From assembly GCA_942492895.1 (NCBI GenBank), contig OW818652.1, positions 1,510,637 through 1,534,636 on the forward strand: a DNA stretch of 24,000 nt, given 5' to 3'. The translations under genes were made by a program, and so were the position numbers. The stretch is from Candidatus Electrothrix laxa. Its GTDB lineage: Bacteria > Desulfobacterota > Desulfobulbia > Desulfobulbales > Desulfobulbaceae. Under the pieces are notes generated by a model that did no database searches, had not been told where the DNA came from, and saw only the letters and a list, made by a program, of their open reading frames with translations. Below, in pieces: positions 1 through 24,000 of this stretch (its first letter is position 1; the number at the start of each line of letters is the position of its first letter).

Positions 1-111
1 CGATATAGGGCGACGTAGAGCAGGAATTCGGTTAAAAAGGTCATACAACCTCACTAGATCTCTGTTGACAGAAAAAGGACACAAGAAACAGCACCTGCCC
101 CGCTGAAAAAA

Positions 112-1167
112 CTATCTCTTTCCCCCCATCTCCCGATACACCAACAACGGAGACACCAACACCCTCGGATACCGACACGTCCGCACCATCTGCTCAAACC
201 CTTCAAACCCACGAAAGACACTACGAAACCCGCGTTCCACCGCTTCCTTGCTCGATAAATCTCCAGCCAAAAACTCCTGATGGGGATTAAAGGTCGTATC
301 CTCTGGGTTGGGCACCGAGCTGACAATACCGAGCATGGTCAGCTCTTCGGTCGGAATAGAACCGTAGGTGAAGTGAAAGGCAGAGACATCCATATCAAAG
401 AAGTTTTCCTGCTTCAGATGCCCGAAAACCTGCACGGCCATATGTTCTTGGGAAGGATAAATCCGCAGGTTGATGATGCCCGGAATAAAAGTATCAATCC
501 AGGTCTTGAGCCCATCCAGAATCCACTGTTCAACAACTCCGGCCTTGGTGTAGTTTTCCAACAAATCCGCCAACTTTTTCTTCTGTTCCTTGAGTGGAGC
601 CTGCTGGATATTGCGGGCGTTTCTGTCTTTTATCTTTGCGATCTCCGCTTCTCTGGCCTTGATCTGCGCCATAAGCTCTTTGTAGGCGTCCGTGCTTTTC
701 ACTGCCGCCTTATTGCTCTGATTAATAAGGGCCGCAATGTCTGGAAACGAATCAGAAATTTTCTTCATTCGCTCATAATGCTCAATAACGCATCGCCCTG
801 TTACCTTGACACAGAAGGTATTTTTCAAGGTCTTCCTGAAGTCTTTATCCTGTATCTTCTCAGCCATATTCTTTCCCGATAAATCAACAAGATGCCCCTG
901 ACTAACCAGCTCCTCTTCCAGTTCCTGAAACAAGGTGTGGTGAGGCTTGATCTGCTCTTGTGGCCCCTGCCCTTCTTGGGCCGCGCCACCGGAATCGCTT
1001 TTAAATATCTTGAAATCGTATTTTTTCTTATTTTCCGCTGGACTGACGGTTGCATAGGTGGAATCTCCGGCAGAGACAATAGCTCCAGTCAGTTGATTGT
1101 ACACGGAAAGAATTTTCTTGGTGTCCACGTAGAGATAATCGCAGAGAGGCATATTCTTCTTTTTCAT
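112..1167 (-). CDS. Hypothetical protein (351 aa) with a central Lys/Glu/Ala-rich, probably coiled-coil segment; no catalytic motif recognised
   Basis: Long ORF with ATG at 1167..1165 and AAGGA about 8 nt upstream on the - strand. Overlapping + strand ORFs (280..882, 892..1191) look like antisense artefacts. The N-terminus (YLYVDTKKILSVYNQLTG) and C-terminus (RVLVSPLLVYRE) resemble uncharacterised DUF-type proteins I cannot name with certainty. Confidence 0.75.
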   Translation of the reverse strand: MKKKNMPLCDYLYVDTKKILSVYNQLTGAIVSAGDSTYATVSPAENKKKYDFKIFKSDSGGAAQEGQGPQEQIKPHHTLFQELEEELVSQGHLVDLSGKNMAEKIQDKDFRKTLKNTFCVKVTGRCVIEHYERMKKISDSFPDIAALINQSNKAAVKSTDAYKELMAQIKAREAEIAKIKDRNARNIQQAPLKEQKKKLADLLENYTKAGVVEQWILDGLKTWIDTFIPGIINLRIYPSQEHMAVQVFGHLKQENFFDMDVSAFHFTYGSIPTEELTMLGIVSSVPNPEDTTFNPHQEFLAGDLSSKEAVERGFRSVFRGFEGFEQMVRTCRYPRVLVSPLLVYREMGGKR

Positions 1168-1294
1168 TGGGTATCCTTAAAAGGTCGGTGATTTTATGCA
1201 GCGAATTTATGAATCTTTTTACATACCAAAGACCGTATCAGCCTGTCAAGCTGAAGTCAGCAGCTCTTCGTAAAAGACAAAGCACGAGAGAGAC

Positions 1295-1323
1295 TTGACA
1301 CGACTGCAACAGCAAGGTATTTT
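1295..1323 (+). promoter_or_regulatory. Candidate sigma-70 promoter for the DUF1538 operon
   Basis: TTGACA (1295..1300), exactly 17 nt spacer, TATTTT (1318..1323). Lies about 100 nt upstream of the ATG at 1425, in the divergent intergenic region. Confidence 0.4.
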
Positions 1324-1424
1324 TGATTATCAATTTCCTTGCATCATGAGGAAGCTCCATGTCGCACCCCTATATACCTGTACCATTCTGTTTTTACCAG
1401 ACCACAGCAATGTACTGAAAAAAA

Positions 1425-2156
1425 ATGCTCCTGACCTCCCTGAAAAAACTCTGGTCCGCCTTTGCTGACCTGCTGCCCATCATCTTGGTCATCGGCTTTT
1501 TCCAGCTGATTGTCTTGCGGCAACCCCTGCCTAATCTTGCCGAGGTCCTGTTCGGGGGTGCGCTAGTGGTTGTCGGCCTCGCTCTCTTCATTCAGGGCTT
1601 GGAAATGGGTCTTTTTCCCATCGGCGAAAGTCTGGCTCAGGCCTTGGCCCGGAAAGGCAGTCTGCTCTGGCTGTTGGTTTTTGCCTTTGCCTTGGGCTTT
1701 GCCACCACTGTGGCAGAACCTGCCCTCATTGCAGTAGCAGATGAGGCGGCAGAGATCGCTGCTCAGGCTGGCCTGCTGGATTCAGGTGAAAAGGCCATGC
1801 AGCAATATGCGCTGGGACTACGGCTCTCCGTAGCCTTTTCCGTAGGGCTTGCCATCCTCATAGGGGTGTTGCGTATCTTGCGGGGCTGGCCGGTTCATTA
1901 TCTGATCATTGGTGGATATGCCTTGGTCATGCTGATGACCATGATCGCACCCAAGGAAATTATCGGCCTAGCTTATGATGCGGGCGGCGTCACCACCTCC
2001 ACCATCACTGTGCCTCTGGTAGCGGCTCTCGGGGTGGGCTTGGCCTCTATTATTCGGGGCCGTAATCCCATGCTAGACGGCTTCGGCCTTATCGCCTTTG
2101 CCTCCCTCCTGCCCATGATTTTTGTCATGGGCTATGGTTTGCTGGTTTTTCACTGA
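1425..2156 (+). CDS. DUF1538 family polytopic membrane protein, subunit 1
   Basis: 243-aa highly hydrophobic ORF. The motif [26 protein letters not shown]...[15 protein letters not shown] is repeated almost verbatim in the next gene. Architecture and motifs match my recollection of DUF1538. Confidence 0.85.
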
Positions 2157-2168
2157 GAGGGATCGCCT

Positions 2169-2978
2169 ATGGATTTTTTAGCAGATTTTGCAGACATTCT
2201 CCTTCTCACCCTGCGGGATGTCACCCCGATTGTCGGTTTGATTATCGGTTTCCAGCTTCTGGTCATCCGACAACCTGTTCCTCAGCCCAAACGACTCATT
2301 CTCGGCGGAATATATGTGGTGCTCGGCCTGTCCCTCTTTCTCATCGGCCTAGAAAAAGCCCTGTTTCCTTTGGGAAGAATGATGGCGACCCAGCTTTCCG
2401 ACTCGCAGTTTCTCTACGGTTTAGAGACCATGCCAGCAACACCGGACTGGCTGGCCTATGGCTGGATTTATCTTTTCGCCGCCATGATCGGCTTTGCCAC
2501 CACCATAGCTGAACCCTCATTGATCGCGGTTGCCTATAAGGCCAACGAAGTCTCCGGCGGAACCATCAGCCAATGGGGATTACGCATCACTGTAGCGGTC
2601 GGCGTAGCCTTTGGCATCAGCTTGGGCACCTTCCGTATTGTCAGCGGCACTCCGCTGTACATGTATATTCTGACTGGTTATGTCATTGTCATTATTCAGA
2701 CCGTCTTTGCCCCGAAAAATATTATCCCCCTGGCCTATGACTCGGGCGGAGTAACCACCTCCACAGTGACTGTGCCCTTGGTCGCCGCTCTGGGGCTGGG
2801 GCTGGCCTCCACGGTACCGGGTCGTAATCCTGCCCTGGATGGCTTTGGGCTGATCGCCTTTGCCAGCCTGTGTCCGATCATCACAGTACTCGGTTATGCC
2901 CAATTCGGACAGTGGATGACCGCAAGGCGAAGAAAGAAAGAAAATAAGGAGAATAAGGAGAACGAACATGCTGTTTAA
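2169..2978 (+). CDS. DUF1538 family polytopic membrane protein, subunit 2 (paralog of the previous gene), with a Lys/Glu/Asn-rich C-terminal tail
   Basis: 269-aa ORF starting 12 nt after the previous stop. Carries the paralogous motif [26 protein letters not shown]...[15 protein letters not shown]. The tail RRRKKENKENKENEHAV is encoded by a tandem 9-nt repeat. Confidence 0.85.
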   Translation: MDFLADFADILLLTLRDVTPIVGLIIGFQLLVIRQPVPQPKRLILGGIYVVLGLSLFLIGLEKALFPLGRMMATQLSDSQFLYGLETMPATPDWLAYGWIYLFAAMIGFATTIAEPSLIAVAYKANEVSGGTISQWGLRITVAVGVAFGISLGTFRIVSGTPLYMYILTGYVIVIIQTVFAPKNIIPLAYDSGGVTTSTVTVPLVAALGLGLASTVPGRNPALDGFGLIAFASLCPIITVLGYAQFGQWMTARRRKKENKENKENEHAV

Positions 2979-3315
2979 AACGATTATCGCCTCGGTAAAA
3001 CCGGACCACACGGACAAGGTGGTGGATGCGGCCAAGGAAGCTGGGGCCACCGGGGCCACTATCCTTTCGGGTCGGGGCACAGGCTGTCACGAGGCCAAAA
3101 CCTTTTTCGGGCTGACCTTGGAACCGCAGACTGATATCATCATGATGCTGATTGAGGAGCATCTAGTCCAAGGAATTTTGGATGCCATTGTCGAAGCTGG
3201 AGAATTTAAAAAACCCGGAACAGGCATGGCCTTTGTTCTGCCTGTGGAACAGGTTGTGGGACTGGATAGCCAGCTGAGTATCATTAAGGAAAAAATACAG
3301 GATCAGTATTTTTAG
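2968..3315 (+). CDS. PII (GlnB)-like signal-transduction protein with a short T-loop, of the type associated with DUF1538 genes
   Basis: 115 aa. The pattern MLFKTIIASVKPDHTDKVVDAAKEAGATGATILSGRGTG... is a beta-alpha-beta PII-like layout. The ATG overlaps the upstream gene by 11 nt, with AAGGAG 7 nt upstream. Confidence 0.8.
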   Translation: MLFKTIIASVKPDHTDKVVDAAKEAGATGATILSGRGTGCHEAKTFFGLTLEPQTDIIMMLIEEHLVQGILDAIVEAGEFKKPGTGMAFVLPVEQVVGLDSQLSIIKEKIQDQYF

Positions 3316-3362
3316 AAACAACGCCAATAAACAACGTTGAGAAATAAAGAAGAGAGAAAATC

Positions 3363-3764
3363 ATGGCAACTGAAGGAGCAATCATTCGAGCACGGGATGT
3401 AATGCGGACAAAACTGGTCACCATTGACGGGATGGCCACGGTCAGTGAAGCAGTAGATAAGATGCGGGCCGAACATCACACCCACCTGCTGGTGGAAAAA
3501 AGGAATGCCGATGACGCCTGGGCCATTATTTCTATCCGGGATCTGGTGGAAGGCGTACTGGTCCCGGAGCGATCAGCAAAAGATGTCAATGTCTTTGAAG
3601 TGATGACCAAGCCAGTCATCACGGTACCACCGGATATGGATATTCGCTATGTGGCCCGATTGCTCCATAATGCCGGTCTGAGCAGGGTTCCAGTAGAGGA
3701 AAACGGCGAGCTGATCGGCATTATTTCCCTTTCCACACTGATCTTGCATGAATCGATTTTCTGA
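3363..3764 (+). CDS. CBS-domain pair protein (133 aa)
   Basis: Two CBS-like halves: ARDVMRTKLVTIDGMATVSEAVDKM... and VFEVMTKPVITVPPDMDIRYVARLLHNAGLSRVPVEENGELIGIISLSTL. A purine-rich leader (agaagagagaaaatc) precedes the ATG. Confidence 0.85.
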   Translation: MATEGAIIRARDVMRTKLVTIDGMATVSEAVDKMRAEHHTHLLVEKRNADDAWAIISIRDLVEGVLVPERSAKDVNVFEVMTKPVITVPPDMDIRYVARLLHNAGLSRVPVEENGELIGIISLSTLILHESIF

Positions 3765-3796
3765 TTATTTTTTACAGGGGCTGCAGGGAGCACTCC

Positions 3797-4705
3797 TTAC
3801 CCCGGCTTCCCAAAAATTTTCGGGACCGTATAGGGAACCTGAAGATACTCCAGCACCTTTCCTGTCTTGTGGTAATTATGCTGATGGAGGAGCCGGGAGA
3901 AATTAAAGGATATCCCAAAATAAACGCGGCGTTCCTTCTCCACTTCAGATGTGTCATACCCCTGGGTACAGTATCCTGCATGCAGTTCCGCCCATTGCAG
4001 CCAGGAATGCTGTAGCTGATCAAAACCATCAAGTTTTACAACTAAGGCATAGTACATATTCGAATAATCATCAAAAATCCCCTGCACAGGAACATTCAAG
4101 GCATATTCAACACGAAAATCTATCTTGCGATCCAGTTCTGGATACTGCTCCATGAACATGCTGGTTAATGCCCCCAGCGTATTCATGGTCATATCGCCCC
4201 AGTCAAATCCCTGGGTTTCGCTGGTTCCATCATCAAGCTCCATAATTGTCTGCACGGCCCAAGACGAAAACACGCCGTAGCGGCCAGCTACTTTTCTGTC
4301 ATAGCCCCAATGCTTGTACAGACCAGTAAAGGCATCGGCAAGGGCATACGTCGACCAAAAATGACCGGCTTTATCCGCGCCGCCATATTTTGAATCCTTT
4401 TCAAACCAGCCTTCATCGGCAAAATGAAAACCGTCTGAGCCGTAATCCCAATCAGCGAACCCATACAAGGTAATAAAGGTAACTGCGGAGATATTTGCGT
4501 ACAAGGCCTTTTTCTCCTTAGGAAGCTCATCCCACCAGCCACCCTCACGGTCGTCATGCGTTCCCTTGCCTGCTTGGTCAGAATGAGTAACATCCTGTGG
4601 AGCATTCTGTGGAGTATTTTGTAAATTTTCACTGCATGCCGGAGAGGTTAAAGCCTCCGTGACAGCGAAGAAGAGAATAAGAATATTGAAGAGATACTTT
4701 TTCAT
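3797..4705 (-). CDS. Secreted or lipoprotein-like envelope protein (302 aa), possibly DUF2279/YfiM-like or PagL-like
   Basis: N-terminal signal peptide MKKYLFNILILFFAVTEALTSPAC with an imperfect lipobox. The motif GGADKAGHFWSTYALADAF resembles the DK-x-x-H-F signature I associate with DUF2279. The C-terminal half alternates hydrophobic and polar residues, which suggests a beta-rich fold. Confidence 0.7.
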   Translation of the reverse strand: MKKYLFNILILFFAVTEALTSPACSENLQNTPQNAPQDVTHSDQAGKGTHDDREGGWWDELPKEKKALYANISAVTFITLYGFADWDYGSDGFHFADEGWFEKDSKYGGADKAGHFWSTYALADAFTGLYKHWGYDRKVAGRYGVFSSWAVQTIMELDDGTSETQGFDWGDMTMNTLGALTSMFMEQYPELDRKIDFRVEYALNVPVQGIFDDYSNMYYALVVKLDGFDQLQHSWLQWAELHAGYCTQGYDTSEVEKERRVYFGISFNFSRLLHQHNYHKTGKVLEYLQVPYTVPKIFGKPG

Positions 4706-5100
4706 TGATCAGCTCAGAGAAGGAGGTGGTACACGACCCCGTCCCGTGTAGAGGTACGGAGGACTTCATAATTTGAGGCAATAGCACGACAGCATCTATC
4801 CCCGTTTATATATCACCCTTCCATAAAAGACAAAATTTTTCGTATCAATCGCACGTAACCGAAGAAGAAATCTTCTGGAGAAGCTGATTACATTCAGAGC
4901 AATACATACAACATCAACGCGATAAACAAGAGAACTCCATAAGCAGAGTCAACATATTTTGGAGGAGAAAAACCGACTGATAGATTGCGCTGACAGAACG
5001 ATTCAGCTATGATGTGCTGAGGCAGGAAACCAAAATTCTCCGGCAAGATCTATACGGGACCGCAACACATCCTGCAAGAGTTCTCAAGATTACTCTGAAT

Positions 5101-6336
5101 ATGAACAACATACTCGTATTTCAACATCTCAAAAAAGCATTTCTGGTTGCTCTCTGGTTCTGTTTTCTCACCTTTCCCATCATGGTTATCAAGGTGAACC
5201 CCTACGAAGAAACCGTTGTCTGGCGTTGGCAAAATATGCTCTATGTAGGGCTGTCCAGTTTTGTTCTGTACCTGTTGAGCCGAGCCTTTCTGGGCTGGAA
5301 GGTAGCGCAGGAAGAAAAGAAAAAAATACGCGGGGTTCCGAAAAATACCCCGGAAAAAGAAAAAAAGAATTGGCAGCACATCCTGCTTAACGAACCAAAA
5401 GTATTTTTACCGGTTCTTGGAGTGCTTTTGCTGATTCTTTCTACTTTTCCGCTGTACCTTTCCACCTATCAGATCAACATCATGATCACAGCCCTGATGT
5501 ACGTAGTCTTGGGGCTGGGCCTCAACATCGTTGTCGGGGTGGCAGGTCTGCTTGATCTGGGCTATGTGGCCTTTTATGCGGTCGGGGCTTATACCTATGC
5601 CCTGCTCAACCTCCATTTTGGGATCGGCTTCTGGACAGCCCTGCCCATCGGCGGGTTGCTGGCTGCCTGTTTCGGCATTTTGCTCGGCTTTCCGGTGCTG
5701 CGTTTGCGAGGCGACTATCTGGCTATTGTCACCTTGGGTTTCGGAGAAATTATCCGCTTGGTGCTAGAAAACTGGTCCGATTTTTCCCAAGGTCCTAGCG
5801 GAATATCCAATATCCCTAGGCCCGGCTTATTCGGCATGGAGATGACGCTTGATCAATCTATTAGCTATCTCTATTATCTGATGATCGCCCTGGTGATTTT
5901 TACCGTTTTCATGGTGAACCGGCTGCAAAATTCCCGGATCGGTCGCGCCTGGTTTGCCCTGCGGGAAGATGAGATTGCCTGCCAGGCTATGGGGATCGAT
6001 AAAACCAAAACCAAGTTAACTGCTTTTTCCCTGGGTGCCTTTTGGGCGGGCATGGTCGGGGTAATATTTGCCGCCAAAACGACCTTTGTTAATCCTTCTT
6101 CCTTTACCTTTCTCGAATCCGCTATTATCCTCTGCATTGTGGTGCTGGGCGGTATGGGCTCTATTATCGGAGTGATCATTGCTGCTTTAGTCCTGATGCT
6201 GCTGCCGGAATACCTGCGGGCCTTTGCCGATTATCGCATGTTGGTCTTCGGAGCGACCTTGGTTATCATGATGGTCTTTCGGCCCAAGGGGCTGATCTCC
6301 ACCGTGCGGCGGACGTACAGGAGAAACACCCTATGA
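5101..6336 (+). CDS. livM: Branched-chain amino acid ABC transporter permease LivM
   Basis: Near-identical blocks to E. coli LivM as I recall it: LGLNIVVGVAGLLDLGYVAFYAVGAY, GFPVLRLRGDYLAIVTLGFGEIIR, GRAWFALREDEIAC, VLGGMGS. The ORF opens at GTG 5014; I prefer ATG 5101 (MNNILVF...), but no clear SD supports either, so the start is uncertain. Confidence 0.9.
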   Translation: MNNILVFQHLKKAFLVALWFCFLTFPIMVIKVNPYEETVVWRWQNMLYVGLSSFVLYLLSRAFLGWKVAQEEKKKIRGVPKNTPEKEKKNWQHILLNEPKVFLPVLGVLLLILSTFPLYLSTYQINIMITALMYVVLGLGLNIVVGVAGLLDLGYVAFYAVGAYTYALLNLHFGIGFWTALPIGGLLAACFGILLGFPVLRLRGDYLAIVTLGFGEIIRLVLENWSDFSQGPSGISNIPRPGLFGMEMTLDQSISYLYYLMIALVIFTVFMVNRLQNSRIGRAWFALREDEIACQAMGIDKTKTKLTAFSLGAFWAGMVGVIFAAKTTFVNPSSFTFLESAIILCIVVLGGMGSIIGVIIAALVLMLLPEYLRAFADYRMLVFGATLVIMMVFRPKGLISTVRRTYRRNTL

Positions 6337-6959
6337 AGTCGTTTTCAAAATGGACGATTGAAGAGGTGGAAGAAACTTTTCATATTGTTCAGCAAAAACA
6401 GGACCAACAGCTTGAACAGTGGATGAGCCCGGTTCCTGCTCCTTCAGATATCGAAAAGCAGCAATTGCAGCTGCTTCAGGAAAAATTGCTGGATAACGTA
6501 TGGGACTGGAATGAAGAGGAACTCAAGGTTTATTTCATTATTCCGCTTCTTGAGCTGATTCGTTTTGAGGAAACAGACTGCAAACCCTTTCTTTCCCGAG
6601 AACTTACGATGATCGTTGAAGACGACACTGTCTCCGGTATTGTCGCTTTCATGGTGGCCTCTGGAAGACGTTCTCCAAAAAAACCGTATTTTTTTATCCA
6701 TGAATACAAGAAAGAACATGATTCCTCAAACGACCCCCTCGGTCAGCTGATGATCGAAATGGTCACGGCCCGGCATCTGAATGCTGACAGTCATCCTGTG
6801 TACGGGGCCTATGTTATGGGGCGTTATTGGCATTTTGTCGTGCTCCATGAACAATGCTATGCTGTCCATACTGGGCTTAATGCTGCCAATGAAGAACTGC
6901 TGCATATCTTTGGTGTGCTCCAAAACAGCAAGGAAATTATCGGAGAGTGGAGTCGGTAA
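6333..6959 (+). CDS. PD-(D/E)XK-like (HsdR N-terminal-like) small protein, 208 aa
   Basis: The core WNEEELKVYFIIPLLELIRF ... SGIVAFMVA ... PYFFIHEYKK ... QLMIEMVTA ... YGAYVMGRYWHFVVL matches the layout of restriction-endonuclease-like HsdR_N domain proteins: helix, strand with D, hydrophobic-E-x-K, then G-x-x-W-x-F. AGGAG lies 9 nt upstream and the ATG overlaps the livM stop. Confidence 0.65.
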   Translation: MKSFSKWTIEEVEETFHIVQQKQDQQLEQWMSPVPAPSDIEKQQLQLLQEKLLDNVWDWNEEELKVYFIIPLLELIRFEETDCKPFLSRELTMIVEDDTVSGIVAFMVASGRRSPKKPYFFIHEYKKEHDSSNDPLGQLMIEMVTARHLNADSHPVYGAYVMGRYWHFVVLHEQCYAVHTGLNAANEELLHIFGVLQNSKEIIGEWSR

Positions 6960-7149
6960 TGCCCTTGCGCTTCAAGCGGGAGTTTGGGTACAGGAGCAAT
7001 TGCAGAACTTACAGGGTTGGTGAAGAGCTTAAGAGGTTGCAACAGGAGCAGGGTCTGATAAAAGGGTGAATCGGCCTCGTTGCCGGTTTAGCTATATTCA
7101 GCAACTGGGAAGATGTGAGCATGCAAACTCTCTTTTTCAATGAGTTATT

Positions 7150-8151
7150 ATGACATTAGTTGCGGCATTTAGTGCCAACGGTATACCAGCCTTAATTGGT
7201 GATATAGCTCTCACAAGAGATGCAATACGCTCTTTAAGAAAAAAAGCATATATCATCACGCAAAATCTGGCTATTGCATGGACAGGTCACGCTATTGTTG
7301 CCAAATTGGTTGTCTCCGAGATGAGAGAAGCCTTTTCGGCATTGCATCCAACGAAAGTAGATGTTGAACGTTTTTTTACCCGATATCAAGTCGAAGATTT
7401 CGGGGCGTTACACACTAACTTTATAGGATGGCTAGTTGACGATGAGGCTCATTGCTTTCGATGGAATTGCCTTTTTCCAAATGAGGTGTTCTATGAAACA
7501 AGCTTTACTGATGGTTCTGGAGAGGAATATTTGAAAAACCTACGGAGAGAGCGAGAGCAATGGGAGAAGGGAGGTTCTGGATTACCCTCTGAAGAGCAAA
7601 CTGTTCTATCTCTTATCAACGAAGTAGCGCATGCGCGATTCAGAGAAACTCTTGACAAGAATACTTGGGACATAAGTTTTGGCGGATCTTATGATATTAT
7701 TGTGTACCTAGCAGGCCGGTTTCGCTATGTTAGGTCAGTGATTTATATTGGTTGGGATTACCATTGGAACTCCAATACAGGAACTGGAAAATTACAACAA
7801 GCACCTCTGCTTATAAAGCATAATTGCATGGGTGAGTTTTCGGTTATTCAAGAGGCGTTGCATGGTTCTTATTACAATGGGAAAACGACTAACTACTTAA
7901 GTCGTCCAGTCTATGACAATATGGATCAAGCTGATCTTTCTCAATTTCCTCTAACCATTGATTCAGATTACTACGCAAACTATTTTATCTTTCGCGAAAA
8001 TGGCAAGGTGCCTTTCAAGATACTGCTGACTGTTCAAAAGATAACCAAGGAAGGACCACTAAGGATGAAAAGGAAGGATGGTGCCTATTTTTTGCATTAC
8101 GATACCAACTTACTTGATGATATCTATAGAAAACATACGACGGCCTGTTAA
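7150..8151 (+). CDS. HslV/proteasome-beta-like Ntn-hydrolase domain (about residues 1-195) fused to an uncharacterised C-terminal domain of about 140 aa
   Basis: Starts Met-Thr (MTLVAAFSANGIPALIGDIALT...). In Thr1 numbering it has N9-G10, G16-D17, K30-K31 followed by a hydrophobic strand and AWTG, D120-G121-S122-G123, and later FGGSYDIIVYLAGRF. E. coli HslV as I recall it has T1, N9-G10, G16-D17, K32-K33, G123-S124-G125. The gene is visibly A+T-rich. Confidence 0.6.
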   Translation: MTLVAAFSANGIPALIGDIALTRDAIRSLRKKAYIITQNLAIAWTGHAIVAKLVVSEMREAFSALHPTKVDVERFFTRYQVEDFGALHTNFIGWLVDDEAHCFRWNCLFPNEVFYETSFTDGSGEEYLKNLRREREQWEKGGSGLPSEEQTVLSLINEVAHARFRETLDKNTWDISFGGSYDIIVYLAGRFRYVRSVIYIGWDYHWNSNTGTGKLQQAPLLIKHNCMGEFSVIQEALHGSYYNGKTTNYLSRPVYDNMDQADLSQFPLTIDSDYYANYFIFRENGKVPFKILLTVQKITKEGPLRMKRKDGAYFLHYDTNLLDDIYRKHTTAC

Positions 8152-8338
8152 ACAACTTCTGTCGATTCTTATCCGCCTATCCACCTAAAAAAACAAAATA
8201 ATACCTGCTCGTAACCAACAACCTCAACCTCACACAACATCATGAGCAAAATGGCGGAAGCCGGATAGGGCCACCCTCTCAGTAGAAGAAAGGAACCCGA
8301 AGCCCTCGGTAACGGATCAAAACTATACTTGTCACCTT

Positions 8339-8821
8339 ATGAATAAAGAATTTGTCTACTTGGAAACAAGTTTCATCAGTTATCTCACTGCCCGGCCAAG
8401 CAGAGACCTTATCGTCTCCGCCCATCAGGCTATAAGCCAAGAATGGTGGGATCAAAGGAGAAGCTGTTTTGAAGTCGTTATATCCGAGATCGTTGCGGTG
8501 GAAGCGGGAAAGGGGCACCCCGAAGCGGCACAGAGACGGCTGGACCTTCTCAGGGACATTCCTTTTATACCGGTGCAAGAGGATGCTCTTGAATTTGCGG
8601 ATAAGCTGGTTCAAACCGGTGCTGTTCCCCAAAAGGCGGCACAGGATGCTCTGCACATCGCTGTCTGCTGTGTGAATAACGTTGATTTCCTGCTGACCTG
8701 GAATTGTAAGCATATTGCTAATGCAGAAAAAAGAGAAAGTATTCGGACTGCCGCTGTTGAACACGGCCTTGTTGCACCGGTTATCTGTACGCCTGAAGAA
8801 CTCTTTGGAGATGAGCTATGA
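8339..8821 (+). CDS. PIN-like domain protein, putative VapC-type toxin (160 aa)
   Basis: VYLETSFISYLTARPSRDLI ... AQDALHIAVCCVNNVDFLLTWNCKHIAN follows the PIN layout: N-terminal acidic residue on strand 1 and a C-terminal D-x-x-H-x-A ... L-x-T-x-(D/N) block. It has a 4-nt overlap with a small downstream ORF. Confidence 0.7.
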   Translation: MNKEFVYLETSFISYLTARPSRDLIVSAHQAISQEWWDQRRSCFEVVISEIVAVEAGKGHPEAAQRRLDLLRDIPFIPVQEDALEFADKLVQTGAVPQKAAQDALHIAVCCVNNVDFLLTWNCKHIANAEKRESIRTAAVEHGLVAPVICTPEELFGDEL

Positions 8822-9024
8822 TAGAAGATCCTATTGTGAAAGAAACACGAAAGATACGAGAGCAGATAGCCTCGGAACACAAGTATGATGTGTATAAACT
8901 GGGCAGGTATTTCATGCGAAAGCAGCAAGCCGGACAGCGGGTCTTTGTTACAATTCCTTCGAAAAAATCGGAATTAAATCCAGCTAGTTGTAAACGAGCA
9001 AGCACCGACAGCAGCATTATTTAA
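8818..9024 (+). CDS. Small partner protein (68 aa), putative antitoxin of the PIN-like protein
   Basis: ATGA overlap with the PIN gene stop. The sequence is small and charged (MIEDPIVKETRKIREQIASEHKYDVYKLGRYFMRKQQ...). I recall small proteins of this type encoded directly downstream of this PIN subfamily. Confidence 0.55.
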   Translation: MIEDPIVKETRKIREQIASEHKYDVYKLGRYFMRKQQAGQRVFVTIPSKKSELNPASCKRASTDSSII

Positions 9025-9043
9025 AAAAGTAAGGCAAATTTCC

Positions 9044-9850
9044 ATGAAGCATGTGGCATCATTACGATACGGAGTGGTTTTTAAAAAAGCATTCTGCGAC
9101 CCAGAGATTTTTGCTGCATTTATTCAAGATATGCTGGGGCTGGATCTGGAGATCGAAAAGGTTGAAACTGAGAAAGAATTTAACCCTCCCATAGGTTATG
9201 TAACACCGCGTTTTGATCTGTTCGCGGAAGACAAGAAGCACCGCGTCATTGTTGATATTCAGCATGCACGCAGTATTGACCATTACGACAGGTTTCTCTA
9301 TTATCACTGTGCCGCCTTGTTGGAACAGATTGCAAATTCAAAAGACTATCATCCGGCATTAAAGGTTTTCACTCTTGTTGTCTTGACGTCCGGTGACCGT
9401 CATAAAACTGACATCGCAATGACAGATTTTGATCCTCACGATTTATCAGGACATCCTTTAAGGGAAATCCCTCATAAAATTATCTACCTGTGTCCTAAAT
9501 ATGTCAATGATGCCACTCCAGAACCTTATCGGGAATGGCTACAGGCAATTAATGACACGTTAGATGAAGAGGTTGATGAAAAACGCTATAGTCGGCCGGA
9601 GATTCATAAGCTTTTTGATCACATTCAGAAGGATCGGATTTCACCTGCTGAACGTGCAAATATGATTGAAGAGTATCATCAGGAGGAACTCCAGAGAGCA
9701 CAGTTTGACGAAGGCAAGCTGGCCGTTGCGAAAGCCTTGCTTAAAGAGGGTATCCCTCCTGATATTATCGCTAAAACTACAGGATTTTCTTTGGATGCCA
9801 TAAAAGGGATAAAAAACTGTGTCGTAATTTCAGACTCCAACATATCTTAA
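9044..9850 (+). CDS. Rpn-family PD-(D/E)XK nuclease / putative transposase (268 aa)
   Basis: The opening LRYGVVFKKAFCDPEIFAAFIQDMLG, then FDLFAEDKKHRVIVDIQHA (D ... D-x-Q core), and a C-terminal helical region ending KALLKEGIPPDIIAKTTGFSLDAIKGI are typical of PDDEXK_Tnp_1/Rpn proteins. Confidence 0.8.
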   Translation: MKHVASLRYGVVFKKAFCDPEIFAAFIQDMLGLDLEIEKVETEKEFNPPIGYVTPRFDLFAEDKKHRVIVDIQHARSIDHYDRFLYYHCAALLEQIANSKDYHPALKVFTLVVLTSGDRHKTDIAMTDFDPHDLSGHPLREIPHKIIYLCPKYVNDATPEPYREWLQAINDTLDEEVDEKRYSRPEIHKLFDHIQKDRISPAERANMIEEYHQEELQRAQFDEGKLAVAKALLKEGIPPDIIAKTTGFSLDAIKGIKNCVVISDSNIS

Positions 9851-9864
9851 TTTCGCAAGAGATT

Positions 9865-10692
9865 ATGACCGAACAGAGTAATCATACCATCCTTGAAGTC
9901 AGTGACCTGACCATGCAATTCGGGGGAATCAGGGCCTTGGACAAAATGAATATCCGGGTCCGCCAAGGGGAAATCGCGGCCCTGATCGGTCCTAACGGCG
10001 CAGGCAAAACCACCTTTTTTAACTGCCTGACCGGGATCTACAAACCGACCTCCGGCAACCTTTTACTGACACCGCCGGGGCAAGAGAGCAAACGACTCAA
10101 CGGCTTAAAACCCAATCAGGTGACTGAGCAAGGACTGGCACGGACCTTTCAGAATATCCGGCTCTTCCCTGACATGAGTGTCTTGGAAAACGTCATGATC
10201 GGTTGCCATTGCCGAACCAAAGCCAGGGTGCTCGGAGCAATCTTTCGCGATAAGCGGACGATTAAGGAAGAAAAAGAGGTCATTGCTCGCTCCTTTGCCC
10301 TCTTAGAAAAAGTCGGGCTTGCCGAGCTGGCCAATGAATTTGCGAAAAACTTACCCTATGGAGCGCAACGCAGGCTCGAAATAGCCAGGGCTCTTGCAAC
10401 TGAACCCGCCCTTCTGCTGCTTGATGAACCGGCAGCCGGAATGAATCCCCAGGAGACGGTGGAGCTGGATGCATTGATTACCGAGATCCGAGATGACGGC
10501 ATCTCGATCCTTCTGATTGAGCACGATATGAAATTGGTCATGAGTCTCTCCGACCACATCTTTGTGATGGATTACGGCAAAAAAATCGCTGAAGGTACCC
10601 CTAACGAGGTCCGGAATAATCCGGAGGTCATCAGGGCGTATCTCGGGGGAGATATAGAATCCGGCATTGATATCAATAATATAACAGCATGA
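9865..10692 (+). CDS. livG: Branched-chain amino acid ABC transporter ATP-binding protein LivG
   Basis: LEVSDLTMQFGGIRALDKMNIRVRQGEIAALIGPNGAGKTTFFNCLTGIYKPTSG (Walker A), the signature LPYGAQRRLEIARAL, Walker B LLLLDEPAAGMNP, and the H-loop LLIEHDM. Confidence 0.92.
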   Translation: MTEQSNHTILEVSDLTMQFGGIRALDKMNIRVRQGEIAALIGPNGAGKTTFFNCLTGIYKPTSGNLLLTPPGQESKRLNGLKPNQVTEQGLARTFQNIRLFPDMSVLENVMIGCHCRTKARVLGAIFRDKRTIKEEKEVIARSFALLEKVGLAELANEFAKNLPYGAQRRLEIARALATEPALLLLDEPAAGMNPQETVELDALITEIRDDGISILLIEHDMKLVMSLSDHIFVMDYGKKIAEGTPNEVRNNPEVIRAYLGGDIESGIDINNITA

Positions 10693-10703
10693 CAATCCCC
10701 ATT

Positions 10704-10721
10704 CCGCCCCTTTTGGGGCGG
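10704..10721 (+). terminator. Short GC hairpin after livG (CCGCCCC-TTTT-GGGGCGG)
   Basis: Perfect 7-bp stem with a 4-nt loop, 12 nt after the livG stop. It is followed by an A-rich rather than a U-rich tract, so intrinsic-terminator function is uncertain. Confidence 0.3.
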
Positions 10722-10739
10722 AAGAATAAAATACACACA

Positions 10740-12107
10740 ATGAGCAAACACGTTTATATAAAAACATTTGGCTGCCAGATGAACGAGCGAGACTCGGAGA
10801 TCATGGTCCAGCTTCTGTCCCAATCCGGCTATATCGCGGTGGGTGAGCAGACAGATGCCGATCTGGTCATTCTTAACACTTGCTCCATCCGTGCCAAAGC
10901 AGAACAAAAGGTTTTCAGCCTGCTTGGAATGCTCCGCAAGCAAAAGAAACAGCAGCCAGACCTGCGCATCGCCGTGGCCGGATGCGTGGCCCAACAGGAA
11001 GGCGAGCAGATCTTCCGCCGAATGCCCCATGTGGATATCGTGGTGGGAACCCAGCAACTTTATCAGCTACCTGAGATGCTCGGACGCCTTGAGCGGAAAG
11101 AAACAACCAGGGAAATATCCTGCGGCCTTGACAAGGAGTTCACTATTCCTCCTTTTCAAAAATTATTAAAGGAAACTTCTGCGCCGGTACAGAATCAACC
11201 AGCAGAATTTCGTAAATTCGTGACCATTATGCAGGGCTGTAATAATTATTGCAGCTATTGTGTGGTACCGACAACCCGAGGCCGCGAAATCAGCAGGCCA
11301 GTTGCAGATATCCTAGAAGAAGTCCAGCTCCTGATTGCACGGGGCATCAAAGAAATCACCCTGCTGGGCCAGAATGTCAATTCCTATGGCTGCACCAATG
11401 CGGTTGCCGAAAATCCGACAGGCTTTGCCGACCTGCTCAAAATGGTTGCCGAGATACCGGGAGTGCAACGATTGCGTTTCACCACCTCGAATCCGCAGGA
11501 TCTCTCCACGGAATTGATGCAATGCTTTCGTGAACTGCCCAACCTCTGCCCACAGTTCCATCTACCGGTGCAAGCTGGTTCTAATGCTGTTTTGAAAAAA
11601 ATGCAGAGAAAGTACACCCGAGAGACCTATCTAGAAAAAGTTGCTGAACTGCGCTCCTATCGCCCTGATATCGCCATCTGTACCGATGTCATTGTCGGCT
11701 TCCCCGGAGAAACAGAGGAAGATTTTGCTCAAACCATGGATCTGCTGGAAACTGTTCGATTCCACGGATCGTACTCTTTTAAATACTCTGATCGTCCCCA
11801 TACCCGCTCAGCTGATTTCAGCGACAAGGTAGACGAGGAGGTTAAAGGAGAACGGCTGCAACGTTTTCAAAGCCGTCAGGACATCATCAGCTTAGAACGC
11901 AACCAGGAATTCCTTGGCAAGACGGTTGAGGTCATGGTTGAATCCTGCTCCTCCTCCAAGGCACAGGGACGGACAAGAACAAACCATATTGTTCATTTCA
12001 CCTCTCCAACAGATCTGCTACCCGGTGACCTTGCTCTGGTTACGGTCACTCATGCAGGTCAGCATTCCCTGCAAGGGGAACCGGTTACAACGGAAAATTC
12101 GCTCTAA
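10740..12107 (+). CDS. miaB: tRNA-2-methylthio-N6-dimethylallyladenosine synthase MiaB (radical SAM methylthiotransferase)
   Basis: VYIKTFGCQMNERDSE (UPF0004 N-domain), the radical-SAM motif GCNNYCSYCVVPTTRGRE, and a TRAM-like C-terminus. The ATG at 10740 gives the canonical N-terminus; the 17-codon upstream extension of the ORF is probably not translated. Confidence 0.93.
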   Translation: MSKHVYIKTFGCQMNERDSEIMVQLLSQSGYIAVGEQTDADLVILNTCSIRAKAEQKVFSLLGMLRKQKKQQPDLRIAVAGCVAQQEGEQIFRRMPHVDIVVGTQQLYQLPEMLGRLERKETTREISCGLDKEFTIPPFQKLLKETSAPVQNQPAEFRKFVTIMQGCNNYCSYCVVPTTRGREISRPVADILEEVQLLIARGIKEITLLGQNVNSYGCTNAVAENPTGFADLLKMVAEIPGVQRLRFTTSNPQDLSTELMQCFRELPNLCPQFHLPVQAGSNAVLKKMQRKYTRETYLEKVAELRSYRPDIAICTDVIVGFPGETEEDFAQTMDLLETVRFHGSYSFKYSDRPHTRSADFSDKVDEEVKGERLQRFQSRQDIISLERNQEFLGKTVEVMVESCSSSKAQGRTRTNHIVHFTSPTDLLPGDLALVTVTHAGQHSLQGEPVTTENSL

Positions 12108-12128
12108 AAGGATATAAGGAATTTGCAT

Positions 12129-12788
12129 ATGGCACTGTCTCTTTTTGACCTTGATAATACCCTCTTAGCTGGCGACAGCGATTATGAATGGGGCCGCTTT
12201 CTCGTTAAAAAAGGCCTGGTTGACGAGGAGTATTATGAGGCGGAAAATAACCGCTTTTATGAGCAGTATAAGCAGGGCACCCTGGATATCTATGAATTTT
12301 GCGCATTCAGTTTTCAGCCTCTGGCAGCACGCAGCATGGAAGAACTTCAGCTGCTCCATGCAGAATTTATGCAGGACGTTATCCAGCCGATGATCGGGGG
12401 GCAGGCACTGGCCTTGGTGAATAAACATAAAGAGCAGGGGGACACGGTGATGGTTATCACGGCAACCAACAGCTTTATCACCGGGCCTATTGCCCACGCC
12501 TTCGGGATAGAGCATCTCCTGGCAACAGAGCCAAAGATCGTCAATAATCGCTACACCACAGAGATCGACGGTATTCCCTGTTTTCATGAGGGTAAGGTAC
12601 AACGCCTGGAGAACTGGCTGGCAAAAAATAAGATGTCGCTCCAAGGGAGTTGTTTTTACAGTGACTCAATCAACGACCTGCCCTTATTAGAAAAGGTGGA
12701 TACCCCTGTTGCTATTGATCCAGACAAAAAATTGGCTACGCTTGCCCGTCAAAGAGGATGGGACTGCATCTCGCTGCGCGATGAATGA
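12129..12788 (+). CDS. HAD-IB family hydrolase (SerB-like / TIGR01490-type)
   Basis: Motif I LFDLDNTLL, motif II VITATNSF, and motif III-IV with FHEGKV and FYSDSINDLPLL. AAGGAA lies 7 nt upstream of the ATG at 12129; the ORF track opens at TTG 12123. Confidence 0.85.
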   Translation: MALSLFDLDNTLLAGDSDYEWGRFLVKKGLVDEEYYEAENNRFYEQYKQGTLDIYEFCAFSFQPLAARSMEELQLLHAEFMQDVIQPMIGGQALALVNKHKEQGDTVMVITATNSFITGPIAHAFGIEHLLATEPKIVNNRYTTEIDGIPCFHEGKVQRLENWLAKNKMSLQGSCFYSDSINDLPLLEKVDTPVAIDPDKKLATLARQRGWDCISLRDE

Positions 12789-12981
12789 AAGACATGCCGT
12801 AATTGCGTAATCGCCCCTCCTCTAAAGGAGATTGTTTTTTCAAAAGTCTTTTTTTTATGGACAGAGACTTGTTTTCTACATAACTTATAAAGTGAACCCC
12901 AATGTTTTTATGATAATCTTACTGCATCACATTATTTCATATTTTTTCTCTTACTTGGACACACGAGTATTCCATCTTGAA

Positions 12982-13016
12982 TAATCGACTTGCAAATTAG
13001 GTTTGAGTGTCGATTA
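12982..13016. promoter_or_regulatory. 8-bp perfect inverted repeat TAATCGAC-N19-GTCGATTA upstream of the response-regulator gene
   Basis: Read directly: 12982..12989 and 13009..13016 are reverse complements, about 50 nt upstream of the ATG at 13066. This could be an operator or an RNA hairpin. Confidence 0.25.
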
Positions 13017-13065
13017 AATCTCTCCTCAACAGAAGTAATAAAACTTGCAACAGCTTGCTGAATCC

Positions 13066-14412
13066 ATGGAAAAAAAGAAGGTCAAAATTTTAATTGTAGA
13101 CGATGAGCAGGTCCATAGGTATATGCTCTATTCCATGCTGACTGAATGGGGCTGGCCCTGTCAGGAAGCGGATGACGGCAAAACAGCAGTTGAAGCGGTA
13201 CGACAAGGGCCCTTTGATGTTATCCTCCTGGATGTCTGTATGGAACCTATGGACGGTCTGGAGGCTCTGCGCAAGATACACTCCATTAATCCATCGATTC
13301 CGGTGGTTATGATGACTGCCTATTCTTCAATAGACTCGGCTGTTGAGGCAATTAAACTGGGTGCCCATGATTATCTTACAAAACCCATAGATTTTGAACG
13401 ACTTCGTCAAACCCTGGAAGTTGCTATGGGGCATCGGCAGCAACCGGACAAAGCTGAGCTCTCTGAAAAACCTTTTGGCGAGGACGGACGAATTATTGGT
13501 TCTTCAACTCCAATGCAAACCCTCTGGGAAATGGTCGTCCAAGTTGCTCCCACAGAGGCTACAGTCCTCGTCACCGGTGACTCAGGAACCGGCAAGGAGC
13601 TGGTCGCCTCAGCCTTGCATTATAAAAGCCACCGCAGAAAAGGCCCCTTTATCAAGGTGAACTGTGCAGCTCTTTCTGAAACCCTGCTGGAGTCAGAACT
13701 TTTCGGTCATGAAAAAGGAGCCTTCACAGGGGCAGACCGCCGCCGCGAGGGCTGTTTTGTCCAAGCCCAAGAGGGCACGCTCTTTCTTGACGAGATAGGC
13801 GAAACAACCCCGGCTATGCAGGCAAAGCTCTTACGAGTCCTTCAGGAGCACGAACTCCAGCGAGTCGGTGGTCAAGAGATCATTACTGTTGATGTGCGCA
13901 TTGTCACGGCAACCAACCGGGACCTAGAAGCAGAGGTGAAAGCAGGAAATTTCCGGGAAGATCTTTATTACCGACTCAATGTTGTGGCTCTGGACATGCC
14001 TTCTTTATGTGACCGTGACGGTGACATTCCCTTGCTCGCTGATTTTTTTGTGCGCAATTTTGCCAAAAGAAACAAACGAGAGGTACAAGGGATCACTCCT
14101 GAGTGCATGGATATCTTGAATCGCTACCCCTGGCCAGGCAATGTTCGGGAGCTGGAGAACGCCATAGAACGGGGCGTGATCCTGATGCGGGGAGATTACC
14201 TTGACCTTGACAGCCTGCCTATGGCTGTTCAGAATTGGGCCGGAATGAATCCGAAAAAAGAAGAAGAGCAACCGTCCACTCTGAGAGAAGCTGAGCGTGT
14301 TCTCATCCTGAAGACTCTTGAGGAAACCAACGGAAACCGCAGCGAGGCCGCCCGGCGCTTACAGATTACCCGGAAGACTCTGCTGAATAAACTGAAACGG
14401 TATGGTGTGTAA
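13066..14412 (+). CDS. Sigma-54-dependent response regulator (NtrC/AtoC family enhancer-binding protein)
   Basis: Receiver domain (KILIVDDE ... DVILLDVCMEPMDG ... MMTAY ... KP). AAA+ domain with Walker A GDSGTGKE, the sigma-54 contact loop GAFTGA, and Walker B LFLDEIG. C-terminal Fis-type HTH NGNRSEAARRLQITRKTLLNKLKRYG. Start taken at the first ATG; the ORF opens at TTG 13045. Confidence 0.92.
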   Translation: MEKKKVKILIVDDEQVHRYMLYSMLTEWGWPCQEADDGKTAVEAVRQGPFDVILLDVCMEPMDGLEALRKIHSINPSIPVVMMTAYSSIDSAVEAIKLGAHDYLTKPIDFERLRQTLEVAMGHRQQPDKAELSEKPFGEDGRIIGSSTPMQTLWEMVVQVAPTEATVLVTGDSGTGKELVASALHYKSHRRKGPFIKVNCAALSETLLESELFGHEKGAFTGADRRREGCFVQAQEGTLFLDEIGETTPAMQAKLLRVLQEHELQRVGGQEIITVDVRIVTATNRDLEAEVKAGNFREDLYYRLNVVALDMPSLCDRDGDIPLLADFFVRNFAKRNKREVQGITPECMDILNRYPWPGNVRELENAIERGVILMRGDYLDLDSLPMAVQNWAGMNPKKEEEQPSTLREAERVLILKTLEETNGNRSEAARRLQITRKTLLNKLKRYGV

Positions 14413-14440
14413 ACAGTACGCCACCCCCTTCAGGTTAACC

Positions 14441-14484
14441 AAGCACAAACCTTTCCTTTTTCTTACTGGAACAGGTTTGTGCTT
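14441..14484. terminator. Hairpin between convergent genes, a possible bidirectional terminator
   Basis: AAGCACAAACCT (14441..14452) pairs with AGGTTTGTGCTT (14473..14484), giving a 12-bp perfect stem. The loop is large (20 nt, T-rich). It lies between the stops at 14412 (+) and 14493 (-). Confidence 0.45.
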
Positions 14485-14492
14485 TCACGATT

Positions 14493-15110
14493 TCATTTAT
14501 TCTCTCCTTCCCCCTCTCGCTCATCATAGAGAATCAAAAAAACCAGCAACCCGATAAAAAGCCCCACATGAATAATAAGCAGTAGAAGTGCAGTGGAAAA
14601 AGAAGCTGCAAAGCCTTTGCTCTGGAGTTTGAGATCATTACGTGCGAAAAAGTTTTTCTGAAACGTTTTTTTATCAGCTTCGCTCGGCACGTATAAGGTG
14701 TAGGAGTCTGACTCGTTTTTAAACGGTAGGGCAACGCCATGCCGCTGATAAATAAGTCGGGCGGCGATCCTTCGTTTATTACCACTGACTGCTGTAACCA
14801 AATACTCCGCCAACTCCTGCTGTATGCCCCTGTTTACTCCTTCTTCGATCTGTTGTTGTACCGTGAAACTGCCGCGAATGACAACCAACAGGAAAGAAAT
14901 ATTGACAATAAATATCCCAATAAAAAGCAAGGCAAAATATTTTTTTTTCTCCTGATTCGCAACCTGCCAAAAACTGACCGGCAAAAAAACGGAAAGCAGT
15001 AATGCCAAAGGAAATTGGATCGCATCCTGTTTAACCAATTGAGGAAAGAAACAATAACCAAGCAAAATAATCATCCAGATGAAACCTGTTATTCCGGGTA
15101 TTTTTTTCAT
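14493..15110 (-). CDS. Hypothetical integral membrane protein (about 205 aa, about 4 TM segments)
   Basis: Hydrophobic segments: GITGFIWMIILLGYCFF, PLALLLSVFLPVSFW, YFALLFIGIFIVNISFLLVVI, STALLLLIIHVGLFIGLLVFLIL. The ATG at 15110 is preferred over TTG 15122. No family recognised. Confidence 0.7.
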   Translation of the reverse strand: MKKIPGITGFIWMIILLGYCFFPQLVKQDAIQFPLALLLSVFLPVSFWQVANQEKKKYFALLFIGIFIVNISFLLVVIRGSFTVQQQIEEGVNRGIQQELAEYLVTAVSGNKRRIAARLIYQRHGVALPFKNESDSYTLYVPSEADKKTFQKNFFARNDLKLQSKGFAASFSTALLLLIIHVGLFIGLLVFLILYDEREGEGENK

Positions 15111-15135
15111 ATTTTTAAACAATTTAAATGTAAGA

Positions 15136-15148
15136 GTAAAAATTTTAC
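15136..15148. promoter_or_regulatory. Palindrome GTAAAA-A-TTTTAC, copy 1
   Basis: Perfect half-sites GTAAAA/TTTTAC with a 1-nt centre, in the divergent intergenic region 26 nt upstream of the - strand gene start. The same half-sites recur at 15334..15349. Confidence 0.3.
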
Positions 15149-15266
15149 TGTTTACCTTCTCGGTGACAGCCTAGACGCATGAAGTTATAATGTAGCCTGT
15201 CGTAAACTGAATACAAGAGCTAATTCTATTTTCTTCTGCGACCATGCTCTCTCTTTTGCCAAAAAA

Positions 15267-15282
15267 TGGCGCTACAGTGGCT
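15267..15282 (+). promoter_or_regulatory. Candidate sigma-54 (-24/-12) promoter upstream of the Cys-rich repeat gene
   Basis: TGGCGCTACAGTGGCT compared with the consensus TGGCAC-N5-TTGCW: the GG and GC dinucleotides are at the correct spacing, with two mismatches in the flanking positions. It lies about 150 nt upstream of the ATG at 15431, and an NtrC-type activator gene is about 0.9 kb away. Confidence 0.4.
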
Positions 15283-15333
15283 CGTTGACTTTTTTATGTT
15301 GCCAGATAATCACTGAGCTTATATATATTAAAA

Positions 15334-15349
15334 GTAAAAAAAATTTTAC
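15334..15349. promoter_or_regulatory. Palindrome GTAAAA-AAAA-TTTTAC, copy 2
   Basis: Same half-sites as 15136..15148 but with a 4-nt spacer. Located between the candidate sigma-54 promoter and the Cys-rich gene start. Confidence 0.3.
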
Positions 15350-15430
15350 CGGCTTTATTCAGGTAGAATGCAGTTCGTCCGAAAATACGGGCAATGAGAT
15401 AAATTTCACAGAACAAGGAGAGTGAGAACC

Positions 15431-16537
15431 ATGAAACTGAAAGTGTTGGCACAGGCTGCGATTTTAGTCGTGCTGTCGGCGGGTGTCGCCTTTGCCGGAG
15501 GCAGAGCCCTCACCTGCGACGACTGCTCAGATGAATGCTTGGAAAATCCTTACAGCAAAGGATGTCCTTCTGTTTGCAAAGATCCGGAATGTCAAGCATC
15601 CTGCGACGACTGCTCAGATGAATGCAAAAAAAATCCCTATGGTGCGGATTGCCCGGATATCTGCAGAGATGTAACCTGCCAGTCCTGCGAAGACTGTACG
15701 GATGAATGTACAATCAATCCCTACGGCGAATCTTGTCCAGATATATGCCGTGACATAAAATGTTACAGCTGTGACGATTGTTCTGTAGAATGTATAGAAA
15801 ATCCTGAAGGACAGGATTGCCCGCCTGTATGTGATGAGTTGGGTTGCAATATCTGTGACAAATTCCCGACTGACTGTCCTGTATCCTGCAAGGAAGACTC
15901 TCAGGACCAGGAAAACTGCCCGACTGAATGTCAGGATGTACCGGAAGAATGTTTATCCGAAGAACCGGTCGGACCGGAACCTGTCATCACTTGTGACGAC
16001 TGCCCGCCTGAATGTGAAGACAATCCCGATGCGGAAGACTGCCCTGCCGAATGCCAGGAGCTTGACTGCTACGCCGGATCTATGAGCCCTCTTCGTTTTA
16101 TTGGCGACATCGGTTATTTGCGTCTTTCCGATCCGGCTGATTACCTCTTTGCTCGCATGGGTGTAGAGTATAGCCCCTATGCCGGAACCTCTTATGAGAA
16201 TATTTCTTATTTAGCTATGGTAGGTGTTGCTCCAAAGTTAGACGGTTCTGACGGTGACGACGCGTTGTTAATTGATGCCTTTGCTCAGTACAACTGGTCT
16301 GATGCCTTTGACGGCTTCATCGGACTCGGACTCGGTGCTTGGATAAGTGCCGGAGATGATGATATCGACTCTGAAGACACTGATCTGGACATTTTAGCCA
16401 ATATCGGTGCCCGCGTCTACGGCGATCCCGACACATTCAATGTTTCGATCTTCCTGGAAGCTCGAAATGCTGTTGACGAACTGAGTGACATCTCACAATA
16501 CGGACGTTTTGGTATCGGACTGCGCTTCCAGCATTAA
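15431..16537 (+). CDS. Secreted acidic Cys-rich tandem-repeat protein (36 Cys) with a beta-rich C-terminal domain, possibly an outer-membrane anchor
   Basis: AAGGAG (15415..15420) lies 10 nt upstream of the ATG at 15431. Sec-type signal peptide MKLKVLAQAAILVVLSAGVAFA with no twin-arginine. Six units of C-x2-C-x3-C-x8-C-x3-C-x4-C. The C-terminal ~155 aa has alternating hydrophobic strands and Asp-rich loops and ends GRFGIGLRFQH. Confidence 0.85.
   Translation: MKLKVLAQAAILVVLSAGVAFAGGRALTCDDCSDECLENPYSKGCPSVCKDPECQASCDDCSDECKKNPYGADCPDICRDVTCQSCEDCTDECTINPYGESCPDICRDIKCYSCDDCSVECIENPEGQDCPPVCDELGCNICDKFPTDCPVSCKEDSQDQENCPTECQDVPEECLSEEPVGPEPVITCDDCPPECEDNPDAEDCPAECQELDCYAGSMSPLRFIGDIGYLRLSDPADYLFARMGVEYSPYAGTSYENISYLAMVGVAPKLDGSDGDDALLIDAFAQYNWSDAFDGFIGLGLGAWISAGDDDIDSEDTDLDILANIGARVYGDPDTFNVSIFLEARNAVDELSDISQYGRFGIGLRFQH
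15515..16069 (+). repeat. In-frame tandem coding repeats of 87, 84, 84 and 84 nt, then one degenerate unit and one further unit
   Basis: Unit starts (first Cys codon) are at 15515, 15602, 15686, 15770, 15854 (degenerate) and 15992. Units 1 and 2 share an identical 26-nt stretch, cctgcgacgactgctcagatgaatgc (15513..15538 and 15600..15625). Peptide unit: CDDCSDEC-x-ENPY-x3-CP-x2-C-x-D-x2-C. Confidence 0.9.
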
Positions 16538-16616
16538 TGGAAACCAGCACTCATTGACCGCTAGCTAGCACTCGCAAGTCGTAACAGCGAGAACAGCGGG
16601 TCAAGCTTTTCGAAAA

Positions 16617-16649
16617 GGGCACAGGGGATTTCTCCTGTGCCCTTTTTTT
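16617..16649 (+). terminator. Rho-independent terminator of the Cys-rich protein gene
   Basis: GGGCACAGG (16617..16625) pairs with CCTGTGCCC (16634..16642) and is followed by T7 (16643..16649). A 5' A-tract could allow bidirectional function. Confidence 0.8.
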
Positions 16650-16855
16650 ATTGTGCTGCCTGTTGCGAAAGAGAATAAATTTCAGGAGGCTTCTCCAAAA
16701 ACATTTACGGAGAACAACTTCGCGGTCAATTTTAAGGAATCAAGAAAGGAAGAGGCAAAACAAGGGGGGAAACCGGTAAGCGAGCACCTCGGTTAATAGC
16801 GGACAACGGTTATGCAGCAGCAACACCGTTGCCCTCCATCAATCAACTGTGGTTC

Positions 16856-17041
16856 CTAGCTCTCGGTAACGGTAATGGCAGCTGATTCGCAAACTTCCAC
16901 GCAGGTTTCGCAACCCAGACACTCGTCGTCGTTGACCGGCTCTGACTTACCATCTTCCATTTCAAATACTGCTGCTGGGCAGGAACCGACACACTCTTCA
17001 CAACCTGTACATTTATCTTTATCTACAACTACTTCAAACAT
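16856..17041 (-). CDS. fdx: Small 2x[4Fe-4S]-type ferredoxin (61 aa)
   Basis: [22 protein letters not shown] ... [12 protein letters not shown] carries two C-x2-C-x2-C-x3-C clusters. GGAG lies about 7 nt upstream of the ATG at 17041. The 24-codon upstream extension in the ORF track is unlikely to be translated. Confidence 0.9.
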
Positions 17042-17135
17042 TGTCTTTCTCCTTAGTAGCGGCTCTCTAACGAGCCCTTTTATAAAAGTAACCTCACGAT
17101 TAATTGTGTACAAATAACATGTACTGACTTGGGCA

Positions 17136-17163
17136 AAGATACCCTTAATATTTTTACTGTCAA
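17136..17163 (-). promoter_or_regulatory. Candidate sigma-70 promoter for the ferredoxin gene
   Basis: On the - strand: TTGACA (17163..17158), 16 nt spacer, TATCTT (17141..17136). Lies about 95 nt upstream of the ATG. Confidence 0.3.
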
Positions 17164-17484
17164 TATTTTTTTTACATGATCCGCTCAGTCAAATATTTCC
17201 CTGCGTCCAGCCATCATTCCTTACAAACAGCCTAAAAAAGTAATCATCAAACAATACAGAAAAAATAGCATTCCCTCCCTTCTTTTTTACTCTTTCCCCA
17301 AACGGACACAACAAGAAAATAAGCACGAGCTTAATAAGCAGAAAGATACACCCGAATGGCTTTTTTCCCTTACGAAAACGGCTCATCATTTACATTTTTC
17401 ACCTACAGCTTGACAAGATCTCCTTTTTATAGTAAACAGGCTTTCAGTGTTACAAAAAATAAAAAAATATTACTTCTATTCATC

Positions 17485-18087
17485 ATGCATATTTCAGAAG
17501 GTATTCTTTCGGCACCGGTTTTGATAAGCGGAGGGGTCGTTGCAGCGATCGGCACCTATATCGGGTTAAAAAAAATTGACATTGAAGAGATCATGCCCGT
17601 TGCTCTTCTCTCTTCTGCCTTTTTCGTGGCAGGACTCGTCCATGTTCCTCTTGGACCGGGATCTGTACATTTAATGCTGATCGGCCTGCTCGGAGTAATG
17701 CTGGGCTGGGCCGCTTTCCCGGCAATCCTTATCGCTCTTTTTCTTCAGGCCCTGTTTTTTCAATTTGGCGGTTTTTCTGTCCTCGGAGTGAACACCGTAA
17801 CAATGTCTGTTCCGGCTCTCTGCTGTTATTATCTAACCCGCCCTTGGATGGATAACCCAAAAACACGATCTGCGGCCGCATTTTTTGCAGGCTTCTCGGC
17901 GATCCTACTGGCCTCGCTGCTAACATCCTGCGCCTTGGCCCTTACCGATACCGGCTTTACAACTGCTGCGCAACTCATTATTGCGGCCAATATACCGGTC
18001 ATGATTATTGAAGGATGCATCACCATGTTCACTGTTGGTTTTCTAGCCAAGGTCCAACCAGAAATTTTACACCTCGAATACGCATGA
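17485..18087 (+). CDS. cbiM: ECF-type Ni/Co transporter substrate-capture component CbiM/NikM (200 aa)
   Basis: The canonical N-terminus MHISEGIL (Met-His metal-ligand motif) fixes the start at 17485. The protein is polytopic and hydrophobic, with HVPLGPGSVHLMLIGLLGVMLG. The 43-codon upstream extension in the ORF track is rejected. Confidence 0.9.
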   Translation: MHISEGILSAPVLISGGVVAAIGTYIGLKKIDIEEIMPVALLSSAFFVAGLVHVPLGPGSVHLMLIGLLGVMLGWAAFPAILIALFLQALFFQFGGFSVLGVNTVTMSVPALCCYYLTRPWMDNPKTRSAAAFFAGFSAILLASLLTSCALALTDTGFTTAAQLIIAANIPVMIIEGCITMFTVGFLAKVQPEILHLEYA

Positions 18088-18698
18088 ATCGGTCTCGTTT
18101 CCTGACAATGACAGCAATCTTCTTTGCCGGAGTATTTTTGTTCTTTGCCCTGCCGACTCAAGCGCATAAACTCAATGTTTTTTCCTGGACCGGTGAAAAT
18201 AAAATCTACGGAGAGGCATTTTTCAGCGGGGGACGTAAGGCCAAAAATGTACCAGTTCATGTCCAAAATGCCGAATCACTTGCCTCGCTGCTGACAACGC
18301 AGACCGATGAAGAAGGCAAATTCCAATTCACCCCGCCCCAACAGGCTGTTCAGCAAAATCAGGGCCTTTTGATCACAGTGGATACAGGTGATGGACATCG
18401 CGGTGAATGGCTTTTGGAGGCAGATGAATATCTTATTGAAGACTCAGCCCCTCCTCCTTCATCGCAAACAAAACAGCCCGGATCAGAACTAGTAACGCTG
18501 GAAGATATACGCCAAATCGTGCTCCAGGAACTAAATAGGGAGTTAATACCTATCAAGCGACATTTAGCTGAAGATCGCGAAAAGGAGGCTAACCCACGAG
18601 ATATAATTGGCGGAATCGGCTGTATTCTCGGACTGGCAGGCATCTTTGCCTGGTTCCAAGCAAAAAAAAAGAAGAAGAAAGCTTCGGCAGACGGATAA
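18084..18698 (+). CDS. Bitopic membrane protein with a periplasmic beta-sandwich (CarboxypepD_reg/transthyretin-like) loop; NikL-like accessory component
   Basis: ATGA overlap with the cbiM stop. N-terminal TM or signal FLTMTAIFFAGVFLFFALPTQA. HKLNVFSWTGENKIYGEAFFSGGRKAKNVPVHVQN...DEEGKFQFTPP resembles a carboxypeptidase-regulatory-like fold. C-terminal TM IIGGIGCILGLAGIFAWF plus a poly-Lys tail. The TM-loop-TM topology mirrors CbiN/NikN. Confidence 0.65.
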   Translation: MNRSRFLTMTAIFFAGVFLFFALPTQAHKLNVFSWTGENKIYGEAFFSGGRKAKNVPVHVQNAESLASLLTTQTDEEGKFQFTPPQQAVQQNQGLLITVDTGDGHRGEWLLEADEYLIEDSAPPPSSQTKQPGSELVTLEDIRQIVLQELNRELIPIKRHLAEDREKEANPRDIIGGIGCILGLAGIFAWFQAKKKKKKASADG

Positions 18699-18773
18699 GG
18701 TGTCCCCTGTCGAAAGGAAAAGGATCTTACGGTCCAAAAAATAATATCTGATGAAAAAAAGGAGTATTTCACG

Positions 18774-19541
18774 ATGAAGATCAAAGCTGTTGCTGCAACC
18801 GCACTCTTTCTCGCCTGCATGACAGGTGAGGCCCTTGCTCATTTCGGGATGGTTATCCCCTCGGACAACATCTTAACACCGAAAAAAAAGAGCGTTGAAC
18901 TGGACCTCTCTTTTTCCCATCCTTTTGAGATAATCGGTATGGATCTGGTCAAACCGAAAGAATTCTTTATGGTAGCTGGCGACAAGAAGACTGATCTGCT
19001 CCCGACTCTCAAATCCGCGAAGGTCATGGATCATGCTGCCTGGACAACCAAGGTGCCCATCAAACGCCCTGGGGTGTATACCTTTGTGATGGAGCCGACC
19101 CCATATTGGGAACCGGCTGAGGATGTATCCATCATCCATTACACCAAGACGCTGATCGCTGCCTTTGGTGACGATCAAGGATGGGATGAGCCAGTTGGGA
19201 TAGCAACGGAAATCGTGCCCTTGACTCGTCCTTTTGGCAACTATGCAGGCAACAGCTTTTCCGGGCAGGTTCTGCTCAAGGGCAAACCGGTTCCCGGCGC
19301 AGAGGTTGAAGTGGAGCTGTATAATAAAGACAAAAAACTCTCCGCCCCAAGCGATTACCACGTCACCCAGGTCGTCAAGGCTGATGAGAACGGGGTATTT
19401 ACCTTTTCCTGTCCCCAGGCGGGCTGGTGGGGTTTTGCCGCTCTGAATGAGGCCGACTATACCATCAAGGACCCGGAAGGTAACGAAAAAGGCGTTGAGC
19501 TTGGTGCCGTACTCTGGACCTATCTGGACGCGTACAAATAA
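18774..19541 (+). CDS. Periplasmic DUF4198 (COG5266, CbiK/NikK-like) Ni/Co-binding component
   Basis: AAAGGAG lies 9 nt upstream. Signal peptide MKIKAVAATALFLACMTGEALA, then a mature N-terminal His (HFGMVIPS). The beta-rich sequence with GKPVPGAEVEVELYN...DENGVFTFSCPQAGWW is typical of DUF4198 proteins found in nik/cbi clusters. Confidence 0.8.
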   Translation: MKIKAVAATALFLACMTGEALAHFGMVIPSDNILTPKKKSVELDLSFSHPFEIIGMDLVKPKEFFMVAGDKKTDLLPTLKSAKVMDHAAWTTKVPIKRPGVYTFVMEPTPYWEPAEDVSIIHYTKTLIAAFGDDQGWDEPVGIATEIVPLTRPFGNYAGNSFSGQVLLKGKPVPGAEVEVELYNKDKKLSAPSDYHVTQVVKADENGVFTFSCPQAGWWGFAALNEADYTIKDPEGNEKGVELGAVLWTYLDAYK

Positions 19542-19550
19542 AAAGAAAAT

Positions 19551-19574
19551 CCCCCCCCCCTCTGGGGGGGGGGG
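19551..19574. repeat. Inverted homopolymer hairpin C10-TCT-G11
   Basis: Read directly: 19551..19560 is ten C, 19561..19563 is TCT, 19564..19574 is eleven G. Flanking AAAT/ATTT extends the stem. It sits 10 nt after the DUF4198 gene stop and 60 nt before cbiQ. Confidence 0.95.
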
Positions 19575-19633
19575 ATTTCTACGATACAATAAAATCTGTT
19601 GAATCTGTCGGTACAGTTATGTTATGAAACCGC

Positions 19634-20392
19634 ATGACTTTTGAACAGTTCAGTGACGGCACTTCATTTCTGCACCGGGCAGACCCTAAGGGAAAACTGA
19701 TCAGCACGGGGGTGCTCAGCCTAGTCATCGCCCTGAGTCAAACCTGGGGCACTGCCCTGCTTGGCTTTCTGCTTACCTTTACTCTTGTGCTTACAGCACA
19801 TTTATCATGGAGAAAGCTTTTTCATCGCCTGCTGATTGTTAACAGCTTCAACCTTCTGCTTTGCCTTATTCTACCCCTGACCTACACCGCTGGCAAAAAT
19901 ATTTCGTTTATCGGGATCAACCTGAACAGCACCGGTTTTTTTCTCGCTCTCCTGATCACGGTTAAATCCAATGCTGTTATTCTTCTCTTTATCAGCCTGC
20001 TTGCTACCTCAACCGCTGCACAGCTCGGCCACGGCCTTCAGCAGCTGCGCCTGTCACCAAAGCTCTGCCTGCTTCTTCTCTTTTCCTATCGTTATATAGC
20101 GCTTATTCAGCAGGAACTGTTCCGTTTGCAACGGGCTGCCAGCCTGCGCTGCTTTCAGCCAAGAACAAATCTGCATACCTATAAGACCTACAGCTATATG
20201 CTGGGCATGATGCTGGTCCGCAGCTGGAACCGAGCAGCACGGGTGCAACAGGCTATGGAGTTACGCGGGTTTTCTGGACAATTCCACAGCCTGCACGACG
20301 CTGGCGGCATGCAGAAAAGCGACCTATTGCTATCAGCAACCCTGCTGTTGGCTGGTGTGGGATTAATGGTGATTGAAATCCTATCTATATAA
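19634..20392 (+). CDS. cbiQ: ECF transporter transmembrane (T) component CbiQ/NikQ
   Basis: 252 aa, hydrophobic. Has the typical N-terminus (SFLHRADPKGKLIS) and the C-terminal Ala-Arg-Gly-type coupling region (AASLRCF ... AMELRGF). Confidence 0.88.
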   Translation: MTFEQFSDGTSFLHRADPKGKLISTGVLSLVIALSQTWGTALLGFLLTFTLVLTAHLSWRKLFHRLLIVNSFNLLLCLILPLTYTAGKNISFIGINLNSTGFFLALLITVKSNAVILLFISLLATSTAAQLGHGLQQLRLSPKLCLLLLFSYRYIALIQQELFRLQRAASLRCFQPRTNLHTYKTYSYMLGMMLVRSWNRAARVQQAMELRGFSGQFHSLHDAGGMQKSDLLLSATLLLAGVGLMVIEILSI

Positions 20393-20523
20393 AACGAAAA
20401 AGCTGTTGAAATCAAAAATCATTACCTGATATTTCACATTATCACCGTGGCTAAAAATCGAGGCAAAAAAATCACCTGGTTAACTTTTCCAAGAATACCC
20501 GACAAAATCCCTTCGCTTTAATA

Positions 20524-20552
20524 TTGCATAAATGGCTATTATGCTCTATAAT
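20524..20552 (+). promoter_or_regulatory. Candidate sigma-70 promoter upstream of PFOR
   Basis: TTGCAT (20524..20529), 17 nt spacer, perfect TATAAT (20547..20552). This would give a leader of about 220 nt. Confidence 0.4.
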
Positions 20553-20780
20553 GATAAATTGTTGTTCTTTTATGAAAGTCTCACTTTCCGAATAACCTAT
20601 CAAAAAATCCTTATGTTGTCTCACGGAAACATGCTCGGCACAACCGCCGGTCAGAAAAAACGCCGAGATTACGTTTGTCAACCTGCATAACAACCAAAGT
20701 ATAACCATAACTTTTTTTATATTATTTTTCGGCGCGACCGCCGGAATACGTCAAACTCACGATTAAGGGAGAATTTATCA

Positions 20781-23700
20781 ATGTCGCGAAAAATGGTCAC
20801 TATTGACGGAAACCAGGCGTGTACGCATGTTGCCTACGCCACCAGCGAAGTAATCACCATCTACCCCATCACCCCGTCTTCACCGATGGCGGCTGAGGCA
20901 GATGCCAAGGCCACAGCGATGCAGAAAAATATCTGGGGTTCTGTGCCGGTTATTTCTCAGATGCAGTCCGAAGGCGGTGTTGCCGGTTCTCTGCACGGTT
21001 CCTTGGCCACTGGCGCGCTCTGTACTACCTTTACCGCTTCCCAGGGTCTGCTGCTGATGCTGCCCAACATGTACAAACTAGCCGGTGAGCTCACCCCGAC
21101 TGTTTTCCATGTTACGGCTCGTTCCTTGGCCTGCCAGGGTCTGTCTATTTTCGGCGATCACGGCGACGTGATGAGCGCCCGCCAGACCGGCTGGGCCCAG
21201 CTCTGCTCGCAGAATGTCCAGGAAGCACAGGATATGGCCCTGATCTCCACCCAGGCCACCCTGGCTTCACGCATTCCCTTCCTCCATTTCTTTGATGGCT
21301 TCCGGACCTCCCATGAGATCCAGAAGATGGAGCAGCTGACCAACGAAGACATGCTGGAAATGATTGACGAGAAGCTGATCACAGAGCATCGTGAACGAGC
21401 ACTGACCCCGGATCGTCCGTCCATGTCTGGTACGGCGCAGAACCCGGATGTCTACTTCACCGGTCGCGAAACCGTTAATAAGTATTATAATGCGATCCCC
21501 GGAATTGTTCAGGAAACCATGGACAAATTCGCAGCTCTGACCGGTCGTCAGTATAATCTTTTTGATTACTACGGCTCACCCGATGCAACCGACGTTGTTG
21601 TGATCATGGGTTCCGGTGCCGAGACCGCAGCTGCCACCATCGACCATCTGGTTGCTGAAGGCCGCAAAGTGGGCATGGTTATTGTCCGCCTGTTCCGTCC
21701 CTTTGACATGAAGGCTATGGTTAATGCCCTGCCCTCCTCTGTTGAGCGCCTTACTGTTTTGGATCGCTGCAAAGAGCCAGGCGCACCGGGAGATCCGCTG
21801 TACCTGGATGTCCGCGCTGCTATAGGTGAGGCTGCCGAAGCCAATCCGACCATGTTTATGCCCTTGGTACTGGCTGGTCGTTACGGTTTGGGTTCTGCCG
21901 AATTCAGCCCGGCAATGGTCAAGGCTGTGTACGACAACATGGTTTCTATGGCTCCGAAAAACCATTTCTGTGTCGGTCCCAATGATGACGTAACCCACAC
22001 CTCACTGAGCTACGACAAGTCCTATAATATCGAAGGCGATGATGTCTACCGGGCAATGTTCTACGGTCTGGGTTCCGACGGTACAGTCGGTGCGAACAAG
22101 AACACCATCAAGATCATCGGTACAGAGACAGATAACTCGGCTCAGGGCTATTTTGTCTACGATTCCAAGAAATCAGGCTCCATGACCGTGTCTCATCTCC
22201 GCTTCGGAGAGAACCAGGTTGTGGCTCCGTACCTGATCAACAAGGCCAGCTTTGTAGCCTGTCATAACTTCACCTTTCTGAACAGCTACGACATGCTGGC
22301 CAATCTGGAAGACGGCGGCACCTTTCTGCTCACCACCACCCTTGATAAGGACAGCGTCTGGAACGAGCTGCCAGCCAAGGTGCAGCAGCAGTTGATCGAC
22401 AAAAACGCCAAGTTTTATATCATCGACGCTCTCAAGCTCGGTATTGCCATCGGACTGGGCGCGCGCATCAACATGATCATGCAGACTGCCTTCTTCCTGA
22501 TCTCCGGTATCCTCAAGAAAGACGAGGCAATCGACGCGATCAAAACCGCGATCAAGAAGACCTACGGCAAGAAAGGCGACAAAATCGTCAACATGAACTA
22601 CGACGCAGTTGACGGTGCAGTCAATAATATCGTCGAGGTTACCCTGCCTGATACTATCACCGGTCATGAGCTACCGGAGACTGTACCTGCCGAGGCCCCT
22701 GAGTTTGTTAAGCAGGTGACTGCCAAGATGATCGAAGGCAAAGGCGATCAGATCAAGGTTTCCGAAATGCCTGCCGACGGTCGCTGGCCCACCGCCACCA
22801 CCCAGTGGGAAAAACGTAATATCGCCGTCAACGTACCGGAATGGTCCCCGGAAACCTGTATTCAATGCGGTAAATGTTCCCTGGTCTGCCCGCACGGCTG
22901 TATCCGCATCAAAGTTGCCACTGAGGATGCTTTGAAAGCGGCAGGTGCGAATGATACCTTTAAAACCGCTGATGCTGTGGGCAAAGAATTCAAGGGCAGC
23001 AAATTCACTGTCCAGGTCTCCACTGCCGACTGTGCAGGCTGTACGCTCTGTTCCACCGCCTGCCCTGCTCGCAAGAAAGATGCAGAAGGCAACAAGACGG
23101 ACGAGTCAGCCCTGAAGATGATCACCAATACCGACGCGGTATTGAACGAGTCCCAGGCTAACTGGAAGACCTTCATGGCTTTGCCTGAAATGGATAACGC
23201 TTCCATCAATCCGGCAACCGTCAAGGGCAGCCAGCTCAAAAGGGCTCTGTTTGAGTTCTCTGGTGCCTGTGCAGGCTGCGGCGAGACCCCGTACATCAAA
23301 CTGGTTACTCAGCTGTTCGGTGATCGGATGATGGTGGCCAACGCCACAGGCTGTTCTTCCATCTACGGCGGCAACCTGCCCACTACCCCGTATTCACAAC
23401 GCGCTGACGGACGCGGTCCTTCCTGGTCCAATTCCCTGTTCGAGGATAATGCCGAGTACGGTTTAGGTATGCGTCAAAGTGCTAACAAACTGGGCATGCA
23501 GGCTGCTGAGCTACTGACTCTTGCTGCTGAAGAAGGGATCGTCTCTCAGGAACTTGCTGATTCTCTGCTGGATGCAAGCCAGAAGACTCAGGATGAGATC
23601 GAGGCACAGCGAGCACGGGTTGAAGAGCTGAAGGCAGCTCTGGCAGGCAACAATAATGTCATCACCACCCGACTCCTGCCGGTGGCTGATTATCTGGTCA

Positions 23701-24000
23701 AGAAATCCGTATGGATCTTCGGTGGCGACGGCTGGGCCTATGACATCGGCTACGGCGGTCTGGATCATGTCCTGGCTTCCGGCGAGAACGTCAATGTGAT
23801 GGTAATGGACACTGAGGTCTACTCCAACACCGGTGGTCAGATGTCCAAGTCCACCCCGCGTGCCGCAGTGGCGCAGTTCGCAGCTGGCGGAAAGAAAATG
23901 CCCAAGAAAGATATGGGTATGATCTTCTCCACCTACGGCAACGTCTACGTAGCCAAGGTTTCTCTGGGTGCCAATCCACAGCAGCTGGTCAAGGCCATCA
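20781..24000 (+). CDS. nifJ: Pyruvate:ferredoxin (flavodoxin) oxidoreductase, 5' partial (continues beyond the window)
   Basis: Absent from the ORF track because there is no stop before the window end. AAGGGAG lies upstream of the ATG at 20781. N-terminus [37 protein letters not shown]. Ferredoxin-domain cysteines [15 protein letters not shown] and [12 protein letters not shown], the [13 protein letters not shown] motif, and the TPP-region [16 protein letters not shown]. All - strand ORFs across this span are antisense artefacts. Confidence 0.95.
   Translation, partial: [1073 protein letters not shown]

Follow-up and report, generated by a model that had tools for sequence, protein, structure and literature searches.

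Threonine proteases of the proteasome type are usually viewed as bulk degraders that are fed by ATPases. HslV is a single-domain protein of ~175 amino acids (aa) encoded beside hslU. In another described system, Anbu, the gene reportedly shares an operon with genes for ATP-grasp, Alpha-E, and transglutaminase proteins (Fuchs 2017). A catalog of prokaryotic proteins lists 22 families of stand-alone proteasome homologues, none of which has an AAA+ partner (Fuchs et al. 2021, PMC8665760). RPC, DAH, GPH/'DGH', and FC4 carry extra C-terminal domains; in some of the catalogued families, whose functions are unknown, the C-terminal domain resembles no known structure (PMC8665760). The C termini of proteasome homologues generally point away from the rings, the PPH and AAH families are phage-borne, and the genomic context of the catalogued proteins was uninformative (Fuchs, Alva, and Lupas 2021, PMC8665760). 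Connectase, a monomeric proteasome homologue with an extra C-terminal beta domain, is a specific ligase whose substrate is MtrA (PMC7980362, PMC8665760); it is confined to methanogenic archaea, and its fold is missing helices H1 and H2 and has two helices inserted between strands S3 and S4 (PMC8665760). The kind of protein that we describe here was thus already known, because stand-alone homologues with unknown C-terminal domains had been catalogued (Fuchs et al. 2021, PMC8665760). A preliminary description of this DNA had called a self-compartmentalizing-protease fold unusual in such a context, a claim that is tempered by these families having been known since 2021.

The gene encoding the 333-aa protein (here referred to as the target) lies in a 24,000-nucleotide stretch of Candidatus Electrothrix laxa DNA that was analyzed as a whole (the window). 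It belongs to an island of co-directional genes between livM (positions 5014-6336) and livG (9865-10692), whose members are given below together with one gene outside the island.

6333-9850, + strand: island of five co-directional genes of low GC3 between livM and livG
6333-6959, + strand: PD-DExK gene (PADLOC, E = 1.6e-14)
7150-8151, + strand: target gene, coding for a 333-aa proteasome-like protein of two domains (open reading frame; database entry 100% identical)
8339-8821, + strand: PIN gene (Pfam E = 1.6e-4, slightly short of the cutoff)
8818-9024, + strand: 68-aa open reading frame (ORF), a member of the island
9044-9850, + strand: Rpn/PDDEXK_2 gene (E = 1.4e-8)
13045-14412: sigma-54 response regulator gene, the sole AAA+ gene of the window

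All three of the nuclease-like neighbors named in the preliminary description (PD-(D/E)XK-like, PIN-like, and Rpn) were recovered by domain matches. Its remark that no AAA+ unfoldase gene is adjacent also holds, since the window has no AAA+ gene other than that of the sigma-54 response regulator. The island also contains a PIN/TA-like pair.

The G+C content of the target gene is 40.5%, compared with 49.4% for livM, 51.2% for livG, and 48.1% for the window, and its nearest neighbors within the island are also low in G+C (41.5 to 48.7%). GC3 separates the genes better than G+C, with values of 0.36 for the target, 0.60 for livM, and 0.59 for livG. An A+T-rich character had been proposed earlier from values of 33 to 35% G+C in this gene and 63% in livM. 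The direction of that difference is correct but its size is not, as the quoted values come from extreme 60-nucleotide lines; G+C by such lines ranges from 0.33 to 0.47 in the target and from 0.33 to 0.62 in livM. A discrete mobile cassette is unsupported, as neither the gene nor the island is bordered by meaningful direct or inverted repeats. A scan for promoters and terminators gave signals at background level, the window is without tRNA, Rfam, or tandem-repeat features, and no small ORF adjoins the target.

The product of the target gene has the same sequence as the hypothetical protein KKHLCK_06395 (Candidatus Electrothrix laxa). As had been described, the 333-aa ORF on the + strand begins with Met-Thr; the ATG at 7150 is the first possible start after an in-frame stop codon, and the N terminus of the protein reads M-T-L. 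A propeptide or N-terminal extension is excluded because of the in-frame TGA at 7141-7143. The parts of the gene, with residues numbered from Met1, are as follows.

7141-7143, + strand: in-frame TGA two codons 5' of the start (read from the sequence)
7150-7155, + strand: Met1-Thr2 codons, Thr2 being the predicted N-terminal nucleophile once Met is removed and the counterpart of Thr1 in HslV and the proteasome (conservation; HslV alignment)
7150-7770, + strand: predicted N-terminal Ntn-hydrolase domain of proteasome-beta/HslV-like type, residues 1-207 (AF2, Foldseek, and profile match)
7201-7203, + strand: Asp18 codon, equivalent of Asp17 (invariant in 124/124; aligned to HslV GD)
7243-7245, + strand: Lys32 codon, equivalent of Lys33 (invariant in 124/124; aligned to HslV Lys33)
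7513-7521, + strand: Gly122-Ser123-Gly124, putative counterpart of G128-S129-G130 in the proteasome and G123-S124-G125 in HslV
7771-8148, + strand: predicted C-terminal beta-rich domain of unrecognized fold, residues 208-333, with ~8 strands plus a helix at the end

To place the N-terminal domain, we compared both a structural model and a family profile with known proteins. The AF2 model of the whole protein has a pLDDT of 84.6 and a pTM of 0.85, with values in the N-terminal domain mostly above 85. Foldseek matched this model to 20S proteasome subunits in the PDB (best E = 2e-8, probability 1.0, ~205 columns). The matches at E <= 1e-3 comprised 922 PDB chains, and the best 50 of the 922 were all 20S proteasome subunit chains; for the 20S matches, TM scores normalized to the Foldseek target were 0.55 to 0.67 and identities 11 to 18%. 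The model has the alpha-beta-beta-alpha sandwich of Ntn hydrolases with all four helices H1 to H4, of which H1 and H2 (residues 48-62 and 69-77) follow the strand at 40-46. When the family profile was searched against PDB sequences, it matched HslV of T. brucei (4hnz) with E = 1e-3 (A1) and 2.4e-4 (A2), and the HMMER alignment placed the family GD and K32 on GD17 and K33 of HslV. An hhalign comparison with E. coli HslV aligned M1-T2, G17-D18, and K32 (pairwise E = 1.2e-3); in global mode, DGSG fell on the HslV G-S-G in an alignment of low confidence. A distant family member reached the Pfam Proteasome model PF00227 with E = 4e-4 and 20.4 bits, below the gathering cutoff of 22.4.

The window protein gave no Pfam match at E <= 1 (PF00227 included), no NCBIfam or PHROGs match (no HslV or Proteasome model was reached), and no match to a PADLOC-DB v2 model at E <= 1, and phmmer with the single sequence against the PDB returned only noise. 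The motifs listed in the preliminary description are all present (G17-D18, K31-K32, D121-G122-S123-G124, and F177-G178-G179), and they are not due to chance, given the profile match to HslV, the hhalign alignment, and the match of the AF2 model to 20S subunits. That the protein is an Ntn hydrolase of the proteasome-beta/HslV type, with a Thr probably exposed after Met removal, is strongly supported by these alignments and the predicted fold. The earlier assignment to this fold is thus borne out by structure and profile searches, which reached proteasome and HslV proteins, and by residue conservation across the family.

Conservation was counted over 124 diverse full-length relatives. Position 2 is T in 122/124 (98%) and S in the other 2 (2%), while G17, D18, K32, G122, G124, and G178 are invariant in all 124; S or T occupies position 123 in 117 of them. 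These counts uphold the importance that had been attached to Thr2, Asp18, Lys32, and the G-S/T-G motif. Residue 43, which aligns with the oxyanion-hole Gly47 (HslV Gly45), is Gly in 53% and Ala in 45% of members, a variation that weighs against the reading favored below. We dropped an assignment of Trp44 as the S1-pocket residue 45, given that HMMER and hhalign both introduce a one-residue gap that aligns residue 43 with Gly47. W44, W94, F103, and W105 are invariant aromatic residues of the family's own. An exact M-T start is present in 134/211 family proteins, and starts of the form M/V/L-T dominate. Database entries with an N-terminal extension all carry M, V, or L directly before the Thr, indicating that their starts were miscalled; homologues thus keep the N-terminal Thr on which the preliminary description had relied.

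In sequence, HslV is the closest relative of the target. Both start with M-T and lack a propeptide, and the spacing of GD17, K33, and the putative GSG is nearly equal. Unlike HslV, however, the target has 333 aa, an extra C-terminal domain, and no AAA+ neighbor, which sets it apart from HslV proper. The 20S beta subunits are the best structural matches, and equivalents of their Thr1, Asp17, and Lys33, with a putative one of G-S-G, are conserved in the target family, but the target has no propeptide or autoprocessing, no accompanying alpha-subunit gene, and an additional domain. The neighbors associated with Anbu (ATP-grasp, Alpha-E, and transglutaminase genes) were found neither in the window nor at the homologue loci.

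With the families in the 2021 catalog, and with Anbu and BPH, the target shares a stand-alone gene, the catalytic triad, the lack of a propeptide, and the lack of a co-occurring AAA+ ATPase. It differs from RPC and PPH, in which helix H2 is absent by published description, in that H2 is present in the AF2 model. By its description GPH is gammaproteobacterial, and DAH mainly actinobacterial; the target family, by contrast, has named members in eight phyla. These families were compared by description, and the cluster accessions that we looked up (WP_036249786.1, NOT27181.1, and PYJ64875.1) differ from the published representatives (WP_085249540.1, WP_152342571.1, and others). Connectase resembles the target in its N-terminal Thr, its additional C-terminal beta domain, and the absence of an ATPase, but the target model has both H1 and H2 and no helical insertion before the strand at 40-46. 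As a counterpoint to reading the target as a protease, connectase shows that such a fold can serve as a ligase.

The preliminary description had noted a C-terminal part without recognizable motifs after the protease fold, and this part (125 to 138 residues) is confidently modeled. When residues 196-333 were modeled alone, a segment that also takes in the final strand of the N-terminal domain, the pLDDT was 87.9 and the pTM 0.79. Foldseek found no match for the C-terminal domain in the PDB (best E = 0.79) or among BFVD viral models (best E = 0.13), and the domain has no Pfam match. Pairs of relatives share on average 17% identity in this domain and 32% in the N-terminal domain; identity is lower in the C-terminal domain in 97% of pairs, and divergence is about twice as fast. 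Many distant relatives align only across profile positions 1 to ~240, and the C-terminal extensions of longer relatives (470 to 590 aa) contain no significant Pfam domain.

Besides 38 close relatives, the family comprises 1377 more distant clusters at 50% identity; it is mostly metagenomic and is absent from Pfam, NCBIfam, PHROGs, and PADLOC. Named members, among them WP_036249786.1 of Methylobacter and WP_015211639.1 of Oscillatoria, come from Desulfobacterota, Gammaproteobacteria, Armatimonadota, Nitrospirota, Acidobacteriota, Verrucomicrobiota, Fibrobacterota, and Cyanobacteria. Contig scans with narrow back-translated patterns recovered 1 locus in genome contigs and 10 in metagenome contigs. 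A phage origin is unsupported, as no relative was found in IMG/VR (2.9 million viral contigs, with the patterns used) or INPHARED (50,697 phage genomes).

We also examined the genomic context of the homologues at ~20 loci (numbered with the prefix L), chosen for the length of the surrounding sequence. An integrase adjoins the homologue at L001, where AbiE lies within 5 kb, and another lies immediately beside it at L010; recombinases or IS fragments are near the homologue at L007, L010, and L028. At L004, a 1676-aa NACHT/STAND gene is directly upstream, and at L005 an island bounded by an integrase contains an AriA-like ATPase and an HNH gene. Restriction-modification (R-M) genes are near the homologue at three further loci: an MvaI/BcnI R-M system at L018, a type II MTase, an REase, and an Mrr nuclease at L019, and HsdR at L024. 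On a conjugative plasmid of Oscillatoria nigro-viridis (NC_019763.1), the homologue has hsdS on one side and hsdR on the other, overlapping the start of hsdR. At L008, L013, L015, L027, and L029, the surrounding genes are ordinary ones with no mobile-element or defense marker. An all-against-all blastp comparison of ORFs within 4 kb (<=4 kb) at 23 loci revealed no recurrent partner, antitoxin, or substrate gene, with only integrases and resolvases in common, and no AAA+ unfoldase gene lies near the homologues in the ~20 loci. A 75-aa hydrophobic ORF after the L008 homologue is not conserved elsewhere. The gene thus travels alone, without a recurrent partner, and is frequent in islands that are flanked by integrases or rich in defense genes. 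The survey of neighborhoods shows defense and mobile genes nearby at several loci but no one co-occurring gene. Such a recurrent link to R-M systems, defense genes, and mobile islands is seen here, whereas the context of the families catalogued in 2021, among which the present one may fall, was reported to be uninformative. Because islands gather many kinds of cargo, however, co-location is weak evidence of function.

On balance, we tentatively favor, at slightly less than an even chance, the reading that the protein is an active, ATPase-independent Thr Ntn hydrolase that acts as the effector of a single-gene conflict system and carries a C-terminal recognition or control domain. Met1 would be removed by methionine aminopeptidase, as in E. 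coli HslV (MTTIV...), and the amine and hydroxyl of the freed Thr would form the catalytic center. The rigidly attached, fast-diverging C-terminal domain might recognize the substrate or a trigger or control assembly; a domain that decides recognition or assembly would thereby stand in for the unfoldase, setting what is cleaved and when. The protein may cut a specific host or invader protein in anti-phage or inter-element conflict rather than carry out bulk degradation, and the window gene would be cargo of a small nuclease/toxin island inserted between livM and livG. A role as a defense effector is plausible on circumstantial grounds. The suggestion in the preliminary description of an effector or sensor of a defense or addiction module gains from the linkage to R-M, NACHT, AriA-like, and integrase genes, and loses from the lack of a conserved partner, the lack of a PADLOC model, and the housekeeping contexts of some members.

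Three other explanations appear improbable to us, and to a similar degree. The first is a self-compartmentalizing, ATP-independent quality-control protease that, like BPH or the uncapped 20S particle, would form hexameric or heptameric rings with the C-terminal domains outside and degrade unfolded proteins. The protein has the fold and the catalytic residues of ring-forming enzymes, H1 to H4 are all in the model, and some members lie among housekeeping genes; in addition, C termini usually face away from the rings, and the new homologues have no AAA+ partner (PMC8665760). Yet the distribution is sporadic and crosses phyla, GC3 is below that of the flanks, linkage to integrases and defense genes is frequent, and the accessory domain diverges fast. 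Horizontally moving cargo therefore fits better than a housekeeping protease, which makes this explanation an unlikely one.

Service to a mobile element is about equally doubtful. The protein would be either an anti-defense protease directed against host restriction or immune proteins or an addiction toxin held in check by a labile factor. The integrases beside the gene at L001 and L010, the conjugative plasmid, the IS fragments, and the PIN/TA-like pair in the window island fit this idea, as do the phage-borne PPH and AAH (PMC8665760). However, no member was found in the viral contigs and phage genomes with the searches used, and no antitoxin-like partner is conserved next to the gene. Moreover, the embedding of one homologue in a type I R-M operon, where reading frames overlap, suggests cooperation with defense and not opposition to it.

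We assign a comparably low probability to a connectase-like, sequence-specific transpeptidase, ligase, or processing enzyme, which would act as a monomer, form an acyl-enzyme at Thr1 with one target, and perform a transfer or a single cut. Connectase itself, a monomeric homologue with a C-terminal beta domain and a specific ligase, provides the precedent (PMC7980362, PMC8665760), and the invariant W44, W94, F103, and W105, aromatic residues of the family's own, suggest a defined binding site. The target model nevertheless retains H1/H2 without the two-helix insertion, no neighboring substrate gene is conserved, and connectase is restricted to methanogenic archaea (PMC8665760). An amidohydrolase acting on a nonprotein substrate (an acyl-amide, peptidoglycan, or a small-molecule amide) is very improbable: although the Ntn superfamily includes many nonprotease amidases (PMC8665760), the significant matches listed all belong to the proteasome/HslV branch (Thr-Asp-Lys) and none to penicillin acylase, glutaminase, or Ntn-PVA, and the neighbor blastp at 23 loci revealed no consistently co-occurring metabolic genes.

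Should the favored reading, that of an ATPase-independent conflict-system effector, be correct, the protease effectors of prokaryotic conflict systems would gain a new fold, and a family of proteasome-type enzymes would have exchanged the unfoldase for a variable built-in domain. The genomic context gives the orphan homologues catalogued in 2021 a first functional handle. Enzymes of the family should respond to proteasome inhibitors and to existing activity-based probes, and the expected inhibition or labeling by known compounds makes the hypothesis directly testable. If they prove to be specific cutters or ligases, they might also serve as tools, as connectase does.

A bolder form of the same reading, which we consider unlikely though less so than the alternatives above, is that the family is an unrecognized immune or conflict effector encoded by a single gene, and the first defense protein in bacteria to use the proteasome fold. 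A hypervariable C-terminal sensor of a new fold would silence or target a constitutively matured Thr protease, which would cut a key protein of the host or phage once an invader is sensed; some lineages would have built this protease into type I R-M operons as a PrrC-like second line of defense. The anticodon nuclease PrrC occupies a similar position in the EcoprrI locus. In fold and chemistry the two are unrelated, a protease fold in one and an ABC-ATPase/HEPN nuclease in the other; the likeness lies in the slot between hsdS and hsdR on the Oscillatoria plasmid, which is occupied by a single distant member and not by the window gene.

The 333-aa target protein is encoded at 7150-8151 (+) by an ORF whose product begins MTLVAAF. 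Two codons 5' of the ATG, an in-frame stop (TGA, 7141-7143) leaves no space for a propeptide or another upstream start, confirming the Met-Thr N-terminus given in the preliminary description. The protein is 100% identical to a database entry, a hypothetical protein of the cable bacterium Candidatus Electrothrix laxa, and has no match in Pfam, NCBIfam, PHROGs or PADLOC. In an AlphaFold2 prediction that took the family alignment as input (mean pLDDT, 84.6; pTM, 0.85), strands and helices follow the order of a proteasome beta subunit from residue 1 to ~207: hairpins within 4-18 are followed by strands up to residue 46, two helices (48-62 and 69-77), further strands over 89-121, two more helices (125-135 and 147-167) and strands from 181 on. 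A Foldseek search of the PDB returned 922 chains at an E of ≤1e-3, the best 50 of which were all 20S proteasome subunits (top E = 2e-8, probability 1.0); the top 20S matches covered ~205 aligned columns with target-normalised TM scores of 0.55-0.67. Family profiles matched T. brucei HslV (E = 1e-3 and 2.4e-4), and a distant relative (P0092) matched Pfam Proteasome at an E of 4e-4, slightly below the gathering score. In hhalign against E. coli HslV (sequence from NC_000913.3; pairwise E = 1.2e-3), M1-T2, G17-D18 and K32 fell on the M-T, G-D17 and K33 of HslV; in global mode, DGSG fell on its G-S-G with low confidence. On these alignments the residue mapping proposed earlier, including a two-residue deletion ahead of the lysine, is correct, that of DGSG only probably so. 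The oxyanion hole calls for caution, since its glycine falls on position 43, where Ala is nearly as frequent as Gly.

A word-indexed search found 38 relatives of the target. Of 1.84 billion cluster representatives covered by an exhaustive profile search, 1377 matched at an E of ≤1e-3, 767 at ≤1e-10 and 195 at ≤1e-30, nearly all with alignments that begin at the first residue of profile and protein alike. Named members are sparse and dispersed (Methylobacter in the Gammaproteobacteria, Capsulimonas in the Armatimonadota, Nitrospira, MAGs of Acidobacteria, Verrucomicrobia, Fibrobacteres and Desulfobacteraceae, and an Oscillatoria plasmid), and the remainder of the family is metagenomic. We counted conservation in 124 full-length members aligned with MAFFT, most of which are <35% identical to the target.

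Conserved positions in the 124-member alignment
Position 2: Thr in 122/124, Ser in 2/124
Gly17, Asp18, Lys32, Gly122, Gly124 and Gly178: invariant
Position 123: Ser or Thr in 117/124
Gly46: 97% conserved; aligns to HslV Gly48
Glu166: 94% conserved
Position 43: Gly in 53%, Ala in 45%; aligns to the oxyanion-hole Gly (HslV Gly45, proteasome Gly47)

In every database entry that seems N-terminally extended, M, V or L directly precedes the conserved Thr, so these apparent extensions are best read as mis-called starts. One full-length relative (P0072) begins M-A-L rather than M-T-L, with Ala in place of Thr; it may have lost catalysis, or the change may be an error of sequencing or gene calling. The target is a proteasome/HslV-fold protein with the full catalytic set conserved and a genetically fixed Met-Thr N-terminus. 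Fold, profile matches and catalytic-residue conservation together support its earlier assignment as a proteasome/HslV-type Ntn hydrolase, which is very probably right, and the two-domain proteasome-like ORF as a whole stands as described.

The second domain evolves differently. All columns with at least 85% identity lie N-terminal to residue 194, and mean pairwise identity across the family is 17% in the C-terminal domain versus 32% in the protease domain, the former being lower in 97% of pairs. Many distant members, 340-400 aa long, match the profile only to position ~240. In the clade of the target, conservation of the C-terminal domain is high (64%). Some relatives are extended C-terminally to 470-590 aa with no recognisable domain. 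From these comparisons, the pattern is one of a constant catalytic module with a putatively replaceable accessory module. Several relatives (P0043, P0052, P0060, P0076 and others) carry an extra 130-250 C-terminal residues with no Pfam domain; the extension common to P0052 and P0060 has a weak, sub-threshold match to Shiga-like toxin B (E = 1.4e-3).

Five co-directional genes (6333-9850), of which the target is the second, fill the interval between livM (5014-6336) and livG (9865-10692), two genes that adjoin in canonical liv operons.

Genes of the island, in order
Gene 1: PD-DExK nuclease; start overlaps the livM stop (ATGA)
Gene 2: 7150-8151, +, target protein
Gene 3: 8339-8821, PIN protein
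Gene 4: 8818-9024, 68-aa ORF with no family match; 4-nt overlap with the PIN gene
Gene 5: Rpn/PDDEXK_2 nuclease

Given the ATGA overlap, translation of the PD-DExK gene may be coupled to that of the liv transporter operon. The PIN gene and the 68-aa ORF resemble a toxin-antitoxin pair in which the small gene lies downstream. The A+T-richness noted earlier holds in direction (G+C is 40.5% in the target gene versus 49-51% in livM and livG, and 48.1% in the window) but not in size, since the quoted 33-35% and 63% are those of extreme 60-nt lines and not gene means. GC3 is 0.36 in the target versus 0.60 and 0.59 in the flanks, and in all five island genes it is below that of the flanks. Searches of the island borders found neither flanking repeats nor any tRNA or structured RNA.

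We surveyed the genomic context of relatives at ~20 non-redundant loci.

Loci of relatives with mobile-element markers (L001, L007, L010, L014, L028) or defence genes (L004, L005, L018, L019, L024)
L001: integrase 35 nt 5' of the member; resolvase and AbiEi/AbiEii in the vicinity
L010: member flanked by two integrases
L007: serine recombinases beside smpB
L028: fragments of IS and group II intron
L004 (2824-9017): 1676-aa NACHT/STAND gene directly 5' on the same strand, ending 147 nt before the member
L005: AriA/Gabija-like AAA_15/21 ATPase, CoiA-like and HNH genes; island bounded by integrases
L018 (306-3385): MvaI/BcnI R-M pair 5' of the member
L019 (3372-7990): type II methylase, restriction enzyme and Mrr nuclease 5' of the member
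L024 (15-2084): HsdR (C-terminal region, type I) adjoining the member
L014: conjugative plasmid of Oscillatoria nigro-viridis PCC 7112 (NC_019763.1, 26579-43286)

The Oscillatoria operon is the clearest defence-gene association among the loci. Within a type I R-M operon, a 393-aa member (8001-9182 of the locus; MTLVV..GD..KQK..CGSGT) is encoded between hsdS and hsdR, its reading frame overlapping the start of hsdR; the gene for a SprT-like metalloprotease comes next, and 5 kb upstream is a multiubiquitin/E2/ThiF-E1/DUF6527 cluster. The NACHT/STAND gene and its neighboring family member may form a sensor-effector pairing in that lineage. The members at L018, L019 and L024 include both close and distant relatives. 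The type II R-M systems at L018 and L019 are complete, and in each case one unannotated ORF (180-264 aa) stands between them and the protease gene; these intervening ORFs have no similarity to one another. Five loci (L008, L013, L015, L027 and L029) have ordinary neighbors and count against a defence link. When all ORFs within 4 kb at 23 loci were compared with one another by blastp, no common partner besides recombinases emerged, and no family member was found in the phage collections searched. The defence or addiction role proposed earlier is plausible from the recurrent defence-gene and mobile-island neighbors and is unproven; we regard a conflict or defence role for the family as a tentative reading, with somewhat less than an even chance. 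The family may alternatively serve the mobile element itself, in anti-defence or addiction.

Stand-alone proteins of this kind are already known from the 22 new prokaryotic proteasome-homolog families of Fuchs, Alva and Lupas (Bioinformatics 2021; PMC8665760), all of which have the catalytic triad and none a propeptide or co-occurring AAA+ ATPase. RPC, DAH, 'DGH' and FC4 are among those with C-terminal domains, some unlike any known structure, and no genomic context was 'suggestive of a specific function' (PMC8665760). Membership in RPC or PPH is excluded on the predicted structure, which has the helix H2 that their published descriptions lack (PMC8665760). Differences in architecture and operon context rule out HslV, Anbu and 20S beta subunits. 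Full-text literature searches found no paper that connects anti-phage defence with a proteasome-like protein, nor any functional work building on the 2021 families. The present family is uncurated and mostly metagenomic, may coincide with one of the 22 other than RPC and PPH, and stands out by its distinctive C-terminal domain of unrecognised type and its recurrent link to defence and mobile islands. The finding gains interest from being open to direct test, since proteasome probes and phage assays already exist.

E. coli HslV (MTTIV...) loses Met1 to methionine aminopeptidase. The same enzyme would strip Met1 from the target, leaving Thr as residue 1, and autoprocessing would then be unneeded. 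Activity would be held back by assembly, the C-terminal domain or substrate specificity. Context and domain evolution suggest that the C-terminal domain would provide recognition or regulation and that the protein would work alone, as an effector in genetic conflicts. The sole AAA+ gene in the window, encoding a sigma-54 response regulator, is 5 kb from the target. The target may alternatively be a BPH-like, ATP-independent ring protease. Connectase itself is excluded on the model, having lost H1/H2 and gained a lid insertion, neither of which applies to the target; a connectase-like specific ligase or processing enzyme may still describe its activity. The protein may also be a non-peptide amidase.

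Two further features of the window were noted. The intergenic stretch at 17030-17355, 5' of a cbiM-like gene (17356-18087), is A+T-rich (~34% G+C) and C-skewed; Rfam gave no match there at the gathering threshold, and hence no sign of a cobalamin riboswitch. At the left end, 112-1167 (-) encodes a DUF6414 protein (E = 2e-14).

What the first reader, a model, noticed from the sequence alone, without database searches (positions are those of the whole stretch)
15431..16537. Secreted 36-cysteine tandem-repeat protein with a beta-rich, Asp-loop C-terminal domain
After a Sec-type signal peptide, the protein has four near-perfect 28-29-residue units, one degenerate unit and a sixth unit. Each unit carries six Cys in the pattern C-x2-C-x3-C-x8-C-P-x2-C-x4-C, embedded in Asp/Glu-rich sequence (CDDCSDEC-x-ENPYG-x2-CPDICRD-x2-C). 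The DNA periodicity is exact (87, 84, 84, 84 nt), and a 26-nt identical stretch between units 1 and 2 points to recent expansion or gene conversion. The C-terminal ~155 aa alternates hydrophobic strands with poly-Asp loops and ends ...GIGLRFQH, which is compatible with a small beta-barrel anchor but not a textbook one. I do not recognise this architecture. The lack of a Tat motif argues against a cytoplasmically inserted Fe-S cofactor. The domain is therefore either a disulfide-knotted structural module or a periplasmic or surface thiolate metal-binding array. Its proximity to a Ni/Co importer about 1 kb downstream, a ferredoxin and a candidate sigma-54 promoter makes a metal-handling or redox role an attractive hypothesis, though an unproven one.
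Basis: partly seen in the sequence, partly recalled or inferred. Interest (0 to 1): 0.75.

Follow-up and report, generated by a model that had tools for sequence, protein, structure and literature searches.

The report
Cable-bacteria-specific cysteine-array outer-membrane protein
This gene encodes a secreted protein found only in electricity-conducting cable bacteria: a small outer-membrane barrel that most likely holds a very acidic array of 30-36 conserved cysteines in the periplasm, where these bacteria build their nickel-sulphur wires, so it is an untested candidate part of that unidentified machinery.

Summary
ORF 15431-16537 encodes a 368-aa protein with a Sec signal peptide and 36 Cys. 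There are five modules with identical spacing, C-x2-C-x3-C-x8-C-P-x2-C-x4-C, and one degenerate module. The C-terminal 150 aa are modelled confidently as an 8-stranded OmpA/NspA/OmpX-like outer-membrane barrel.

The window comes from a Candidatus Electrothrix (cable bacterium) genome. The Cys-rich form occurs only in cable bacteria, in 16 species of Electrothrix and Electronema. All 30 core Cys are invariant in the 13 species aligned.

The barrel belongs to an uncharacterised family restricted to Desulfobulbales. Its other members are Cys-poor and carry a different N-terminal domain. The repeat domain has no sequence relative outside cable bacteria, no Pfam, NCBIfam or PDB sequence match, and no Foldseek PDB match.

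- The array is ancient, not recent.
- The sigma-54 promoter is not supported.
- Adjacency to nikMLKQ holds in every Electrothrix but in no Electronema, and the gene is its own transcription unit.

Best reading: an outer-membrane-anchored, periplasm-facing, thiol-rich acidic rod that belongs to the cable-bacterial envelope. Whether its Cys form disulfides, bind Ni or Cu, or link to the Ni-S fibres is untested. I found no paper describing it.

The parts
15299..15327 (+). Conserved sigma-70-like promoter candidate: TTGCCA (15299-15304), 17-nt spacer, TATATA (15322-15327), preceded by a T-run
   Evidence: This block is invariant or nearly so in seven Electrothrix upstream regions, including YB6 and E. 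gigas, whose further-upstream genes differ. The hexamers were read directly from the sequence. The consensus scanner did not list it because the second hexamer ends in A.
15415..15420 (+). Shine-Dalgarno sequence AAGGAG, 10 nt before the ATG
   Evidence: Read from the sequence. Conserved in the orthologous loci.
15431..15496 (+). Sec-type signal peptide, aa 1-22, with predicted cleavage at AFA|GG
   Evidence: Translation: a Lys-rich n-region, a hydrophobic core and A-x-A at -3/-1. There is no RR motif and no lipobox Cys. The segment is conserved in the orthologs. The cleavage site is inferred, not predicted by a dedicated tool.
15509..15847 (+). Four regular 6-Cys modules: aa 27-54, 56-83, 84-111 and 112-139, each C-x2-C-x3-C-x8-C-P-x2-C-x4-C
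   Evidence: Regex on the translation. Direct-repeat family D1 with spacing 87/84/84 nt. All Cys are invariant in 13 species. AlphaFold2 models short helices with pLDDT about 80-90.
15848..15958 (+). Degenerate fifth module, aa 140-176, with six Cys at 142, 149, 153, 163, 167 and 174 (CDKFPxDCPxSC...CPxEC...C)
   Evidence: These six Cys are also invariant across both genera. Together with units 1-4 they form the conserved 30-Cys core.
15959..16075 (+). Variable membrane-proximal part: a Pro/Glu linker (aa 177-185), the sixth regular module (aa 186-213) and a short connector to the barrel
   Evidence: This part varies among orthologs. The sixth module is absent in E. aestuarii, YB6, Electronema PJ and TJ, and UBA5173. 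The part is lengthened by a 40-60 aa Pro/Glu-rich insert in the E. gigas clade. One MAG has an extra duplicated block and 49 Cys.
16076..16534 (+). C-terminal 8-stranded outer-membrane beta-barrel, aa 216-368. Strands are at 221-232, 236-247, 258-272, 278-290, 294-306, 318-331, 337-347 and 359-367. The connecting loops are Asp-rich, and the C-terminus is GIGLRFQH.
   Evidence: AlphaFold2 gives pLDDT mostly >90. Foldseek against PDB gives OmpA TM domain 1bxw E 5.7e-5, NspA 1p4t 6e-5, OprF-N, PagL, OmpX and OmpW, all with probability 1.00. Most predicted strands, clearest in strands 3-8, alternate polar and hydrophobic faces. The domain is shared with the family restricted to Desulfobulbales.
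16612..16655 (+). Intrinsic terminator: a 16-bp G+C-rich stem followed by a T-run, about 75 nt after the stop codon
   Evidence: This makes the gene a monocistronic unit.
16856..17113 (-). Context, not part of the protein: a 2x[4Fe-4S] ferredoxin gene, convergent with the Cys-array gene. The likely true start is the Met at 17041.
   Evidence: Pfam Fer4 families. Retained next to the ortholog in all Electrothrix loci examined.
17356..20392 (+). Context: ECF-type Ni/Co importer genes nikM (MHISEG start near 17488), nikL (18015-18698), nikK/DUF4198 (18774-19541) and nikQ (19634-20392)
   Evidence: Pfam CbiM, DUF4198 and CbiQ. NCBIfam NF058648 NikL, 159 bits against a cut-off of 100. Synteny in Electrothrix only. 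This is the operon described by Hiralal et al. 2024 (PMC11247825).

Best explanation
The gene makes a monocistronic, probably well-expressed envelope protein that is specific to cable bacteria.

Proposed steps:
1. The protein is exported by Sec.
2. Its C-terminal 150 aa fold into an 8-stranded OmpA/OmpX-type barrel in the outer membrane.
3. Both ends of such barrels lie on the periplasmic side. The N-terminal 190-aa domain therefore hangs into the periplasm directly under the outer membrane.
4. That domain is a string of 28-aa mini-modules. Each is modelled as a short helical hairpin carrying a twin C-x3-C pair (C32-x3-C36 and C45-x3-C49 in unit 1) plus two flanking Cys.
5. The modules would be held rigid by thiol chemistry, either disulfide staples or metal-thiolate bridges. 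The domain is extremely acidic (net charge -43; no His, Met or Trp).
6. The distal 30-Cys core is invariant, while the membrane-proximal part varies in length like a spacer.

In cable bacteria, the space under the outer membrane holds the ridge compartments with the Ni-S conductive fibres. I therefore read the protein as an outer-membrane-to-periplasm tether or scaffold of this specialised envelope, whose cysteine head contacts or cross-links periplasmic material.

Shown here: the sequence features, the predicted barrel fold, the phyletic restriction and the Cys invariance.

Inferred: the periplasmic orientation (from the general topology rule for even-stranded outer-membrane barrels), the hairpin stapling, and any contact with the fibres.
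For: Barrel:
- AlphaFold2 pLDDT >90 for eight strands.
- Top Foldseek PDB hits are all 8-stranded outer-membrane barrels.
- Most predicted strands are amphipathic.
- The C-terminal motif is GxGxRF-x-[F/Y/H].

Modules:
- Identical Cys spacing in five units.
- Short helices at pLDDT about 80-90.
- 30 of 30 core Cys invariant in 13 species.
- The units are positional orthologs between genera, most clearly units 1, 3 and 4.

Specificity:
- An exhaustive HMMER search of 1.84 billion representatives gave only 80 hits, nearly all through the barrel.
- Forms with 30-57 Cys occur only in Electrothrix, Electronema and three cable-type MAGs. Homologs in Desulfofustis, Desulforhopalus, Desulfotalea and Desulfopila have at most 11 Cys and no modules.

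Variable spacer.

Own transcription unit: a conserved promoter-like block and a strong terminator.

Literature:
- The fibres lie in the periplasm under outer-membrane ridges, their protein composition is unknown, and homology searches found no periplasmic Ni-protein candidate (PMC11976967).
- Fibre skeletons hold much more S than the Ni complex accounts for, and Cys cross-links to Ni(ett) oligomers were modelled (PMC13534509 and bioRxiv 10.1101/2025.10.10.681601).
Against: - There is no expression, localisation or biochemical data.
- Orientation is inferred from a rule, not shown.
- I could not obtain model coordinates, so the Cys-Cys geometry (disulfide or metal site) is unknown.
- pTM is only 0.47, so the arrangement of the two domains is unreliable.
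- An outer-membrane-anchored 190-aa domain can reach only a few nm, so it cannot be the bulk of a 50-nm fibre.
- SDS extraction, which yields conductive fibre skeletons, removes membranes. An outer-membrane protein would stay only if it were cross-linked.
- The C-terminal residue here is His rather than the usual Phe, Tyr or Trp.
- The paralogous family also exists in non-cable Desulfobulbales, so the barrel scaffold itself has a general, unknown envelope role.
Confidence: 0.4

Rival explanations
1. Periplasmic metal-thiolate array. The reduced Cys modules bind soft or borderline metal ions (Ni2+, Cu+, Zn2+ or Co2+). The acidic residues attract the cations. The protein would then do one of three things: buffer or store metal entering through the outer membrane; hand Ni to the NikMLKQ importer or to fibre assembly; or itself be part of the Ni/S or Cu/S material.
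For: - The domain has 19% Cys and 28% Asp+Glu, with a net charge of -43.
- A Sec signal with no Tat motif means any metal must be loaded after export.
- The gene-ferredoxin-nik adjacency survives rearrangement of both flanks in every Electrothrix, including YB6 and E. gigas.
- Cable bacteria place more than 95% of an unusually large Ni quota in the periplasm, and a Cu/S entity in the junction cartwheels (PMC13534509; preprint).
- No periplasmic Ni-binding candidate is known (PMC11976967).
Against: - The nik adjacency is absent in all Electronema loci, and the genes are not co-transcribed.
- The domain has no His, which is common in biological Ni sites.
- Cys counts per module and in total are even, and the twin C-x3-C layout fits disulfide-stapled hairpins equally well.
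- Published spectroscopy assigns the fibre Ni to dithiolene ligands, not to Cys.
- There is no similarity to metallothioneins, Csp or any metal-binding family.
Confidence: 0.3
2. An ordinary disulfide-rich structural stalk. The modules are oxidised, Ca2+-stabilised rigid spacers, comparable in principle to LDL-receptor class A or EGF-like modules. They set the distance between the outer membrane and peptidoglycan, with no link to metals or conduction. On this reading the protein is simply a lineage-specific variant of a Desulfobulbales envelope tether.
For: - Six Cys per module and even totals.
- Helical mini-folds.
- Paralogs replace the Cys region with other repetitive spacers (VPGPERIVEK repeats, or short linkers) between an N-terminal domain and the same barrel. 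This points to a generic spacer role.
- The proximal part varies in length among orthologs.
- The only PDB sequence matches, all sub-threshold, are small disulfide-rich peptides.
Against: - A mere spacer would not be expected to keep 30 of 30 Cys and many flanking residues invariant across two genera while the adjacent spacer varies freely.
- The form is restricted to the one lineage with a unique periplasmic structure.
- The filaments span sulfidic, anoxic sediment, where periplasmic disulfides are at risk. This point rests on general knowledge and was not tested.
Confidence: 0.2
3. Surface-exposed or sulfur-handling protein. Either the Cys domain is displayed outside the cell as an adhesin or S-layer anchor, or its thiols carry persulfide or polysulfide sulfur during sulfide oxidation.
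For: - Cable bacteria oxidise sulfide and have a surface layer (literature).
- A Cys array could carry sulfane sulfur.
- The predicted barrel loops are very acidic.
Against: - An 8-stranded barrel is too narrow for autotransporter-type secretion, which uses 12 or more strands, and no autotransporter or secretion domain was found.
- There is no similarity to SoxYZ, Sud, rhodanese or DsrE-type carriers.
- No sulfur-metabolism genes lie nearby.
Confidence: 0.1

Closest known systems
Eight-stranded outer-membrane beta-barrels (OmpA transmembrane domain, NspA, OmpX, OprF N-domain, PagL, OmpW)
   Same: The predicted fold of aa 216-368 matches: eight antiparallel amphipathic strands, a charged interior network and a C-terminal aromatic-containing beta-signal-like motif. 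Foldseek probability is 1.00, with target-normalised TM-score (TMt) about 0.6 for most of the top hits and 0.43-0.44 for OmpW.
   Different: Sequence identity is only 10-16%, and no Pfam OMP family is matched. All loops are short and Asp-rich. The extra domain is N-terminal to the barrel, whereas OmpA and OprF carry theirs C-terminally. The terminal residue here is His.
Uncharacterised Desulfobulbales barrel family (N-terminal ~140-aa domain + variable linker + the same barrel; some members are annotated 'IMCp domain-containing protein' or 'outer membrane protein beta-barrel domain-containing protein')
   Same: The C-terminal barrel is homologous: 40-55% identity, and D226, G228, R242, W304, E343, R345 and R365 are invariant. 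Intermediate forms exist with the N-domain plus Cys modules plus the barrel (P0029, P0030, P0032, P0038; in Electronema PJ such a gene lies in tandem with the ortholog).
   Different: The window protein lacks the N-terminal domain and has the regular 6-Cys array. The other members have at most 11 Cys and also occur in non-cable genera. The family itself has no Pfam or PDB relatives.
Twin C-x3-C / helical-hairpin disulfide mini-proteins (small Tim proteins, CS-alpha/alpha toxins, designed HHH peptides)
   Same: There are two C-x3-C pairs on consecutive short helices within each 28-aa module. A designed disulfide-stapled HHH peptide is the best PDB sequence match, though not significant (E 0.07).
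   Different: There is no detectable homology. Each module has two further Cys, the modules are concatenated, and pairing was not verified. The resemblance comes from the motif and from memory, and is not a tested membership.
Cys-rich metal-binding proteins (metallothioneins, Csp copper-storage proteins, Cys/Asp/Glu-rich Ni-binding tails such as that of SlyD)
   Same: High Cys density with CxxC and CxxxC motifs, and in Csp Cys on helices. Like Csp1, the protein is exported. The organism handles unusual amounts of Ni and Cu outside the cytoplasm.
   Different: There is no sequence or profile similarity. The protein uses Sec, not Tat. Extreme acidity is atypical of metallothioneins. No His is present. 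Metal binding was not tested.
Outer-membrane-to-cell-wall tethers and periplasmic rulers (Lpp, OmpA C-domain, beta-barrel proteins linked to peptidoglycan through their N-termini in Alphaproteobacteria)
   Same: An outer-membrane anchor plus a periplasmic extension whose length varies between lineages.
   Different: No peptidoglycan-binding domain was detected, and the chemistry of attachment is unknown. This is an analogy drawn from general knowledge.

Membership tests
8-stranded OmpA/OmpX-like outer-membrane barrel (structural class) | Eight antiparallel transmembrane beta-strands forming a closed barrel | tested here: met
   AlphaFold2 models eight strands at pLDDT mostly >90. The top Foldseek PDB hits are OmpA, NspA, OprF-N, PagL, OmpX and OmpW, with E from 6e-5 to 1e-3 and probability 1.00. 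This is a prediction, not an experiment.
8-stranded OmpA/OmpX-like outer-membrane barrel (structural class) | Alternating lipid-facing hydrophobic and lumen-facing polar residues in the strands | tested here: met
   In strands 3-8 the mean Kyte-Doolittle values are +1.6 to +3.5 for one face and -0.2 to -2.7 for the other; strand 2 is weaker (+1.15 and -0.85) and strand 1 shows no contrast (+0.82 and +0.62).
8-stranded OmpA/OmpX-like outer-membrane barrel (structural class) | C-terminal beta-signal ending in an aromatic residue (usually Phe) | tested here: inconclusive
   The window protein ends ...GIGLRFQH. Electronema orthologs and the paralogs end RFKF or RFRF, while Electrothrix orthologs end in H, Y, R, Q or L.
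Pfam OmpA_membrane / OMP_b-brl sequence families | Profile HMM match above the gathering score | tested here: not met
   No Pfam family matched at E up to 10 and no NCBIfam family.
Type V autotransporters | A 12-stranded (or larger) C-terminal translocator barrel with a pore-spanning linker | tested here: not met
   The model has eight strands. Autotransporter barrels appear only as weak, low-TM hits (TMt 0.22-0.26). No Pfam autotransporter domain was found.
c-type cytochromes | CxxCH haem-binding motif | tested here: not met
   There is no His anywhere in aa 23-215.
Ferredoxin-type [4Fe-4S] proteins | CxxCxxCxxxCP motif, and Tat export for a periplasmic location | tested here: not met
   The spacing is C-x2-C-x3-C-x8-CP. 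There is no Fer4 Pfam hit and no twin-arginine in the signal peptide.
Metallothionein / Csp copper-storage families | Sequence or profile similarity to the family, and demonstrated metal-thiolate clusters | tested here: not met
   There are no Pfam, NCBIfam or PDB profile matches. Metal binding cannot be tested with these tools.
Bacterial lipoproteins | Lipobox L-[AS]-[GA]-C at the end of the signal peptide | tested here: not met
   The signal peptide ends VAFA|GGR, and the first Cys is at residue 29.
Desulfobulbales N-domain-linker-barrel family (unnamed) | Homologous C-terminal barrel with the invariant D/G/R/W/E/R residues | tested here: met
   The barrel shows 40-55% identity in 60 or more proteins. 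There are 20 invariant columns in a 67-sequence alignment.
Desulfobulbales N-domain-linker-barrel family (unnamed) | N-terminal ~140-aa domain (motif ...FAVPLxCGNLAL) | tested here: not met
   The domain is absent from the window protein and from all its orthologs. It is present in paralogs and in the intermediate forms P0029, P0030 and P0038.
Components of the cable-bacterial conductive fibre or envelope | Physical presence in fibre skeletons, ridges or junctions | not testable with these tools
   No proteomic or localisation data are accessible. The papers held state that the fibre proteins are unidentified.

The most novel reading that the evidence does not exclude
The protein is a previously unrecognised component of the cable-bacterial conduction apparatus. 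Its invariant 30-Cys head, held under the outer membrane, would ligate, cap or template the Ni-S nanoribbons (or the Cu/S material of the junction cartwheels) and fasten them to the ridge compartment. That would make it the first identified protein of this machinery and the founder of a new class of periplasmic Ni/Cu-thiolate proteins.
Probability: 0.2. Interest if true: 0.95.

Novelty: new variant of a known kind. Interest (0 to 1): 0.7.

Why it matters
Cable bacteria conduct electrons over centimetres through periplasmic Ni-S fibres. The proteins that build, sheath or anchor these fibres are still unknown. The most recent comparative-genomics study (PMC11976967) states that homology searches could not find a periplasmic Ni-protein candidate and would miss a new family.

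This gene is the kind of candidate such searches miss:
- it is restricted to cable bacteria and present in both genera;
- it is exported and most likely faces the compartment that holds the fibres (orientation inferred);
- it has 30 invariant cysteines;
- in Electrothrix it sits next to the Ni importer.

Even if it proves to be purely structural, it gives a concrete target that can be cloned and used to raise antibodies. It could be followed up by proteomics of fibre skeletons, immunolocalisation and metal-binding assays. It is also an example of how a lineage-specific envelope protein arose by remodelling the linker of an older barrel family.

Tried and rejected
1. Known-family assignment. 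Pfam and NCBIfam at E up to 10, and PDB by phmmer, gave nothing.
2. Profile searches with the 150-aa core array (A5) and the 29-aa unit (A6) against PDB. Only insignificant hits appeared: STE50, poxvirus OPG143, a designed peptide and an LDLR EGF peptide, with E from 0.05 to 3.
3. Profile search of the 5.8-billion-protein set. Only cable-bacterial fragments were found.
4. The one non-cable protein that matched the repeats, P0128 (918 aa, E 1e-7). It is a different 58-aa repeat with a partly similar Cys spacing. I treat it as compositional or convergent similarity, not homology.
6. Sigma-54 promoter. There were 116 matches against 113 expected by chance. The best upstream site, 15267-15282, has a non-conserved GG. 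Rejected.
7. Riboswitch or other RNA element upstream or downstream. Rfam gave nothing. The 5'UTR fold is not better than shuffled sequence (z = -1.3).
8. Recent repeat expansion. Rejected on positional orthology of the units. The 26-nt identity is confined to this genome and its closest relative, which fits a local micro-conversion.
9. A conserved functional partner gene. The divergent 209-aa membrane protein at 14493-15122 is absent in YB6, E. gigas and Electronema.
10. Exact-sequence look-up of the window protein. It is not in the collection.
11. Literature. I found no paper in the held library that mentions this protein or a Cys-rich outer-membrane protein in cable bacteria. Kjeldsen et al. 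2019 was not retrievable under the PMC id I tried.
Full report
**What is there**

ORF 15431-16537 (+) is a well-formed gene. It has an AAGGAG Shine-Dalgarno sequence 10 nt before the ATG, and it encodes 368 aa. The product has four parts:
- a Sec-type signal peptide (MKLKVLAQAAILVVLSAGVAFA|GG), with no twin-arginine and no lipobox;
- five modules with exactly the spacing C-x2-C-x3-C-x8-C-P-x2-C-x4-C, starting at Cys 29, 58, 86, 114 and 188;
- a degenerate six-Cys module (Cys 142-174);
- a C-terminal, Cys-free 150-aa region.

There are 36 Cys in total. The repeat domain (aa 23-215) is 19% Cys, 15% Asp, 13% Glu and 11% Pro. Its net charge is -43, and it has no His, Met or Trp.

At the DNA level the units recur every 87, 84 and 84 nt. 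They are only 55-68% identical, so Tandem Repeats Finder does not call them. A strong intrinsic terminator follows at 16612-16655.

**Structure**

AlphaFold2 on a 67-sequence alignment gave a mean pLDDT of 82. Residues 221-367 form eight beta-strands at pLDDT mostly above 90.

Foldseek against the PDB put 8-stranded outer-membrane barrels on top: OmpA TM domain, NspA, OprF-N, PagL, OmpX and OmpW, with E from 6e-5 to 1e-3 and probability 1.00. Most predicted strands, clearest in strands 3-8, alternate a hydrophobic and a polar face.

The connecting loops are short and Asp-rich. These Asp positions are conserved in the whole family, so they are a property of the barrel and not of the cable-bacterial form.

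The repeat region is modelled as strings of short helices at pLDDT about 80-90. In each unit a C-x3-C pair lies on each of two consecutive helices (C32/C36 and C45/C49). This is the layout of twin-Cx3C helical hairpins. I could not obtain coordinates, so the Cys pairing is not verified.

A repeat-only model found no PDB fold match at all. Two further structure libraries were unavailable.

**Who has it**

All named relatives are cable bacteria: Candidatus Electrothrix and Candidatus Electronema, including the older labels 'Desulfobulbus sp. TB/F3'. The best match is 91% identical, from an Electrothrix MAG, so the window is from an Electrothrix genome.

An exhaustive HMMER search of 1.84 billion representative proteins gave only 80 hits, and almost all align only to the barrel.

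A scan of one genome per GTDB species found 49 loci. I extracted the ORFs from these loci:
- Forms with 30-57 Cys and the regular modules occur only in Electrothrix, Electronema and three 'Desulfobulbaceae' MAGs of the same type, 16 species in all.
- Homologs in Desulfofustis glycolicus, Desulforhopalus singaporensis, Desulfotalea, Desulfopila and Desulfocapsaceae have at most 11 Cys and no modules.

Those Cys-poor members have a different architecture: a signal peptide, a conserved ~140-aa N-terminal domain, a variable linker (for example VPGPERIVEK repeats, which explains the 'IMCp' annotations) and the same barrel.

Intermediates exist with the N-domain, Cys modules and the barrel: P0029, P0030, P0032 and P0038. 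In Electronema PJ such a gene lies in tandem with the ortholog.

The simplest history has three steps. A Desulfobulbales envelope protein acquired Cys modules in its linker in the cable-bacterial ancestor. The gene then duplicated. One copy lost the N-domain.

The whole family has no Pfam or PDB relatives.

**Conservation**

In 13 species from both genera, with overall identity down to about 60%, all 30 Cys of units 1-4 plus the degenerate unit are invariant.

Unit n of the window protein is most similar to unit n of the Electronema orthologs (units 1, 3 and 4 consistently, unit 2 in part of the comparisons), not to its own neighbours.

The 26-nt identity between units 1 and 2 is real, but it is confined to this genome and its closest relative. 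That fits a local micro-conversion.

The membrane-proximal part is variable:
- unit 6 is missing in several species;
- the E. gigas clade has a 40-60 aa Pro/Glu-rich insert;
- one MAG has an extra duplicated block.

This gives a constant distal 'head' on a variable spacer.

**Genomic context**

In every Electrothrix locus examined the order is Cys-array gene, then ferredoxin on the opposite strand, then nikM-nikL-nikK-nikQ. This holds even in YB6 and E. gigas, where the upstream genes differ. In E. gigas, nikM and nikQ are not detected in the locus either. This is the nik locus described by Hiralal et al. 2024, whose synteny figure legend lists 'fd' and 'hyp.' neighbours (PMC11247825).

In none of the Electronema loci is a nik gene within 6 kb. 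There the gene is instead paired divergently with an orphan SdhC-type (b558 family) cytochrome b membrane protein, in eight Electronema-type genomes (nine fetched loci).

The gene also has its own conserved promoter-like block (TTGCCA-17-TATATA) and its own terminator. The nik association is therefore suggestive synteny at genus level, not an operon.

The sigma-54 promoter idea fails. Matches are at chance level, and the best upstream site is not conserved. No Rfam element is present.

**How it most likely works**

- *Shown or predicted here:* Sec export, an 8-stranded outer-membrane barrel, and an N-terminal Cys array.
- *From established knowledge:* both termini of even-stranded outer-membrane barrels such as OmpA, OmpX, NspA and PagL are periplasmic, and eight strands are too few for autotransporter-type secretion. 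The Cys array should therefore hang into the periplasm directly beneath the outer membrane.
- *Inference:* the modules are rigidified by thiol chemistry and form an acidic rod. Its invariant head interacts with something periplasmic that is specific to cable bacteria.

The obvious candidate for that partner is the ridge compartment with its Ni-S fibres, or the Cu/S cartwheel. The literature is relevant here:
- It reports that the fibre proteins are unknown and that homology searches found no periplasmic Ni-protein candidate (PMC11976967).
- It reports that more than 95% of a very large cellular Ni quota sits in the fibres (PMC13534509).
- It reports a fibre-skeleton S/Ni ratio of about 11.6, against 3.0-4.6 for the Ni complex, with the remainder attributed to protein sulphur (preprint).
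- It models Ni(ett) oligomers capped by S-S links to cysteine residues.

None of this shows that the present protein is involved.

I rank the readings as follows:
- an outer-membrane-anchored tether or scaffold of the specialised envelope, 0.4;
- a periplasmic metal-thiolate array, 0.3;
- an ordinary disulfide-rich spacer unrelated to conduction, 0.2;
- a surface-exposed or sulfur-carrier role, 0.1.

**Comparison with known systems**

The barrel belongs structurally to the OmpA/OmpX class, but it matches none of the Pfam sequence families.

The repeat domain fails the defining features of c-type cytochromes (no CxxCH, no His), ferredoxins (wrong spacing, no Tat signal), lipoproteins and autotransporters. 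It has no profile similarity to metallothioneins or Csp proteins.

It resembles twin-Cx3C hairpins and Cys-rich acidic extracellular modules in motif only.

**Novelty and verdict**

I found no paper in the held library that describes this protein.

It is a real, conserved, lineage-specific gene with a known type of anchor and a new Cys-array domain. I class it as a new variant of a known kind, with a 0.2 chance of being something much more important: a first identified protein of the conduction apparatus.

Interest is 0.7. The score rests mainly on the fact that the gene turns an open question, which proteins build or hold the wires, into direct experiments.

Noticed in passing
L001 7084-7722 (-); L004 3368-4003 (-); L019 3622-4344 (-); also L005, L012, L013, L014, L020, L021: In eight Electronema-type genomes (nine fetched loci), the Cys-array gene is paired divergently with an orphan ~212-aa SdhC-type cytochrome b. 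It matches TIGR02046 (b558 family) at 115 bits against a cut-off of 96, and PDB 9lay_C at 9e-15. No sdhA or sdhB lies adjacent, and the pairing persists although the other flank differs between loci. No homolog is present in the Electrothrix window.
   Followed up: partly
window 15290-15400: The upstream region of the gene is very strongly conserved across Electrothrix. It holds a T-run, TTGCCA-17-TATATA, an A-run and TTTTACC, then GAATGCAGTTCGTCCG...CGGGCAATGAGATAAA in a ~100-nt leader. There is no Rfam match, and the predicted fold is not better than shuffled sequence.
   Followed up: partly
L015 (E. gigas) 5965-7248; proteins P0010-P0012: Orthologs in the giant cable bacterium E. gigas and its relatives carry a 40-60 aa Pro/Glu-rich insert (EEIDIPIPEEYPIDPI...) between the Cys core and the barrel, giving a longer spacer. 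I did not examine whether this correlates with envelope dimensions.
   Followed up: no
Proteins P0039, P0047, P0048 (Electrothrix paralogs); loci L031, L038, L044, L048: The Cys-poor paralogs in cable bacteria carry long VPGPERIVEK-type tandem repeats between the N-terminal domain and the barrel. One aligned member weakly matches the alveolin-like Pfam family IMCp (E 0.002). Repeat number differs between species, as expected of a spacer of adjustable length.
   Followed up: partly
window 17356-18087 and 18015-18698: The mechanical nikM ORF is over-extended. The CbiM domain starts at residue 45 with MHISEG, the usual N-terminus of NikM/CbiM, so the real start is probably 17488. The nikL ORF, as listed, overlaps the end of nikM by 73 nt. 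No nikO ATPase gene follows nikQ in the window.
   Followed up: partly
window 14493-15122 (-): The divergent neighbour is a 209-aa protein with hydrophobic, probably membrane-spanning segments and no family match. It is conserved next to the gene in the E. aarhusensis/aestuarii group (63-88% identity) but absent from this position in YB6, E. gigas and Electronema.
   Followed up: partly
window 13045-14412 (+): An NtrC-type sigma-54-dependent response regulator (receiver domain, AAA+ domain and Fis-type HTH) lies 1 kb upstream. No convincing sigma-54 promoter was found anywhere nearby, so its target is unknown.
   Followed up: partly
protein P0128 (918 aa, source unknown): This protein has about sixteen near-identical 58-aa repeats containing C-C-x11-C-x3-C-x8-CP-x2-C. 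It was the only non-cable hit to the Cys array (E 1e-7). It is probably convergent, and its origin was not determined.
   Followed up: no
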